DNA from: a virus
Lineage: Duplodnaviria; Caudoviricetes
IMG/VR virus record: IMGVR_UViG_3300029288_000114
Location: 33,019 to 97,018 of that record
Reading direction: 5' to 3' (one strand)
Length of the DNA: 64,000 bases
Part shown: piece after piece, positions 1 through 64,000 of the stretch
Position numbering within the stretch: the first letter of the stretch is position 1
Layout: each line of letters begins with the position of its first letter
Translations under genes and position numbers: made by a program
The notes under the pieces: generated by a model
Databases searched by the model: none
What the model saw: only the letters and a program-made list of their open reading frames with translations
What the model was told of the DNA's origin: nothing

Positions 1-1
1 T

Positions 2-1009
2 TCATTTAGCAATATAGAATATATATCTACTGGGAGTATAGCGGTTGACTTCGCGCTTGGGCGCAAGGGTGTGCGTTGCGGACTCCCGCGCGGACTCGTT
101 AGTACAATTTGGGGCATAGAGGGTGGCGGTAAAAGCACATTTGTTTCCAGTTGCATCCGTGAAGCGCAGAAGATTGGCGAGGTTGCCGTATTCGACACAG
201 AGCTACGCATCGACCCGTTTTATATGAGCAGCATGGGCGTAGATGTTGATGCGCTAACTATTGGGCAGCCCGACTACGCCAATGGCGTATTCGGGGAACA
301 GCTTGGAGATAGCATCATCGAACTCGCAAAGTCTGGTAGATATGTTATGATTGTGCTGGACAGCGTTGCCGCATGGGTGCCGAAGAACATCGCGGAGGGC
401 GAAGTGTCTGAACACAGTCCTGGGTTGCACGCCAGAATGGTTAGTAAGTTCCTGATGTCGGCAGTGAACCATCTTAAAAAAACCAATACGGCATTAGTAT
501 TTACTAGCCAGAGACGCGCCAAGTTCGGCGGGATGTCTTTCGCCGGGCCATCCTACGAAATATCTGGCGGGAATGCATTGAAGTTCTATTCCTCTGTGTT
601 CGCCAGGATAGATCGCCTTAAGAACATAACTCCGTCTTCCACAGCAAAAGAGGTGATTGGTATTCGTAGCCGTATCACTATGCAAAAGAATTGCGGGCCG
701 GCCTATACGTGGGCAGAGTTCGAGATTACAGACTCTCTTGGATTAGATAAAGCAATTGAGGTGTTTGAGCTTGGCAAACCATTCAATATCGCGTATAGCA
801 AAGGCGCTTGGTATTACTACGTTGATGAGAATGGAGAAGAAATAAGAGCTGGACAGGGGCGCACTAATGCGGTGCAGTTCTTGCGCGACAATCCAGACCT
901 ACTCGAATCGCTACGGAACAGAATAGCAGTCGCAATGAGTGAGCGATATGCTCCGCAGGAATCAGACGTTGAGGGAGACGAAAATGTGGAAAACACCGAG
1001 AGCAATTAA
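2..1009 (+). CDS. recA: RecA recombinase (5' end lies before the window)
   Basis: Frame open from position 2 (ISTGSIAVDFALG..GLPRG); Walker A GIEGGGKS; Walker B IVLDSVAA; GGNALKFYSS; KGAWY and GQGR C-terminal motifs. Confidence 0.95.
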   Translation, partial: SFSNIEYISTGSIAVDFALGRKGVRCGLPRGLVSTIWGIEGGGKSTFVSSCIREAQKIGEVAVFDTELRIDPFYMSSMGVDVDALTIGQPDYANGVFGEQLGDSIIELAKSGRYVMIVLDSVAAWVPKNIAEGEVSEHSPGLHARMVSKFLMSAVNHLKKTNTALVFTSQRRAKFGGMSFAGPSYEISGGNALKFYSSVFARIDRLKNITPSSTAKEVIGIRSRITMQKNCGPAYTWAEFEITDSLGLDKAIEVFELGKPFNIAYSKGAWYYYVDENGEEIRAGQGRTNAVQFLRDNPDLLESLRNRIAVAMSERYAPQESDVEGDENVENTESN

Positions 1010-1466
1010 GGAACTGATCGAAGAATACAACCGTTTATCAGACGAGGATAAAGGGCTGCTTGAAAAAACATCATTGACACGGCTATGTTATTCTTATGCG
1101 AAAAATGAGGACAGGGAAGAGCGAGAGAAACGAAACGCGGATAGAAACGCGAAGCTGCGCGAGATTGCCGAGCGCGAGTTTGTGCCATTCACGTATTGGG
1201 ATGTGCTGTTTGAGTTGCCGGGGAAGCAAACATACGCAATAGAAGTAATTGATTACGAATTCACTGATGGCAACCGCTTCGTCAGCGCGCACGACAAATA
1301 CGGAATATTAATAGTTGCCGAAGACGCGATTATGCTGCGCGCGACAGAAGTTATTGTGGACTCTATTGATCGTCTTCCAGATTGGTGCCCATTATTTAAG
1401 TGCGAGTTCGGCACATATCGAACGTCGCCGCAGTGGGTCAAGGAGAGCGCAAATGCAAATGACTAA
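984..1466 (+). CDS. hypothetical protein
   Basis: ORF overlapping recA end, GAGGGAG RBS. Confidence 0.6.
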   Translation: MWKTPRAIKELIEEYNRLSDEDKGLLEKTSLTRLCYSYAKNEDREEREKRNADRNAKLREIAEREFVPFTYWDVLFELPGKQTYAIEVIDYEFTDGNRFVSAHDKYGILIVAEDAIMLRATEVIVDSIDRLPDWCPLFKCEFGTYRTSPQWVKESANAND

Positions 1467-1920
1467 AGTGTGGGGCAACCGCTTCCGTAAATTACAAGCC
1501 ACTGGTAAGAATACGTTCTCGTACTCCGAAATCTCTGATATGTTCGGCATTGCCACGGCAAACGTGGCACAGAAGTTCAAGGAAATCCGCGAGATCGAGC
1601 CGGACGCAATCACCGAAGCGGAGACAGACGATGACACCAGGCACAAGATGTTCCAATTCGACTATGACATTCTCCTGGGTGAAGCAGATGACGAACCAGA
1701 ACCAGAACCAGAATTCCCCGACTGGATGGCGCGTGGCACATATGACTCCATTATGGAACGCCTAAATCTCGCAAGCGGATATTGGGTGGCTTACGAGCAC
1801 CTGGACTGGGAACGACAATATCAACGTGGCGGTGTAAGGGTTGTAGTATATGAAGACGGTCAAAAAGCTCCAGAGCACGAACGCATATATCGCCTAGACA
1901 ACTGTATCATAGTCAATTAA
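1453..1920 (+). CDS. hypothetical protein, possible N-terminal HTH
   Basis: AGGAG RBS; SYSEISDMFGIATANV resembles an HTH. Confidence 0.55.
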   Translation: MQMTKVWGNRFRKLQATGKNTFSYSEISDMFGIATANVAQKFKEIREIEPDAITEAETDDDTRHKMFQFDYDILLGEADDEPEPEPEFPDWMARGTYDSIMERLNLASGYWVAYEHLDWERQYQRGGVRVVVYEDGQKAPEHERIYRLDNCIIVN

Positions 1921-1942
1921 CAATAGCATAGCGTGCCAGGAT

Positions 1943-1970
1943 CGGCAATTCTAATTGAGTTGCCGTTTTT
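1943..1970 (+). terminator. rho-independent terminator-like hairpin overlapping the next promoter
   Basis: CGGCAATTC-taatt-GAGTTGCCG followed by TTTTT. Confidence 0.55.
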
Positions 1971-1987
1971 CGTTTCTATGCTATAAT
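1960..1987 (+). promoter_or_regulatory. sigma70-type promoter
   Basis: TTGCCG-N16-TATAAT with extended TG. Confidence 0.6.
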
Positions 1988-1994
1988 GTCACGT

Positions 1995-2654
1995 ATGCCG
2001 GGTTACAAAGATCACAAAACGGTTACTGGTATAGCCAGCGCGCTCACTGCTGGCGGTGTGTTTGTGGGCTATCAAATAACCTATCGCGTAGGCGAATACT
2101 TTGAGTGGTTGCCGCCCGGCTCTGTGGATGAGAAGTTACCTAACACGCTGTTCGTTATGGCATTGATAGCTGCCGGTGTTTATTTCGGCGGCACATTAAA
2201 CAGTCCAGACCTAGACACGCCCAGTACGCCATATAATCATTGGGGCATATTCAGATTTATCTGGTTGCCCTATCAGATAATGATAAAGCACAGATCGCCG
2301 TTCTCGCACTGGCCCGTATTGGCAAGTGTATTTAAGCTGACATATTTGTTCGTTATGCTCAACCTGATTATTGACGTGCTGATCTTAATGGCTAATCTGT
2401 GGTTTATTGCCATTGGCGATTCATTTAGAATCGCCGTGACTGTATGGCAAGTGGCGGCGTTTTTATTTCAGCCGTTACGGTATCCGGTCGTGTGGGTATT
2501 CATTGTCGGGGATGTGATTGGGGAAACATCCCACATCATCACGGACTGGCTAGACGGGCGCAGGCGAGTTCGGTATTGGGACGATACTGTTCCAACGCTC
2601 TCCGATGGCGAGGTGGATACTCCGCACGACCATCGCAATCGATACGGGGGATAA
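1995..2654 (+). CDS. DUF2227-like metal-binding membrane protein
   Basis: MPGYKDH start, SPDLD, WG..RFIWLPY, HRS..SHWP motifs, hydrophobic segments. Confidence 0.75.
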   Translation: MPGYKDHKTVTGIASALTAGGVFVGYQITYRVGEYFEWLPPGSVDEKLPNTLFVMALIAAGVYFGGTLNSPDLDTPSTPYNHWGIFRFIWLPYQIMIKHRSPFSHWPVLASVFKLTYLFVMLNLIIDVLILMANLWFIAIGDSFRIAVTVWQVAAFLFQPLRYPVVWVFIVGDVIGETSHIITDWLDGRRRVRYWDDTVPTLSDGEVDTPHDHRNRYGG

Positions 2655-3011
2655 ATGAAAACTGCATTTCTGTTGTGTTGCGTTGTGGCTATTGCTATTT
2701 TTGGCTATATAGTCGTAGATGAGTATATGAGCAATAGAACTGTGTCTTTGACCGGACAAGTCACGGCTCTGTCTATGGAGAATGCAGAACTGCGTCGCCA
2801 GCTCGTAGCAAAGAATAATGAGCGTCTATTGTACGAGGCCGCGCAAAAGGATAACGACACCGTGAACTTGATTGCGCAGTGGCATGTCTTTCAACCAGTC
2901 CTGTTGCTTTTAGGCGGGATATGTCTTGCGGTATTCTTGCCCTTGATCTGGATGGGATGGACATATGCGCTGCGGTATTACCTGAGCGCAGTTAGGAAAT
3001 TCGATGAATGA
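2655..3011 (+). CDS. membrane protein with coiled coil
   Basis: Two hydrophobic segments flanking a heptad region. Confidence 0.6.
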   Translation: MKTAFLLCCVVAIAIFGYIVVDEYMSNRTVSLTGQVTALSMENAELRRQLVAKNNERLLYEAAQKDNDTVNLIAQWHVFQPVLLLLGGICLAVFLPLIWMGWTYALRYYLSAVRKFDE

Positions 3012-4419
3012 TCCTAGACTCGAACGCATCCTCAACAGGGCCGCAGACATCATTGAGGGCGCCTGCTATAATGAGGGACTGCCGGTGCGCATTGGCGAGA
3101 GCGACATTGTTGTTCTGGCTAATCAATGCCGCATGTATGCACATCCGTTGCTAGACGCACGCTCCGTAAGGGCTTGGGAGCGTGAGAGGCTTAAGACCGA
3201 GTATCAAGGATATAAGTTCGAGAACGCCTTCCGCAATGTAGCCACAATCAAAACAAAGGCGTACTCAGTCATCAAGGGGATGACTGGATTACCGGCGAAT
3301 AGCGACTTCGGCATTGATGTGGGCGGCGGCGCGATTGTGTTCGATTTTAACCTCACCGATCTAGCCGGAGAACAATACTTCCATCCCCTGATGTACGAAG
3401 ACAGCTCGCGCAAGGGGCAGCTCGTAATTGGGCGCACCCTAGAAAGCGAAGGCGTGGTGGTGAATCCAGAGGGCATAGATCACCATCACATTTTGATGGT
3501 TGGCTCTACTGGCAGCGGGAAAACGGTGCTGGCGAACACACTGATTGGTGCAGCGATCTCTGTATATCCGCCGTCAGAACTGCGCTTGTTCGTGTCATCT
3601 GGTAAAGAGGAAGACATCATCGTGTGGGATGGCGTGCCACACCTGTTGTATAAGCCGTCTCACGATTCCCGCGAGGTTGTGGCAATGCTGTCTTGGGCAA
3701 AGATGGAACGCGAACGGCGTAGCCACTTGCCAGCCCGCGATAAAGGGTTATTGCCGCACATCGTCATCTACATTGGCGAAATCAGTGCGCTACTTGGCGG
3801 CGCTGGCGCATCTGAAATGGAAATCCTGCTTGACGATCTGCTATGTATGGGGCGCTCATCCAAAATTCATCTGTGGGTTACGACACAACGCCCCACCGGG
3901 AAGAAGGTGGGTAGCTCTGATGCCAAAGGGCAATTCAAATTGGTGCTATGCGGCGCTATGCAGAATCCGCAGGATGCCTACATCGCTCTTGGTATGGGGA
4001 AGTCCGGCGCTGAATTTTTGCCTAACAAGGGCGCATTTATTACCAACAACGGCACGCGCTTCCAGGCGGCGTTCCTGGGTGATGACGAGCATCCCGAACA
4101 AATAAACGATCTTGTGGCAACGGCGCGTGGCAAGTGGGGTGAGCCGGAATATATAGAATTAGACGTGGCTGCGGTTGGAGATGTTGAATCAAGCAACCTC
4201 ACGCAAGACATCCTGGATGTGGTCAACACTATCAGGTCGAACAATTTGACCGAGTTAGCCAAGAGTTACATATCAACTGTAATGGGGTGGGGATACAATC
4301 GCGCAAACCGCGTGTGGCTTGAGCTAGAGCGGGTCGGTGTAATCTTGCCGCGCGAGAGCAAGAATGTGCCCGCGCAACTCGATTTAGAAGTAATGAATAA
4401 GGAATATGGAAAGGGTTAG
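3004..4419 (+). CDS. FtsK/SpoIIIE-family ATPase with C-terminal gamma-like winged helix
   Basis: HILMVGSTGSGKT Walker A; GRSSKIHLWVTTQRP; C-terminal MGWGYNRANRVWLELERVGVI; Walker B is degenerate (YIGE). Confidence 0.85.
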   Translation: MNDPRLERILNRAADIIEGACYNEGLPVRIGESDIVVLANQCRMYAHPLLDARSVRAWERERLKTEYQGYKFENAFRNVATIKTKAYSVIKGMTGLPANSDFGIDVGGGAIVFDFNLTDLAGEQYFHPLMYEDSSRKGQLVIGRTLESEGVVVNPEGIDHHHILMVGSTGSGKTVLANTLIGAAISVYPPSELRLFVSSGKEEDIIVWDGVPHLLYKPSHDSREVVAMLSWAKMERERRSHLPARDKGLLPHIVIYIGEISALLGGAGASEMEILLDDLLCMGRSSKIHLWVTTQRPTGKKVGSSDAKGQFKLVLCGAMQNPQDAYIALGMGKSGAEFLPNKGAFITNNGTRFQAAFLGDDEHPEQINDLVATARGKWGEPEYIELDVAAVGDVESSNLTQDILDVVNTIRSNNLTELAKSYISTVMGWGYNRANRVWLELERVGVILPRESKNVPAQLDLEVMNKEYGKG

Positions 4420-4424
4420 ATAGA

Positions 4425-4625
4425 ATGGACGAGAAAACTATTTGCGTTAATCTGTCTCTGTTTGTGGCGCAGTATATAGCATGGGCGCTCAGTTTGATCG
4501 CGTCGTTTGCTGGCGGCGTGGTATTCTGGTCTAGGCACGCCAAATACAACAACGTGTCTAACGAACAACAGCCGCAAATCGCGCAGACTCCGGCGACTCC
4601 TGGACGTCGGGTGCGTTCGGCATAA
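4425..4625 (+). CDS. small membrane protein
   Basis: Single TM segment, sits within the operon. Confidence 0.5.
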   Translation: MDEKTICVNLSLFVAQYIAWALSLIASFAGGVVFWSRHAKYNNVSNEQQPQIAQTPATPGRRVRSA

Positions 4626-4673
4626 GGTTTGCGACACCCGGCAAGGCGGGTAACATAGGGCAACATCCCCCTC

Positions 4674-5207
4674 ATGGAAACATTAACTATCCGCAGATCG
4701 CCATTCGCGGCGCTAAGGTGGCTGGTCAAACCAGCCGCTTTAGTTCTAAGCTGTATCGCAATCATCGTTGGGCTATCAGCAACAAGGGCAACGTATTGGG
4801 TGTTTATTGTCGCTCTTGGCATTGCAATGTTACCGTTGAGCCTAATCATATTGTATCTGAATTTCAATGATTGGGCGAACGATGTCTATACGATAGACAC
4901 GAATGGCGATTTCAGAATAGAATACCGCACATGGCTGCGTTACAGAAGCGGACGGCGCGGGCCGATCTCTGCGTTGCAAGATGCGTGGGTGGTGCAAAAG
5001 GGCGCGACTCGCTTAGTCTTCGGGTTCGGCGACATCTATGTACAGGTGGGGTGGTCGCGTATCCCGTTTTGCTTGCGCGACGTGCAAGACCCGTATGCTG
5101 CGGTTAATGAGATCAAGCGGTTATCGCGTTACTATAGCGGGGATCGCCGAGAAGAACAAGTGGATGCTGTAGGCATCATGCTAGAACAATACCAGGAGCT
5201 AGATTAA
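4674..5207 (+). CDS. membrane protein with bacterial PH-like (bPH_2) domain
   Basis: Two TMs then W.NDVYTI...VQKG..RLVFGFGDIYVQ...DVQDP pattern. Confidence 0.65.
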   Translation: METLTIRRSPFAALRWLVKPAALVLSCIAIIVGLSATRATYWVFIVALGIAMLPLSLIILYLNFNDWANDVYTIDTNGDFRIEYRTWLRYRSGRRGPISALQDAWVVQKGATRLVFGFGDIYVQVGWSRIPFCLRDVQDPYAAVNEIKRLSRYYSGDRREEQVDAVGIMLEQYQELD

Positions 5208-5210
5208 AAA

Positions 5211-8129
5211 ATGACCAAGAGAAAGAAAGCAGAATTATCATTTGAGTTACCAAGCATGGCAGACGATCCGTATAGTGATTTGGATCAGTATTTCCCGACT
5301 CAACTACAGCGTTTTCAGTATCTCGACAAATACTCCCGTTACCGCTACGATCTGGGACGCCGCGAGACGTGGAACGAGACAGTTGATCGAGCCGTTGATT
5401 ATATGCGCTGGCTATCGAAAGGCAAGTTAAGCGAGCGCGACTACAAAGAAATCCATCACGCTATTCTCAACCTGCACGTTATGCCGTCGATGCGCCTATT
5501 GGCGATGGCAGGCGATGCAGCGAAGCGGGACGAGAAAAGCATTATGAATTGTGCGTATGTAGCCATAGACAGCCTTGACGCTCTAGTTGAAATGCTCTCG
5601 CTGTCTATGTCTGGCGTGGGTATTGGGTTTAGCGTAGAAGAGCGTTACACATCGCAACTGCCGCGCATTAAGCGGCAATCCGGCACGTTCTCAGTGTTTA
5701 TAATCCCTGACAGCACAGAGGGCTGGTGTACTGCGCTTAGAGCGGGATTAACCGAGTGGTACAATGGGCGCGACGTAGTGTTTGATTACTCGCAGATTCG
5801 TAAAGCCGGAGAGCCGTTGCGCACTAAAGGCGGACGATCTTCTGGTAGCGGCCCACTGAAAGAGCTGCTCGACTTTACGCGCGGCAAGATTGTGTCGCGC
5901 GGCGGTACGCAGCTTCGCCCTATTGACATCTATGACATCGCCACAAAGATTGGCGATTGCGTGATCCAGGGCGGGGTCAGGCGCGTCGCTACACTCTGTA
6001 TGTTTGACTACGACGACGAGATGATGCTAAACGCCAAGTCCGGCGATTTCTGGAAACACTCGCCGTGGCGCTTCAACTCAAACAACAGCGCGGTTGTAGA
6101 GAAAGAGCTTTCATTGGATGAGGTGCGCGACTTTATGCTACGCATGGACGCCAGCAAGAATGGTGAACCCGGTATTGTAAACAGGCTGGCGATGAAGAAC
6201 ACAATGCCTGAGCGCCGCAACAAAGAACACGAGTTCGGAACCAATGCGTGTCAACCAGGATGGGCTACTGTATTAACGCCCGATGGCATAAGAACAATTG
6301 ACGACATTGATGTTGGAGATATTATTTGGTCTGGAGAAGGATGGACTGAGGTTGCGCGCAAATTGTCGTCTGGCAACAAATCTGTGTACGCATATAAATT
6401 TAGCAATGGTACATTTGTTGGCACAGACGATCATCACATCTTCTCTGGTGGAGAAGAAGTAGAAGCCGGGGAGGCCGAGTCCGCAGATGGATTGGCTGGT
6501 TTGTTTGCAAACGATATTGTGATTGATCCACAAGATGTTATGGACGGTCTCGTGCTTGGGGATGGCACTGTTCACAAGGCCAGTAACAATTTAGTGTATC
6601 TTATTATTGGCGAGAAAGATATGGATTATTTCAATAGCGAAATCTCGCATTTAATAAAGAGAGACAGAACCGCAGCGTTCAGATTTGGATGGGAGATTGA
6701 TACGACAATATCGGCAAGAGAATTGCCATATACATATTTGCGCAAGGTTCCAGACAGGTTTTTCTATGGTGACAAGAATAAAATCGCCGGTTTTTTACGT
6801 GGGCTTTTTAGTGCAAATGGCAGTGTAGTTGACACAAAAGGCTATTACAGAATAGGGCTAAAGCAATCAAGCGAAACACTTGTAAGACAAGTTCAAATAA
6901 TGCTTTCGTCGCTTGGTATACGGTCATACATAACAATAAACAAACCAAAATCGGTCGAATTTAGAAATGGGGTATATGCCATAAAGCAATCATACGACAT
7001 AAATATATCCACAGACAGACATAAATTCATGACAATTATCGGATTTGTACAAAAGTACAAACAAAGAGGAGCCGACGCAGCTCACGAATCAAGAAAACTA
7101 GTATATGGAACACTGCAAGAAATTGAGCCTCTTGGCGTTATGCCAGTATATGATCTTACCGTACTATGCAATGAACATTCGTATTGGACGGGCGGTATCA
7201 AGGCCAGGAATTGTGGAGAAGTGATTCTTAAAAATGCGGAATTCTGCAATTTATCCAGTGTCGTGTGCCGCCCGGAAGACGATGTTAATATGCTCGTTTA
7301 CAAAGTGCGTGTCGCAACTATTATCGGTACGATTCAATCACTTGCGGAGAATTACGAGGGATTGCGCCCTGTATGGGGCGACAACCAACGCGACGAACGG
7401 CTACTTGGCGTTGACCTTAATGGGCAAATGGACTGCCCGGAAGCGCGCAAACCAGAGGTGCAAGATTTCCTACGGCAGCACGCCATAGATATTAATGCGG
7501 AATATGCCGCAAAGATGGGTATCAACGCATCCGCATCTATTACAACCGTTAAGCCATCGGGGAACAGCGGGGTAATGCTGGACATCTCTAGCGGTTTGCA
7601 CCCGCGTTGGTCGCAGTATTATATTCGCAATGTACGTATCAACAAAGGATCGCCGCTGTATCGCGTGCTGAAAGACTCTGGCGTTAAACTCGTGCCGGAG
7701 AATGGGCAAGAGGAAGAAACAGGAACAACGTTTGTGGCTGGATTCCCAATGAAGTCTCCTGATGGCGCTGTTACTCGTCATGGCATGAACGCCCTTGAGC
7801 AACTAGAATACTGGAAGTCTGTCAAGTTACACTGGACTGAGTTAAACCCAAGCTGTACTATCTACTACAGCGAAGATGAACTTGACAGTGTGATCGAATG
7901 GGTGTATAGTAACCAGGATGTTATCGGCGGGTTATCGTTCTTGCCGCGCTTTGATATGAACTACGAGAACGCGCCGTACATCGAGATTGATGCCGAGACA
8001 TACGAACAGATGTCGGCTGAGTTCCCGAAGATCAAGTGGGGCTTGCTGGCGGAATACGAGAAGTCCGATCTGTCCAGCTCTGGACAGGAAGTGGCGTGCT
8101 CTGCTGGCGTGTGCGATTTCAAACTTTAG
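5211..8129 (+). CDS. nrdJ: class II (B12-dependent) ribonucleotide reductase, intein-containing
   Basis: RRETWNETVDR, MPSMR, NCAY, GGVRR, TNA/CGE split by the intein, FCNLS, TTVKPSG, C-terminal CSAGVC. Confidence 0.93.
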   Translation: MTKRKKAELSFELPSMADDPYSDLDQYFPTQLQRFQYLDKYSRYRYDLGRRETWNETVDRAVDYMRWLSKGKLSERDYKEIHHAILNLHVMPSMRLLAMAGDAAKRDEKSIMNCAYVAIDSLDALVEMLSLSMSGVGIGFSVEERYTSQLPRIKRQSGTFSVFIIPDSTEGWCTALRAGLTEWYNGRDVVFDYSQIRKAGEPLRTKGGRSSGSGPLKELLDFTRGKIVSRGGTQLRPIDIYDIATKIGDCVIQGGVRRVATLCMFDYDDEMMLNAKSGDFWKHSPWRFNSNNSAVVEKELSLDEVRDFMLRMDASKNGEPGIVNRLAMKNTMPERRNKEHEFGTNACQPGWATVLTPDGIRTIDDIDVGDIIWSGEGWTEVARKLSSGNKSVYAYKFSNGTFVGTDDHHIFSGGEEVEAGEAESADGLAGLFANDIVIDPQDVMDGLVLGDGTVHKASNNLVYLIIGEKDMDYFNSEISHLIKRDRTAAFRFGWEIDTTISARELPYTYLRKVPDRFFYGDKNKIAGFLRGLFSANGSVVDTKGYYRIGLKQSSETLVRQVQIMLSSLGIRSYITINKPKSVEFRNGVYAIKQSYDINISTDRHKFMTIIGFVQKYKQRGADAAHESRKLVYGTLQEIEPLGVMPVYDLTVLCNEHSYWTGGIKARNCGEVILKNAEFCNLSSVVCRPEDDVNMLVYKVRVATIIGTIQSLAENYEGLRPVWGDNQRDERLLGVDLNGQMDCPEARKPEVQDFLRQHAIDINAEYAAKMGINASASITTVKPSGNSGVMLDISSGLHPRWSQYYIRNVRINKGSPLYRVLKDSGVKLVPENGQEEETGTTFVAGFPMKSPDGAVTRHGMNALEQLEYWKSVKLHWTELNPSCTIYYSEDELDSVIEWVYSNQDVIGGLSFLPRFDMNYENAPYIEIDAETYEQMSAEFPKIKWGLLAEYEKSDLSSSGQEVACSAGVCDFKL
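6249..7211 (+). mobile_element. intein with LAGLIDADG homing endonuclease (321 aa) in RNR
   Basis: Begins CQPGWATVLTPDG, ends GIKARN before C(+1)GE; DGLVLGDG and FLRGLFSANG motifs; lower GC. Confidence 0.9.
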
Positions 8130-8139
8130 GAGAATAGCA

Positions 8140-8358
8140 ATGGCAAAGCTGAAAATTAGCGGTAAGATTAGCAAGCGACATTTGATTGCGCTGCTCGAAG
8201 ATCGGGTCGAGTGGCTAGAGCGGCGCGTCGAAGAACTGGAGAGGCGTGAAACTGTAGTGTTTGTGCCAACTGTTGTGCAGCCGTATGTTCCGCTATACGG
8301 CACGGACAAAACCAAAGACTTCACAATCACTAGCTTCGGCGACTCGTCCCGTACTTAA
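8140..8358 (+). CDS. hypothetical protein
   Basis: AGGAG RBS, short coiled coil. Confidence 0.55.
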   Translation: MAKLKISGKISKRHLIALLEDRVEWLERRVEELERRETVVFVPTVVQPYVPLYGTDKTKDFTITSFGDSSRT

Positions 8359-8408
8359 AGTACGATACCCACAAAGGTTCGCCAGCGCCAATATTAAGCT
8401 GGCAACAA

Positions 8409-8435
8409 AACAGCCCGGTTAATCGCCGGGCTGTT
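8409..8435. terminator. bidirectional terminator between convergent blocks
   Basis: AACAGCCCGG-ttaatcg-CCGGGCTGTT with A/T-rich flanks. Confidence 0.75.
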
Positions 8436-8448
8436 GTTATTGTGATAG

Positions 8449-9003
8449 TTAGTCTTTGCGCGAATATGCGAAATCCCTAAACGCAGAATACACCCCGAAC
8501 CTCTCTCGCATCTCGGCAAGTACATCATCTCCCGTGAGTTCGTAGATATTCATTACATGACGATTGTACTCGCTGTCGTATAGCTTCTTGCGCCGCTTGT
8601 TGATTTTCTTAACTTCGGCAAACACATCATCGCGCGAAATGCCATATTTCTTTTCCAGATATTTTGCCAGTTCCGGCTGCGAGAGCGCCTTGAATTGACA
8701 GATTGGGCATAACTCTTGCGGAATGTCGCCGTCTAGTTTGTCGCAGTATTCCAGTGCCTCGTCGTCGCTCATTGCGGCGGTGTCCGGTTTAGAGTAAGAC
8801 GCTCGATCAATCCAGGCGCGTGCGAGTTCCGGTGTAACTTCGCCCTCGACAAATTCTTCTAGCAAAGTGTGTTCGTTCTCGCACATCACAAAACCATAGT
8901 CGCGGCGAGAATTGCCGTCCCAAAATGTTTCGCTCTCGCCGCTGATCTCACAGATATAAGTTGTGCTAGAAGAGTTGGTAACAAATCCGTTGCGCTTCTT
9001 CAT
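8449..9003 (-). CDS. NSSS-leader protein 4 (Cys-containing)
   Basis: Starts MKKRNGFVTNSSSTTYIC; CEIS, CENEH and CPIC suggest metal binding. Confidence 0.85.
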   Translation of the reverse strand: MKKRNGFVTNSSSTTYICEISGESETFWDGNSRRDYGFVMCENEHTLLEEFVEGEVTPELARAWIDRASYSKPDTAAMSDDEALEYCDKLDGDIPQELCPICQFKALSQPELAKYLEKKYGISRDDVFAEVKKINKRRKKLYDSEYNRHVMNIYELTGDDVLAEMRERFGVYSAFRDFAYSRKD

Positions 9004-9428
9004 AAATAATCCTCTGTGAATGTAATATTCTCGCCGTCTGACATTGCCCTGAGCATTTCGGCGAGCGATTCGTCTGAATGTTCGATGTCAAGATAGTATA
9101 ACGCAAAGCCGTCTTCGAGCATCTTAATTCTCTTGGCATATAAGTCTGCCGCGCCGTCATCGTCATCCATCTCGTAGGCAAGTGCGGCAAGCGTTGATTC
9201 ATGCTTACCGCTATTCCACACTTTCCTCATAATAAAGGCGTCGTATTCGGATTTGGTACGCACCACATCGTCCGCTTTCGTTTCCAGAGTGTCGAGAAGC
9301 ATCTTGTACACATACTTCAAGACCAGATGAGCAGCGACGACAGAATCATCCATGTCTGGCAGGCGCTTGATTGCTAACACAAACGAACTACTGCTACTAT
9401 TGGCAACAAACCCTTGTCTAATTTTCAT
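9000..9428 (-). CDS. NSSS-leader protein 3
   Basis: Starts MKIRQGFVANSSSSSFVL. Confidence 0.85.
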   Translation of the reverse strand: MKIRQGFVANSSSSSFVLAIKRLPDMDDSVVAAHLVLKYVYKMLLDTLETKADDVVRTKSEYDAFIMRKVWNSGKHESTLAALAYEMDDDDGAADLYAKRIKMLEDGFALYYLDIEHSDESLAEMLRAMSDGENITFTEDYL

Positions 9429-9431
9429 AGA

Positions 9432-9779
9432 TCACCACGTCTCGTAGTTTTCCAATAGATCATCTGCTGACATAGAGGAATGCTGATCTTCGTTGCCAGC
9501 CCACACTTGATAATCGCCTCCGTGGATAGTGACGACTGTGCCATCTGGTTCTCTTAAATACTTGTAAACCAAACAATACTCAAAGTCGTATGCAAGCGTG
9601 CCCAGCACATCCAGCATATCTTCGGTAATAGCGAATACATCTTGCCCCTCGCACATATAGTTGCCAAACACAATGTAGTCACCTTTTGACAAGTCGATCT
9701 CTTCTAGCTTGACGCGCTTGCCAATAACAACGAACGAGCTGCTAGAACTATTCGTCACAAAACCAACCCTGATCTTCAT
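9432..9779 (-). CDS. NSSS-leader protein 2
   Basis: Starts MKIRVGFVTNSSSSSFVV. Confidence 0.85.
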   Translation of the reverse strand: MKIRVGFVTNSSSSSFVVIGKRVKLEEIDLSKGDYIVFGNYMCEGQDVFAITEDMLDVLGTLAYDFEYCLVYKYLREPDGTVVTIHGGDYQVWAGNEDQHSSMSADDLLENYETW

Positions 9780-10258
9780 TCGTTATCATTCCCCCCTTGA
9801 ATATAAGAGTCTTTTGAAAACAGGAAGTCGCACAGCGTTTCGTAGCTGGCAAAGATTTCCGTGTTCTTGCCCTCGGCGGCGGATGACTGATGGTCGATAT
9901 ACCCGTCCACCATTCCGTCTGGCACTGGATATTTGTTCGTTAAAACCCACTCAACATAATCGAATCCGGCGTATGCGCGCAATGCTTTCTCTAGCGTTGG
10001 TCGCCAGGTCTCGCGGCGCGTATTATACCAGCAAGTATCTCCGCATCTCTCCGCTTCAAGAATTTGCAAGGCGGCAAAGTTTAGCTTGTCATAGAAGTCG
10101 GTGTATTTCTCGTTTTCCCATCCGAACTCAATTTCGCCGCTATCGCCGATTCGGACGATCTTTCCCAACCCAAATCCGGGCGTCATCATTCTGGTGTTGC
10201 ACAATACGATAAAGCTACTACTGGAACTGTTAGTTACAAAGCCCTGTCGTGTTTTCAC
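9776..10258 (-). CDS. NSSS-leader protein 1
   Basis: Starts MKTRQGFVTNSSSSSFIV; start overlaps the rSAM stop. Confidence 0.85.
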   Translation of the reverse strand: MKTRQGFVTNSSSSSFIVLCNTRMMTPGFGLGKIVRIGDSGEIEFGWENEKYTDFYDKLNFAALQILEAERCGDTCWYNTRRETWRPTLEKALRAYAGFDYVEWVLTNKYPVPDGMVDGYIDHQSSAAEGKNTEIFASYETLCDFLFSKDSYIQGGNDNE

Positions 10259-12575
10259 CGCGTCTTCTCCCTACGATTACACAGCACTACTTCTGGTTTC
10301 AACGGACATCCACCCATGCAGTTCTGCCGCACGGCGCATCCCGGACAGCGATTGCGCAACTGGTCGCGGAACGCCTCGAATTGCGGACTGCTCCACGCCT
10401 CTTCAATCGTATGATCGCGCAGGCTAACGCCGTATTTCAATTCCTGGTCGAAGCTACACGGCGTAGCGATCATATCCGGTGTAATGTACATACTGAACCG
10501 CGCACCCTCGCAGGTGTCGATGCTGTCCATGTTGATGTCTGAGGTATAGTTGATTATACCAGGAATAGAACAACTGTCAAATCCAATCTTGAAGTCGCCA
10601 TTCCAATTATCAATAATTTGGAAGAACTTGTCCAGCTTTGGATCGCCCGGCTGCAACACATTCGCTTGCTGTCCAAGCCCAACCGGTTTGTGCAGCAAGA
10701 ACACTACTGCGCTAATGCCATCAGGAAAGTTGTTGTTTAACAGGCGGCAATTCGCTTCATCAATTGAGTTGTTACCGAGAACGTAGTGAATATTTGTAGT
10801 CACTCCAGCATCAACGAGCCTGCCAATTGCGGAGAGCGTGTATGGTGAGCGGTACCACGAAACAGCAGCGGCACCACACATATCTTTGGTAGGGCTACTT
10901 CTTTATCGGTGAGTCCAAGGCCGCTTGTGGTATAGTTGGGGATAATGCCGTACTCGCGCGTCATTCTTAGGATGTCGCCGAATTGCTCGTGCTTGTTTGG
11001 ATCACCACGGCCGCCTAGCGCGCAATTGTGTGACAAAATACCGTTTGACGTAACAAATAGGTGCGCGTCGCTTTTAACCTCAATATCAACCACGCGAGAC
11101 ATACCGGCGGGGGTGACAGATACGACCACATTATCCTTATACAGCCTTGAATTTTTGCTGTTAATATTATTTGCAACACAATCCAAGAACCCGGAACTGT
11201 TCCAGTGGAATCTCGTCGCGGATTTTATAATATTGATGTCATGATTATTGTATATTCTAACCCTATATCTCGTGCTTCTATTGATCGATCTCCCGAAACT
11301 CTTGTCAAAAGAAACACCGCCACTTTCAGACGAAACAGACGGAATAATGCCAAACTTCACACTAAAAAGCATAGAAAGTCCAGATGCCAAATACTTACTT
11401 GAAGTGTTAAATACAACAGACGCTCCATTAACACTATCATACTTCAGATCCCCGTCACAGAAATATCCAGCCAGGAATTCAGTCACCATATCCTGAGAGA
11501 GGTCAAAGATAAAGTTTGGGAGTTGCTTCTTCTTATCTTTGCCGCGACAACCAAATGCAATATCAAATATGATTTTGTGTAAAATATTTGAACCAAATTC
11601 AAAAACGTATTTATTGCTTTTCTTGGTGATGTGATAGCCGAGATTCGGGAATACAGAATCAACACAATGTATTAAATCAAGAAACATAGCCTCTTTCGCA
11701 AGGCCCATAACGTAGCTTCTGCGCGACCCGTCTCCTACATAGTATCCGATCATTCGCATAAGCTCTGCTGACACGGGAATAATTGATGGGACTGTGTACT
11801 GCGACCGCTCCACGCCCAAGGCCACAACCACCGAGTCAAGGTTTCCGTCGTACATTGACAATTTCACAGACCGCTTTCCGTCGATGCGGACATTGAACTT
11901 ATATCCAAGCCCCGCATCAATTATCATCCTGGCTATATTAAGCTCTGTAATTCCATTAAATGCAGTCGGTGTAGCCATAACCATTCTATCGCCACCGACA
12001 ATTTCGCAAACCTGTTTTTCTACTCTCCGCCCGTCCTCTGTTAATACCGGAAAAGTGTGATCCGCAGTGGCTTTAATCTTTCTCCCGCCATCAATCGCAA
12101 TCTCAAAAATGTCCTTAACAGATTCCGACTTAGCGACAACTGGAATATAACCAGCAAAACCGTCGTGAATTTTCTCGCCGATTTTCACATCGGCAATCCT
12201 TATAACTCCACGATCCCCACTAAGTACAATCTCGTCTTCATGCAAGCATTGCATTACAACGCCTTGACTCTGGTGCATAATGCTTTCGTAGTCTTCAACG
12301 CTCATATTCGGCTCGTTGCGCGTCAGCCCACTTTGGTAGCACTGCACACCAGACGCCAAGCATAACCCGCTTTTGCCGTGAACGCAATGGCCCATGATTC
12401 CTATATCGATGAGTGAGGGCATACTGCGCATAAACGGATCAACGCCCGTATCCACCGTGCCCTCAATCACGCCAGAGCGAATATACGCGCCATTCTCGCG
12501 GTTGAACCATTCGGCGAAGTTGTATTTCTTGTCTACGTACATATCTTGCTCGCTACCACGAATAATCTTAATCAC
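10255..12575 (-). CDS. radical SAM/SPASM protein, intein-containing, with an apparent -1 frameshift near 10885
   Basis: N part: CVHGKSGLCLASGVQCYQ, ALGGRGDP, NYTTSG. C part (ORF 10255-10881): KPVGLG, CEGARFSMYITPDMIATPC, CPGCAVRQNCMGGCP SPASM motif. Confidence 0.85.
11025..12248 (-). mobile_element. intein with LAGLIDADG endonuclease (408 aa) in the radical SAM gene
   Basis: Begins CLHEDE, ATADHTF block B, GYYVGDG and FLAGYFCDG motifs, ends ILSHN before C(+1)ALGG; AT-rich. Confidence 0.9.
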
Positions 12576-13164
12576 TGCTTACTCCTAGTTGCTCTTCAAT
12601 CCATGCTCGCGTTTCTGGATGAAGAATGATCTTGTCCTTGTTGTCCAGATACCATTGCTTCGTATCTGGATCGTTGTTGTTACCCTGCTGCTTACCATAG
12701 GCGCGCCCCGCACCAATCCAGTCCGCAAGCATCTCCCTGCGGTAGCGATCTGGCATAGGCACGGGTGTCTGGCATTGCCGTAATGCGAATAACACAAAGT
12801 CTTGTGAGTTGTATTGAAAGCTGCCCCTAAACGCAACCCGCGCATAATCGCCAGCGTCGCGCCAGATTTCGTACACGCCATTTGCGCCGCGAATATGCCA
12901 GCCGTCTTCCTGGCAGCCCTGAAAGAGCCAAAACTGCCAGTGGTGAGCATTCCTCTTGTAGTGCATAGCAAACGCTCGCAAAATTCTGTCGTCGTCGTAG
13001 CGCATGGTATTCCCATAGAATCTTTGCGCATACGGGATAAACTCTGACGGCAAGAACTTCGACCAGTCGTGTAGAATCCCCAACAGCGGAACGCCTAGCC
13101 GCACGCACTCAACCAGCACAAACCACTTATGCCGCAATAGGGCTTTCAAATACTTCCAGTACAT
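12568..13164 (-). CDS. HD-like protein (DUF5662-like)
   Basis: HKWFV, LHDWSKF, HYKRNAHHWQ, EMLADW motifs. Confidence 0.7.
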   Translation of the reverse strand: MYWKYLKALLRHKWFVLVECVRLGVPLLGILHDWSKFLPSEFIPYAQRFYGNTMRYDDDRILRAFAMHYKRNAHHWQFWLFQGCQEDGWHIRGANGVYEIWRDAGDYARVAFRGSFQYNSQDFVLFALRQCQTPVPMPDRYRREMLADWIGAGRAYGKQQGNNNDPDTKQWYLDNKDKIILHPETRAWIEEQLGVSSD

Positions 13165-13166
13165 AA

Positions 13167-14150
13167 TTACTCCTTAATCATTGCGTATGCTTTCTGGTAG
13201 TCGGTGTGAAGATCACAAGGAACTCCAAACGAGACGATTTGATCGTAGCTCCACTCCATATCGCGGAATACCCTGCCGTCGCCATCCCAATGACTAATGC
13301 GATCTGACACTTGCTCGTAAATCTCGCGGTCTGTTTCTGTTTCAGCCGAGAAGCTATCTAGTCCGTACTGCGCGAGAGACGGCCCGTCAGACCAGTCGTC
13401 GCGATTGCGTTGCATATAATGTGCCAAGCGCAGGTACTTGTTGGAATTAACGATTGTATCAAAGAGCGTATATTCATCTGTCTCGATTGGCAACCCGTAC
13501 TTAGATAACAAAGCCACAAGCTCAAGGTCGGCTTTGCGCTTTCTGATTTCTTCTTGCTCTTTGCGTTCTTTCTCTGCCGCTTGCTGTCGTTCCTCGGCTT
13601 GCATCTTTCTCTCGAAATCGTTGATTTGCTGCTCCAGTTCGACGTATCGCTTCATCTCGACGTCATAGTTATCGCTAACGGGCAACCATCGCTCAATGTC
13701 GCCGCGATAACCGGCAACGTTCTTAATTGCGGTTTTTTCACGAGATCGCTTTGTCTTGTATTCGTGTGTCGTGTATGTTTGCGGGATACCAATCGCCGAC
13801 ATCACTGATTCGATACGCGCGCGTGCCTTTTCGTTATTAGCAATGGCGTCTATGTTGGATGCGTGCATTTTCTCTGCTTTGTCGCGCCATTCAGATACAG
13901 TCTTACGCGCGTTAGCAACAGCGACTTTCCACGAACTTCCGTAGCGGCTATCGTCGTAGTACATAACATTGCTGTGCCAGTGCCCGCTGAAAGAGATTTT
14001 CTTCACTTCGCTCATCACGCCGTTCTCGGTGTTGAGCTTGGCAGTTAGGGATTCAATCTTTTTCAGCAGAGCATCAACGGATTGCTTGGCGATGTCTGCG
14101 TATCCTTCTGCTTCTGTGTTTGCATGTGACGATACGCCAGTGTACATCAT
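13167..14150 (-). CDS. hypothetical coiled-coil protein
   Basis: 327-aa ORF in an operon. Confidence 0.75.
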   Translation of the reverse strand: MMYTGVSSHANTEAEGYADIAKQSVDALLKKIESLTAKLNTENGVMSEVKKISFSGHWHSNVMYYDDSRYGSSWKVAVANARKTVSEWRDKAEKMHASNIDAIANNEKARARIESVMSAIGIPQTYTTHEYKTKRSREKTAIKNVAGYRGDIERWLPVSDNYDVEMKRYVELEQQINDFERKMQAEERQQAAEKERKEQEEIRKRKADLELVALLSKYGLPIETDEYTLFDTIVNSNKYLRLAHYMQRNRDDWSDGPSLAQYGLDSFSAETETDREIYEQVSDRISHWDGDGRVFRDMEWSYDQIVSFGVPCDLHTDYQKAYAMIKE

Positions 14151-14404
14151 GCGCCCCTAGTCGCTCTGGCGACAATCATCTCGATAAAATCAATTTGCGC
14201 TTCCCATAAATCAGCGACAACCGATGTGCGCATATATTCTATCGCCATCTGGCAAGCCTTTATCAAGTCCGGCGCAGCAGTAATAAGATAGCCGTTTGCG
14301 ATCATCTCGTCCTTCTCCCGCAGCCCAATATGCGCTACGTCGAAACCTTCTTCGTCAGACACCCATTCTTCACCGTCGAATGTCCAATGCCCTTTTGTGT
14401 ACAT
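14147..14404 (-). CDS. phage hypothetical protein
   Basis: YTKGHW...ANGYLITAAPDL resembles the common phage TPGPW..NARLIAAAP pattern. Confidence 0.6.
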   Translation of the reverse strand: MYTKGHWTFDGEEWVSDEEGFDVAHIGLREKDEMIANGYLITAAPDLIKACQMAIEYMRTSVVADLWEAQIDFIEMIVARATRGA

Positions 14405-14709
14405 TACAATTCCCCCATCATCTCGCGCACAAAATAATCTCTGATATTGTACCCTTCGCCGATGGCGCGCAGCGCAATGGCTTTCAGGTTCATATACGCC
14501 GCGCCGTATTGCCCACACTCGGCGCTTGTATCTTCAACGATCTTCTCTAGCGCGCCAAGATACGCTTTGGCAATACGTTCTAGGCACTCGCGCCCCATTT
14601 CTTCGCGGCGCTCTATACTCTCGATAAGTTTGGCGATGTGCTCCGCGTCTTCTTCCATGGCGACTCCGTTAATATATAGCCCGGCATTTGTCCCGTAGAT
14701 CGTACTCAT
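14404..14709 (-). CDS. hypothetical protein
   Basis: ORF packed in the operon. Confidence 0.5.
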   Translation of the reverse strand: MSTIYGTNAGLYINGVAMEEDAEHIAKLIESIERREEMGRECLERIAKAYLGALEKIVEDTSAECGQYGAAYMNLKAIALRAIGEGYNIRDYFVREMMGEL

Positions 14710-15569
14710 AAATACATCACCCCAAACATTGCTACGCCCCATAGGGCGATGTCAACCTGTAACGCCCGATCTTTTAACAGCGCCTCATCGGGCGCGAGTT
14801 GCATCTTCTCGATATGAACCAGATAGAGATAGCGAAAGATGCCATAGACCACAAACACAATCGTTGTCGCCGCGAGATGATTGCTCCGCATATTTGTCGC
14901 CGTGATGGTGTAGAGTGAATACATAGCGATGCACAGCGTTGCCGAGATGTTGAGTAATTGCCCCGTGAATTCATGGTTGTTGTAGTTTTTGTCCCGCGCG
15001 CTCTGCGCATTACCGTTAATGGACTCGGCATAACGTTTGCCGAATCCCAGGAATAACGCCAGGAAGAACACGCACAGGATAAGCCATAGCGACATGCTCT
15101 CGGCGTTCACGGCGAACATCCCCGCGACAACACGCAGCACAAAGCCGGTGGTGATTGATAGCACGTCTACAATCGGCTTGTGTTTCAAGGACATCGTATA
15201 CGCCAACTGCATGGCGATATACCAGCCCAAGATATAACTGAATTGCTCATTTACAATCCGCGACAGAACGAACGCGCCCGTTCCTACAAGAACGGACAGT
15301 CCCGCGGCCGTTTGCCACTTCAATGCACCGCTGGCAATCGGGCGATGCGCCTTGCGTGGATTCCTGGCATCGTCTTTCTCGTCTACAATATCATTGAGTA
15401 CATACACGAATCCTGATGCCAAACAAAATACCAAGAATCCAAGCGTGGCGCTCCACAAATATTGCAGATCGAACAGCTTGCGATCAAAGAACAACGGCGC
15501 AAGCACAAACACGTTCTTGACCCATTGCTTAGGGCGCATCGATTTAAGAAACAGAATCGCGGTCTTCAT
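14706..15569 (-). CDS. UbiA-family prenyltransferase (decaprenyl-phosphate phosphoribosyltransferase-like)
   Basis: MRPKQWVKN, YVLNDIVD...D..NPRKAHRPIASG, LKHKPIVDV..GFVLRV, KRYAE, YGIFRYLYL; multiple TMs. Confidence 0.85.
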   Translation of the reverse strand: MKTAILFLKSMRPKQWVKNVFVLAPLFFDRKLFDLQYLWSATLGFLVFCLASGFVYVLNDIVDEKDDARNPRKAHRPIASGALKWQTAAGLSVLVGTGAFVLSRIVNEQFSYILGWYIAMQLAYTMSLKHKPIVDVLSITTGFVLRVVAGMFAVNAESMSLWLILCVFFLALFLGFGKRYAESINGNAQSARDKNYNNHEFTGQLLNISATLCIAMYSLYTITATNMRSNHLAATTIVFVVYGIFRYLYLVHIEKMQLAPDEALLKDRALQVDIALWGVAMFGVMYL

Positions 15570-15769
15570 CCTCGTCCTCGTAGATGTCTGCTGGAATCGC
15601 TTTTAGATCGTACAGCAACCCAATCAGCTCGTCGATGTCTGCATAATTAAAGTCCCATGCCAGACCAGTCTCTTCGTTGTCTGGCATGGGGTGCCAGATA
15701 CAACACCCGATACCGTTTTGATATTGTACTTTGTCGGCGCAGAATGTCTTTGATCTAATGTACGGCATC

Positions 15770-15985
15770 TTAAATCGTATGCGTATCCAAAAACCAGTCC
15801 AACCCCAAGCGTTCGGCAATCCCGATAGCTTTTTGTGGGTTGATCGCCCAAATGTCAAACAGTTTCTCTGGGTCGGATTCCACAAGCGAATCCAGTTCTG
15901 CATTAATGCTCTCCACCACTGCTTCCGCACGCGCCAATGCCGCCCCTAGCGCAACAATCTTCTCTTGCTTGTCTTTATCGTTCAT
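15770..15985 (-). CDS. hypothetical protein
   Basis: AAGGAG RBS downstream of a promoter. Confidence 0.55.
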   Translation of the reverse strand: MNDKDKQEKIVALGAALARAEAVVESINAELDSLVESDPEKLFDIWAINPQKAIGIAERLGLDWFLDTHTI

Positions 15986-16014
15986 CAGTGTTCTCCTTTA
16001 ATCGGTATGCTTAG

Positions 16015-16056
16015 ATTGTAGCACGATTAGGCGTGAGCAACAGTGACAAACATCAC
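16015..16056 (-). promoter_or_regulatory. activator-dependent promoter (GTGA-N6-TCAC, N22, -10)
   Basis: GTGATGTTTGTCAC-N22-TACAAT with extended TG. Confidence 0.6.
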
Positions 16057-16074
16057 CGCCGCTCACGCCGCTTG

Positions 16075-16689
16075 TCACTTCCGCAACTCTTTGATTAAGA
16101 GCCTAGACCAGCTCTCGTAACCCTCGTCCTCATTGATGTCGTTCAGCGACACGAACCCAAAGTCCGTATGCCTCTCTGTATCAACACAATACACGCCACT
16201 GGCAGTCGCGTAATAAACGATACCAATATGCACACGCCCGACATCATTCGAGTCATCGTAGATCAATCCTGCCGGAGTAGCCGTAAGGCAGAAATAGTCG
16301 TAGGCAAATTCTTCGTTGAACTCTCGCAACAGGGCGCGATTCACCATCGCCGAGAACGACAGTTTGCCATTCGCGGCATCCTGTAGATTGATGTGACCGC
16401 CAACACCGACCGACCAATTCCCGTACAGGCGCTCATCCCCGCCCTTTTTAGTACGGCGGTATTGAAGCACCCGTAATGTATCGCGGCTGAATACCACGAT
16501 GTACGGGATTACCTGCAAGAATTGGTGGCTGTGTTCCGCAACACTGCGCGGGAGCATACAGGTGTCACGCCACAATTCATTCTGATAGTGGCGGATAAAT
16601 TCAGATGCCGCATAACCATCCAACATTGCCCCGGTTGCCCATTTAAATTTCGGGTCGTTTGTAATACAAAGTACCGTTTCGTTAGACAT
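16075..16689 (-). CDS. NUDIX-like phosphoesterase (YmaB/COG4112-like)
   Basis: QVIPY, GGDERL...SVGVGGHIN, REFNEE, VGRVHIG, YESWS. Confidence 0.8.
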   Translation of the reverse strand: MSNETVLCITNDPKFKWATGAMLDGYAASEFIRHYQNELWRDTCMLPRSVAEHSHQFLQVIPYIVVFSRDTLRVLQYRRTKKGGDERLYGNWSVGVGGHINLQDAANGKLSFSAMVNRALLREFNEEFAYDYFCLTATPAGLIYDDSNDVGRVHIGIVYYATASGVYCVDTERHTDFGFVSLNDINEDEGYESWSRLLIKELRK

Positions 16690-16975
16690 CGATCCCCCAA
16701 CTCTCGTATGCACTTCTAATGTACTTGGCAACTTCTTCGCTCTCGGTGTGCTGTTCTAGCATGATCGGCACAACTACGGCCTTGAAGTATGCCAAAAATG
16801 ACATCTCTCTGGCAACCGCAACGCTATCTGCACAATCCCCAAGACTAATGACAATTTCAATGCTGTTAAAGTTCAGACCAAGAATCGAGTCTAGCATATC
16901 CTTGTGTCTAATCCATTGCCAGTCTCCCCCCTCTGGCGGGGCGATCTCTTTGTCGAACCATAACCTAAGCTGCAT
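16682..16975 (-). CDS. hypothetical protein (receiver-like)
   Basis: LRLWFD...PP..W.WIR pattern. Confidence 0.5.
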   Translation of the reverse strand: MQLRLWFDKEIAPPEGGDWQWIRHKDMLDSILGLNFNSIEIVISLGDCADSVAVAREMSFLAYFKAVVVPIMLEQHTESEEVAKYIRSAYESWGIDV

Positions 16976-17249
16976 GCGCCAGCCGTCCCTTTACCGCAGC
17001 CAAGATGATGCTGAGTTCATCTGCCGTTAGCGGCTTGGTCAACGCTGGAATATTATCCAGATCGTATACATCAAATAGGGCGTGGCAATCCGAGCACATA
17101 ATCACGCCGGGAAGTTCAACGATCTCGTCAGTCTCCAGATGTTCGCAGTCCATTGCTATCCTCCAGAACAAAACACGAATAATGCTACTATCGCCAATAC
17201 AGCGATAGCCAACAACAAAATCCTGAACAAGTGATAGCGCGCTCGCCAG

Positions 17250-17888
17250 CTATTCGTCTTGTGCCTCGAACCATTCTGGGTGTTCACTCGCCACTTTCTC
17301 GCGATATGGAACAAACACTGCCGGTGCGTAGTATATCAACAAGTCAAGCATCTTAATGCACATATCGCGGATTTCCCACTGTGCAGCGGGATGTATGCGC
17401 ATATCAAATAGATGCAGGTATCCACGCAAGTTTGTTGTAATCAGAATAGTCGTCTTCGTGGCTTTGGGAAGCACAAAACGCGCATCCTCCTTTGGTATGC
17501 CGTCGGCCCGCAAAAGACAATACATAGTGAATAGCCCGTCTGCAATCTTGGTGTATGCAGATAGAGCCTCTTCGTTCTTGCGGATCGACTCTGGCACAAC
17601 ATATGATGGCTCGTTAAATTCGCAGTACCTTTCCGACATTTGGGCATAACTCACCAGACGATGCCGCACAAGCTGATGGCTTGCTGTCCGACTAATCCCT
17701 TCAACCAAGAACGTCACAGAGTTGTGCTCTAACAAGCCCAAGTGCTGCTCGTCAATCCGTTGACGGATGAATCGCTCTGATTGTCCAAACCTGGACAACG
17801 AGTTCGTGCATACACGCCCGGCGTACTCGATCAGATATTGCGGCTCGAAATCAAGAGCCTGAGTAGTGGCAATGATTTTAACTTTCAT
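17250..17888 (-). CDS. thyX: flavin-dependent thymidylate synthase
   Basis: AGRVC, HLGLLEH, SRTASHQLVRHR..SYAQMSERY, EDARFVLP, AQWEIR. Confidence 0.93.
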   Translation of the reverse strand: MKVKIIATTQALDFEPQYLIEYAGRVCTNSLSRFGQSERFIRQRIDEQHLGLLEHNSVTFLVEGISRTASHQLVRHRLVSYAQMSERYCEFNEPSYVVPESIRKNEEALSAYTKIADGLFTMYCLLRADGIPKEDARFVLPKATKTTILITTNLRGYLHLFDMRIHPAAQWEIRDMCIKMLDLLIYYAPAVFVPYREKVASEHPEWFEAQDE

Positions 17889-18277
17889 TGCTATGCCAGC
17901 GCGTGACCCAAGAACATAGGCCAAAACACAAGAATTACCATGAACTCTAAAAGATTGTCTGTCTGTTTGCCGTATGCGTACCAGTAGCCGAATAGAAAAT
18001 ATACAACAAGCAAAAATACAAGCTCCATGTTATTCCCCCAAGAATCTAAACCTGTTTCTGAATACATCTAGCGAAAACATACCGTCTCCACCGTCAGCAT
18101 AAACGAACTTGACGAACAGCTCGTTTACCCGCGCCACAATCCCTCTCCTGCGCAGAAACATATCTTCGTATTCGCGCCCCTCTCTAATTCCATGCAGGTT
18201 CCTGAACACGCTCGACCCTCACAACATCACGCAATGCTCTACCGCTATTCCAAATTTTCAGCAATGCAGATACAACA

Positions 18278-19367
18278 CTATGCCCACTGAAACATTGGCT
18301 GTACATGCGCTTGTCCATCTGATTGTAAAACAGTATCTCGATCACCGACGTTCACCCCCTGTAAGATTTCACCCGCCATCCGCTCGATGGCTTCTGCGAA
18401 TGTTTCGTTTTCTTGTCGCTGCGCCACATACGTCGCGCCATTAACCACGTCCATCATTCGCACGTCGTTTGCCCGTGCGGATTCGCCAGCGTTACCGACA
18501 GATGCGCCTTGCCATTCGTCGGCTACGGTCTTTGACAAGCCGTATTTCTCGGCCCACTTGTCAATCAGCGGGCGTAGCGATTTGCTTTCAATATGCACGG
18601 ACTCGCTTGCCACGAACTTCTCTGCGGCTTCTTCTGAAAGACGCAGCCCCTCAGCCAGCGCACCCGCTACCATCGCGGCAAGCACGTTAGAGTCGAAATA
18701 GCGATGCCGTACAATCACCGCAGTTTTCCGCTTCCCATCCATAGATTATGCCGTTCGTGCAAACCGAGCGATACAACCCGCCCGTCACTCGCGCACTACC
18801 ATCGCCGATCTCGCTGTTACGAATGTACACGCCGGGATGTAATCCGCCGTATTTATCCGAGAATGTAATTTGCGGCAGCAAAATATACGCCCGCAACCGA
18901 TCCCCTACGCTCGGACGATGTACAAACGCATCAACGCCCTTGCCAACCGTTTCCATACCGCGCTCTACGAGACCGACAAATCTGTTATTGTCGAACACGG
19001 TGTAGTCGGTTGACAAAACAGCACGGAATGCGTCGCCTTGCGCCCGCATCAGATATTCGCGCCCCGCCTCTGCCTCTTTTTGCAAAAGGCGATTAAGGAT
19101 TGTCGCTTCTAGGTCTGGCGGGCAACGGTCTGGATCACCGATCCAACGCAGGTCTGGCCCACCAATGCGCCCATTAAATTGCGCATATGCATAATCGTTC
19201 AGCGCCAGCTCCATCAATACCGACTGCTGCTCGAATAAAGTCGGCTGAGTCGGATAGCGCACGATCTTGTCTGCGACATAATGTAGATCACCTGCCGCCA
19301 GCCTCTCATCCCAACAATCCTCTGCGTATTGATCTACCAAGTTTCTCAAATCGCCTAGCGTTTGCAT
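18278..19367 (-). CDS. DUF932-like phage protein, apparently split by a frameshift near 18725
   Basis: RAVLSTDY, NSEIG..S..V..GLYR.VCTNG in one frame; continuation AVIVRHRY in the adjacent frame. Confidence 0.55.
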
Positions 19368-19463
19368 AACAACTCCTTTACATAACTAACCAATGCTGAC
19401 ATAATAATGTATGTCGCGAGCGTCGCGGCGATGATGTAATATAAGATAACCGCATATACGATT

Positions 19464-19784
19464 CTAAGAACGCTCGTCGTCTTTGAACTTAAATGGTGTG
19501 ATTTCTGGAATAACATCTGGGCAAACCTTTCTGGCGTATCCATAATACGGATCGCCCGGAGTTTGGTGGGCGTTTAACACATACAGCAACGCATCCATCA
19601 GCCTAGCTTCGAGAGGACGCTTTAATACATTCGTCTCTCGCTCTGGTACTGAAACGCTAGAGTTCTTGAAAGCCGAGTACACTGCCGCCCTGGTTACGCC
19701 GTACATCTCGGCAACCCTCTGCACGCCGTGTGTACGGCACAAATCAATCAACACTTCAAGCGGCGGGAGTTTCTGCTTTGCCAT
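19464..19784 (-). CDS. HTH DNA-binding protein
   Basis: GVQRVAEMYGVTRAAVYS. Confidence 0.6.
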   Translation of the reverse strand: MAKQKLPPLEVLIDLCRTHGVQRVAEMYGVTRAAVYSAFKNSSVSVPERETNVLKRPLEARLMDALLYVLNAHQTPGDPYYGYARKVCPDVIPEITPFKFKDDERS

Positions 19785-20004
19785 TGCCCGTTCCAGTAAC
19801 ATCGTTCGGATTAACGCCGGTCGCATAAATATGCGCCATTGCCAGCACGTTTTCCGCATTCCTTACCGCCTGCGTGCTTGCCGCCGCAACAAGAAGCGCG
19901 ACAATCATCAGCGGAACACCAGTCCAGGCAGGAATATCACCGGCCACCATTCCGACGTTTAGCCCATAAAACGCAACCCAATGCAAAATCGCAATAGCTT
20001 TCAC
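19756..20004 (-). CDS. small membrane protein
   Basis: Two hydrophobic segments. Confidence 0.5.
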   Translation of the reverse strand: MKAIAILHWVAFYGLNVGMVAGDIPAWTGVPLMIVALLVAAASTQAVRNAENVLAMAHIYATGVNPNDVTGTGNGKAETPAA

Positions 20005-20225
20005 TGTTTCACCTCATGGTTTTTGATATGTATTAATGTGGCAATATCAATGACAAGATAGAAAATGCTACGGGCGAAAAATGGCACCTGTGCCGTTACG
20101 CCGAAATACACAATAGACAAGATTGTAGTAGCGGCGAATATAATCATCGCGTACTTGCGCGCTTTTATATTAACCACCCACCCAATTATTGCGCCAATAT
20201 TGATAATCCAACTAAGAATGTCCAT
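20001..20225 (-). CDS. small membrane protein
   Basis: Three hydrophobic segments. Confidence 0.55.
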   Translation of the reverse strand: MDILSWIINIGAIIGWVVNIKARKYAMIIFAATTILSIVYFGVTAQVPFFARSIFYLVIDIATLIHIKNHEVKQ

Positions 20226-20234
20226 GTATGTGCC

Positions 20235-20531
20235 CTAGAATGAAATATCGTCCAGATCATCTTCTGGTACTGGCTCGTTGGGATCATACGGGCGACAGGT
20301 AATCGCCCACACGACTTTGCCACTGCCATTACAAACTTCGCACGTTCGCCCCTCTCCCAATTGCCGGTCAAGTATGTCACCACGACCGCCGCAAGACGGG
20401 CACTCTTGTACACACTTGCCCTTAGCAATCTCTACCACCAATTCGAGGAACTTGGACAAGAAGCCGATGTCGTGGATATACGACTCTGCCGATCTCGCTA
20501 CCACATATTCATCAATGTAATCGTCATCCAT
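20235..20531 (-). CDS. DnaJ-type zinc-finger protein
   Basis: CPSCGGRG and CEVCNGSG repeats. Confidence 0.65.
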   Translation of the reverse strand: MDDDYIDEYVVARSAESYIHDIGFLSKFLELVVEIAKGKCVQECPSCGGRGDILDRQLGEGRTCEVCNGSGKVVWAITCRPYDPNEPVPEDDLDDISF

Positions 20532-20621
20532 TTGTTTTCTCCTTGCTGTGAATTGTTTTCAATATACCACCAATTCGCCGTATTGCAAATGACATTGATT
20601 GCACATTAGCCGTGATAGATG

Positions 20622-21488
20622 TTACTTGATTGCCCCAGCCGCTCGCAACACATCAATCTTGTTGGCGATGGTTGTGCGTGAGTAGCCAGTGATTTCTGCA
20701 AGCTGACTGTTGCTGGCGTCTGGATGCGTACGGATTGCATCGTACACGGCTTTGGTGACATCATCTTTCAATAGATTGTCCAGGACTTTCTTCTGTTGTG
20801 CGTCAGCCAACTCTTGCTTTATTCTGGCGCGCTCTGCTTTCTCATCGAACGCAGCCTGCGCGGGTTTACTTTTCTCGGCTTCCATTCGGTTGCGCTCTTG
20901 TGTCTCCCAGTTGTGCGCACCGTCATTCCACTTTGTCCAGCGTTCCTCGAATGAGGCGTTGTAGAAACCGAACTCCATTAACCCGGCATAGAAATCAATA
21001 CCGCTACACAGAATAAGAACAAGAGCGCCATACTCGCGCACAAAGCCCACCCATTGCGCCGACAGACTTGTAAGAGACACGTACACCACAAATAGGTTTC
21101 CCAAGGTCGCAATGAGAGATATAAAAATCCCCGCCCAATCCATTGCGTTAGCCTCGCTGGACTCCGTGTTAAACCACAGAACCTTTCTTTTATTGCCAGT
21201 TTTAATGCGATGTTTGCGAAACACCTCCGCCGCCGCCGCAATTGTGGACGCCTCCCCACCAAGCACCATGAAAGCAGAACCCCACTCGTGACCGTTCTTC
21301 GCCGCCAGCCCCGGAACGAACGCATTGTGCGCATACACTATCACTCCAATAGTGTACACAATCGCCGGCAACAACAACGCCCACCACGAGAAACCAAGGC
21401 GTTTCGGTTCGGGCTTCCAGTATGGTCTAATGTCCGTTGTGTTCGATGGCATACTCTGCCGCCCAGTCGTAGATATTTTCGTAGTCAT
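20622..21488 (-). CDS. multi-TM membrane protein with coiled coil and C-terminal HTH
   Basis: About four TMs; HPDASNSQLAEITGYSRTTIANKI. Confidence 0.7.
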   Translation of the reverse strand: MTTKISTTGRQSMPSNTTDIRPYWKPEPKRLGFSWWALLLPAIVYTIGVIVYAHNAFVPGLAAKNGHEWGSAFMVLGGEASTIAAAAEVFRKHRIKTGNKRKVLWFNTESSEANAMDWAGIFISLIATLGNLFVVYVSLTSLSAQWVGFVREYGALVLILCSGIDFYAGLMEFGFYNASFEERWTKWNDGAHNWETQERNRMEAEKSKPAQAAFDEKAERARIKQELADAQQKKVLDNLLKDDVTKAVYDAIRTHPDASNSQLAEITGYSRTTIANKIDVLRAAGAIK

Positions 21489-21623
21489 CAGCGCCTTCCT
21501 CTGCGTTGAAGTAAGAAGCCGCGTCCTCCGCCAAGAGCGTTGCGCTCATCTCGCCCGTTTGTGGATCGATATGGTATTTTGCCATCTCGCGGAAATATTT
21601 CAATACGTCTTTCTTGGCAATCA

Positions 21624-21983
21624 TTATTTTCTCCCGAAATGGATTCCGTTGATTTGAATATTATCTCCGATAGCGCCGATCTGCGCACCGACCAGAACTC
21701 CGTCAACCCTATCTGCGGTCATATTGATCTGGCAATTGACTTTCTGCCCGTCCTGCTGAAAGGCTACGACATTATTGCCACCAACCACGTTGCCGTCTCC
21801 AACAATAACGGTATCCCCGCCGCCTGCTTGCATCTCGTCGCCAGGAAGATACTCAGTCCCGCAATACGGGCATTTGATAGATTGCCGTGCCCGTACAATG
21901 GCGATGCCGTCCGAGACAAACGCCTTGCTATCGTCAGTAATCTCCAGCTTGCCGTGACATTGCGTACAAATTAAAGCGATCAT
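21624..21983 (-). CDS. zinc-ribbon protein with Gly-rich tail
   Basis: CTQC and CPYC; GDGNVVGGNN repeats. Confidence 0.6.
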   Translation of the reverse strand: MIALICTQCHGKLEITDDSKAFVSDGIAIVRARQSIKCPYCGTEYLPGDEMQAGGGDTVIVGDGNVVGGNNVVAFQQDGQKVNCQINMTADRVDGVLVGAQIGAIGDNIQINGIHFGRK

Positions 21984-21993
21984 TATTTTCTCC

Positions 21994-22395
21994 TTAATAT
22001 GGTTCGTGAAGACTAAACACAACTCTTTCTACCTTAATGCCATAACCTACCGTATCCCAAGCTAACGCGCTGCCCCAATCAATCTCTCCGACAATACCGC
22101 CGTTAATCATCCAGTTTATTGTCTGCGCGTCCCCGGCGCAATCAATCACCAGGAAAGAACGCACATCATCCGTCTTCACATTACGCAGCCACCACACTTC
22201 CCCGATATGTTCGCACTCCAAGACCGCGAGATAGCCGTCCGTCTCTGGTAATTCTTGCGGCAACGTCATCGAGACTCGTGGCGGATCGGTTTGTTGCCTC
22301 ACGGCTATAGTACGCTCCGCAACCCCGCCGCCGTATTGAGATGCAGTGCCAGACACCAGAACGATAACAATCAGGGCCGCTCTTACTAACGGCAT
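21994..22395 (-). CDS. secreted RlpA/DPBB-like protein
   Basis: Signal anchor then GTASQY, LVIDC, GEID pattern. Confidence 0.45.
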   Translation of the reverse strand: MPLVRAALIVIVLVSGTASQYGGGVAERTIAVRQQTDPPRVSMTLPQELPETDGYLAVLECEHIGEVWWLRNVKTDDVRSFLVIDCAGDAQTINWMINGGIVGEIDWGSALAWDTVGYGIKVERVVFSLHEPY

Positions 22396-22628
22396 GTGTA
22401 CTCCACTATTTGCCGACACACAGCCGCGTCAGCGCCGATCTTTATGCAGCCCATCCAAGCCCGCACGTCGCAGGATAGGTATGCGGCAACTCCGATTGCA
22501 ATGAGCACAAGTATCAAGATGGCAACAACTTTCCACATAACAGTTTCTCCTTTGTTTGTGATAGGTCTATCTTATCACGAATCATCCGCGACGACAGTGA
22601 TGAATGTAATAACGAGCCGCGCAGAGTG

Positions 22629-23018
22629 TCACATTCCGCGCACGATATATTTGATCGCTCGCGAGATTCGTTCCCTGACAGTCTTGCGGGGCGAAGGTGT
22701 CCACTCATAAGCAATCTCTTGCGGGGCGAAGATGTAGTCCGTGACACCTACATGATGAATGTGCAGTGTTAGCGTGAGATATTGCCCCGGGCCTGGATAG
22801 TCCTGATCGTACATACTCATATATTTGAATCCGGGTACATTCTCCCACTTCTGCACGATTTCGATGCAGTATGGATGTGTATATGGCTCTGCGGATTCCC
22901 ACATCTCATCAACTAGCGCGCCGAGTATTTGATGCTTAATAGACTGTTCGGCATAGGCGCGTTGCGCTTGGGGTGCGTCGTCCGGGATGAATATGCGCGC
23001 CGAGTATTTATCGTTCAT
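22629..23018 (-). CDS. hypothetical protein
   Basis: Coupled to the methyltransferase stop. Confidence 0.55.
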   Translation of the reverse strand: MNDKYSARIFIPDDAPQAQRAYAEQSIKHQILGALVDEMWESAEPYTHPYCIEIVQKWENVPGFKYMSMYDQDYPGPGQYLTLTLHIHHVGVTDYIFAPQEIAYEWTPSPRKTVRERISRAIKYIVRGM

Positions 23019-24310
23019 CAGAACAACCTCTGGTTTGCAATACGATATTCTGCTTCCGTGACCGTCTCGGCGATCTCGAAATAATCGCCGTCCATCTCTA
23101 CGCCAATAAAGTCGCGCATCTCGCGCGCACAAGCCATCGCAGTCCTACCGCTTCCGACGAATTGATCGAGTACCACGCCGCCGTGAGGCGGCTTCGTCAA
23201 GCGCACCAACCACTGCATAAGTGACAAGGGCTTAACCGTGTTGTGAATGTTACCAATCATCCGCTCGCGTTCCGGCAAGGCGTCGTACTCGTCCTTTGTG
23301 ATCCGCGCGTATCCAGAGCTGGACAACTTATCGCGTCGCCAGTAGAGATGCTGGCAATGCAAATCGCGCTCAGACGGTGACGCTTTAGCCGTATAGAAGA
23401 ATCGTGCCGCACTACCCTCATCTGCATAGACGGTTTCTGGATTGATGACGTTGTTTACAAACTTGCTGTAACACACTCCCGGAGTGTGTTCGCCCACAAA
23501 GCCGCCCGGTTTCACTGCCCCGCTCTTAGTGTGCGGGAATAGAGAGAGAACTTCATCGCTGCCATCGTGGGCTAAATTACAAGGGAAACGGCCCTCGCCA
23601 ACCTCTTTATATGTGCCGTCCCATTCATCGAACTTGCCATAGGCGTTCTTTGTACTTCGCCCGGTCTTCATTGTCCTTGATTCGGCTTCTGTCCTGCATT
23701 CCCCCACGTTAAACCCCGCCAATCCCCATTTCTGTGCATTGCTCACGTAGTTGCCATCCAGCGGCTTCATCGCCACGATAACTGGCTCGAATGACGGCTT
23801 GATGCAAGTATGATAGTCATCGAATCGCTGCGCCAGATCGGTTGCCGGTACGGTGATAGGCAAGTCGCGGCTCTCCGGTTGCCAGTTGTCATCGCGGATT
23901 GTTCCTCTGCCAACTCCGTTGACGCTCATCCCCGCGCCTTTGGCTACGCCAACGACTTCGCGCTGCGCGCCTCTTGCTTTATCAATCGCCTTGCTAATGT
24001 TCATTCCAGCCGGACGACCACTGCCATACACCCACATTATAGTGTCGCGTATCTCCCAACCGGCGTCTTCGATATAGCACGCCATACGATGAAATGTACG
24101 AGCGCCGCCGAACACGAGCATATATGCTCCTGGCTTCGCCACTCGTAAAGCCTGTTCCCAAAATTCTATTCCGGGAACGCCGCGATCCCACCCGCGCCCC
24201 ATAAAATTTATCCCATACGGCGGGTCGGTGATAATAGTGTCAATGCTGTTTTCTGGTAGCATTGGCAACACATTGCGATTGTCGTCTCGGTACAATTTGT
24301 AGTTAGGCAT
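23018..24310 (-). CDS. DNA methyltransferase (N6-A/N4-C, beta class)
   Basis: IITDPPY, HNTVKP, VLDQFVGSG. Confidence 0.9.
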   Translation of the reverse strand: MPNYKLYRDDNRNVLPMLPENSIDTIITDPPYGINFMGRGWDRGVPGIEFWEQALRVAKPGAYMLVFGGARTFHRMACYIEDAGWEIRDTIMWVYGSGRPAGMNISKAIDKARGAQREVVGVAKGAGMSVNGVGRGTIRDDNWQPESRDLPITVPATDLAQRFDDYHTCIKPSFEPVIVAMKPLDGNYVSNAQKWGLAGFNVGECRTEAESRTMKTGRSTKNAYGKFDEWDGTYKEVGEGRFPCNLAHDGSDEVLSLFPHTKSGAVKPGGFVGEHTPGVCYSKFVNNVINPETVYADEGSAARFFYTAKASPSERDLHCQHLYWRRDKLSSSGYARITKDEYDALPERERMIGNIHNTVKPLSLMQWLVRLTKPPHGGVVLDQFVGSGRTAMACAREMRDFIGVEMDGDYFEIAETVTEAEYRIANQRLF

Positions 24311-24621
24311 CAGTATATCCCCATATTCATTAACGGTCTCTCATCATTTACTCGCCTCGTACTGTTGCTTGTAATACTCAAAGTCATTCGGATCAGCAAA
24401 CTTGGTGCATTCAATACACCAATCTTTAGTCATTTGCAAGCAGCACGTTGTAACCTTTGGGCGCAAATCGTCGATCTTTTGATCCGCCGAGATCGCCCAG
24501 GTCACGAGCGTAACGGCAATGGTAAGTCCGATCAACAGCGCAATACACCCGGAACCCCTACGAGGTGGAATTACACGGCCAGTGAATGTCATTTGCGTTC
24601 TCCTTGTTAAAATATGCGCTT

Positions 24622-24663
24622 AGTATATCCGATTCTGCCGTGAAGCAAAGCGACAAACATCAC
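24622..24663 (-). promoter_or_regulatory. activator-dependent promoter
   Basis: GTGATGTTTGTCGC-N22-TATACT. Confidence 0.55.
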
Positions 24664-24885
24664 GCGGTTTCTTGCAATGCGTCACTTTCGTCAAGGACAA
24701 ACTTAAAACGTCGGGTAACAAACTCGACTGTCTCTTCGTCCATCAGCATGTTCGCTCGCGCGATCAAAAGTTTACCTGGGCGTATGTCTATTACTATCTC
24801 TATCCCACTACATTTGTTGGGGTCAACGCCAATCTTCCTGGCAAGTTCTGCAACAATCGCGTCGTCTCCGGTAATGAATGTCATC

Positions 24886-25248
24886 TTAAATCTCCATCAG
24901 GCTTTCTTTCCACGGCACATTGGCGAACCGATCTTCCAAGAACGGGATAGGAGCAGCACGACAGTCGCCCCCCCAATAGTTAAGCCCCTTGGGCGATGGT
25001 TTGTCTGTATACGCCCACACATCGCCAGTCGCATCTCTAGCAATCCATTGCGCGCCAGGGGCAACAACCTTGATAGCAGCGGCTTCCTCTGCAGTGACTA
25101 TCGGATTAACATCAATCACCTTGAATCCGGCGAACTCGGCCAGTTTAACAACTTCAACACGAGACAACACTCCGCAAATCCCCGTCACGGAGCATCCCGC
25201 CAACACCCCACGGATCGTAAGCGTCAGAGTATCGTACTTCGAGTACAT
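24886..25248 (-). CDS. phage hypothetical protein
   Basis: AQWIARDATG.VWAY..KP....W....WKESL pattern. Confidence 0.55.
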   Translation of the reverse strand: MYSKYDTLTLTIRGVLAGCSVTGICGVLSRVEVVKLAEFAGFKVIDVNPIVTAEEAAAIKVVAPGAQWIARDATGDVWAYTDKPSPKGLNYWGGDCRAAPIPFLEDRFANVPWKESLMEI

Positions 25249-25392
25249 ATCTCTGCCACCCGTTCCCTTCTAGCCACGCGAAGAATTGCTTGCGCAGTTC
25301 GGCGATCTCTTTGTGGATTATGCGCTTCTCTTCTTCTAATCTACGCAACAGTTCCAGTTTGTCTTCCGGTGCTTTGTAGTACATTGTTCACC

Positions 25393-26295
25393 TCACAGAT
25401 ATTTGTTTCTAGCAAGCACGTCTACAATCTCGGAAATCACTTCGTCGCCACGAGATTGAATCGTCACGGCATCTGCAAGAGAACCGTAATGTTCTTCCAG
25501 GCAGTCCAACAGCAACCGCTTGATCTTACCTTCGTCCGGCGCATACGGCAATGGCGACGAATTATAAAGCGGTTGCAACAGCATCTCTTTCTGTGTAAAC
25601 CAATCGCGCACCTGTTGTTCTGTCCATTCGCCGTTACGGATTGACTTGAGCATATCTGCATTGCGGCGTAAGTCCAACGTGCCCTCGGTCAATATCTGCT
25701 CGCACTCTAGCACGGCCCGAATAGCATGCATCGCAAATTTGCAATCGTATCCGTACTCCTGTATCATCACCCATCTTTTACTATCTTCGGTTTTTTGTTT
25801 CATCTTGCTAATTTGGCTAAATGCAAAACCGCGATAGCGATGATATACATTCTTACTCAAAAAGACGCCGCGATTGTCACGTACGGCTTGTCCGATCTTG
25901 GTAATGTGCAATACGCAGTCATGTGGAGTATACAGAGAATTTAGCATATTCGGATTTCCGTCCATTGTCAAACTAAAATACTTTACAATAGAGTAGATCG
26001 TCAGGTCATACTCTCGCCCGCGCCCATCAACCGCATCCGCGTCTACGATATGGTGTTGCTGATATTGCTCAAACCGATTCTTTTGCCGCCCGAACCCCAG
26101 TATCTCACCACGCAAATGCGGGAACACATCCTCTTTGGGCGGGATCGCAAAGCCGAGTACGTCGAAGTCTGACGTGTCGCTGCTTGCTCCATACGAAATG
26201 CTACCCATTATTGTCTCGTAATGGATATTATCCGGCAACCATTTTGGCGGAGTAATCAATCCGCGTTGATTCAGCTTGTATACTGTAGAAGCCAT
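25393..26295 (-). CDS. predicted nucleotidyltransferase (YcgL/PF10127-like)
   Basis: GSISYG....SDFD, GNPN, YDCKFAMHAIR, IRNGEW, LPYAPD. Confidence 0.85.
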   Translation of the reverse strand: MASTVYKLNQRGLITPPKWLPDNIHYETIMGSISYGASSDTSDFDVLGFAIPPKEDVFPHLRGEILGFGRQKNRFEQYQQHHIVDADAVDGRGREYDLTIYSIVKYFSLTMDGNPNMLNSLYTPHDCVLHITKIGQAVRDNRGVFLSKNVYHRYRGFAFSQISKMKQKTEDSKRWVMIQEYGYDCKFAMHAIRAVLECEQILTEGTLDLRRNADMLKSIRNGEWTEQQVRDWFTQKEMLLQPLYNSSPLPYAPDEGKIKRLLLDCLEEHYGSLADAVTIQSRGDEVISEIVDVLARNKYL

Positions 26296-26515
26296 TTTAG
26301 TCCCCTTGTATAAATTCAGGTAATCGCCCCTGTCTCAAATAGAACTCGCGCAATATCAATAGCCGCTCATTCAATAACAGACAATCCCCCAACTTGCGCG
26401 CCGCCGCATAAAGCTCTGGTATCTCTATCCCCGTAATGGCAACCAGCTCAGCCGTGATACTCGCGGTCGCGGCGTATTCCCTTTGTAAGTCATCGGCGAA
26501 TTGACTGAGCATCGC

Positions 26516-26794
26516 TTATTCACTCGCCTTGCTAGAATATAGCAGCGCCTTAACCAACCCAATGCGTGCCTCAATCGCTTTCACGGAAAGGGCTGTGGAT
26601 TCCATGATGCCCTTGCGCCCTCCTGCCTCGGCGAACTCTTGGGCAGCCCGCAGCTCGGCGTTCTTGCCGTCAATCTTCCCTGAAAGGTAGGCGTTCGCCA
26701 GGGCGTCTTCATAGTCGCGGCGTGCATTAAAGTTATGTACCAGAACCAAAGCGTACTCTTCTAATAGTTTTTCGATCTCATCGCGGGTATACAT
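26516..26794 (-). CDS. hypothetical protein
   Basis: GKNAELRAAQ, phage-like. Confidence 0.55.
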   Translation of the reverse strand: MYTRDEIEKLLEEYALVLVHNFNARRDYEDALANAYLSGKIDGKNAELRAAQEFAEAGGRKGIMESTALSVKAIEARIGLVKALLYSSKASE

Positions 26795-26795
26795 G

Positions 26796-27317
26796 CTATG
26801 CTCCTGTCAGCGTTTCAATCACAATGTCTCGCGGCAAGAAGTCTGAACAATAATAGCCGCTACTAAATGTGGTCTTCTTACTCACCACCCCGTCACGGAT
26901 AAAATGAATGCGCTTATCAAACATCAGTAGTTGCATCTGCCGTCCGGCGTCCTTAAATACCCACTTGCTGTACTTATCATTCAGCCATGCTAGTGACATT
27001 AACAGAGCAACAGGCTTGCCGAAACTCAGGGCGCGCTCAAATATCTTGCGCTTGTTACTAAATGGCGGGTTGCTGATAATGCAGTCGTAGTCAAAGGGCG
27101 GCTCGTAGTTATAGAAGTCGTGTCCGGTGGAGATGTGCGAGAACGTAACCGCTACATTATGCTCGCTAAGAACGCGCACAAATGCGCTATCCGGTGTATC
27201 AAACGGACACCACACTATCCAGCGCGGCTTGATGTATTTTAACAGTGGTTCAACCGCGTAATCAGGAGTGTAGCACTCGTCATAAGAGTTGCCGTAAAGA
27301 ATCTTTTGGCTATCCAT
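26796..27317 (-). CDS. putative N6-adenine DNA methyltransferase
   Basis: DECYTP, WCPFD, IISNPPFS. Confidence 0.75.
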   Translation of the reverse strand: MDSQKILYGNSYDECYTPDYAVEPLLKYIKPRWIVWCPFDTPDSAFVRVLSEHNVAVTFSHISTGHDFYNYEPPFDYDCIISNPPFSNKRKIFERALSFGKPVALLMSLAWLNDKYSKWVFKDAGRQMQLLMFDKRIHFIRDGVVSKKTTFSSGYYCSDFLPRDIVIETLTGA

Positions 27318-27345
27318 TGCGTCTCCTTACTGAATGTTGATCCTA

Positions 27346-27417
27346 TTCCCGCGAGTGAACTCGAACCCCTAACCCGCACCTTATAGAGTGCCGCTCTAAC
27401 CGTTGAGCTACACGGGA
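27346..27417 (-). tRNA. tRNA-like gene with aberrant anticodon loop (Ile-TAT-like, possibly pseudo)
   Basis: Acceptor TCCCGTG/CGCGGGA; D arm GCTC-AACGGTTA-GAGC; T loop TTCGAGT; anticodon arm GCACT-CTATAA-GGTGC (6-nt loop); extended -10 TGCTATAAT upstream. Confidence 0.7.
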
Positions 27418-27441
27418 TTATTCTTGCATTATAGCACATTT

Positions 27442-28242
27442 CTAGCTCTTGCAAAATGACGCCTGCATCACGCCAAGTTCTGCATAAAGTTCGTCAAGTT
27501 TGGCGCGGACGCGCTCAATCTCTTTACGCTTTTCTGCACGCGCAGATTCGTGGATCGCTTCTTCATATCCATCCGGCAATGCGCTTTCCAGATTGTATTT
27601 CCGAGCAATTTCCAGCACGCCAACTTTAGCGCCTTCGCTCGCCGCCTGCCGTAGCTTGTCAGCCATTACGGCGAGGGCTTGCTCGTAAGAAGAACACAGC
27701 GTGACCCCTTCTTCGTCAAGATACGCGCCGTACTTTTTCATACTTCCAAACACGCGCCAGGTTAATTCCCCATCCCGACAACGTATAAGGTCTGCGGTCA
27801 TAATGTAGTGCCTGTCGCTGCGATACGAATCTTGCATCTGCGTGGCGAGTTCCGCAATATCACAAATGTCTCCCCGTCCATACCGCCACTCGACGAAGTG
27901 CGTGATTCCGCCATTGAAAATTTCGGATAGGTTAAATAGCGCGTCGTCCTGACCGGCCAGCCGCTTGATTTCATCCTGCCGTTCATGTTGAGCGTGCAAC
28001 AAGGCGGAACGTTCCTCGTAAACCTGTTGAGTTAGCACGGCGATTTCTTTATTCAGCCGGGCGACTTCCGCGTTCAGGCGTGTCGTAGGCGGATTATCGA
28101 AAACACGATCAGTGGTGAAGATTTGCCCATACCCCTCATAGACTTCATCGCCGTAAGTCGCCTCTACAATCTCCTGCACGACCAACGGATTCTCAGAAAG
28201 CACTTTCACTTCTCTGCCGTCTAAAACGTATTGCCTTTTCAT
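27442..28242 (-). CDS. hypothetical coiled-coil phage protein
   Basis: AAGGAG RBS, first gene of the leftward block. Confidence 0.75.
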   Translation of the reverse strand: MKRQYVLDGREVKVLSENPLVVQEIVEATYGDEVYEGYGQIFTTDRVFDNPPTTRLNAEVARLNKEIAVLTQQVYEERSALLHAQHERQDEIKRLAGQDDALFNLSEIFNGGITHFVEWRYGRGDICDIAELATQMQDSYRSDRHYIMTADLIRCRDGELTWRVFGSMKKYGAYLDEEGVTLCSSYEQALAVMADKLRQAASEGAKVGVLEIARKYNLESALPDGYEEAIHESARAEKRKEIERVRAKLDELYAELGVMQASFCKS

Positions 28243-28273
28243 AGCTCTCCTTTCATAAATGTGTTCGATGCTA

Positions 28274-28315
28274 ATTGTAACATAAGATCGTCTGGTGTAA
28301 AATGACGTTTGTCAT
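28274..28315 (-). promoter_or_regulatory. activator-dependent promoter of the leftward block
   Basis: ATGACAAACGTCAT-N22-TACAAT with extended TG. Confidence 0.55.
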
Positions 28316-28876
28316 CCGTTTAGCCGTCGTTTGTCCGTTTCCCCTCTTTTGGATAGGTGTCTTTTCGTCTTTTAGTGCATATTCCTCTATATAGAAGATA
28401 CTAGAACCCGCGAGACGAACAATCGCACGCGCTCTGTTGAACTTGACTGCGTGGCGGTTTGTGTCAAGTAACATTTTGGGATTGTGCATGATTTTTGGGG
28501 ACGGTTCGTGTGTGCGGCTGCGCGCGTTTCACTTTGCATGTGGTGGGGAGGTATACTGGTACATTTAAACTTCCGACTATATACATTATGTAAAGTACAA
28601 TCTACCGCACGCGCAACAAAACAAAGCATACCGCCGCACCATTGCAATAATATTGCGCAAATTTGCGATCATGCGCTTTTAGTTGTCAGACAACTGACAA
28701 CTGGCATGGGCGACAGATTATTAATGCTGCGTCAGCATAGTTGTACCATATAAATTGCATTGCACACTTTTATATACTACGCCACCCAATTTTACAATGC
28801 CTACACAAAACTATAATGCACACAATATCCATTGCCACCATTGCGCCACATGCAACAAAAGCTATACACTGGTATT

Positions 28877-29053
28877 GCACGTAATACACTTACAGCATAG
28901 CGGCATTACAGCATACTACACTTACAGCATAGCATACTTACAATGCAATCATAGCATGGCTATAGTTACAGTGTAGCACGTAATACACTTACAATGGCAC
29001 AACACTTACAATGGCATGGCCATAGTGCAATACTTACATGTAATACACTTACA
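28877..29053. repeat. cluster of ACTTACA / GTAATACACTTACA direct repeats
   Basis: ACTTACA at 28888, 28920, 28936, 28987, 29004, 29032, 29047. Confidence 0.75.
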
Positions 29054-29086
29054 AGCGAGTTATGGTCATGCCCGTTAGGGCGTTAT

Positions 29087-29352
29087 AGCACAAATGTTCT
29101 AATCTATTCGCTGCTTGCGGTCTTTCCATTATATGCACAATGTCAAGCGATTGTAATTATAGCACAAGTGTTCTAATTCACTTGTGTTTGTGAGTATCCT
29201 TCATTATAAGCACAAAAGACAAGTACAATCCTTATCTTAAGACTATTTGCAATAAAACAATGCACAAAAGTTCTTTTTTGCCACAATCCCCACCCAGACC
29301 GTATTTTAGGGTTATTTTTGATACTTTTCTCCCACATTTTAACATTTGTTCT
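29087..29352. promoter_or_regulatory. four LexA-like (GAAC-N4-GTTC type) boxes
   Basis: AGCACAAATGTTCT 29087, AGCACAAGTGTTCT 29161, TGCACAAAAGTTCT 29261, TTAACATTTGTTCT 29339. Confidence 0.45.
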
Positions 29353-30199
29353 ATTCAACAAATTATGCATGTACGAATGTTTCTGCAATTTCGAGCATAA
29401 CGCCCCATTTTACCCTATAAAACAGTAGTTAAAAAGATGCTTTTCTCCCACCGGGAAAATTTTAGACATGACTTATTATTTGCTTGAGCAATCTTAAGAA
29501 TTGCAATCCCCATTGCAAAAAAGTACAAATTGCAATAGTCGCGGCTATGCTCTCACAGCTAAAATGCAATAGAATCTTGCAAAAGTGCGCAATTTATAGG
29601 CATTGCTACACTGGCAGAATTGCAAAAACAAAAAGTTTGGCCATCTTCTTTAATTGCGTGGGAGAGAAAAGTCGAGTATACTGTGTTTGTACGTGGGCAA
29701 GGCAAGCAAGGCAAGCCAAGCCAGCACTTTTAACCAGACTAGTGACATTAAAGATTGTACGCGGGAAGTCACTACCGCCGACCCGCTACCCAAGTGCGGC
29801 AGCACTTTACCAGTTTAGTCGGAGTATAGGCAAGGGCGCAGGAAACATTTATAGGGCGCAATTTTAGAAGGGTATGATCAAAACCACGGGCCCGGCGACG
29901 TGCGGAATACTTCACCTAACCTGCCTATTAATAATCTGATTAAACTTGAAACTAGTAAAGTGCGACGTTAACAATTTTATCCCTATAGTATACCATCCCC
30001 CCGAATTCACCTTCCAGCTATCAAATAGAATGGGCGTGATAATAGACATGGGATATGCTACTATAGGATACTCAAACTATCGCGCAAGCGATAGACTCGA
30101 ATTATAAACTTGTAAAATAATTTTATAGTTTGAGTGTATCACTTGCTCAATGGCAAGTGTAAAATTTTAATCACTATTCACAGTATATGGAGGTTTGAA

Positions 30200-30772
30200 A
30201 TGGCTACGTTAAAATATGATTCACGCAAAAAAGTTTATTTTCTGGTCAAGGATGTTACGGAGTCTGGAAAAACTACAAAAAAGCCTGTTGAGGTTCCGGT
30301 AGAATCTAATTCTGTTCATGCGCTTCTAGTAGTCGGTAATAGCATGGACAAAGCAACAATCCAAGCGTACCAGCTGTATACATCCTTGTCTGAAGAGGAT
30401 CGCCGGGACTACAAAGCTATCCTTGAGGATATGTTTTCCCGCATGACTGTCAATGTTTGGTCATGGTGTATCGATGACGCCAACATGCGCTATGTCTATG
30501 AAAACATGGGGCAGCTGGCCGTGCAAGCATATCATACCCTTCCGCAAGAAAAATGGGCGGAATTCTTACCCATTGCCAAACATGAGTGCGAAGTCAACAT
30601 GAGAGGCGCCTCCGCGCGGTTTATTCGCGCCGTGAACAAGGAAAAAGCCGCGGTCAAGAAAAGCACACCGGCACCGGCGCGTACTATTGAAGTCATCATG
30701 GCAGAACTTGCCGCAGCAGAAAAAGTTGTGGAGGCACTCCGCAAAGAACTGGAGACGGCCAAGGCCAAGTAG
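30200..30772 (+). CDS. hypothetical protein, first gene of the rightward block
   Basis: GGAGG RBS; 190 aa. Confidence 0.75.
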   Translation: MATLKYDSRKKVYFLVKDVTESGKTTKKPVEVPVESNSVHALLVVGNSMDKATIQAYQLYTSLSEEDRRDYKAILEDMFSRMTVNVWSWCIDDANMRYVYENMGQLAVQAYHTLPQEKWAEFLPIAKHECEVNMRGASARFIRAVNKEKAAVKKSTPAPARTIEVIMAELAAAEKVVEALRKELETAKAK

Positions 30773-31241
30773 TACAATCGCACAAGGTTATAGAATGGGG
30801 AAGGGTTATAGTGACCCTTCCCCATGTCAATTTATAGGTTACCGCATGGATAGTCGTGCTATTCATGCGGTAGTTTATAACTTGAAAGTCCAGTGTGTAA
30901 AATGATTTTACACTGGCAAGGAATGACATATGAGCGAATTGGATACTTGGTTCCCTAGAGAGAATGGAATTGATGCAATCGAAGTCATGGCGCAATCCCG
31001 CAAGGGATTATTTAAAAGTCATGCGCATTACTTGGAAGCCAAAAAGCAAGGATTGCTCCCCAAACAGTTTACCGTGAAGGGCGCAATCGTTCCTTCAGTT
31101 GAAAGGCGTTATCGCAATCTGCGTTATCGTTAGTTGTTTCACATGCCCCAACATGCGCCATGTTGGATAAGGCATGAAAATTGTGGCGCGATTAGTGACT
31201 TGTAAAATCATTTTACAAGTCAAAACAAAGGAGATTTGATC

Positions 31242-31601
31242 ATGAAAAAGCTGTTGTGTCTCTGCGTTCTGTTCGTTGTGTTGTTCTCTCCGGCAGTTTC
31301 CGTGTCCGCTGACGGCGGCGACGACCTTGTATCCACCTTGCTTGAGGTGGATAATGCCTTGACGCGAGCGGCCCGCCGCTCGTATCGCTTTTCGGCGCAA
31401 ACACGAACATGCAAGAATGCCTTCCTGGCATTCACAAAGGATGGGGAGCAACTTCCAGCGTCCTGCACGACGCGGCTCCAGCCCAAGGTCGTGGCGCAGC
31501 AATTCTGCGCTATAAACGTGAAGCGTGGAGCGCTGGTTGCTCCGCGCGGCTGGGAAAGCGCAGAAATAACGGCCTTCTGTGAATGGGCCGTCACCGAATA
31601 A
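31242..31601 (+). CDS. secreted Cys-containing protein
   Basis: Signal peptide MKKLLCLCVLFVVLFSPAVSVSA; AAGGAG RBS. Confidence 0.7.
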   Translation: MKKLLCLCVLFVVLFSPAVSVSADGGDDLVSTLLEVDNALTRAARRSYRFSAQTRTCKNAFLAFTKDGEQLPASCTTRLQPKVVAQQFCAINVKRGALVAPRGWESAEITAFCEWAVTE

Positions 31602-32180
31602 GAAGCGCAAATTAAACAATTGGATAGGGCATGAAACACTGCCCTAGTCCTAAACTGACCGCATGGATACTCATGCGCCTGTGCCAAGTCAGGATAAACA
31701 GTGAGGCGGACAACTTGTAAAATGATTTTACGAAAATCACGAAAGGAGAAAAACAATGGATACCCTTGATGCCGTCGTGCGCTTGTATGCTGATTATATG
31801 GCCGAGTATATGCGGGAGTACTATCGCCCGATTGACTATGCGTATGACGCCGCCGTTATGCGGGCGCTGTGCGATGGCGTGATAACCGCGCAGGAGGCGG
31901 ACAATTGCCTCTTTTTGATTGCCAATATTTAGTAGATTGCCGGGATGTAAAATCGTTTTACATCCTATGGCAACAAGAGCGCATGGATTGTATATGGCGG
32001 AGCTAAGCGCGCGAGCGTTAGCTTGGATACTAGGGAGAGTGATGTCTGCCGAGTAAGGCATTATCGAATCGCCGACGACATGCCGCCATGCGTTCTTGTT
32101 GCTGTAGGATAAGGCGGAAGCCCCAAGTGTAGAATGTAAAATCATTTTACACTTTCAGACAATCAAAGGAGATATTTGAA

Positions 32181-32441
32181 ATGGCTATCGTTCGCAATAC
32201 TCAGGATCAGGAAGTCAAGTCGGCGTTTTCTGTTGGTCTCAACGTTGTGCTGATCGGCAGCAAAAAGATGACGGCCGAAGAGCAGGACAAAGCCGTGAAA
32301 GTGGCGAAAGTGCGCGTGCTGATTGTGGACGCCAGTGACCCGAAGAACGTCCTGGTAGACGAAACCACTGACGCCCGCGAGTTTAGCACCGGATCGGTTG
32401 GTTACGGCCTGAATATCCGCAGCGCTGAATTCTCGAAGTAG
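32181..32441 (+). CDS. hypothetical protein
   Basis: AAGGAG RBS; bounded by motif A on both sides. Confidence 0.7.
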   Translation: MAIVRNTQDQEVKSAFSVGLNVVLIGSKKMTAEEQDKAVKVAKVRVLIVDASDPKNVLVDETTDAREFSTGSVGYGLNIRSAEFSK

Positions 32442-32847
32442 GTTGTAAAACCATTTTACAGGTTGTCCAGCCCTAGACAAGGAGAATTTATGAATAAGCA
32501 TTGCAGATCGCCGCCTTGAGCGGTAACATGCGACGCTGGCGCATACCAGCCAATATTTCATGCGCAGGAACGCGCCTGGGGCACCGTAAAGCGCATGAAC
32601 AAGATAGGCGTCATAAATATATGATGCCAGCCCGCGAAGGGCAATGACTGGAAAATCCCCATAAGGCAAGCGTCAGATCGGGCGCGGTGTCTTTTGTCGG
32701 CTCACTTCCGGCATGGGGAAATAGGCAAGGCGCATGTCGCGATGTGCGCGTGAAGTATCGGCCTGCCGCCTGTGCGCCTTGCTGTTTTTTGTAAAATCAT
32801 TTTACCTGTCCAGCCGGATAGGTAATCACAAACAAGGAGAGATTGAC

Positions 32848-35800
32848 ATGGAAAAGGGATCAGTTTACTGCATGTCGGATCATAGAATCTTTATACTTGA
32901 AACTATGCCGCACTCCGCAATAGTTATAGAATGGGAGGGCGATCATAACGTGGCGTATGTCAAGGTCTTGTCTGAGGAAACCATAGAAACTTATTACGAA
33001 AAAGACGAAGACCCGGATCGCGCGTGGTGGATTGATTACGCCGTTGACTATCTAGAAAGTCGAGCAGCGTAAAATCATTTTACAAGGAGATTGTCATGAC
33101 CGTTTTCAATGTGGACTTATTCGGCAAGACCATGCGTCGCAAGATAGACGGCGCGCGCGTATTACTGACAGGCTGGCGGCGTTTTGACGGGCAGGATTAT
33201 CTGTACCAAACAGTCGTTGGCGGTATCCCGTCATGGATAGACTGGCGACTTATAGCGCCATTGTCGGCGCAAAGGATAGGTGGGGAATGAGTGAAGAAAC
33301 CTATGAAGCATTGGCAAAAGCCCTGCGCGAGTGTGGCGCAGAATCGGCAGTTGTCCGCGTCAGCAAAGATGCGGTTCGCCCAAAGTATCGGGCGTCTGAT
33401 AAGGGGCTGTAAAATGATTTTACAAAACACGAAAGGAGAGAACAATGATAGAATTAGCGGCCAGCGAATGGCTGGCAAGCGCGAATAAAGGGCCAGACGC
33501 AGACGGCACGTATCGGAGCGGGCAATCCGTGTGCTTAACCGCGCACATGGTCAGGCATGTAACCGGGCAATACGTCAGACATCTGTGTATCCCGTCTGAT
33601 ATGGACAGCTTTGCTAATACAGGAAGCGCCTATGTCATCTTGGATCAGTCCGACGTGGACAGTTTGAATAAATATGGGCAATTATAGTAACTAATCGAAA
33701 GGAGAACCACGTATGTTGTTTTTTCTAGGACTACTCATGATAATTGTCATCGGCTCCTTAATCGGAGCATGGTTGAATAGGAACGAATAACCTTACAACC
33801 CGCTTCCCCACGAGCCATGCGCCGTGGTGGATACCTGCGGTCATGCGGCATCTTGGAAGCGGGTTGTAAAATCATTTTACAAGGAGGCAATTGTGTTCTG
33901 GTATAAACTGTATCAACTTATCGCCGCGACGTTCTGCCGCGTGGCAGACGCGTTTGAGGCATTAATGACATGGGCCGAGTCTCATGTCCCAGAGGATTTG
34001 TAGTGCAAGGAGGCAACAATGAGCGAAATAAAATTGATCGGTAATGGGCATCTTATCCCCTTGCAATACGCATGGGAGCTAACGCCCGCGCGACTCCGCG
34101 AAGCAAAGCGCGAGCACGATTGGGCGTTCGCCGATCTGGAAGACGACGCCGATTGCGAACACCAGTTTTTCTGGTATCGCGGCTGGCTGTATATCCTCGA
34201 CGACTTTATGCGCGTCGAGCGGCGAACCGCGCCTGAGTGGATGCAGGAATTCGACGCCTACACAAACGACTCATTTTTCTCTGGCGTCGTGATTAAGTAT
34301 GTGGATCAAGACTTCGACGGCGATTGCGTCAAGGCGTGGACGTTCATTTCGTAAAATGATTTTACAAAAGCACTAGGAGGTGTTTGATGTACACTATCAC
34401 GAACCACGATGTTGTGCGGGAACTTGAAAACAGGGGCATTGATGTTCTGACCGGGGAACGCTGTTCGCTTGGGATGCGCGTGCTGTGCGATTACACGCAC
34501 TCTGGCGCGGAGATTCTGCGCCGGTGTTTGGACATTACCATCCTGGAAGATGGCTCGAACTGGAATTCTGGCAGCAAAGATGACCCGCATGTCGGATCAA
34601 TTATGCTGTTACGAGAAATGCTTGAACCGCTGGCTATCTTTGCGATGGCAACGGCGCATGGCGTCTATGCCGTAATGATTGAGAAATACCCCAAGGAAGC
34701 GGGCCTGCGCGGATACGCCATTCATGCATTCGCGTCACAAGAAGAACTGCGCGAGCGCGTCGAATGGTACAACAAGACGTTTCAAGAAGTGCGCGACTAT
34801 CGCATCATCATGGGGGCTGGATCGGCGGTCAACAATCGGCACGAATTCACTGGCCGATTGTAAAATGATTTTACAAAGGAGTTTGAAATGACAAGCGTAA
34901 AGAAGTACAAACAAGAGATCGAACAAGATTGGGATTGGAAATATGTTGTCGCATCTGCAAAAGATAATCCGCAGCCGTCTATCGACTCGCCCGACGACGA
35001 GATGTTCGGATATTTCTATCTCGGTACAGTAATGAACCTCGCGCCATCCGGGAAATATTATATGCCATGGTGCTCAAACTTCACGGCAAAAGAGGCCGAG
35101 GATGACGAGCGGTGGTACGCTGCTCTTGACGCGATTGCCGAGAAGCATGGCGGCTGGATTGAGAACGGCGAGGGCGACCCGTGCGACATATTCTTCGTCG
35201 TCAGAATCGACCAAGACGAAGAAGCGTTGTAAAATGATTTTACACCTGTCCAGCTCTGGACAACCGAAAGGAGAGACGGCATGAAAGCTATACTTGCAGT
35301 AGACGTGAAATACAAAGACCGTATTCCGTGGGCCGACGCCGATTCGTTGGTGCTCTCGAAGGGAAGCGTTGTTGATGTAATTCCGGCAGACAACCTACCA
35401 TACGGGAACGGAATAGAGTTCTGGATTGATGTGCCTGAACTCCGCGATGACCCATACGGGATGGGACTGTTTGATGGGGAATACGAGCTTCTTGACGGTG
35501 TGTCTCCGCGAGCCATTTCCGATTTGGAGAAGCTACATATCGCAACAATAATGGAAAACCCCCTGCTTGCAAAGCACTATACCGGCAGCCTGCGCAATGA
35601 GATAGACAGGCTGCGCGACATCGCCGATAAAATCGAGCGGTGCATTTCGTAAAATGATTTTACAGGAGGCTTGCGATGAAAGCGTACAATCAATACAGGT
35701 TCTTGCGCCGCCGCGAAAGCGGTATGGCGCGCGAGCAACGTCAGAATGTCAAGCCGCGCCAGATCGAACATGTGGTGCGGGCCATCAATCATATCGAGAC

Positions 35801-38800
35801 GCGGGAGCAGTTCGCCCGCTTGTCTCGGTAAAATCATTTTACAATCAGATGAAAGGAGTGCTATGAAACTATGCCCGTTATGTCGCTCGCCTTGGGCAAT
35901 ATGCCCGGAGTGCGGGAAAATCTTTAGACACGGTACGGCGCATCATTGCGACAACGGGCGGTGCGTAGAAGTGAATGCGCCGCTTGATTGCCAGGGATGC
36001 GGAGCGGTAGTTGCGCAATCGCTTGACGGCGTTCTTGATTACAGCATGAGGCTTCATAAATACGAGAAGGGAGTGCTATGAACAAACACTGGAACGAACT
36101 GCGCCACAAGTCAATGACCCACGACGAATTGATGCAAGAAAAGTTCTACAAGGTTTTCGACCGGCAACTTTGCGGGTTTGACGAAAAGATTATCCACAGA
36201 GTAACGGGGCGTTTCTCGTTGGATGTTGTGGCGTTTGACGATTACTGCCACGAGCATCTAGGCTACACCGAAGAGGAACACGGCAGTTTGTTTGACTTCT
36301 GTGTGCATCTAGGCGGCAAAGAAATGGGCGACTTCGTGAGGTCGCTTATCTAAAGGAGTAACATGGATAACAAATGGTTCGATGAATACGGAAACTTTAT
36401 CGGGGAATTGCCAGCCGAGTGCGTGAGAGACTGCACTCGCATGGGCGACGTTACCAGCTATATTGACCAGTGGATTGCGCGACTGTCATTCTATGCGCCG
36501 CGCGACTTGTCCCTAAAGTACCTGCGTGGATGTCTGGCAGATTACGAAGACGAAGAGATCGCCGCGTTCACGCAGCAGCAGGTAAACCGCTGGATTATGT
36601 TCTTTGCCACCGACGCGATTAGGAACGACGGCGATTTCTGCGGGCTGATCCCGTAAAATGATTTTACATTCACATTCAAAACAAAGGGGAGCAAGATGAA
36701 CAAGTACACATATCTCTATGTTGTCCAGGGACGATACGCTGGATGGGAAGACCTATCTCAATCAGAAAGTCGGCGCGAGGCACTTGCAGACCTGCGAGCA
36801 TATCGCATGAATGAGCATGGCGAATTCCGAATGATTAGCCGCCGCGAACGCAACCAAAAGGAGAACTGAAATGGGATACACTAGAAAACAATACCTTGCT
36901 GGCGAGTGCTCGCACAATGAATACTACGCACAGTTTGTGACTAGCGCAGTAATAGAAACTGTAAAGCGCCACATCGGAGAAGATAAAATCGCCGCAAGCA
37001 CAGATGAATACTTCAACGACATCCCGCTGCACCAATGGGATATGCTGGAAAGAGCGATGCGCCACACGATGGACGAGAAAGCATTTAAGGCTCTTGCGTG
37101 TCCAGAGGCACCGAGCGGGCAAATTTACTGGTCACTATGCGACGCGGTGTGTATTGCAAAACAGGCGGCGCGAATGATAAAGGAGAACAACAATGAAACT
37201 CGCAATTAACATCGACTTGGACAATGACGCCTTTCAACCAGAGGCAGGCGAAGAGGTTGCGCGTATCTTGCGCGACGCGGCAGCCAGGTGCGAACGGCTT
37301 GGAAATTTGTTCGATGATTTACGGGCAAATCTCCGTGACGTTAATGGCAACACAGTCGGGGCGCTGACTGTAAAATGATTTTACATCCTGTCCAGAGATA
37401 GACAGGCGAAAGGAGAATAGCAATGAGCAAGTTCAACATGAACGTTGAGTATTTCGATACCCTTGCCAATGCAACAAAGTGGATTCGCTCTGCCGAGAAA
37501 GCGATTGACTGGCACAACTACCAGACCGCTGTACACGAAGTCTTTCTTGTGACAGGCGATCTCAACGCCGCGACGGAAGCCTTCGCCTGGCTTGCCGCAA
37601 GAGATCAGCCTGATGCCGTGGTTGATGATGGATACTGGTGGGAGATCATCGATAAGAACACCGAGTACGTCGGCGAGGTTAACTACCGCTACGCTTTCGA
37701 TGGCGGAGCGCACTATTTCGAGAACAACAAACCGCACCCAAGCTACAACTATATTGGCGCAGACAATCGCCGCCACGAAGTCGCGGGGTGTTTTCACTTT
37801 TAGAAAGGAGCGAGCAATGAATATTTCTATCGGAGATAAAGTTGGGCTACTCGTGGCTGGCGAGTCCGTAGTAGGACAAGTAACCAGTTGGGACTCTACA
37901 ACCTATTGCTTCACAATCGTTGTTGTCAAGATATTGACTGGAAGATTCGCCGGAGAGACAGCGGCAAAGCCGTTAGGCGAATTGTTTGAACCAGAGTTTG
38001 CTTGCAAAGGAGAGAGCAATGAAAATCAAAGTTACTGAGATCACATATCATCGCAACGGAGTGCACGGGAACGGTTTCTATGTCGTGTCGTTTATTAGCG
38101 AGGGCGATAATATGATCGGCGTCGTCTTCGACGAACCAGGAAACGTCGCCGTGTTCAACGCTGCGCTTCTTAGAGAAGGTGTCATCGGATTCTACTACAA
38201 TTCTTGGCGCGGGGATTGGTACGAACAAGCCCTGCGCGAAGCGATTGTGGAATACAAGTGCAATTTGTAAAATGATTTTACGTCACGAAAGGAGACATTG
38301 AAATGGGACGCGGAGTATATTATCCACACGACAATGAGAACGGGTTCGCTTGGGCCGAACAGGTAATCGTACACACATCTGACCTATACGACTACGAGCA
38401 GGACAACGAAGACGGCGATCTGTGGCGCGAGACTTTTGACGACTTGTGGGGAAGCGTTGTGGCGTGCTTGCCTAATTCGTGACGAAGACACGCTTGTTCA
38501 CGTCGTCGTCGGTGCGCTTTACAATGAATGTTTCCCGTCTCACGAAAATCTTGCGCCGAAGCATGTACACAACACGATGAAGCGCATTAAGAAAACACTG
38601 CGGGGCTTAGGGGTTGAGCTATACTATCGTAGCTCTGCCTGGACTACATCAAGGCTGGATAATTAAGGAGCATTACGATGTTGACAGAACAAGAATACAA
38701 AGAGCTTCGTGAAAAGATTGACGCACACAAGAACTGGCTTGAAGCACGCGACTACAAATCGTATCGGACAGAAGAATGTCCAGAAGACTTGCGCGTGACA

Positions 38801-41800
38801 AACGAGCAGCGCAGCGCCGTTGAAGTTTACGAATGGGAGAACGACCCGCCCGAACAATACTTCGCTTATGTCAACGGGAAGCACAGAACGGTAGATGGCA
38901 TTACATACCGTCCGACTATTACAACGTGGATGGGGGATACCCTTGGATATGTTATCTTCGGCGTCGAATATCGTTCGTGCTTCGGCGACAAGCGCGTGCC
39001 AATGTGTGTTACCGGAACAAACGGCAAGAAATACTACGGCACTTACTACAAATCTGCTGGCGACTACTGCCGATTGAAAGCATACAAAGATGGAAGCATG
39101 GCGTATCTTAACTTTCAACGGTGGGGTCGTTAATGCGTAAAATGATTTTACACAAAGGAGACCAATGAAATACTTCTATACCCAAACTAACATCGGAATG
39201 GCAAAATACGTTGTGAACTATTACGATGGCAACAAGAAACACCCAGACGGGAGTGACGCTTTGGATATTAGGCTATTCAAGAACAAGCGGAATTTCAATG
39301 GGTTCGTAAAGAGTCTGCGTGCCGATGGATACGCAGAGCGTGCTTAACACGACAAAGGAGAACGATGGAAGCAAATGAATTGTTGGAAAGATACAAAACG
39401 TGGTTACTAGACGACGAAAGAAGCAGCGACGACGAGCGCGAGTATGCACAAGAAATCACGGCAGAGGATTACATCCCAAGCACCGAGGCCGTTGACCTGC
39501 TAGACGCTCTCGGAGTGGACTATGCTGGCGCTCGCCTTGAATGGTACAACTGCACCGAGATTGACTTCAACACGCTCGCCGTGCTTGCCGATCTCTACCT
39601 GCATGTTTACACCTGTGAAGCTTGCGGAGAAACCGGATACTACGCAAAGGTGGAAGGCGGCGATTGGGACTTGTTTCAAGGCGCTCTCCAATGCGAGAAC
39701 GTTTCAACTATCGAGGGCGAGTTTCTTGGCAAGACATTCTGCACCGAGATGTGCGACGGCTGCATCTCGAAGATCGAAACTATGTTAGGAATCTGACCTG
39801 TTTGTAAAATGATTTTATACTTTCACTTTCAGACAAAGGAGCATTGAAATGAATAACTGGTACATTGTGGAGTTTGACGAAACGGAATATTGGCAACAGT
39901 TTTTCCTTGACAAGTACGGCATCGAGAAAGTCATGACGCAATACGTCTTCGATGCGGGGTGGCAAGTCCACTGTTGCGAGATCACGCCGAGCTATGAGCT
40001 GTGGTTTGTGCAGCACGCCCCCGTTTTCCGCGACGGGATGAGCGACCTCGAAATCGAAGAGGCGGAAGACGAAATGCGGCGCAACAACAATCAAGAGCAA
40101 GTCGAATACCGCCACTGTCGGGGGCTAGACCGAATGATTGCAGAGAGCAGCCGCCATATCGTTCGTCTGGGCGAGTTCGAGAGCGACGAGGGTGGCGAGC
40201 AAGATGCCCACAACGAGCAGGCAGAAGATGCCGTTGAATACTGTCAAGGCAATTGGCAATTCTAGTGTAAAATGATTTTACAATTCACTTGTCCAGAGCT
40301 GGACAAAAGGAGCAGCGCAATGAGTAATATTAAGAAGAAAGCCAGATGGGTATACGTCGTTTCTAAAGTGTGCGAAGACAATCAAAGCGTCGCGTCGCCA
40401 GTGTTCGTAACGACAAGCATAATATTCCGCGAAGACGCAGTGCGGCTGTATATCGAGTGGACTGTCAGTGATCGCCCGTGGGAATGTGGTGACAACATTA
40501 AAATCGAGCGACAGCCATCTGGAGAATACAGAGCAGAGCGTGGCGGGAAATACGCGGGGACGTTCATCGTGACTGGCGTTCATAGCAAGCTAAGATAAAG
40601 GAGCAATGTAATGGACAAATCAGAACAGATGACACACGACTTGTCACAGATCGTTCGTATACTAGAGAAATACACGGACGACTACGACATCATGGAAATC
40701 CTTGAGGCGGCAGCGTTTGAATTGGAGATTGACCGCGAACGCTTTGCACAGTATATTCTTGAAACGTTGGGGAAAGGAGCATAATGCACACTGATATTGT
40801 AATTGAGTTCCCAAAGTCAAATTGGGTTGATGATAGCACGGGGCGCGTGTTAATCAAGCACGACGCCACACCAGAGATCGGCGTCTCGTTCCACGTCTTC
40901 TGGGGCGAGCACTCTGAAGAGTTCATCATGATGTCCGAGACAGACGAGTTCGGCGACACTGATTTCGTTGTCGTCGCAGCAGATGACCTGCGCGAGATTT
41001 GCAAGGGCTACCAAAACGGTAGCTTTGAGTATGGATTCCGGGCACTCAACTGTGTCCGCGAATCGTTCGCGTCGCCATTCGTGGCGGCAGCGCAAGTAAT
41101 CTACAATGTGATGTAGAAAGGAGAATCGAAATGGAATACACAGAAGAAGAGAACAATCGAACTTTGACAATAGTGACCGTCTTGGCTCTTGGCCCGATGG
41201 ACAATCTTGTACTAGCTGCGGCAAACAACGCGCTTAACTTCACGGGGAAAATCGCGGCGCGCAACGCGGCGTTTGAGTCCATGTACAACGCCAACTTGAT
41301 TAAAGATGACGGATCGCCATACGACAAGGAATCGTTACTTGACGCACTCTCGTATGAGATCAACCGGCGAGTTGATGCCGGTACATTTGTGTAAAGGAGA
41401 ACAGCAATGAGACCAATTACAATTCTTGCAATAACACAACAGATGTTCAAAGAGAACAACCGCTATCTTGGCGTTCTTGCAGTTGGAGATATGTCCGAAG
41501 AGTCTGCCAAGGCGACGCGGCGGGCGGCGGCTTACAGCATGATTCTGCTATTCCTTGTGCTGTACGAGACAGGCGAAGAGTGGGTGCTGATCGAGGCTGA
41601 CCATCAAACCATACACCAACTCGCGGCGCTGATGCAAAATGCCGTCGCGGAGATTGAGGCACAAGATTGGCAGAACTACACCGAGGGATACGAGATTGTC
41701 AAGGCTTGGCTGGATACGAAAGGAGACAGCAATGCGTAGAGAGATTGTCAATTTGGCAATAGCAACAGCAGATGGCGCGCAAATGTTTCCAGTCTCGGCG

Positions 41801-43365
41801 ATGACCTACAAGGGGCTGGCTGTTCATCGGGGCGTGAACTTCGATGGCAAGAAAATCGTATCGCTTAACGGCGTGTGGCACATCACCCATATCAGCAGCG
41901 GGCGCTGCTTGGATATTCCCGGCACGATAGAGAGTTACAAACACGCTCGCTATATCGCCGAGAAGATAGGCGACCTGGTAGACTTCACCGGAACAGAAGG
42001 CGAAACGGCGACGGCTATCCAGAGAGTGTACGACGAGGGACGCAACCTGCAGAAAGAAGTGTTCGAGATTGTAAAATCATTTTACGCAGAGAAAGGAGAA
42101 TAACATTGACTCACAACAATACGAAATCCCTATTGGCGTAGATCATATTCGCCACCTATGGACTGGCGACCGCATCACCGTCAAGGAATCTGTGAAGTGT
42201 TATGAATACGATTATCCACGAGGACAAGGGCGCAACCTGGTAACATTTAATCCTGGCGACGTGGCGACAATCAATTCGTTCCCGCCGAAAGTGTGCGGCT
42301 ACTCAAAAGATGGCAGCGCATACTTCGTTCTGTTCACGGCGAAGGGGCACACGTTCGGCACAAGCTGGCGCAACATTCAAAAGGTGAAAGGAGAATAACA
42401 ATGGAAAAGCGACAATTTGCCGAGACAGTAGCAAACGCAGTGTTTAACTTCGGCGGCATGAACCAGTGTTGGCTGGTGTACGATACGGTAGCAGAAAAGT
42501 TCTTCTATCAAAGCTCTTTAACCCCAGTGTTTTTCAACGAGATCGTTGTTGATAAAGACTGTAGCGCCGATTCGTTTGGCATAGACACGTACGCGGTTTC
42601 AGAAGAAGAACTTGTCGCGGCGATCTTAGACGGATGCTACGGCGAATATTGGAGCGATATTCAATTCAAGATTCTGTATCCAGAAGGAGAATAACTTGAC
42701 ATACACATACAAAGATATACTAGAACAAGAAATAGATCGGATGTTTGGCAACCTGCGCATCGAATGGCGACCACGCGCCAACGTCGAGTTGTTCGAGTCA
42801 CTGCTAGAACAACAGTACGACGTGTGGCTACAGGAGTTGGCGAATGTAGTTTACGAATCCTTCGGTCATCCAGTCCCGCTAATGTTCGACGGAGAGACGG
42901 TAATGCCCGCCGTCTGGCTAGATGAAGAGGACAACTTCAATGCCGCGAATGTGGTGTGTCAAGACGACTCGCGGATGTGCCGCTCTATGAATAAGTCGTG
43001 GCACAATATCCTGCACGTTGTCAATTTGTATTGTCAGACAGTTCAGCAAGAGATCGGCGCGTGGTGGAACAATGTGCGGGAAAAACAGTGACATTTGTAA
43101 CTGTCCAGAGCTGGACAGGCTAGTATACTAAGTTAAATGCACAAAGGAGAACTGAATGAACACAACAATACGAGACACCGGACAGGTTTGCATTTACTGC
43201 CTTGCTAAAAGGAGACTCGCAACCGAACCGCCATTCGACCGGGACGCCCATCACATTCACCAAGAAATCACAGATGACGGAAACGTCGTGGCAGAAGGTT
43301 GCTACGACTCTGATTGCAAGGGCTACTGGAAACGCACAGATATGTGGTATTACTTAAATGAATAG
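32848..43365 (+). other. array of about 30 small orphan CDSs (e.g. 32848-33072, 33096-33290, 33445-33687, 34019-34354, 34387-34863, 34888-35232, 35281-35652, 35863-36081, 36078-36353, 36363-36656, 36696-36869, 36871-37209, 37193-37378, 37423-37803, 38019-38270, 38678-39133, 39165-39347, 39365-39796, 39849-40265, 40320-40598, 40784-41116, 41131-41394, 41407-41739, 41732-42103, 42401-42694, 42696-43091, 43156-43365); probable early/host-takeover region
   Basis: Same strand, tightly packed, nearly all preceded by AAGGAG/AGGAGG, acidic and aromatic-rich small proteins. Confidence 0.75.
43088..43129 (+). promoter_or_regulatory. activator-dependent promoter with motif B between the activator site and -10
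   Basis: GTGACATTTGTAAC-TGTCCAGAGCTGGACA-N6-TATACT. Confidence 0.55.
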
Positions 43366-43568
43366 CTAGGGTTGGCTCAAACCCCGTATCAGCCCTGGTG
43401 TAGTGTGATAGCTACACCAGGGCGCGCAAAAACAAAGGAGAATAATATGCTGCTACTCGGAGTCGTCTTAATCCTATTGTCAGCCATCCCGCCACGACGC
43501 GATGTATCAAACGCCGAATGGGACAAGCAAACAAAAAACGCCGCGCGTGTTCTCGGCAAGGAGATAAC

Positions 43569-44888
43569 ATGGAAGATTTACGCGATAGAATAATCCAGGC
43601 ATACGCAGAGTTCAAAATCGAGATTGGCATCAGCATGATGCGCGAAGAGCCACAGATCGTATTGTACAAGGTAATCCCTGGTACACGCTACTACAAAGAT
43701 GGTTCATCGAACACTGGCGTTACCATTCGCGACATCACGCGCTACGTCGAAGATGTCGGGGCGGCAATCGGGTATCGCTGCACGATCAGCGTCAAGGACG
43801 ACGGCATCTGGCTAGAGGTACCGCGCAAAGATCGCGGCGTTGTCAAGGATTTAGGGCCGCGCCGCGAGGGGATGTACGTCCCATTGGGAGTGTCGAATGG
43901 GCAGGTTGTACCACTAGACTTGTCTGACCCGAACACGCCGCACTTACTCGTAGCTGGCACAACTGGTTCTGGTAAGTCGGTGTTTATGAACTGGCTCATC
44001 AGCTTCATCATCGACAACTACGAGTGCGATGAGGCTGCGCTAGTGTTGGTTGATCCAAAGTTGGTTGAGTTCCAAGCCTACGAGAAAGCAAAGAATCTGC
44101 TTTGGCCTATCGCTAACGACACGGCAGAGGCGGTGCGGGTTATCCGCGATCTGCGGTGGGTAGCGAAAGAACGCTACGCCAAGTTGAGAGCGATGGGCGC
44201 ACGGAACATCTCGGAGACAGAGTGGGGGCACATCATCCTGGTGATTGACGAGTTCGCCGAACTGATTATGAATGTCCCGGAGATTCAAGAGGACATCATC
44301 GGTATCGCGCAGATCGGGCGAGCGTGTGGCGTACACATCGTTATGGCTACGCAATCTCCACACCGCGAGATCGTAACAGGGTTAATCAAGAGCAACTTGC
44401 CAGCCAAGTTGGTGTTCCGCGTTACCACAACCGCCGCCTCGATGGTAGCGATGGATGCGCCGGATGCCACGAGATTGCGGGGTAAGGGCGACGCCATCTT
44501 CACGGGTCACGGCGAACAAGACATCCGCCTGCAATGTCCATTCATTACCGCCAACGAAATCGAAGGGATCGTGGCACGCAACCTAATGGAGAACGACCCA
44601 CGTCAGCCTGAGCGCATGACATTCCCAAAAGCAAGAGGCGTTTCTTCGGCAGCAAAGTTTGAAATGCCCGCTGGCGAGCTGCCGCTAAAAGAAATCTTCT
44701 ATAACATCGGGATGTTCTTGGTGGGCGTGGTCAAGATCGTTTTGACAATCCTCTACTACATTGTATACTACACAGTAATGGGAATCTGGTGGTTCCTATG
44801 CGCATTCTGCGAGGGGCTGTTCGGCACATCCCCCAAGAAGAAACGGCGCAAGAGCAAGAAGCAACAACAATTCTGGCTGGTGAGATAG
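43569..44888 (+). CDS. FtsK/SpoIIIE-family DNA translocase-like ATPase with C-terminal TM
   Basis: PHLLVAGTTGSGKS, LVDPKLVEF, ILVIDEFAEL, GRACGVH..ATQ, L.GKGDA. Confidence 0.9.
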   Translation: MEDLRDRIIQAYAEFKIEIGISMMREEPQIVLYKVIPGTRYYKDGSSNTGVTIRDITRYVEDVGAAIGYRCTISVKDDGIWLEVPRKDRGVVKDLGPRREGMYVPLGVSNGQVVPLDLSDPNTPHLLVAGTTGSGKSVFMNWLISFIIDNYECDEAALVLVDPKLVEFQAYEKAKNLLWPIANDTAEAVRVIRDLRWVAKERYAKLRAMGARNISETEWGHIILVIDEFAELIMNVPEIQEDIIGIAQIGRACGVHIVMATQSPHREIVTGLIKSNLPAKLVFRVTTTAASMVAMDAPDATRLRGKGDAIFTGHGEQDIRLQCPFITANEIEGIVARNLMENDPRQPERMTFPKARGVSSAAKFEMPAGELPLKEIFYNIGMFLVGVVKIVLTILYYIVYYTVMGIWWFLCAFCEGLFGTSPKKKRRKSKKQQQFWLVR

Positions 44889-44897
44889 GAGAAAACA

Positions 44898-46547
44898 ATG
44901 GACAGCATTACATTCTGGCGTGTTGACCCGTTACAATGCGAGGGCGACAAGCGGTACATCATTAAATTGAAGCACGACGGTTCATTTCAAGTAGCACACT
45001 TCGAGGTGTGCAAGGGTGAGGACGGCGAGGATGATGAACGGTACTTCGTCCCGCTAGAGACGCCCTGGTTTAACTACATTCTTGAAGAAGATATTGAAGC
45101 AATCTACGAGTTTCCATATAAAGGAGAATAACAATGATATGCAAGCAAAAATTCAGTGAACGCCCGGATGTTAAAGTAGCAGAAATTGTCGCCAAGCAAG
45201 TCCTTGACTCGCTATGCCTAGGCAAACCAATGGAAGAACAGACTTGTAGTTGCGGTGCAATTCATTTGGGTGCTGGCGTCGTAACAGCAGTTGTATCGCC
45301 GGGAGACAAATGCGGCGTATATCAAGTTGCCGAATGGTATTTATGGTCTCTTGAAATCACTACATCATGCGGGAAGAAATGGTCTTGTAGCGTTGACTTC
45401 ATTGTTCCTATGGACAAACTCACAAATCTTTTTAGCAACTGCTTCGATTCATTAAATCTATTCTAGGAGAATAACAATGCACACAATCATCATCGATACT
45501 GCCGTGAAAACCACAGGCGAGAACCTGTGGCAAATCTACACAGAATTGGGGCATCTTAGCCTTGCGGTTGTAATGGATAGGCATCTTGTAACACCGAAGA
45601 TGCGCGAATACCTTGAAGATTTGCGGGCGCTGCGCCGCGAAGTCAAGCGCACGTATGACGACTATTGTGCCCTGATTGACGATGGCGCTCCTGCTATTAC
45701 AGCAGATCGCGCGGTTATGGCTGGAGACATCGTTACGCTTGTTAATCGGTTTGGACAAGAGCACCCGCTACACGGCGAGCCGTTGTGCAAAGTCGAGGAC
45801 GAAGGAGAATGCGATGGCGAAACCGAAGAAGACTGACATCCAAAAGCTACACGCAATTACTGCGGCCCGCAATCGTTACGGGTTAGCTATCGGCGATAGT
45901 TCGTTGCGCGAGATCGTCAACAAGATTCAAAACAAAGAGTCGGAGTTCGTAATGACCCGCACTAGGCGGGTTGTAATTCATAAAGTAACGTATGGCGGCG
46001 TCGAGGTTTTCGTGGCGTATGACAGAATGCGACACACGATATGCACGTTCCTGCTCGAAGAGCACATTCAACAATATCAAAAGGAGATCGACAATGAACG
46101 AAGTAACGCTCGATGAGTATTACAACGCCGAAATCACGCTGTCCGTGAAGTGCGCAGACTGCGGCGGCTGTATGGTTGTGGACTCAGGCAGCCCGGCGCT
46201 CAATCCTGGCGCGTGGGCCGAAAACAAGAAGTACATTGTCGCCGCCGTGATTTGTGCGCAGTGTGGTAACACGGGAACGCTTGGTATCCTGCTTAACGCG
46301 CCCAGCTTTGGCGCGAACGATGAGATTCCATTCTAGGGAGACGGCAATGAAAACACATACGGGCTGGTGGGGGATGGAATTCATCGCGGAATCACTCGAA
46401 GATCATGAATTGCTTCGCGCGCTATTCAATTCGCTGTGGAAGTCGTATGCCGATGACGACGATATGGAACTTGTTCTTCCGGTGGGTGCTTACTGCGAAT
46501 TGAAATTCTATAAACCATACAAAGGAAAACAAAATGTACAAAGCTAA
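44898..46547 (+). other. cluster of small hypothetical CDSs (44898-45131, 45134-45466, 45477-45836, 45814-46116, 46094-46336)
   Basis: Each has an AGGAG RBS. Confidence 0.6.
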
Positions 46548-47829
46548 AGTAGTTAGACTTTCCATGAAGCCGCACCCCAATGCGGATCGGTTGCAACTCG
46601 GTTTTGTTCAAGGCATCCAGGTAATCGTTGGGCTAGATGTCCAAGAAGGAGAAGTCGGCGTGTTCTTCCCTTGTGACGGACAACTCGCGGAAGAATTCCT
46701 GTCAGCGCACAACCTGTACCGCCATGCCAATCTTAACCAAGACACCACCAAGACTGGCTACTTCGGTGATAACGGGCGTGTTACAGCCGAGAAGATCAGA
46801 GGCGAGATGTCTGACGGCTTCTGGTGCCCACTCTCGCATTTCGAGTACACTGGATACGACGTTAGCAAGCTGCAAATTGGCGACGAATTCGACGAACTGA
46901 ACGGGCACAAGATTTGCCAGAAGTATTACACGCCCGCAACCCGCAAGGCGATGCGCGGCACAGGCAAAGCGAAACGCACGCAGGCAGAGTACAATCTGCC
47001 GCGCCATTACGAGACCGAACAATTGGTGTACAACTTGGACAAGATTGGGCCAGGAGATACTATCGTTATCAGCGAGAAGTGCCACGGGTCGTCCACGCGC
47101 GAGGGCAATGTTCTTGTGGAGCGACATTTGAAATTGGCCTGGTGGCAAAGACTGTTCAACCGTCTACCTCTTTCAGTAAAGTATCCAGAGCTGGACAGAC
47201 ACTACGAATTTGTAGTTGGCACACGCAACACCATTGCCTCTGATTGGGTTACACAAGAGAGCAACGATTGGTATCGTATGGAAGTCGCCGAGCCTCTGCG
47301 TGGGCATCTCAAAAAAGGCGAAGTGGTATACTCCGAGATCGTGGGCTACGACAGCAACGGCAAGCCAATTATGAATCCACAAGGTACAAGTAAGCTACCA
47401 GAAATTCGCAAACAGTACGGTGACGTAATGGAGTATCGTTACGGATGCCGCTGGAACGAAGTCGGTGTGCCACAACGCAAGAAGCTAGTCTATCGCATCT
47501 CCAACGTCAACGAGGACGGCATCGAGGTTGACCTGCCGTGGAAGCAAATGAAAGCGCGCGCCGCACAACTTGGGCTTGAAGTTGTGCCGGAAATCCTTGT
47601 GTTCCACGAATGGGGCGGCGACATCGGGATATTCATGGAATTGTGCAAAGACTTGGTGCGTGGCGCATCAGCTCTTGATGATACGCACATCCGCGAAGGT
47701 GTGGTGGTGCGCGTTGAAAAGGCAAACGGCACAATCAAAGCCTATAAACACAAGTCTGATGAATTCAAAATCCTAGAGGGGATTATGAAAGCATCCGACG
47801 ATTACGTAGATACAGAGGAAATTGCATAG
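46534..47829 (+). CDS. RNA ligase (DRB0094/Rnl5-like, N-terminal OB domain)
   Basis: HPNADRL, motif I EKCHGS, YSEIVG, REGVVVR, AYKHKS. Confidence 0.85.
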   Translation: MYKAKVVRLSMKPHPNADRLQLGFVQGIQVIVGLDVQEGEVGVFFPCDGQLAEEFLSAHNLYRHANLNQDTTKTGYFGDNGRVTAEKIRGEMSDGFWCPLSHFEYTGYDVSKLQIGDEFDELNGHKICQKYYTPATRKAMRGTGKAKRTQAEYNLPRHYETEQLVYNLDKIGPGDTIVISEKCHGSSTREGNVLVERHLKLAWWQRLFNRLPLSVKYPELDRHYEFVVGTRNTIASDWVTQESNDWYRMEVAEPLRGHLKKGEVVYSEIVGYDSNGKPIMNPQGTSKLPEIRKQYGDVMEYRYGCRWNEVGVPQRKKLVYRISNVNEDGIEVDLPWKQMKARAAQLGLEVVPEILVFHEWGGDIGIFMELCKDLVRGASALDDTHIREGVVVRVEKANGTIKAYKHKSDEFKILEGIMKASDDYVDTEEIA

Positions 47830-47856
47830 CTGCGCGATCCGTCAATCGTTCTGGCG

Positions 47857-47884
47857 TTGACTATCTCCAGAAATGTGGTAGACT
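47857..47884 (+). promoter_or_regulatory. sigma70-type promoter
   Basis: TTGACT-N16-TAGACT with extended TG. Confidence 0.6.
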
Positions 47885-48062
47885 GTACACATATCACAGA
47901 AAGGAGACAGTCAATGTCAGATGAACAAATTGTAGTTATGTTGCCGAACGGAACGCGGCTCGTCAACGATGGCGAGTTCTTATTCTTCGAGACCGAAGAC
48001 GACGAGCCGGTTGCGCTTGGCACGGTGTGGGAATTCATTGATAAATTAGTAGGAGATGATAA

Positions 48063-48479
48063 ATGAGCGGAAGTATGTCTGTTACTGTTTGCGGCAAGTT
48101 GTCACGTGATCCAGAAATGCGCTATCTCCCAGACGGCACACCCGTCACCACAATGACTATCTTTGTGGGGAACGGTAAGGACGCCAAGGATACGCCGTGG
48201 AAGGTTACATGCTGGCGCAAGACTGCGGAGTGGGCTGCGGAGTGGCTGCATAAGGACAGTGTGATTTCCGCAACAGGCTCACTCACGGTCGATAAGTCCA
48301 CCGGCGAGCCGCGCATGTGGGAAGGCAAAGACGGCGTTACGCATACCGAACTCAACCTCAATGCCAGCAACGTCAATCCGATTGACAACTTCGGTAAGGG
48401 GAAAAGCGAACAAGCGCCGAAACCGGCGAGCAAGCGTGTCGAGATTGACTACAATGCACAGGACGAGATTCCGTTCTAG
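48063..48479 (+). CDS. ssb: single-stranded DNA-binding protein
   Basis: GKLSRDPEMRY.PDG, W.VTCWRKTAE, C-terminal DEIPF. Confidence 0.92.
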   Translation: MSGSMSVTVCGKLSRDPEMRYLPDGTPVTTMTIFVGNGKDAKDTPWKVTCWRKTAEWAAEWLHKDSVISATGSLTVDKSTGEPRMWEGKDGVTHTELNLNASNVNPIDNFGKGKSEQAPKPASKRVEIDYNAQDEIPF

Positions 48480-49043
48480 GTATGCTGCCGTTTGAGTTAA
48501 ACTCTAACTATTTCGGTGATCGCGCTGTGTACCCACGCATCAGGGCGCACGAGTACACCGATCTCGAAGTCGCTGCGATCTGTCGCCTGTGGTGGGATGG
48601 ATCGCAGTGGCAACGCTCGTTCGGTACGCCGCGAGCGCAGAAAATAGCCAAGAGTTTCATTTGGGAAGAACGCAATATCCTGCGAGAGTTGCATAAGCGC
48701 GGGATGCCAATGGCTTCCGTATCGGGGTGGCCCAGACGATGACGAAGACACGCACGCAAAAGATTCAACACCAAGCCGTCGTTGCCCTTTCTGTTCTGGA
48801 GGGCAACGATATTTATTGGGCTGGCGACTTATGGGGAACCACCGAGTTCGAGCTGGCGTGGAGCGACTGGCTGCTTACCGAGCCGGAGTGTAACGGGATG
48901 CGTTTTCTGTATGAACCCAAGAAGCGCGAGCCGGTTGAGCTGCTAGTCTATCAAAACAAACTGTGGAATACTACCTCTGGCGAGCCGGAAGAGGTAGTCG
49001 TTCCGAGACAAAGGTTGCATTTAATCAAATAAGGAGAATCGAA

Positions 49044-49697
49044 ATGGCACTATCGTCACAGTTACAAAATCAGGTCAGGAATTATTTTTCGCGCTCGCGT
49101 TACTTTGATAGCAACGAGTCCTTGTGCGGACTATTTATCGACCAGCGCATCTCTGCTTGGCGCAATAACGTTCCAGAGTCCAGCAGCAAGGCCGGGCGCA
49201 TTGGGGGCGTCGTCGCACAGTTCGACACGATGAACGGAGAGTATAACACGCTCGCTCTCATCATCCAGGTCATCTCCGACAACACACCACACGGCAACGC
49301 GATGAAAGATGAAGGTGTCCAGTTGGCACAGCAGGTGCAGTCCGACTCAACAGCCAGTAAGCAGGCCGAGTACGAAAGAGAACTTGCCCAACTCGAAGAA
49401 CATTTTCGGCGAGGATGGACAGACGCGGCGTATTACAACAAACGTAAACCGCAACTGCTCGCGCTAATCACTCAATTCGACACCCCGCAAAACATCCCTG
49501 TAAACATCGGTGTATCCCCAATGGTAGAGCAACGCTTGCGAGAAGAGTTCGATGCCAGCGCCAAGCAACTAATCGCGTGGCGAGAGCTTATGTCTGTGTA
49601 CTCTGAGTTCGGGGTTGGCGTGTCTGGACTCCTTGAAAATATGATGCGGGCGCACGAATCCTGTAAACAATTAGCCGCACAAATCAACGCACTTTAA
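49044..49697 (+). CDS. hypothetical helical protein
   Basis: AAGGAG RBS. Confidence 0.7.
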   Translation: MALSSQLQNQVRNYFSRSRYFDSNESLCGLFIDQRISAWRNNVPESSSKAGRIGGVVAQFDTMNGEYNTLALIIQVISDNTPHGNAMKDEGVQLAQQVQSDSTASKQAEYERELAQLEEHFRRGWTDAAYYNKRKPQLLALITQFDTPQNIPVNIGVSPMVEQRLREEFDASAKQLIAWRELMSVYSEFGVGVSGLLENMMRAHESCKQLAAQINAL

Positions 49698-49709
49698 CAC
49701 TCAAAACGA

Positions 49710-49752
49710 GTGCTATTTGTCACTTCACAAACCCGCCGATTGGTGATATGCT
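49710..49752 (+). promoter_or_regulatory. activator-dependent promoter overlapped by a terminator-like hairpin
   Basis: GTGCTATTTGTCAC-N23-TATGCT; ACCCGCCGA...TCGGCGGGT hairpin. Confidence 0.5.
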
Positions 49753-49787
49753 AGTCGGCGGGTTGTTTAATTACAAAGGAGAACGCA

Positions 49788-50168
49788 GTGAATATCTACG
49801 CAGTAGCAATGATGGCAAGTAGATTTGGAGTCCTCGATGTAGAGGCAGGGATGTTGTACGGAGATAGCCATGACGCAGTTTTTAATCTTGGACTTAAAAA
49901 CTGCCAGGAAAGATTCCCGTCTGATAAAGGGTATTACGATCATAGAGTGGCGGTTACTGGGTATGATCTTCTCAGGACGCTGCAACAACTCAACGATGGT
50001 ATTGCTACGACCATGCTTAAAGAGCGACGCCTTGACGATGGGCTTACACTGGCGACTCTCTGCGATATGGTGTTAGGCGAAGACGCAGAAGATCGTAGCA
50101 ACTATACCCTAATTAGGGCAATCGGGAAGCTGGCTAGAGCTTGTCCAGAGCTGGACAAAGGAGAATAA
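49788..50168 (+). CDS. hypothetical protein
   Basis: AAGGAG RBS, GTG start. Confidence 0.6.
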   Translation: MNIYAVAMMASRFGVLDVEAGMLYGDSHDAVFNLGLKNCQERFPSDKGYYDHRVAVTGYDLLRTLQQLNDGIATTMLKERRLDDGLTLATLCDMVLGEDAEDRSNYTLIRAIGKLARACPELDKGE

Positions 50169-50170
50169 CA

Positions 50171-52207
50171 ATGTCGTTCAACGATTTCAACAGAAGACTA
50201 ATGGCGCATGTCGCCGCAATGACGGATGGGCAACCCGCCCTGTTCGTGGTTGATCTGAATAAAGACGAACTATGGGATACATATCTCGATAGCTTCCCGC
50301 CAGGAACCAACGAGGTCTATCGCAAGCTACGCGAACACGACTGCTCGTGCTGCCGATACTTCATCAAGCAGTACGGTAACGTTGTCGCTATTGCGGACAA
50401 TGAAGTTATTACTATTTGGGACTTTGATGCACACAGCACCACATACCAGCCAGTTATCGATGCGCTGTCGAAGTACGTCAAGGCAAAAGCAGTTGCGGAC
50501 GTGTTCGTGACCAAGCTCGCTAAACTCGGCACAGAAAAAAGCAGAGAGTTGCGCGAGGGCGGATACGTGCATACTTGGCACCACTTCTATACCGAAGTCC
50601 CAAAGACCATGGTTTGCACATCGCGCGAATCAGAATCGGCAGTGGCGGCACAATACCGCGACTCCAAGAATGTATTCCAGAGATCGCTGGAAGAAATCTC
50701 GCCAGATGCGGTTGACTCGGTACTTGATTTGATTGCCGAGAATTCGCTGTATCGTGGCGAAGAGTGGTGCGGCGCGCTCACACAATTCAGAAACTTGCAA
50801 CGCGAGTATGTGGTACTTGACGCAGCGCACAAGAACAACTATTGCTGGAAGAAGTCGGTCGAGGTTGGCGCTGCGCTGTCCAGGATTCGCAATCACAGCA
50901 TTGGCGTTCTATTGCAAGACATCACCGCTGGAATGGATATTCTGAATGCCGTGAAACGTTACGAGAAGATTGTCGCGCCGAGCAACTACAAGCGCCCGAA
51001 AGAAATCTTTACTCGCAAGATGGTCGAGCAAGCGCAAGCAACCATTGAAGAGCTTGGCTTCGGTGAATCTCTGGGGCGACGCTTCGCAAATCTGGCGGAT
51101 GTTACCGTGAACAACGTGCTGTTCGCTGACCGCGATGCACAAACCAAGATGAACGGCGTGGGCGGTATTATGGAAGCGTTAAAACAACAGGCAACGACAA
51201 AGCCGCAACAGTTTGAGCGTGTTCCGGGAGTCGGCATCGACGAGTTCCTGCGTGATGTATTACCGACCGCGACAAACATCGAATTACTCTTGGAGAACAA
51301 GCATCGCGGCAATCTGGTTTCATTGATTGCCCCGCAAGACAAGAGCGCGCCGACGATGTTCAAGTGGAAAAATGGGCTCTCGTGGGCTTATGCGGGTAAC
51401 ATCGCGGACTCGGAGATGAAACAGCGTGTCAAGGCGGCTGGCGGAGAAGTCGGTGGAGTATTGCGCTTCTCGATTCAGTGGGATCACAATGATGATCTGG
51501 ATGCCCACGCGCAAGAACCTCGCTTTGGCACCCACATCTTCTTCCGCACAAAGATGTATCGCCACCCTTCAACCGGGATGCTGGATGTCGATATTATTCC
51601 GTCATGGAATAGGCATACGCCACCGCACGTAGAAAATATCAACTGGCTAGATACGGCGAAGATGCCAAAGGGCAAATACGAGCTATACGTAAACTGCTTC
51701 GATCACCGTGGCGGCACGGGCTTTCAAGCAGAGGTTGAGTGCGATGGCGTAATTCGGCAATACTCGTACAATCGCGCGATGCGCACCAATGAAAATGTGG
51801 TAGTGGCAGATGTTGAGGTGCGCGACGACGGCAGCTTTGTGGTTACTGATAGATTGACTTCGCAGATGTCGTCAGTAGAAATGTGGGGATTGAATACTAA
51901 CCAATTCCACAAGGTTTCGTTGATGGCTTACTCGCCGAACTACTGGGACGAACAACGCGGAATTGGTAACAAGCACTATATGTTTATGTTGGCTGGTTGC
52001 GTGAACGACGAGACGCCCAACGGGTTCTTCAACGAGTACCTGCGCGAAGATATGCTTAAACACAAGCATGTTCTCGCGGCGCTCGGCAGTATGATGAAAG
52101 TCGAACACACTGCCGATCAGTTGTCTGGGCTTGGGTTTAGTTCAACCAAGCGCGATGCGGTTATTGCGCGGGTGAATGGCACTCGCGTTATCAAGATCAT
52201 TTTCTAA
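50171..52207 (+). CDS. large conserved phage protein with YfaP/DUF2135-like domain
   Basis: HDCSCCR; DDLDAH..EP, GMLDVD, VENINW, PKGKY motifs. Confidence 0.65.
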   Translation: MSFNDFNRRLMAHVAAMTDGQPALFVVDLNKDELWDTYLDSFPPGTNEVYRKLREHDCSCCRYFIKQYGNVVAIADNEVITIWDFDAHSTTYQPVIDALSKYVKAKAVADVFVTKLAKLGTEKSRELREGGYVHTWHHFYTEVPKTMVCTSRESESAVAAQYRDSKNVFQRSLEEISPDAVDSVLDLIAENSLYRGEEWCGALTQFRNLQREYVVLDAAHKNNYCWKKSVEVGAALSRIRNHSIGVLLQDITAGMDILNAVKRYEKIVAPSNYKRPKEIFTRKMVEQAQATIEELGFGESLGRRFANLADVTVNNVLFADRDAQTKMNGVGGIMEALKQQATTKPQQFERVPGVGIDEFLRDVLPTATNIELLLENKHRGNLVSLIAPQDKSAPTMFKWKNGLSWAYAGNIADSEMKQRVKAAGGEVGGVLRFSIQWDHNDDLDAHAQEPRFGTHIFFRTKMYRHPSTGMLDVDIIPSWNRHTPPHVENINWLDTAKMPKGKYELYVNCFDHRGGTGFQAEVECDGVIRQYSYNRAMRTNENVVVADVEVRDDGSFVVTDRLTSQMSSVEMWGLNTNQFHKVSLMAYSPNYWDEQRGIGNKHYMFMLAGCVNDETPNGFFNEYLREDMLKHKHVLAALGSMMKVEHTADQLSGLGFSSTKRDAVIARVNGTRVIKIIF

Positions 52208-52220
52208 AGGAGAAACTATC

Positions 52221-52589
52221 ATGTTTGAACAAGCGGTTCGCGGGAAATATCGCTGGAGCTATAAAGGCTCTCTGTCCGTTGAGGATTTGTGGGACTTGTC
52301 CCTGCGTCAGTTAGACGAAATCTTCAAGGCGCTGTCACGAGAAGTGCGTGCCGCCAGCGAAGAATCTTTGCTGGACACCGAGAGCGAGGAAGACAAAGTG
52401 CTACGTAACAAGATCGCCATTGTACGTCACATTGTCTCTGTCAAGTTGACTGAGCGCGATGCGGCGCGGGCAGCGGTTGCCAATCGTGAGCAGAAAGAAA
52501 AGCTGCTTGGTATTCTCGCCGAGAAACAGGAGGCCCAATTGCGCGATCTCAGCCCAGAAGCACTGCAGGAGATGATCGCAAACCTGTAG
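52221..52589 (+). CDS. conserved phage hypothetical protein
   Basis: GSLSVEDLWDL, coiled coil. Confidence 0.7.
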   Translation: MFEQAVRGKYRWSYKGSLSVEDLWDLSLRQLDEIFKALSREVRAASEESLLDTESEEDKVLRNKIAIVRHIVSVKLTERDAARAAVANREQKEKLLGILAEKQEAQLRDLSPEALQEMIANL

Positions 52590-52599
52590 CGTTGTCCCT

Positions 52600-52621
52600 G
52601 GGGCGGCGTAACAGCCGCCCC
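52600..52621 (+). terminator. GC-rich hairpin
   Basis: GGGGCGGC-gtaaca-GCCGCCCC. Confidence 0.55.
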
Positions 52622-52712
52622 ATAGAAATTTTGCGAGGGGACGCCCCTGATTTATCGGGTGATCCAGCTTGTCGAGGCGTATGTTGTATATCAGACGAGG
52701 CAAAATTAAGGT

Positions 52713-52740
52713 TTGACATTTTCTGGAATGTGTGTATAAT
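52713..52740 (+). promoter_or_regulatory. consensus sigma70 promoter of the replication module
   Basis: TTGACA-N16-TATAAT with extended TG. Confidence 0.75.
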
Positions 52741-52982
52741 ACCTGCACAATCAACAGAAAAGGATCGGCAGCCGTTTCTGTTGTCGTCACAAACAAGTCT
52801 AGCAGACAGAGACAAAACAGTTTGATAGCATAGCCTCCAAGATTTCGGACGGCTTGCTGCTGACTTTAACGCCCTTTGCCGAGGGGTAATTTGCGTTATC
52901 TGTCTGCACGCAAGCACTGCTACTGTCGGTAGCAAGTCGTCCTGAGTTTTGGAGGTTTTTGTTTCCCAGAAAAGGATGTGGG

Positions 52983-53585
52983 ATGATGCATGATGTAACT
53001 TACTTTTTTGACACGGTTGGACTAGAAATTCTTTACGATTACTCTGATGAAATCAAGTTCGTCGTTACCGGTAAGGATATTGAAAAATACGGGGACGAAG
53101 AACTCATGAAGGCAATCAGATATGCATGTTCGTACAAACAGGCAATTCTTGACATAGAATGCATCAGGGAGTGGAATGATTACGATGAAGACGCCTTAGC
53201 CAGAGTTGAATTAATCGCAAGCTCTGACGCCCACCCGCTATGTTCAATTGCGAAATCCGCACTGGACAGGATAAAGCCCGTGGAAGAAACAGAACATAAG
53301 AAAAAAGCAAAAAAGAAAGATGGGTGGGTATACGTGCTTTTCTGTATGGGGCGCTATAAAATCGGAGTAACCACGCAAAGCGTCCATGACAGAGTAAGCG
53401 CCATTGCGAGAGGATTGCCTTCCGAGCCACAACTTGTAACGACTATAAAAACACAGGATTGCTACGGACTAGAATCGACATTGCATGATCGCTATGGTGG
53501 CAAAAGACTAAAGGGAGAATGGTTCGCGTTGTCTAACGAAGACGTTGAATATATAAAAGAAATTGCGATAGGTGAACAGTTATGA
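52983..53585 (+). CDS. GIY-YIG / T5orf172 (MUG113-like) domain protein
   Basis: GWVYV...YKIGVT...R......LE..LH.RY..KR.KGEWF.L. Confidence 0.8.
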   Translation: MMHDVTYFFDTVGLEILYDYSDEIKFVVTGKDIEKYGDEELMKAIRYACSYKQAILDIECIREWNDYDEDALARVELIASSDAHPLCSIAKSALDRIKPVEETEHKKKAKKKDGWVYVLFCMGRYKIGVTTQSVHDRVSAIARGLPSEPQLVTTIKTQDCYGLESTLHDRYGGKRLKGEWFALSNEDVEYIKEIAIGEQL

Positions 53586-54724
53586 CACGCTCACTTGGTT
53601 TATATGGCGAAGCAGTTGTAAACTCACAGGTTGAAGATCGCAAATCGTCTATCCCATACAGAAAAGAGTACAACTACATTACAGGAAGTGTCGAAGGGTC
53701 ACTCTTACTGCAACAGATTGTGTTCAGGTGGCGCGGTAATGGCAAGAAGCCGTTCTATAAGTTCCGAGAGAAATGCGATCACCCACTTTATAGAGACGGA
53801 GACAGTTGGACAGAGGAAATGGGCTTCGGCACAAGCCAGTTCGACCGCGCTCTGAAAGACATCGCCGCGAAGGTAACGTCAGGCTCAAAGAAATCAGAGA
53901 TAGAGAAGTGGTCACTTGTTACCTATTGGACAGATCACCAGAGGGTAACATGGTATTCCGTCAACGAGCGCCTGTTAAATATCTTGGTTGGGTTTGCGTA
54001 TACAGATCAAGAGAACGCGCGGAAATTCAAGCTCGGAGAAATACTAGGTAAATGGCAATCCCCAAGTTACCTAGAAGATGCGAAATCCGCAACTGATACC
54101 TTTGAATATGCCATTTACCTTCTTTACAAAGAATACTCAGAGAATACTTCAAATATACAGGGCGATTTTTCAAACGAACCAGAACACCAAGACGAAGTGA
54201 GTATTAATCCACCCTCAGCCCTAGACGCCTATTTTGGCCCAAGACGCCCAAGTGACATCGCTCTCCCGGAAAAAGTAAACCTACACAATCAATCTGAAAG
54301 AGAACGTTATGCGCTCAGACTCCAAGAACAGCGGAAGGCGCGCGTAGAAGGCGAACCATGGCTCACTCAATACGAGTGGATCGCCAAGCCGCGCAGTGGA
54401 ATCGAGCGCGACACTCTAAGACGGGTTGCCCACACCCTCGTCACGGCGGGTATCCCTGAACCTGAAAGCGACGCCGTGAAAGCGAAGTGGCGCAGCGCGT
54501 TAGAGTCAGTATACATCGAATCGGGGGGTAGCTTCGAGTTAATCGGGCAAGCCGGGAAAGCGATGGTGGCGGGCGGGTTGCAGTTCTGGCCTACGCACAA
54601 GTGGGTAGATCAGGTGATTGCTCTCAAGGCAGAGAAGGCACAAGGTAAGACATCCACATTCAAGGCAAGGAGCGTATATGACGACGACGGCGACGACCGG
54701 GAAATTGCCACCCCACAATATTGA
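53582..54724 (+). CDS. putative replication initiator (N-terminal winged helix)
   Basis: GSLLLQQI.F.W...FYKF...W.EEMG pattern; directly upstream of and overlapping dnaB. Confidence 0.55.
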   Translation: MTRSLGLYGEAVVNSQVEDRKSSIPYRKEYNYITGSVEGSLLLQQIVFRWRGNGKKPFYKFREKCDHPLYRDGDSWTEEMGFGTSQFDRALKDIAAKVTSGSKKSEIEKWSLVTYWTDHQRVTWYSVNERLLNILVGFAYTDQENARKFKLGEILGKWQSPSYLEDAKSATDTFEYAIYLLYKEYSENTSNIQGDFSNEPEHQDEVSINPPSALDAYFGPRRPSDIALPEKVNLHNQSERERYALRLQEQRKARVEGEPWLTQYEWIAKPRSGIERDTLRRVAHTLVTAGIPEPESDAVKAKWRSALESVYIESGGSFELIGQAGKAMVAGGLQFWPTHKWVDQVIALKAEKAQGKTSTFKARSVYDDDGDDREIATPQY

Positions 54725-56018
54725 GGCAGAAGAAGCGGTACTCGGCTGTTTCTTGATTGATCCGGCATACGCATTGTTGTATGCTTCCGAGTTGCGGCCT
54801 GAGCATTTCTATCTGCAAAGGCACCGCTGGATTTACGAGTCCATACTACGCATCTCCGAATCAAAGGTGGATTTCTTAACGCTTACGTCAGACCTAGAGC
54901 AACGCAATACACTGGATGCGGTCGGCGGCATGGCGTATATATCGCAGCTAACCAACTCGGTTCCATCTGCTTCAAGCGTAGAGAGTTATATTGACCTTGT
55001 GGTTAAGGCTGCACATCATCGCGGGCTGATTGATGTGGCATCAAGCATTGTTCGTATGGCGTATGCAGAAGAGGACGTTGATACCATTATTGATGTGGGA
55101 ACCGGAAAACTGCGCAAGTACGGGCTTGGTAGTAATTCAGCCAAGACAGCGGCGGATGGCGCGGAGTACGTCATAGGTAAGGCTGAATACTACAGGCAGA
55201 ATCCGTTACGCAAAGGACAGGTGCGCGGCATTGATACTGGATGGCTAGATGCAAACTTCAATACGGGTGGCTGGCAACGCGGGTATGCCACCTATTGGTT
55301 AGGGTTGCCGCATGTAGGCAAGACCTGGACGATGCTTAATGTTGTGGCTAATACCTGTCGTCTCGGCGGGAGTGCAGGGCTATTCAGCCTGGAGATGTCA
55401 GCGGACACTGACATTGAGCATTATGATAAGGCGTCGTTATGGGAGAGGCTTGTGCTAAGTCGCGCCGGTGTAACGCTAAATGCTTACCGTGACGGTACGC
55501 TGACCGCAGAAGAATACGATAGGCTAAATGAAGCAGCTGATGCAATCTCGCGGTGGGATTTGTGGATAGAGGATAACGTGTATAAGTTTGGGCAAATAGC
55601 TTCTACGGTACATAAGCATAACCGCGAGCGTAAGTTGGATGTTGTGGCAATAGATTACCTAAAGTTGATCGAGTTTGAGTCTGATGCCAGTACAGAAAAC
55701 GACAAGATGGGCGAGCTATGTCGTGCGTTAAAACGGTTAGCTTCGAGTGCCGATGTGTCTCTGCACGTCCCGCAACAGATCAGTGACAAGAAAGTGGCAG
55801 TGCGTGGTGATAAGCGCCCGCAACTCTCGGATGCGTACAACACTGGGCATCTATCACAAGACGCCGATGTAGTGCTAGGCTTGCACAGACCGGACGACGA
55901 TCCTAATTGTATGCAGGTGGAGATATTAAAGGATCGCCCGTCAGGGAATACTGGTAATGGGTGGAACTGGTACATTCATAAGTCGTGGGCGTTCTTGGAT
56001 GCCGCGAGGGGTTCGTAG
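54678..56018 (+). CDS. dnaB: replicative DNA helicase
   Basis: PPHNIEAEEAVLG, GLPHVGKT, FSLEMS, IDYL, RPQLSD, QDADVV. Confidence 0.93.
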   Translation: MTTTATTGKLPPHNIEAEEAVLGCFLIDPAYALLYASELRPEHFYLQRHRWIYESILRISESKVDFLTLTSDLEQRNTLDAVGGMAYISQLTNSVPSASSVESYIDLVVKAAHHRGLIDVASSIVRMAYAEEDVDTIIDVGTGKLRKYGLGSNSAKTAADGAEYVIGKAEYYRQNPLRKGQVRGIDTGWLDANFNTGGWQRGYATYWLGLPHVGKTWTMLNVVANTCRLGGSAGLFSLEMSADTDIEHYDKASLWERLVLSRAGVTLNAYRDGTLTAEEYDRLNEAADAISRWDLWIEDNVYKFGQIASTVHKHNRERKLDVVAIDYLKLIEFESDASTENDKMGELCRALKRLASSADVSLHVPQQISDKKVAVRGDKRPQLSDAYNTGHLSQDADVVLGLHRPDDDPNCMQVEILKDRPSGNTGNGWNWYIHKSWAFLDAARGS

Positions 56019-56333
56019 CTGTCCAGAACTGGACAAGGAGCATAAATGTTAGAGCAAATCATTTTGGATTCACTTGTGAAAGCCGCCATCTCAACCGCCC
56101 TGATAGTTGTGGGGACTGCCATTGGATTATTTGTGCTTAAACTCGTGGGCAGTCTAAGAGATGCAATTTATGCGAACGCGAGCGCGTGGGATGGCGCTCG
56201 TTGCGCTTGTGCTTCGCTAAACGCCCTGATTAAAAGCATTGACGAACACAAAAAAGAAGTTGAGCGCGATTTATTATGCAAATAACCAAGCAATGCTGTC
56301 CGGGGCTGGACAGGATATTCGTCGCGGCAAGGC

Positions 56334-56375
56334 GTGATATTTGTCACTCGTATCCAGGCGAAATCGTGGTAGCAT
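56334..56375 (+). promoter_or_regulatory. activator-dependent promoter
   Basis: GTGATATTTGTCAC-N22-TAGCAT with extended TG. Confidence 0.55.
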
Positions 56376-56405
56376 GTGGATAGAATCGAGCAAAGGAGAA
56401 TAAAT

Positions 56406-57311
56406 ATGTTTACAATTATATCTATTGTTTTATTCGCCGTCGCTATTGGAGTGGCGGCTGCTGCAATAAGTCGCGGATTTGGCGATGATGACTGGGGAGT
56501 AGCTGCAGCCTTTGGCGTTGCCGCGCTGTTGCTCGCGCTATCGGGTTTGTGGGTTCAAACTCATACCATTGTGCCGTCGCAGTTTGTGGGTGTATCCAGG
56601 AACTCTGTGACGCAGGAACTTCGAGCCCCGCTTAATCCAGGCATTGTTAGCAAGCCGTTCTTTGGAAGAGTATATCATTATCCTTGGGCTACGAGCTACG
56701 AGCAATGTCGCACATACACACCAGCGTTAAAGGGCAGCTACGGGATCACTGTAAACCTGTGCTTCTATTTCAACACACAGGGCGTCGATTGGACTGGTGA
56801 GATCAACCGCACCGGATTGTTCAAGTCCGAAGAAATCTTTAACGTATGGGGCAACTCTGTGGTGAGCGACGTGGCCCGCTCCGTTAAAGATTATACGCCA
56901 GAGGAATTAAGCGATAACCGTAGCGCGGTTGAGAGTGCGATCTTTGAGAATGTTTCGCAGTGGTTTGCCGAGCGCGGCGTGCCTCTTCTGCGGGTATCTT
57001 TTGTTAATTGGGACTTCACCAGTCCAGAAGTTGCCAAGTCGTTTGATGAGAGCATTGTTAGTCAACGCCGCATTACCGAGCAAACTGCGCTGCTAGAAGC
57101 CGCAAAGATTTCGCGCGAGCGCATGATGTATGAAGCTGAAACATCTCGCATGGTGTCAGAACAACAGAAGCAATCCCTTGACACCCTGGGGCTAGAGGGG
57201 GATGCAGCAATTGAATATATGTGGATTAAACTATTACAAGACGCCGACAAGGTACCAGACGTAGTTATCCTCGGTACAGCGAATCAGTCTATTGCCGTGC
57301 CGGTAGATTAG
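56406..57311 (+). CDS. SPFH/Band 7 family membrane protein
   Basis: Two N-terminal TMs, VP..FVGV, PG...KP, coiled coil then IEYMWI. Confidence 0.75.
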   Translation: MFTIISIVLFAVAIGVAAAAISRGFGDDDWGVAAAFGVAALLLALSGLWVQTHTIVPSQFVGVSRNSVTQELRAPLNPGIVSKPFFGRVYHYPWATSYEQCRTYTPALKGSYGITVNLCFYFNTQGVDWTGEINRTGLFKSEEIFNVWGNSVVSDVARSVKDYTPEELSDNRSAVESAIFENVSQWFAERGVPLLRVSFVNWDFTSPEVAKSFDESIVSQRRITEQTALLEAAKISRERMMYEAETSRMVSEQQKQSLDTLGLEGDAAIEYMWIKLLQDADKVPDVVILGTANQSIAVPVD

Positions 57312-57321
57312 GACAAGCGCG

Positions 57322-58380
57322 ATGCCATACATTGATACGTGTACATACGAAGAGGTTTACTTTCCTACGCACGCATACATTTTTACCGGCCCGTGCGTGG
57401 TCACTGGCAAGCCGTACAGCGTGTGTATTCCTGCACAAGCACTATTCTCGTATCGTCATGGCGCATACATCCAGGACGCGATGTGGATGTTGCCGCCAGA
57501 AGATCGCGAGTTCGTGATGACCGGCATCTCGCCCGAAGGGTGGGAACAGATGTTCGGGAGTGACGATGAATAGCATACACGCAAACCTATTTGTCACGAA
57601 GGCAGATGTTGTCGCTCGTCTGCGCGAGATCGGGGTAGAGCCAACAGACGAGGCCGTTTTTGCAACTATTGGCTCAATGTGCAACATTGCCTATGCGTGG
57701 GCTACAGCATGGCTACAAGACCTTACGGCAGATAGGGTCGAGTCAATCTTGGAGGGCGATGATGATTAGCGTTAATTTAGACGGTAGCGTTACCGCTGAG
57801 ACGAGCGATATTGGACTTTGTGGGTACATTCATTTGCACGCCGACGAGCGTGGGTATGTCTACGCATGGACAAACGCATACGAGAATCCCACTTGTTTGA
57901 AAGTGTCTCGTAAAAATTATACTGTAGTTCTGTTTCAGTTTGAGGACGGGATATTCGCCGACGAATACTTCGAGGAAAATCCACTCGCCGACCACGAGTA
58001 TCTGATCTGGCTCGGAAAGGAGTAACAATGGGATACGAATATATTGTTGCGGCATTCGCGGCAGCGTTGATTATCGGCGCGATCTCGCGCGTGTTCATTG
58101 ATCGCAAGTCCTGGATGGTCTTGATTGTCCTGCTTGTGTTAATCTGCGTGGCTCTATGGGCGGTGATGCGATGAAAAGTATAGAATTGTTCGAGGCATGT
58201 CTTGGCGTAGCGATGCAAGAGGTTGGGTTCAATGAACACATTGCGGCACTCGCCCAACTTGGCATCGATACGCTTGGTCGCTCAAATAGGCTGCTTGCAC
58301 TAGCCAACGGCAATCCAGACCTGCCAGACGATGTTGAATGGTTGTTCAATACAATGCGAAGCGAGGTGCGGGATGAGTAG
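57322..58380 (+). other. small hypothetical CDSs (57322-57573, 57566-57769, ~57759-58025, 58171-58380)
   Basis: Packed ORFs; the first has IQDA...L.PEDREF.MTGI.PE.W phage motif. Confidence 0.55.
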
Positions 58381-58939
58381 ACAGCAAAGTAGGCTTGGGT
58401 TTCTTGGATTTTTCTTTATTGGCGGGTTCTTGTTGCTGTTCGGGCGGGTTATTCTACAGCAAGCCTCTGTCACTGGACTTGATTTAGGAACATACACAGC
58501 CAGCAAGCAGACATACGACATCGTGCAAGCGATTGATTACGAGTCGTTGTGGGAACAGGTCGCGGTTTACGATTTACCGCAACAGACTGTACACCCGCTG
58601 CTAGAGAGTCGCGCTGGCGTGATTGATACCAGCTCTGATATTACCGTGCATCTTGGATCGCACGCCGAATCTCACGGCGCAGAAGCGGAGTTGGCGCGAC
58701 AGTGTTTCGGGCAACACGGCACGCTGGCGTTGTTCAAGTTTACGCACGATGATCGCTACGCTCGTTTGTGTCAATATGATGACGGATGGATTGTCGTGCA
58801 GTTTTTGAAGCGCATTGCGGATAAAGAATATATCGAAGTCAGTGCGTATGTGCCACACCTCACCGATGTATCGTTTGCCGGTATCCGTGACTGGCTGCTT
58901 AAGTGTGGGTTTAGCGCATTCAAGGGGCCGTTGCCATGA
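58373..58939 (+). CDS. membrane-anchored hypothetical protein
   Basis: N-terminal TM. Confidence 0.55.
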   Translation: MSRQQSRLGFLGFFFIGGFLLLFGRVILQQASVTGLDLGTYTASKQTYDIVQAIDYESLWEQVAVYDLPQQTVHPLLESRAGVIDTSSDITVHLGSHAESHGAEAELARQCFGQHGTLALFKFTHDDRYARLCQYDDGWIVVQFLKRIADKEYIEVSAYVPHLTDVSFAGIRDWLLKCGFSAFKGPLP

Positions 58940-59490
58940 CAAAGTGGTTTACCGCAGATTGGCACATGGGACATGCAAATATTCTCGAATATTGCCACCG
59001 CCCATTTTTCGAGGCGTCCGTGATGGATAGTGCAATTATTGACAGGCACAACTCTGTCGTTGGCGACGACGACGATGTGTTTGTGCTTGGTGATGTTACA
59101 CTTCTGGGACTCCCCGCGATGCGCGAGTATATTGGGGCAATGAACGGGAATATTGCCGTCGTCCCTGGTGGGCATGACTGGCGCTGGTTGCGCGGATATA
59201 AAGAGGGTGTTAAACCAGTATCCAGGTCTGGATACGATCTCATGGTTTTTCCTCCTTTGTACACTCTTGAACTTGAAGAGGGCGAAAGATACCCATTTGT
59301 TATTGTGCTCTGTCATTATGCAATGCGTGTATGGGATCGCTCGCATTACGGCTCGTTGCATCTATACGGCCACTCTCACGGTATGCTTCCTGGGATTGGG
59401 CGCAGTATGGACGTTGGGGTTGATACTAATAATTTTTATCCATATTCACTCGAAGAAATCAAGGAGAAGCTATGCCAGAACCAACAGTAA
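58936..59490 (+). CDS. calcineurin-like metallophosphoesterase
   Basis: FTADWHMGH, VLGD, PGGHD, LCHY, HLYGHSH, DVGVD. Confidence 0.88.
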   Translation: MTKWFTADWHMGHANILEYCHRPFFEASVMDSAIIDRHNSVVGDDDDVFVLGDVTLLGLPAMREYIGAMNGNIAVVPGGHDWRWLRGYKEGVKPVSRSGYDLMVFPPLYTLELEEGERYPFVIVLCHYAMRVWDRSHYGSLHLYGHSHGMLPGIGRSMDVGVDTNNFYPYSLEEIKEKLCQNQQ

Positions 59491-59712
59491 CACCAACGCC
59501 TTATCCAACACTTAATGCGTGGATTCCATATCCAACACCGACTCCATTTGTGTCGGTGTTGCCAACGCCGAGTTACGGTGCAACATCTAGCGTGGCGATC
59601 TCTCGTGGAGACGCTGCAACGAGTATTTGGCTTGCGGTTGCGCTCATTCTTGGAATTGCTACATTCGCACTGTCGTGTTACAATCGGCGCAAGTAAATGC
59701 GACAACCTACAC

Positions 59713-59740
59713 TTGACTCTAGCAGCGATTGTGGTACAAT
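59713..59740 (+). promoter_or_regulatory. sigma70-type promoter
   Basis: TTGACT-N16-TACAAT with extended TG. Confidence 0.7.
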
Positions 59741-59746
59741 CACATT

Positions 59747-60060
59747 GCGGTCAAGAGAGTCGCATTAGGCGATTCGTTGGAATAGTCCACTTGACTACTA
59801 AGGCGGAAGCGCGTAGTCGGGTCGCGCTGATATAGTCTTCGATCTGGTGAACGTTGCTCGTCTGTGACGCGAAAGCCCTAGGTGAGTTGTCTCGCAGATT
59901 ATATAGGGGTTTAGAGCAACCTCTTCTGATTACCGAGCCAGAAGCCGGAACGCGCCCGCCCGGCCCGCCCGTAAAATCAAGACTCCGCCAGTACCGCAAA
60001 CTTGCGGGGTTCGAGTCCCCGTAGCAGCGAAAAAACGTGACTGGCGGGGTCGTTAAGAGC
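59747..60060 (+). ncRNA. candidate structured ncRNA or long leader with a tRNA-like T-arm
   Basis: No credible ORF; multiple helices; GCGGGG-TTCGAGT-CCCCGT enclosed by a 12-bp stem. Confidence 0.5.
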
Positions 60061-60079
60061 ACGGTTTTTGGGGGATCAA

Positions 60080-60817
60080 ATGAAATACGCGACGTTTGAC
60101 CTGGAGATTTGGCGAGAGATTCCAGATGGATGTGATGATATAGCGCCGTATCGTCCTCTTGGTATTACTTGTGCAGCAATCTGTATTGTTGACGACGGCG
60201 TTCGTGTGGTAGAGAATTTCACCCCGCATGTATTAGAGAGTGGAGAATACGCCAACTCGATGTCTGCGCAACAATGTCGAGAGATGGTTAATCGCCTTGT
60301 GTTTTTATATCATCAGGGCTACGACATCGTAAGCTGGAATGGGCTAGGCTTTGACTTTGACGTGCTTGCCGAAGAGGTGCGTGACACCGAATACGCCAAG
60401 CGGGTTGCCGATTTAGCCTTGCACAGTGTTGATCCGGCGTTTGTGATGCTGTGCGCCAAGGGCTATATGATTGGGCTTAACACTGCCGCGAAAGGGCTTG
60501 GCGTAGAAGGTAAGACCGAGGGGATGCACGGCGATCTTGCTCCGCAGATGTGGCGACAAGGGCGTGCGCAACAGAACAAGGTGGTCGAATATGTTGAGCA
60601 AGACGTGATCGCCACCGCAAATGTGTACGAAGCCATGCCGAAATTTCGCGGAGTGCAATGGACTTCACGTACCGGGCGTTTGAATTTTTGGAAACTACCA
60701 AAGAGCGATTTTAATGTCAGCGACGGGCTTGCGCTTCCAGAGCCGGATACATCCTGGATGTCTAATCCGCGCACTAGAACATCTGTCTATGCCTGGACAG
60801 CCAAATATCTCGATTAG
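60080..60817 (+). CDS. RNase H-like 3'-5' exonuclease domain protein
   Basis: TFDLEI, SWNGLGFDF, EYVEQDV (DEDDy-like). Confidence 0.75.
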   Translation: MKYATFDLEIWREIPDGCDDIAPYRPLGITCAAICIVDDGVRVVENFTPHVLESGEYANSMSAQQCREMVNRLVFLYHQGYDIVSWNGLGFDFDVLAEEVRDTEYAKRVADLALHSVDPAFVMLCAKGYMIGLNTAAKGLGVEGKTEGMHGDLAPQMWRQGRAQQNKVVEYVEQDVIATANVYEAMPKFRGVQWTSRTGRLNFWKLPKSDFNVSDGLALPEPDTSWMSNPRTRTSVYAWTAKYLD

Positions 60818-61082
60818 GGGTTGACTATGATTGTGCGCAGAAAGTTTGGAATCAGTTTGCTTGGCTCGATCTTCAAGTTCGACCTTGGCTGGTTCAGCGG
60901 AGAGCCGTGGTCACTATTCCGCCTAATTGTGTTCGAGAACTTTGGTGGCTATATGTGCGTGTTCCAAATCCAGATCGCTAAGTTTCTTGTGCAGTTCGGC
61001 GTGGATGGGTGGGAACAAAGGTATTGGCTGTTTATCTTGCCTGTATTATTGATTGCTTTGTTAAATCACAAGGAGAAACGCA

Positions 61083-61919
61083 ATGTCTAAATCTGATACT
61101 ACTATTAATCTTGATGCCGCACTGGTCAAGGCTCAGGCGGAGATGCCGGTGGTGGAGTTTGATGCCACGAATCCGTTCCTAAAGAATAAATATGCGTCGC
61201 TTGGTGCCGTTATTCGTGCCATTCGTCCGGTTCTGGCGAAACACGGGCTTGGGTTTGTGCAGTTTCCTGTGTCTGATGCGGTTGGCGGCGTTGGCGTGGA
61301 GTCTACAGTGATCCATTCTAGCGGAGAGTGGCGTAGCGAGCGGTTCTACCTGCCAGCGGGTAAAGAGACGGGTAAGTCGTCAGCGCAGGTTGCAGGGTCA
61401 ATCGTCTCGTATCTGCGGCGCTACGCACTCGCGGCAATGTTTAGCTTATATGCCGACGAGGATACCGATGGCGGTAAAGGAAACAGCGGAGCGCAACAGG
61501 CGCAACCGGTCTCCGCATTCTCGTTTGATGACGCTATTCTTCTTGGTGTTGACGCTAACAAAGAAGCAGAAATGGCGTTGCGCGAAGATGGCGTTGGAAC
61601 TCTGGCGCGCATTGAGATGTTGCGTCGTGTACCGACAGACGCTTCGGCAAGCGCTGTTGCTACAGTATTCGGTGATTCGGTCAAGTTGTTTTACAAGGAC
61701 TATGACGCGCTTCGCGCGCTTGCCGGGCTGACTCGTGGCGAGAAAGACAAGGAGTACAACGAGCTGGCGAATGACTTGTTCGGGCATAAGGCATCCACAA
61801 TTGGCGAGCTTCTGTGGATGTGGCGCATTATGTCACACATGGCGAATGGCTCTACGCGCGAATATCTTGTGAATTGGTATCGCGCCCTGAACACGCAAAC
61901 GAGTACTGATGGCGACTGA
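61083..61919 (+). CDS. ERF-family ssDNA-annealing protein
   Basis: NPFLKNKYASL, HSSGEW, QVAGS.VSYLRRYAL, DEDTDG. Confidence 0.9.
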   Translation: MSKSDTTINLDAALVKAQAEMPVVEFDATNPFLKNKYASLGAVIRAIRPVLAKHGLGFVQFPVSDAVGGVGVESTVIHSSGEWRSERFYLPAGKETGKSSAQVAGSIVSYLRRYALAAMFSLYADEDTDGGKGNSGAQQAQPVSAFSFDDAILLGVDANKEAEMALREDGVGTLARIEMLRRVPTDASASAVATVFGDSVKLFYKDYDALRALAGLTRGEKDKEYNELANDLFGHKASTIGELLWMWRIMSHMANGSTREYLVNWYRALNTQTSTDGD

Positions 61920-62874
61920 TCTAATTTTACAGCGGGAGCGTATCGCGCGAATCGAAGAGGACTTGAAAGTAATTTTAAGCCCTCTCTCCGTTCCGCTCGA
62001 CTTCGATAACTTATGGCGGCGCATGGAGTTCGCGTGTCGCCTAGAAGATGTCGCAAGCGTTGCGGCGCAGGTGTTCTTTAGCATGGCGATGTACACCGGT
62101 GCGTGGGCGCAAGCAATGGAACGCTATTGGTACGATCCATTGACGGGCGATCATTATGATGCGCAGGACGACGCGCCAGATGATGCGCGGCTGCGGTTAC
62201 AGTGGCGTGAGTTACGCCGATGGGATACGCAGGAACAGTTTGTGCAATACGCCAAGCAGTTTCGCCCACGCTCTACGCTGTGGCATAGGCACACATGCCT
62301 GATGGCAAAGATCGCTTTGTGGAAACATTCTACAAAGAATTACGGGGACGACGTTGACATCCCTATCGAGGTATTCTATGAATTTGCGCGCGGCGTTGTC
62401 TTGGCCCCGGCAATCACCGGGGTAATAAAGCGAGACGTAATCAGTGTCAAGCCTATCGATGGCGAGTTCGAGGTGGTCAACGAGAAAGCGGTTAGCCGGA
62501 TGATGCCGGATGGCGTTCTGCCGCCGAAGGATCATCCAGATTATAAATCCGAAGTCGCCACTGCAATTCTCAGTACAATCTCGGACTTGGAAAATACAGC
62601 CGAGACCAGCCGCGTGTCTACGGCAAACGTGCTGCTGAAGACCGACTTCTTAGGCGAGGCTGACATCAGGGCATGGCTTGCGTCTGTTGAGGACGGAGAT
62701 TGTATTAGATTACAGGTAACATATCCGCCAGACGACGATGGGGGTTTGCTTCCTGTTGAATTCTATAAGATATTGATTGTTAGAGACACTGGCGAAATAG
62801 TACCATATAGCAATCTTGGAAAAGCCGTGCGCGGATGGGTGGATAGACGGATTGGATTTAGGCGTATAACCTAG
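61909..62874 (+). CDS. hypothetical protein
   Basis: 321-aa ORF coupled to ERF. Confidence 0.7.
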   Translation: MATDLILQRERIARIEEDLKVILSPLSVPLDFDNLWRRMEFACRLEDVASVAAQVFFSMAMYTGAWAQAMERYWYDPLTGDHYDAQDDAPDDARLRLQWRELRRWDTQEQFVQYAKQFRPRSTLWHRHTCLMAKIALWKHSTKNYGDDVDIPIEVFYEFARGVVLAPAITGVIKRDVISVKPIDGEFEVVNEKAVSRMMPDGVLPPKDHPDYKSEVATAILSTISDLENTAETSRVSTANVLLKTDFLGEADIRAWLASVEDGDCIRLQVTYPPDDDGGLLPVEFYKILIVRDTGEIVPYSNLGKAVRGWVDRRIGFRRIT

Positions 62875-63638
62875 CGTTGCCCAATTAGCTGCGCCAGAAT
62901 TGATTCTTTGGAGTCGGAGCGCATTACACACCAGATGTCCTCTGGGTATGAGGACGAAAGAGTGTGATAAAAAGTGGCTTCCACCATTGGGGTGAGAGTC
63001 ATTTCTTTTGCAAACATTAAGAACTGTGCGGCTTTGTTCTCTTTGCTAACATTGTTGTTTGTAATAATCGCGGTAACGTATACGGGCTTTTTGTAGAGCA
63101 GGATGTTACTACGCACGCTCCACTCTGCGGCCATCAAATCGTCGAGGTTGCCGCGCCGCCCCTTCCACGAGACTGCCAGCGACATAAAGTCCGCCTCTTC
63201 GATAGCTTCAAACGCTTCGCGACGAAATATGTCGCTATTCGATCTGTAGCTACCAACGCTGTCGCCCTCTTCCAGCTTTGGAAACCCGAATAGCGCGTTT
63301 GGAAACTCGCGGCGCAGATCGCGCACTACTTGTATCCACCACATTGCGAAGTCGCGTCCATTTGCGTGTGTCCAAGTTAGTCCGCCGCGCATACTATTGG
63401 GCCAGTAATGTATCTCGAAATGGCGGCATCCGGCGTCGTATGCCGGTGCGATTTCCGCGACACATCCGGCAACATATTTCTTATATTTATCCAGTAGCGG
63501 TGCTACCTGCCCAAGAATGAAATAGCCCTGCGGGAATGGCAACTTCGCTAACACATTCAGGGCTTCCAGCTTCGCGGCCTTAATAGTATCGTAATCTTCT
63601 TCGGTGAACTGGTCTAGTTTCGTTGCGCCTATTTTCAT
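62871..63638 (-). CDS. hypothetical protein (possibly a degenerate TIM-barrel hydrolase)
   Basis: Long ORF; FEIHYWPN and KKPVYVT resemble GH-like strand ends lacking catalytic Glu. Confidence 0.55.
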   Translation of the reverse strand: MKIGATKLDQFTEEDYDTIKAAKLEALNVLAKLPFPQGYFILGQVAPLLDKYKKYVAGCVAEIAPAYDAGCRHFEIHYWPNSMRGGLTWTHANGRDFAMWWIQVVRDLRREFPNALFGFPKLEEGDSVGSYRSNSDIFRREAFEAIEEADFMSLAVSWKGRRGNLDDLMAAEWSVRSNILLYKKPVYVTAIITNNNVSKENKAAQFLMFAKEMTLTPMVEATFYHTLSSSYPEDIWCVMRSDSKESILAQLIGQR

Positions 63639-63646
63639 AGAATCTT

Positions 63647-63688
63647 CGCGCTGGAAACCCCTGTTTTCAAACAGGGGAGGAAAGCGCG
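63647..63688 (+). mobile_element. IS200/IS605-like left-end hairpin
   Basis: GAAA-CCCCTGTTTTCAAACAGGGG-AGGAAAGCG. Confidence 0.55.
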
Positions 63689-63781
63689 CCTCCAATTTAA
63701 GTTTGACATTTTACCCATTCGTGTTAATATATGAATGTAGCATTTCACACAGCACGCAATCAAGAGCGAATAAGGAGATAT

Positions 63782-63928
63782 ATGGCGGCGCGTCCGAAAC
63801 TATCAACGGAAGATATTTTAAGAATATGTAAATTGTACATGGATGGTAAATCCTCTACAGAAATAGCCCGACAATTTTCAGTCTCGCATACAGCGGTCTT
63901 AAACAGATTAAAACAAAACGGCATGTGA
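63782..63928 (+). CDS. HTH protein fragment, probably truncated by an IS end
   Basis: LYMDGKSSTEIARQFSVSHTAVLNRLK; stop falls in the IS end; promoter TTGACA-N16-TAATAT at 63703. Confidence 0.55.
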   Translation: MAARPKLSTEDILRICKLYMDGKSSTEIARQFSVSHTAVLNRLKQNGM

Positions 63929-64000
63929 CTACTCCCCTGTTTGAAAACAGGGGCTTCCCCGACTACGCATAGTGCCATCACTTACGTTAGCGTCGGGCGG
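63925..64000 (-). mobile_element. IS200/IS605-like right end (TnpB omega-RNA 3' region); element continues beyond the window
   Basis: Minus strand reads GGAAG-CCCCTGTTTTCAAACAGGGG-AGTAGTCAC. Confidence 0.6.

Follow-up and report, generated by a model that had tools for sequence, protein, structure and literature searches.

The window, by which we mean the whole 64,000-nucleotide stretch of viral DNA (Duplodnaviria; Caudoviricetes) that was analyzed, carries on its minus strand an operon comprised of a radical SAM/SPASM enzyme gene and, directly 3' of it, four consecutive genes whose products, the small acidic proteins A to D, begin with the same serine-rich tag of 16 to 18 residues (Table 1). 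The operon sits amid early and nucleotide-metabolism genes. Its ORF coordinates confirmed the 4-nt start/stop overlaps that the first-pass annotation had placed at 10255-10258, 9776-9779 and 9000-9003. The hairpin at the operon's end, 13 nt beyond the last stop codon, is a likely terminator because TTTTGTTG comes next on the minus strand; the annotation had also ended the operon at a terminator.

Table 1. Features of the enzyme-tag operon, in window coordinates
Feature	Position	Strand	Basis or content
Radical SAM/SPASM enzyme gene, intein-interrupted	10255-12575	-	tblastn of orthologue L001 and public contigs
N-extein, aa 1-109	12249-12575	-	Beta-rich N-terminal docking region and Cx7Cx6C (C64, C72, C79)
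Intein, 408 aa, LAGLIDADG homing-endonuclease domain	11025-12248	-	PF14890, PF14528, TIGR01443/TIGR01445; L001 alignment
C-extein	10255-11024	-	Remaining barrel (GGRGDP, NYTTSG, H189) and SPASM domain with eight invariant Cys
Tagged protein A gene	9776-10258	-	160 aa, pI 4.7; tag at 10205-10258
Tagged protein B gene	9432-9779	-	115 aa, pI 4.2; tag at 9726-9779
Tagged protein C gene	9000-9428	-	142 aa, pI 4.6, no Cys; tag at 9375-9428
Tagged protein D gene	8449-9003	-	184 aa, 5 Cys; tag variant NSSSTTY at 8950-9003
Hairpin between convergent operons	8409-8435		G+C-rich; TTTTGTTG after hairpin on minus strand

An intact 365-aa orthologue of the enzyme (L001:6907-8004) matched the window by tblastn in three pieces of 84 to 88% identity, and alignment to this intein-free sequence set the boundaries of the intein. 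The intein reads CLHEDE...SHN and is followed by Cys+1; it thus has the N-terminal Cys and C-terminal His-Asn, together with a splicing profile and a conserved host insertion site, just before the GGRGDP SAM-binding motif (PF14890, 42.5 bits against a cutoff of 35.8; PF14528, LAGLIDADG_3, 24.6 bits; TIGR01443 and TIGR01445 also match). A PADLOC search for anti-phage defense components returned matches limited to homing-endonuclease models on the intein. The first-pass annotation had spoken of a spliced, frame-corrected enzyme; the intein stands, but the frameshift is not genuine. It is a one-base gap in this assembly, because three public assemblies, contigs of three sequencing runs of which one is possibly the source sample, have an additional T after window position 10889. 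Once that base is restored, a single ORF encodes 773 aa; splicing would leave 365 aa, which align to L001 without gaps at 87% identity.

The assignment of the upstream gene to the radical SAM proteins with a SPASM C terminus is supported by SPASM profiles scoring above curated cutoffs (PF13186, 30.3 bits against 21.5; TIGR04085, 30 against 27) and by an alignment in which the seven-Cys motif expected for two auxiliary clusters (C281, C299, C336-x2-C339-x5-C345-x3-C349 and C358), as well as C261, is invariant. C64, C72 and C79 are likewise invariant, in 20 of 20 sequences (alignment A1). The canonical radical SAM motif for the SAM-cleaving 4Fe-4S cluster is CxxxCxxC; enzymes of clade 1 have the noncanonical spacing Cx7Cx6C, and those of the sister clade have CxnCxxC, including the canonical Cx3Cx2C. 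The Pfam Radical_SAM model PF04055 did not match the window enzyme and was recorded for some homologues only. A partial TIM barrel and a GGE-type SAM motif, an invariant GGRGDP, were found, and the AlphaFold model (pLDDT 85, pTM 0.86) matched SuiB, PqqE, anSME, BtrN, viperin and MoaA with a Foldseek probability of 1.00, the best matches being SuiB, PqqE, SkfB, anSME and CteB (E = 4e-12 to 3e-9). The family is ~60% identical across hundreds of phages.

Two familiar assignments were tried and rejected. As an anaerobic sulfatase maturase (TIGR03942) the enzyme scored 14.6 bits against a cutoff of 349.45; a check of its clients, the tagged proteins, for a Pfam sulfatase domain found none, and the tag motif is not C/S-x-P/A-x-R. 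A RiPP cluster was rejected on client lengths of 35 to 1062 aa (median, ~140) and on the content of 160 loci, among which no RRE protein, protease or transporter recurs beside the enzyme, nor does any gene family besides the tag genes.

The N termini of proteins A to D read MK.R.GFV.NSSS[ST][ST][FY], and gene order and lengths were as first described. The claim that likeness ends at about residue 18 held in pairwise blastp from residue 19 to the end (best E = 0.34). The serine codons of the tag vary among copies (AGT TCC AGT AGT AGC; AGT TCT AGC AGC TCG; AGT AGC AGT AGT TCG; TCT TCT AGC ACA ACT), and the tag is therefore conserved at the protein level, as had been argued. No further occurrence of the motif was found in the 97-kb contig. 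The family of protein A has invariant motifs of its own (W47, IDHQS 121-125 and GGNDNE 155-160), and its structure model (pLDDT 88.5), for which no match was found among solved folds, shows residues 1 to 10 as a free arm (pLDDT <50) and tag residues 11 to 20 confidently within the fold (pLDDT ~85; strand 16-18). Protein B matched no family in Pfam, NCBIfam or PADLOC, and protein C, a member of a 35-member cargo cluster, matched phrog_7397 (function unknown) weakly. Protein D falls in the phage cargo family of widest distribution (cluster of 47), which is zinc-ribbon-like (CxxC...CxxxH...CPICQF); 36 of 74 enzyme-anchored phage loci have a D-like protein.

Very strong enrichment of tag genes beside this enzyme family, which the first-pass annotation had proposed to measure, was found in both search directions and at the level of whole genomes. 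Of 80 phage and 80 bacterial loci collected around the enzyme, 74 in each set had at least one tag; the phage loci without one are sequences that break off soon after the enzyme gene. Motif matches fell at the start of an ORF (280/280 in phages, 111/115 in bacteria) and on the strand of the enzyme (279/280 and 110/111), and their spacing from Met1 was constant in 274 of 280; by chance the core motif would be expected about once per 1.5 Mb of six-frame translation, as against the 280 observed in enzyme-anchored phage loci. From the tag side, the enzyme was found in 41 of 120 short tag loci, and 32 of 49 records with an enzyme-less tag locus have it elsewhere in the record, including all 11 of the records that are at least 90% complete. 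An unbiased sample of ~400 genomes from a single bacterial class included 10 with the enzyme, 9 with the tag, 9 with both and none with the tag alone (Fisher p = 1.6e-17; 6e-16 minus the seed genome); the pair shared a contig within a few kilobases, a second tag lay ~10 kb off in one genome, and one genome (G315) had the enzyme with no tag detected. In T4-like phages (RB16), ~20 kb separates the tagged genes from that of the enzyme. As judged from these sequences, the tag and the enzyme co-travel through thousands of phages and anaerobic bacteria, and their co-occurrence points to one enzyme that binds, and probably alters, the start of many proteins. No paper on this tag-enzyme system was found in the literature searched.

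A search with the tag profile reached 25,823 protein clusters. The consensus spans 18 residues, M-K-x-R-x-[G/D]-F-V-[T/S]-N-S-S-S-S-S-[F/Y]-hydrophobic-hydrophobic, of which N10 and S11 to S13 are invariant across these clusters. The cargo behind it is diverse: 397 unique cargo parts, 93% of them acidic, formed 88 blastp groups (at least 88 sequence-unrelated groups), and in hhalign comparisons of the 17 largest groups with the tag removed, 3 of 136 pairs reached 38 to 53% probability, with the others at or below 5.3%. Our comparisons demonstrate that the cargo parts lack detectable sequence similarity to each other.

The prediction of a complex between enzyme and leader, a check that the first-pass annotation had proposed, used the enzyme alignment, a 40-aa tag alignment, three 4Fe-4S clusters and SAM, with three controls. 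It scored 0.84, against 0.00 for the best control, the score being the model's own confidence. Of 80 solved complexes, 58 reached that mark, as did 2 of 110 mismatched pairs. Runs agreed in at least 60% of contacts, with a partner pLDDT of at least 46. In the predicted binding pose, the contacts comprise exactly tag residues 1 to 20, lying in the substrate tunnel, which runs between barrel and SPASM domain, and on the enzyme side residues 28-35, the barrel strand ends at 109-113, 137-141, 159-163, 185-189 and 214-219, and SPASM residues 255-301. Enzyme residues 28-35 pair with tag residues 2 to 6, and residue 185 adjoins tag residue 7. Solved complexes of radical SAM enzymes with peptides (SuiB, anSME and CteB) could bias the modeled pose.

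Co-variation between the partners was apparent at two levels. Clade 1 enzymes occur with T9 tags (286/286) and clade 2 enzymes with S9 tags (86/87), a split that is in effect a single evolutionary event. Within clade 1, tag D6 accompanies K/R185 of the enzyme in 98 of 103 cases and G6 accompanies T185 in 23 of 24, with co-change in at least four separate lineages on the enzyme tree; the rule stops at clade 1, since the G6 tags of clade 2 go mostly with K at the aligned position. Recognition of the tag by the maturase, one half of the original reading, is thus supported both by the controlled complex prediction and by enzyme-tag co-variation.

Linkage, co-variation and complex prediction are as compatible with binding as with modification. 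The tag might then serve as an anchor or plug by which a variable binding domain is attached to the enzyme, and would itself stay unchanged, with the cargo bringing a third molecule to the enzyme or regulating it, in the manner of ubiquitin-ligase substrate receptors; the fusion of bacterial clients to classic ligand-binding repeats (LRR_5, PQQ_2 propeller and BRCT) is in keeping with such a role. We consider docking alone unlikely, though a serious contender: the modeled pose fills the substrate tunnel and leaves no obvious room for a second substrate, the invariance of N10 and S11 to S13 exceeds the need of a beta-strand anchor, and some clients, at 35 to 50 aa, are little more than the tag. 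It is far less probable that the clients are remote homologues in the same pathway, one divergent superfamily in which the "tag" is strand 1 plus a loop of serines in a shared fold or active site. The placement of tag residues 11 to 20 within the fold of protein A, the enzyme-like invariant motifs of its family and, by eye, an acidic-x-His-Ser/Thr-like stretch in each of the four window proteins would suit that explanation. The first-pass annotation had itself named a single ordinary fold as a result that would count against its reading, and the hhalign results (133 of 136 comparisons at or below 5.3%) and the free residues 1 to 10 of protein A, outside its fold, argue against such a fold, as do the range of client lengths, with LRR, propeller and BRCT fusions among them, and the relatives L001 and L002, where the gene in the same position joins this tag to a different body.

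The remaining explanations make the enzyme incidental. The internal proteins of T4 are a precedent for common N-terminal peptides on unrelated phage proteins, and the tagged genes of RB16 are not adjacent to the enzyme; a sorting signal or degron, sending its bearers to the capsid, into injection or to a protease with no part played by the radical SAM enzyme, would nevertheless fail to explain why one enzyme family is linked to the tag almost perfectly, in both directions, at genome level, or why the two co-vary. Since the operon lies among early and nucleotide-metabolism genes, and tag and enzyme are also paired in bacterial LRR-cassette loci whose called genes include none annotated as phage (no Pfam match to a virion protein), we judge such a signal very improbable. 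Least probable of all is self-processing, in which Asn-Ser or Ser-Ser bonds would autocleave or rearrange in a pyruvoyl- or intein-like manner beside an enzyme that is merely a neighbor: the N-S and S-S dipeptides are invariant, a point in its favor, but the motif has no known autoprocessing fold around it, the cargo parts are unrelated, and the enzyme linkage and predicted docking would go unexplained.

On balance, we find it reasonably probable that the locus encodes a two-part protein-maturation system, in which the tag is the docking site and probable modification site of the radical SAM/SPASM enzyme. One enzyme would serve any number of clients bearing the 18-residue tag. In the free client, tag residues 1 to 10 would form a loose arm; on binding, residues 2 to 6 would join enzyme strand 28-33 as an added beta-strand, and residue 7 onward, including N-S-S-S-S-S, would thread between the SAM-binding barrel and the SPASM domain, a tunnel position that holds the substrates of known peptide-modifying relatives. 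Because residues 11 to 20 belong to the fold of protein A in its model, full insertion would need the enzyme to act before folding or after local unfolding. We infer the covalent change, the type of reaction and the function of the cargo. The enzyme most likely abstracts hydrogen from a residue in F7 to S15; foremost among the candidate reactions is a two-electron oxidation that turns one serine into formylglycine, as in anSME, with an intramolecular C-C or C-O cross-link as the second candidate. With eight conserved Cys, both auxiliary clusters would be fully ligated, and no Cys is conserved in the tag; both observations suit oxidation or cross-linking better than thioether chemistry. The phage clients, mostly small, strongly acidic, fast-diversifying early proteins, are plausibly host-takeover or anti-defense factors, and the bacterial clients appear to be LRR, beta-propeller or BRCT binding proteins.

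Among known enzymes, anSME/AtsB (PDB 4K36-4K39) offers a close parallel: it combines radical SAM and SPASM domains with two fully Cys-ligated auxiliary clusters (three upstream Cys, Cx2Cx5Cx3C and C), targets a short motif close to the N terminus of an entire protein, where the substrate residue can be Ser, and matches in fold (E ~2e-9). It differs in reading C/S-x-P-x-R in sulfatases, whereas the phage enzyme is associated with MKxRx[G/D]FV[T/S]NSSSSS[F/Y] at residue 1 of thousands of unrelated proteins, has Cx7Cx6C and an extra N-terminal beta region predicted to pair with the tag, and belongs to a system that is largely phage borne. The RiPP maturases (SuiB-SuiA, 5V1T; CteB; PqqE; SkfB), which include the best structural matches, bind a conserved recognition peptide as an added beta-strand with the target segment between barrel and SPASM domain, as predicted here. 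Unlike them, the present system has no PqqD-like RRE domain, protease, transporter or other conserved partner and no sign of a secreted peptide product; its recognition part and "core" would be one 18-residue N-terminal unit that stays on folded proteins of up to 1062 aa.

One enzyme also serves many tandem-encoded substrates in the case of ProcM and the prochlorosins, which join a conserved recognition sequence to a hypervariable remainder. The tagged proteins resemble them in their common recognition sequence and in occurring several in tandem; however, the variable part there is the modified core peptide, whereas here the conserved tag is the likely target and the variable part a folded domain, and the enzyme class differs. 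The capsid-targeting sequence of T4 is a short N-terminal peptide common to unrelated internal proteins and cleaved by the prohead protease; the tag differs from it in sequence, in its radical SAM partner and in having a bacterial counterpart. In vWA-MoxR conflict systems, FxSxx-COOH peptides are paired with the radical SAM/SPASM enzyme FxsB (Kaur, Burroughs, Iyer, Aravind 2020, PMC7159879), and there, too, the enzyme gene lies beside fast-diverging small proteins that keep one short peptide; bacterial tag locus L204 also has vWA and MoxR genes nearby. The FxsB peptide is C-terminal, released by a zincin peptidase and tied to AP-ATPase effectors (PMC7159879), while the tag is N-terminal, with a different motif and no linked peptidase.

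The fusion of bacterial versions to LRR and propeller domains suggests a role in conflict or sensing systems. More broadly, we tentatively entertain the possibility of a very widespread tagging system of phages and anaerobic bacteria, in which the universal N-terminal tag of 18 residues would receive a new covalent modification, for instance formylglycine or a cross-link, from a radical SAM enzyme dedicated to it. This modification would arm or stabilize more than 25,000 unrelated acidic effector or sensor families in phage-host conflict. Cultured E. coli phages RB16 and RB43 carry a distant version of the system, in which the enzyme has two tagged proteins, and the idea is therefore directly testable. 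If the tag is truly modified, this would be among the largest uncharacterized posttranslational modification systems in viruses, in which a single enzyme family would serve no fewer than 25,823 distinct clusters of proteins. It would add the unusual Cx7Cx6C cluster motif to radical SAM/SPASM enzymology, along with a new substrate logic in which recognition and target are united in one N-terminal tag on folded proteins, and might provide a portable tag-enzyme pair for protein engineering. It would also give a function to a large block of phage "dark matter," the small acidic early proteins.

The window comes from a phage-like contig of 97 kb, on which a radical SAM/SPASM gene precedes four small genes (A to D), whose products we call its clients (see the table). 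The clients begin MKTRQGFVTNSSSSSF, MKIRVGFVTNSSSSSF, MKIRQGFVANSSSSSF, and MKKRNGFVTNSSSTTY, sharing an N-terminal tag of 16 to 18 residues, MKxRxGFVxNSSS[S/T][S/T][F/Y]. The serine codons of the tag differ from one gene copy to another, so it is at the protein level that the tag is conserved. Pairwise blastp of proteins A to D from residue 19 to the end found no similarity (best E = 0.34), and all four are acidic, with a pI of 4.2 to 4.9. No further tag motif occurs elsewhere in the 97 kb. The overlapping start and stop codons described in the first-pass annotation are present in the gene coordinates, and the terminator that it placed at the end of the operon is likely the hairpin that comes after the last stop codon, which is rich in G+C and has a T-rich tail on the minus strand. 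Proteins A to D belong to no family in Pfam, NCBIfam, or PADLOC and gave only weak matches in PHROGs, to families of unknown function; a blastn search of the region against 50,697 phage records returned zero matches. The enzyme gene contains in its 3' part, some 300 nt before gene A, a perfect sigma-70 consensus (TTGACA and TATAAT spaced by 16 nt, plus an upstream TG), a possible internal promoter of the client genes.

Features of the enzyme-client operon and its surroundings (window coordinates)
Feature	Position	Strand	Description
Enzyme-client operon	12575 to 8449	-	radical SAM/SPASM gene, then four small genes A-D
Gene A	9776-10258	-	tagged, in operon
Gene B	9432-9779	-	tagged, in operon
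Gene C	9000-9428	-	tagged, in operon
Gene D	8449-9003	-	tagged, in operon
Sigma-70 consensus	10553-10580	-	possible internal promoter
Ribonucleotide reductase gene	5211-8129	+	class II-like, 972 aa, with LAGLIDADG intein
UbiA-family prenyltransferase gene	14706-15569	-	in same phage operon

The intact 365-aa orthologue of the enzyme in two related phage contigs, L001 and L002, aligns to the window as three pieces with 84 to 88% identity. Between the first and second pieces lies an intein of 408 aa that includes a LAGLIDADG domain; it reads CLHEDE...SHN, then Cys, and is inserted immediately before the invariant GGRGDP SAM-binding motif. The frame correction that had been thought necessary in this gene does not reflect a biological shift: a T absent at 10889-10890 in the window is present after 10889 in contigs of three independent public sequencing runs from landfill and groundwater metagenomes, one of which is possibly the source sample. 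Restoring it yields a single 773-aa ORF with a spliced product of 365 aa that is 87% identical to the L001 protein without gaps. The family comprises more than 4,262 clusters at 90% identity and is unusually conserved, at about 60% identity, with three invariant cysteines spaced Cx7Cx6C, not CxxxCxxC, and eight invariant cysteines in the SPASM part. The AlphaFold model is confident (pLDDT 85), and its closest structural matches, SuiB, PqqE, SkfB, anSME, and CteB, are peptide- or protein-modifying SPASM enzymes.

Enrichment of tag genes beside this enzyme, which the first-pass annotation had named as a check, was borne out from the tag side, from the enzyme side, and in a sample of about 400 genomes. 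From the tag side, a degenerate DNA pattern for MKxRxGFVxNSSSSSF on viral contigs matched at least 120 stretches holding at least 253 tags; the enzyme is present in 41 of the 120 short tag loci among the matches listed. In 32 of 49 records with no enzyme at the tag locus it is encoded elsewhere in the record, as it is in all 11 of those that are at least 90% complete. On a 732-kb contig (L003) that encodes a tagged homologue of protein A, the enzyme was not found within 8 kb. From the enzyme side, 80 phage loci and 80 loci from bacterial genomes were examined. The tag pattern requiring Gly6 matches only 26 of 80 enzyme loci, most tags having Asp at position 6. With the core motif [FHYW][VIL]xNSS[ST], 74 of the 80 phage loci contain a tag, and the other six end shortly after the enzyme gene. 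All 280 core-motif matches in six frames of the phage loci fall at an ORF start, 274 of them at one fixed distance from Met1 and 279 on the strand of the enzyme. Tags are likewise found in 74 of the 80 bacterial loci (111 of 115 matches at an ORF start), mostly as one tagged gene right behind the enzyme gene.

An unbiased sample of about 400 genomes, drawn evenly from one bacterial class, had the enzyme in 10, the tag in 9, both in 9, and the tag alone in 0 (Fisher p = 1.6e-17, or 6e-16 without the seed genome). In these genomes tag and enzyme are always on the same contig, a few kb apart, with a second tag in one genome about 10 kb away, and in five bacterial genomes of 3.2 to 3.6 Mb all tag matches are on the contig of the enzyme locus. 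Across the 160 loci the enzyme has no other recurrent neighboring gene family; DUF5662, encoded just upstream of the enzyme in the window, was ruled out as a third component (1 of 80 phage and 0 of 80 bacterial loci).

A profile of the first 40 residues matched 25,823 clusters (50% identity representatives, E <= 0.001) among 1.84 billion proteins, nearly all from residue 1. What stands behind the tag, the cargo, is diverse: 397 unique cargo parts from the examined loci fall into 88 blastp groups, 61 of them singletons, and in L001 and L002 the same tag, in genes at the same position, is followed by different bodies. Cargo pI is below 5 in 93% (median, 4.44), versus 26% of untagged ORFs from the same loci, an imperfect control that includes spurious ORFs. 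The most widespread phage cargo is the zinc-ribbon-like protein D family (36 of 74 phage loci), for which an ESM Atlas search with protein D returned unnamed viral clusters only. The protein A family has invariant motifs of its own, and its confidently predicted fold had no match among solved structures (Foldseek against PDB, E > 1; VIA-align wide, Z <= 2.8). In bacteria the clients are often large proteins with fused LRR_5, beta-propeller, or BRCT domains. On one bacterial 1.4-Mb contig (L204, 4762-20352) the enzyme lies among seven or more acidic paralogs that bear the tag, each alternating with a BspA-type LRR_5 protein, with a vWA-MoxR pair upstream; several of these tags are degenerate (NSSSYTS, NHSGSS). 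Five database proteins (P0230, P0231, P0233, P0235, and P0239) have two tags each, one of them internal, as from in-frame fusion of two tagged modules; the internal tag of P0235 lacks the MKxR start.

How the tag might meet the enzyme was examined by structure prediction. Because residues 1 to 10 of the protein A model have a pLDDT below 50, we read them as a predicted free arm; residues 11 to 20 lie within the fold. A complex predicted from the enzyme alignment and a 40-residue tag alignment, with three 4Fe-4S clusters and SAM, scored 0.84, and the best of three controls scored 0.00. Of 80 solved complexes 58 attain this mark, as do 2 of 110 mismatched pairs, counts that apply only approximately here because custom alignments and riding ligands were used. 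The runs share at least 60% of contacts, with a partner pLDDT of at least 46. The predicted interface covers exactly residues 1 to 20 of the tag: residues 2 to 6 pair with strand 28-33 of the enzyme, Phe7 is placed among the ends of the barrel strands (139, 159-161, 185), and the remaining residues touch the SPASM domain (255-301). Since SuiB, anSME, and CteB hold their substrates at the same place, part of the score possibly derives from likeness to these solved complexes.

Co-variation between tag and enzyme lends independent support, at the level of sequence, to the putative contact. Tag position 9 is Thr in 286 of 286 cases with the clade of the window enzyme (clade 1) and Ser in 86 of 87 with its sister clade (clade 2; 25 to 30% identical to clade 1, CxnCxxC), a split that in effect amounts to a single evolutionary event. 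Within clade 1, Asp6 of the tag occurs with Lys or Arg at enzyme residue 185 in 98 of 103 cases and Gly6 with Thr185 in 23 of 24, and the Gly6/Thr185 state arises at least four separate times on the enzyme tree. Residue 185 is inside the predicted interface, adjoining tag residue 7. The D6-K185 pairing does not extend to clade 2, where Gly6 tags occur mostly with Lys.

The best-supported reading is that the tag is the recognition element of the enzyme and its probable substrate. It would then be leader and core in one, remaining on a folded client protein. The chief alternative is that the tag only docks and is left unmodified, with the cargo serving as an adaptor. A fold shared by the tagged proteins is poorly supported; tag-less hhalign of the 17 largest cargo groups placed 133 pairs at or below 5.3% and three weak pairs at 38 to 53%. 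A sorting signal and self-processing are also poorly supported. If the tag is modified, the eight conserved SPASM cysteines, which we take to fully ligate both auxiliary clusters as in anSME (4K36), and the lack of any conserved cysteine in the tag lead us to infer that two-electron oxidation of serine or an intramolecular cross-link would be favored over thioether formation.

A protein substrate and serine chemistry would recall anSME, but membership in the anSME equivalog was ruled out (14.6 bits versus 349, far below the cutoff), and the clients lack the sulfatase motif. The system also resembles leader-dependent RiPP maturases, although here there is no RRE, protease, or exporter, and the clients are folded proteins. 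The FxSxx-COOH/FxsB system was ruled out as the present one, its conserved peptide being C-terminal and released by a peptidase (Kaur et al. 2020, PMC7159879). The literature covered, mostly outside subscription journals, held no description of the tag motif or of a phage radical SAM/SPASM system.

The ribonucleotide reductase beside the operon has its counterparts in L001 (10674-12635) and L002 (10676-13585), where an intein is present in one (969 aa) and absent in the other (653 aa), and the ThyX gene of L002 (2214-3848) also bears an intein; this phage group is intein-rich. The UbiA-family prenyltransferase is unusual phage cargo, accompanied in relatives (L001, 3221-5970) by DUF6884 and a Vut_1 (YhhQ-like) transporter gene. 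In two further loci (L210 and L126, both 8673-9932) an adenylosuccinate-synthetase-like gene, which could be of the PurZ type for a modified base, sits immediately upstream of the enzyme, and the surrounding prophage-like region also codes for an RNA ligase and a kinase/HD protein.

The most specific annotation that the enzyme has in cultured phages is "putative radical SAM protein" (164 of 50,697 records). The T4-like Escherichia coli phage RB16 encodes a distant homologue (Cx7Cx2C) at 90.4 to 91.6 kb (5914-7068 of locus L285) and two tagged ORFs at 67.0 and 71.0 kb (record positions 66967-67077 and 70896-71000), not adjacent to it and about 20 kb away. RB16 offers a tractable model for the enzyme-tag system.

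Follow-up and report, generated by a model that had tools for sequence, protein, structure and literature searches.

The phage considered here is an uncultured virus with a genome of about 106 kb, represented by a record of 97,018 bp that is about 88% complete, and positions 33019–97018 of that record form the 64,000-nucleotide stretch that was analysed (the window). At 30200–43365 on the forward strand lies an early array of about 40 co-oriented small ORFans, which encode proteins of 36–190 amino acids and have strong AAGGAG ribosome binding sites (RBSs). Between this array and a leftward operon there is a divergent control region (28250–30110), which is AT-rich (GC 0.42) and has ACACTTACA-type iterons together with two orphan half-sites (28296 and 30158) that fall on predicted promoter hexamers. 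The array genes are presumed to be early or host-takeover genes. None of the 31 array proteins compared with Pfam gave a match at the curated cut-off, with three weak matches below it, and among nine compared with PHROGs there was one weak, unnamed match and nothing informative. For the 190-aa product of the array's first gene a single close homologue was found, and its single-sequence AlphaFold model was unusable (pLDDT 48).

Further along the forward strand, a gene for an RNase H-fold/PolB-exo-like exonuclease (60068–60817, assigned by Pfam) adjoins one for an ERF-family single-strand annealing protein (61083–61919; PF04404, E 1.7e-24). On the reverse strand, 20625–21488 encodes a protein of 288 aa whose C-terminal part is a winged helix, the sole Pfam-recognisable helix-turn-helix (HTH) protein found outside the array. 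Nothing links it to the repeated motif described below, and it is a weak candidate binder only; its similarity to the Spo0J HTH is weak and non-significant (E 0.079), and its Atlas clusters are generic winged-HTH groups. Pfam searches of 106 ORFs from the roughly 88% complete record returned no integrase, tyrosine or serine recombinase, Xre/CI or other repressor, and the 19 largest ORFs, compared with PHROGs only, contained no integrase or repressor families, although divergent regulators could escape such a search. The ORFs screened also yielded neither a sigma factor nor a phage RNA polymerase, and no Cro/CI-like HTH protein was found near the control region. A sequence-only reading of this DNA had stated that the window shows neither a recombinase nor an obvious cognate repressor. 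This needs a small correction: no integrase-type enzyme was detected, but the window does encode the ERF protein, the exonuclease and the winged-helix protein.

Within the array a palindrome, TGTAAAAT-N-ATTTTACA, is present in 23 copies, each with at most one mismatch and all located at 30111–42086; exact TGTAAAAT-S-ATTTTACA matches number nine, and no further copy lies outside this interval in the whole 97,018-bp record. Shuffled sequences gave a mean of 0.41 matches and a maximum of two, even with up to three mismatches allowed. The element is 17 bp long with an 8-1-8 geometry, has a perfect dyad whose axis passes through the central base pair, and contains a near-invariant 15-bp core, GTAAAAT-S-ATTTTAC. 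When the 23 copies are aligned, 11 positions of the 15-bp core carry 2 bits of information each, three others at least 1.57 and the centre 0.81, with about zero directly outside the motif. The centre base is G in 13 copies, C in nine and A in one, and never T, whilst in a relative that has the same motif it is G or C in all 13 copies (35 of 36 with window and relative pooled). At four of eight orthologous sites the centre flips between G and C from the window to the relative with identical arms, which indicates that a G:C pair is needed at the axis but that its orientation is free.

All copies are confined to the initial 12 kb of the rightward transcription unit, where 21 of the 22 array gene gaps that measure at least 23 nt hold one. 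For 20 of the 23 copies the next start codon, with a Shine-Dalgarno (SD) sequence before it, comes 11–41 nt 3' of the motif; at 30111 this distance is 72 nt, at 31946 there is no ORF, and the copy at 32444 is followed by a stub of nine codons. In ten copies the upstream stop codon falls inside the motif, either as TAA at motif position +2 (33068, 33408, 34350, 34859, 35228, 35648, 35827, 36652 and 38266) or as TGA at position +7 (37369). This anatomy agrees with the sequence-only reading, which had reported about 23 palindromes in 12 kb with no other full copy in the window, both orientations of the central base, units that run from motif to RBS to ORF, and ten cases in which the stop lies inside the motif, each of which proved correct.

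Copy 1, TGTAAAATAATTTTATA (30111–30127, centre A), is positioned 72 nt 5' of the first early gene (30200–30772) and overlaps a predicted -10-like AATAAT, making it the sole copy on a predicted promoter; the variant L292 keeps this copy, with centre G, in a conserved block, and its sequence further upstream is unrelated. Copy 2 (30896–30912, centre G) has an ATG 17 nt downstream at 30930, and copy 3 (31201–31217, centre C), whose palindrome is longer by 4 bp on each side, has one 24 nt downstream at 31242. A twister-like ribozyme match (31647–31711) is found 4 nt upstream of copy 4 (31716–31732, centre G), which is followed by an ATG at 31756 after 23 nt. Copy 5 (31946–31962, centre C, position 9 G) has no downstream ORF and copy 6 (32135–32151, centre C) is 29 nt from an ATG at 32181, whilst copy 7 (32444–32460, centre C) comes right after a stop codon (32439–32441) and is followed by a second palindrome, an SD and the 9-codon stub. 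Copy 8 (32790–32806, centre C) has the longest of these regular spacings, 41 nt, to an ATG at 32848. Copies 9 (33068–33084, centre C) and 10 (33408–33424, centre G) both contain a TAA and lie 11 and 20 nt from ATG codons at 33096 and 33445, respectively, and copy 11 (33865–33881, centre C) is followed after 11 nt by a GTG at 33893.

A run of copies with an internal TAA then follows, comprising copies 12 (34350–34366, centre G), 13 (34859–34875, centre G), 14 (35228–35244, centre G; next come the second palindrome, an RBS and an ATG at 35281), 15 (35648–35664, centre G; ATG at 35676, 11 nt downstream), 16 (35827–35843, centre C; ATG at 35863, 19 nt downstream) and 17 (36652–36668, centre G). 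Copy 18 (37369–37385, centre G) contains the TGA, and copy 19 (38266–38282, centre G), again with a TAA inside, has an ATG 20 nt downstream at 38303. Copies 20 (39136–39152) and 21 (39803–39819), both with centre G, precede ATG codons at 39165 and 39849 by 12 and 29 nt, and the leader of copy 21 is common to copy 6 and to a site in a related contig (L042:6328). Copy 22 (40266–40282, centre G) is followed by the second palindrome (40290) and an ATG at 40320, and the last, copy 23 (42070–42086, centre C), sits wholly within the 3' end of a coding sequence (41732–42103).

A position between stop codon and SD, always on the transcribed strand, could mean that the motif works as RNA, either as a hairpin or as an AU-rich single-stranded site at which an RNase of the phage or host, or a translational regulator, cuts the transcript into units or tunes translation of the next gene. 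This we regard as unlikely. RNase III-type intercistronic sites such as those of the T7 early region are double-stranded RNA stems of about 20 bp or more in which structure is conserved over sequence. The hairpin that the present motif can form is weak (-3.6 kcal/mol), with a 7–8 bp AU-rich stem, a 3-nt loop and no T tract, and here it is the sequence and not the pairing that is conserved, since the arms are invariant without compensatory changes and the outer-pair variants that do occur break the pairing (C-A in five copies). Nothing in an RNA mechanism would explain why the loop centre is limited to G or C with the two interchangeable, and the spacing between motif and SD is anything between 0 and about 30 nt. 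The twister-like self-cleaving match at copy 4 suggests that the transcript is processed at least there, but a ribozyme beside a processing site would be redundant. Precedents for RNA signals that mark one class of genes do exist in the T7 RNase III sites and in T4 RegB/RegA (PMC3014915). RNA hairpin processing, one of the options in the sequence-only reading, is accordingly disfavoured by the stem energy, the missing compensation and the G/C-only loop centre.

The left arm contains TAAAAT, which matches the -10 hexamer TATAAT at five of six positions, and the TGTAAAAT arm might therefore act as a -35-independent -10 element, used by host RNA polymerase with a phage factor, so that each cassette would have its own promoter. 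Transcription would then be predicted to start about 7 nt downstream, giving a 5' untranslated region of about 13–45 nt that includes the SD; the orphan half-sites on predicted promoter hexamers of the control region fit this proposal, and one promoter per gene is known from PeSL cassettes (PMC2839356). Several features nevertheless make it improbable. The flanks are uninformative, so a conserved -35 box is lacking, and -35 matches of at least four of six positions at 16–18 bp are seen in three of the 23 copies against about 2.5 expected by chance. The TG is one position out of the extended -10 register, and in at least five units the SD would be only 0–3 nt from the RNA 5' end. The right arm is conserved as well as the left, for which a promoter has no need, the orientation of the centre is free, and the ORFs screened included no recognisable sigma factor or RNA polymerase of the phage.

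The set of phages available for comparison consists of two lineages and a few variants. The relative with 13 copies, whose FtsK-like protein is 82% identical, retains the motif beside genes of 33–55% protein identity or genes without homology, and this retention argues for selection on the motif itself. Megablast of the array against the phage collection gave no match, exact motif searches of IMG/VR yielded single, chance-level matches only, and no relatives of the FtsK-like protein were found in IMG/VR. In scans of metagenomes and genomes for the motif, the relatives L046 and L106 were among the multi-copy matches listed; the other listed matches, AT-rich loci and tandem arrays of 21/42-bp repeats on MAG contigs without relationship to this phage, were discarded; L235, which adjoins an EAD11-domain gene, and L279, which adjoins XisH/XisI and a methylase, were likewise judged unrelated. 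The more distant FtsK-like phages L288 and L290 are without the motif and have instead two to three full sigma-A promoter cassettes with other palindromes.

The reading that we favour, with a probability of roughly 45%, is that the 17-bp palindrome is a recognition site on duplex DNA for a two-fold symmetric regulator of the early array. A central G:C pair that may face either way is what would be expected of a symmetric dimer on a duplex, and not of an RNA loop or a directional promoter. The binder would be a sequence-specific, two-fold symmetric protein, encoded by the phage or by its host, and its occupancy of the 23 sites, the first of which overlaps a predicted early promoter, would control transcription across the whole array independently of orientation, the likeliest effect being silencing or shut-off. 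No cognate protein was identified by Pfam on the 31 array proteins, by PHROGs on nine of them or among the other ORFs screened. The host boxes for CodY, Fur/PerR/Zur (7-1-7), TyrR and cre were also considered, and the arms match none of them. Given that no integrase or classical repressor was detected, there is no evidence of silencing of the lysogeny type. Of the options in the sequence-only reading, the multi-operator idea would agree best with the anatomy, namely the sharp 15-bp core, the perfect dyad and the G:C centre in either orientation; the stoperators with which the sites had been compared are asymmetric, and the present sites are symmetric.

Apart from any such binding, the motif is also a homology patch at which related phages have lost, gained or exchanged leader-ORF-motif units, as the same 17-mer, often with a common leader and RBS, flanks every unit. 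In L046, where the flanks are 99% identical, the segment between copy 4 (left breakpoint) and copy 5 (right breakpoint) has been replaced, with the palindromes as its exact limits. Comparison with L042 shows an indel of one unit, which extends from copy 8 to copy 9 with the crossover in or just after the motif, and a 92%-identical module common to the window and the relative has copies 12 and 13 as its left and right edges. In a contig from metagenome run X5 the replacement of the next gene begins 1 nt after copy 17, and the gene preceding copy 18 is missing by a deletion that ends at the first base of that copy; an X5 contig joint also ends 3 nt past copy 23. Among well-anchored metagenome joints, taken from assembled contigs of DNA runs, six of 16 endpoints lie within 6 nt of a copy, as against about 5% expected by position. 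The sequence-only reading had proposed just such a comparison of relatives, and the indels and replacements in L046, L042, the 92% module and X5 do coincide with the palindrome.

The motif is not specially recombinogenic, however, since six of 12 junction-type breakpoints are at the motif where 21 of 35 junctions bear one. Crossovers are also found at the 9–11 nt RBS leaders, at motif-less junctions and at the second palindrome, which is 16 bp long, and their position within the motif varies among events. The enzymes behind the exchange are probably the ERF annealing protein and the exonuclease that the phage itself encodes. One could go further and suppose that the motif is nothing other than a homology linker, a self-perpetuating boundary without a binding function that persists only through cassette acquisition and homogenisation by recombination. 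Crossovers inside the motif, the extra copy that each gained unit brings, the leader classes that are common to non-homologous genes and the presence of ERF and exonuclease genes would all be accounted for. We consider this improbable, because a perfect palindrome with a G/C-only centre is not required by such a model, a stretch of only 17 bp offers little for homologous exchange to be efficient, and crossovers take place just as well at the RBS leaders and the second palindrome, so that the motif is not needed for shuffling.

The exact cassette boundaries at the motif, together with an inverted unit in L046 that is flanked by motif copies plus an inverted leader of 14 nt, might alternatively reflect a dedicated site for site-specific recombination, at which an unrecognised recombinase captures cassettes in an integron-like manner and palindromy allows either orientation. 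Such a site is very unlikely. No tyrosine or serine recombinase was found (Pfam on 106 ORFs, PHROGs only on the 19 largest), the crossover position in the motif is not fixed, and other breakpoints are motif-less, arising through RBS microhomology or the second palindrome. Integron attC sites are imperfect palindromes of 57–141 bp with R and L boxes and extrahelical bases, used by an adjacent IntI tyrosine recombinase, whereas here there is a 17-bp perfect palindrome and the ORFs screened gave no Phage_integrase match. A broader proposal has only slightly better prospects and is still quite improbable, namely a phage-borne cassette-capture system in which either an unrecognised enzyme or the ERF protein and exonuclease with a palindrome-binding protein insert, excise and invert leader-ORF-palindrome units; if true, cassette capture would be an integron-like engine that turns over host-takeover genes in a virulent phage. 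The lack of a detected integrase, the encoded ERF protein and exonuclease, the motif-less breakpoints, the RBS leaders and the second palindrome instead point to homology-driven shuffling as in PeSLs. Of the cassette-recombination idea put forward in the sequence-only reading, the breakpoints inside the motif have been confirmed, but the integron-like character has not, as breakpoints also occur without the motif and no integrase is found.

Small, fast-evolving early-gene arrays hold host-takeover and anti-defence functions, and how such genes are regulated and exchanged as a class is poorly understood. The present locus is an unusually clean case, in which one 17-bp palindrome marks the gene class and coincides base-for-base with natural cassette-swap points, and the motif could serve as a marker for exchangeable accessory-gene units in metagenomic phages.

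The palindrome array is a known kind of phage feature and not a new system, and both PeSLs and the Cluster O repeats show the same theme. PeSL (promoter-early stem-loop) cassettes are found in T4-type phages (Arbiol et al. 2010, PMC2839356; Comeau et al. 2014, PMC4122927). The motif resembles PeSLs in being a repeated element that comes after the stop of one small ORFan and ahead of the SD and start of the next, concentrated in a hyperplastic region where the indel and replacement breakpoints of relatives lie at the element, although here they also lie at motif-less junctions. PeSLs differ in being about 50–70 bp long, with a full sigma-70 promoter and a stable G/C-rich stem-loop terminator, whereas the present element is a 17-bp AT-rich perfect palindrome with neither a -35/-10 promoter nor a stable terminating stem-loop. 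Cluster O mycobacteriophages have a 17-bp dyad repeat, TGTTCGG-NNN-CCGAACA (Cresawn et al. 2015, PMC4351075). It shares with the present motif its length, invariant inverted arms, dozens of copies and a centre asymmetry independent of the direction of transcription, in a phage that is not obviously temperate and with no binding protein assigned. Apart from the sequence and the host group, the difference is one of distribution, as the Cluster O sites are genome-wide with about one third inside genes and those described here form one 12-kb early array at stop/RBS junctions.

The stoperators of Cluster A mycobacteriophages (L5 gp71 type), which are bound by their repressor (PMC9283540, PMC6550527), likewise consist of many copies of a short site in the short gaps of co-directional operons, where they are proposed to block operon transcription. 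Stoperators are asymmetric, 13–14 bp long, oriented with transcription and bound by the monomeric immunity repressor of a temperate phage, in contrast to the symmetric palindrome seen here (centre G 13, C 9), for which neither repressor nor integrase was found among the ORFs screened. Operators of the lambda type, bound by dimeric HTH proteins such as Cro and CI, also span 17 bp and have their dyad axis on the central base pair, but in the present case there is no adjacent cognate repressor or Cro and only copy 1 overlaps a predicted promoter. The conserved inverted repeats (CIRs) of the Streptomyces phage phiC31 are highly conserved and 17 bp long as well, lie at many intergenic sites of the early region and are reported to be bound by the phage repressor; phiC31 differs in being temperate and in having a known repressor gene. 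Finally, the SPBRE elements of Bacillus phage SPbeta, which are bound by MrpR (PMC10516654), recur as a 15-bp sequence ahead of many early genes. They differ in lying in the promoter regions of a temperate phage, with about ten sites bound by a protein with a recombinase fold. SPBRE had long been known from sequence alone before a master repressor was shown to bind there (PMC10516654), and the binder of the present palindrome, if identified, would be a symmetric, orientation-free counterpart to the stoperator and SPBRE systems.

The 17-bp palindrome, an 8-1-8 inverted repeat, occurs nine times in the window in its exact form, TGTAAAAT-S-ATTTTACA, and when mismatches are allowed 23 sites appear, none with more than one mismatch and all within 30111–42086. 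This bears out the claim of a sequence-only reading that about 23 copies are packed into 12 kb with none elsewhere in the window. Shuffled sequence gave a mean of 0.41 sites even with three mismatches permitted, and the remaining 33 kb of the 97,018-bp record contains no copy. In a position-by-position count of the core, GTAAAAT-S-ATTTTAC, 11 of 15 positions are invariant and three more have one or two variant copies each, whilst the two outer positions are less constant (T in 17 copies, A in 19) and the 30 nt on each side carry essentially zero information. The motif is a sharply bounded element. Its centre base is G in 13 copies, C in nine, A in one and T in none.

The same reading had placed the stop codon of the upstream gene inside the motif in ten cases, all of which are correct, with TAA at +2 in nine and TGA at +7 in one. 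A start codon preceded by AAGGAG follows 11–41 nt downstream of the motif in 20 of the 23 copies. Within the array of small genes the motif is found in 21 of 22 spacers of at least 23 nt, in no junction of 17 nt or less and nowhere inside the blocks of overlapping genes; the intergenic DNA of the array is essentially the motif. The sole long spacer without it lies at 38482–38678 (195 nt). The motif ends at 42086, yet small genes continue beyond this point. The gene after copy 23, at 42105, begins with ATT in the window and with ATG in an otherwise identical ENA contig (L040:8537), which is either a start-codon polymorphism or a sequencing difference.

The record is linear, with a CheckV completeness of about 88%, and the 105,885-bp ENA contig represents the same phage. 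This is a siphovirus-type phage that encodes a tape measure protein of 1486 amino acids, a portal and a major head protein, together with ribonucleotide reductase, ThyX, an RNA ligase, a DnaB-type helicase, two FtsK-like ATPases and DNA methyltransferases. No close relative was found among cultured phages, and the runs holding at least half of the sampled words of the stretch are landfill and groundwater metagenomes. Strong Shine-Dalgarno use and the best matches of one conserved protein, which are to Bacillus phages, hint at a host within the Bacillota. GC skew and open reading frames outline a leftward operon (8.4–28.2 kb), a control region (28.25–30.1 kb) and then a long rightward unit, the initial 13 kb of which is the early array, some 40 small genes with strong ribosome-binding sites. 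The control region is 1.9 kb long, AT-rich and divergent, and at 28880–29060 holds seven or more iteron-like repeats, ACACTTACA, in variable flanking sequence, which may be a replication origin or the site of a second regulator. None of 31 array proteins reached the curated family cut-off in Pfam, and nine of these also compared with PHROGs gave one weak unnamed match and nothing else, a lack of family matches that is typical of early host-takeover ORFans. Far downstream, a match to the DUF3800-VI RNA (RF02915) at 59748–59797 (+) scores 45.7 bits, above the gathering score of 35.

The comparison set comprises two lineages and a few short variants, and the run data are assembled contigs, which are blind to rare circles or deletions. 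The relative is a 72-kb Logan contig (L039/L042) with an FtsK-like protein at 82% identity, and has the same palindrome 13 times in its array with the same placement between stop codon and ribosome-binding site. The two arrays are collinear but mosaic, with 12 homologous gene pairs (33–95% protein identity) and unrelated genes in between. A segment at 34387–34863, carrying a gene for 158 amino acids, is 92% identical in DNA to the relative, and this identity collapses directly outside the flanking copies 12 (34350) and 13 (34859). Between copies 8 (32790) and 9 (33068) the window has one extra unit, consisting of a leader, a 74-aa ORF and a motif copy, where the relative has a single copy, whose left flank is that of copy 8 and whose right flank is that of copy 9. 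A JGI contig, L046, is about 99% identical on either side of a replacement in which the 213 nt between copies 4 (31716) and 5 (31946) become 457 nt, with a third motif copy, a divergent allele of a 58-aa gene and one unit inverted; the divergence runs from the last base of copy 4 to 3 nt before copy 5. Contigs of four other metagenomes provide eleven joints, eight of them with anchors of 30 nt or more on each side, and 6 of the 16 endpoints of these eight lie within 6 nt of a copy, positions that make up about 5% of the stretch. Examples are 36669 (1 nt past copy 17), 37369 (where copy 18 begins) and 42089 (3 nt past copy 23).

Between copies 7 (32444) and 8, a 330-nt stretch (32461–32790) is 86% identical to the relative (L042:963–1215) and has a credible ORF in neither phage, just a 9-codon stub after a good ribosome-binding site; it may represent a cassette in decay or a non-coding RNA. 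The relative also has a gene for an IS605-type OrfB (TnpB) at L039:17273–18463 (-), just upstream of a DUF8224 gene and between genes that are only 3 nt apart in the ENA contig.

The metagenome endpoints, the L046 replacement, the indel and the 92% module place breakpoints at the motif, as the cassette recombination proposed earlier would have them. The integron-like form of that proposal, with the motif as a dedicated recombination site, is regarded as very improbable. Other joints use 9–11 nt of homology in ribosome-binding-site leaders (41115 to 42386 and 41717 to 42091), and the joint from 40289 to 43102 runs between two identical copies of a second palindrome, 16 bp long. Moreover, 6 of 12 gene-junction endpoints are at motif junctions where 21 of 35 junctions (60%) carry the motif, and hence there is no enrichment; the crossover points inside the 17-mer are variable and no integrase was found among the ORFs screened. 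The phage encodes an ERF-family single-strand annealing protein with an adjacent exonuclease, and systems of this type recombine short, imperfect homologies. On the simplest account, crossovers would take place at any short sequence that recurs at gene junctions, and of these repeats the palindrome, frequently accompanied by one of three to four common leader types, is the most abundant. PeSLs in T4-type phages were read in this way (PMC2839356, PMC4122927).

With respect to what the motif itself does, its features point to a site in duplex DNA for a symmetric protein rather than to a role in RNA or as a promoter. No compensatory changes are seen among the copies, and the commonest variant, C at the first position (five copies), would place a C-A mismatch in a putative stem; the conserved feature is the sequence, not pairing. 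The RNA hairpin of the 17-mer amounts to only -3.6 kcal/mol and has no U tract, which rules it out as a terminator or an RNase III substrate. Of the 23 window copies, 22 have G or C at the centre, as do all 13 of the relative, and at four of eight orthologous positions the centre differs between G and C with identical arms. A symmetric dimer would see the base pair on the dyad axis alike in both orientations, and such free orientation would fit a dimer. An RNA loop would not equate G with C while barring A and U, and an RNA-level signal in the array transcript is considered unlikely. Nor would an asymmetric polymerase contact, and a promoter element appears less probable again: a TTGACA match of at least 4/6 at 16–18 bp accompanies only 3 of 23 copies against about 2.5 by chance, leaving no -35 element, the TG is one position out of the extended -10 register, and in at least five units the Shine-Dalgarno sequence would be 0–3 nt from the 5' end of an RNA that started at the motif.

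Classical 17-bp operators of dimeric helix-turn-helix proteins have the same 8-1-8 geometry. Copy 1 (30111) overlaps a predicted -10-like hexamer 72 nt upstream of the first early gene, and lies within a 70-nt block that is kept in variant L292, where all sequence further upstream is unrelated; this is the placement expected of an early-promoter operator. The motif is thus tentatively read, at a probability of about 45%, as a putative multi-copy operator of the early gene class. Copy 1 would be the early-promoter operator, the other 22 being spread downstream, and occupancy would most likely silence or shut off the array. As for the binding protein, the sole helix-turn-helix protein found with Pfam among 66 further ORFs has 288 amino acids and a C-terminal winged helix (20625–21488, -), and belongs to a phage family without an assigned role; nothing ties this protein to the motif. 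Among the ORFs screened with Pfam or PHROGs there was no member of a sigma factor, phage RNA polymerase, integrase, Xre/Cro or ParB family. The first early gene encodes an ORFan protein, for which a single-sequence structure model was too poor for use.

The second palindrome, TGTCCAG-NN-CTGGACA (16 bp), has about 20 copies over the whole 97-kb record, at 32464, 35247, 37389, 40290, 43102, 50142, 56020 and some 14 more sites, within genes as well as directly upstream of ribosome-binding sites. It stands between the 17-mer and the ribosome-binding site in four early units (five with a degenerate copy after 32790), and a metagenome contig has 2.8 kb deleted between its identical copies at 40290 and 43102. 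The 154-nt spacer 31601–31756 contains a predicted type-P1 twister self-cleaving ribozyme (RF03160), a full-length match at 31647–31711 (+) that ends 4 nt upstream of copy 4. Its 49.1 bits fall short of the gathering threshold, 67.2 (with E values of about 2e-8 to 7e-8 in larger searches), and it keeps the UAA cleavage site as well as the blocks CCAAG, UAAA and GAGG; in a variant contig from metagenome run X5 the differences fall mainly in the P4 stem-loop.

A near-identical 17-bp palindrome (TGTAAAATGATTTTACA and variants) is held in the repeat units of tandem arrays with 21/42-bp periods in two unrelated MAG contigs (L235:6836–7083 and L279:3952–4240), the neighbouring genes of which show no link to this phage. 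In two distantly related, AT-rich phages (FtsK-like protein about 33% identical), a short small-gene block is preceded by two to three complete early promoters, TTGACA-N17-TATAAT, whose spacer holds a palindrome other than the 17-mer (L288:7738–8064 and L290:8061–8407).

The 17-mer array belongs to a known kind of phage feature. It has its position and shuffling role in common with PeSLs, but the defining features of PeSLs are a complete sigma-70 promoter and a stable hairpin terminator; the 17-mer was tested for both and has neither. In Cluster O mycobacteriophages a 17-bp dyad repeat of no known function is present in over 30 copies, and its central asymmetry, as here, is independent of the direction of transcription; the repeats are spread over the whole genome, one third of them within genes (PMC4351075), whereas the 17-mer is confined to 30111–42086. 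Stoperators, which are found in temperate phages, are asymmetric (PMC9283540), unlike the symmetric 17-mer. The SPBRE repeats, first recognised from sequence only, later proved to be sites of a master repressor (PMC10516654). What is notable in the 17-mer array is the very tight packing of stop codon, motif and ribosome-binding site together with base-exact cassette exchanges.
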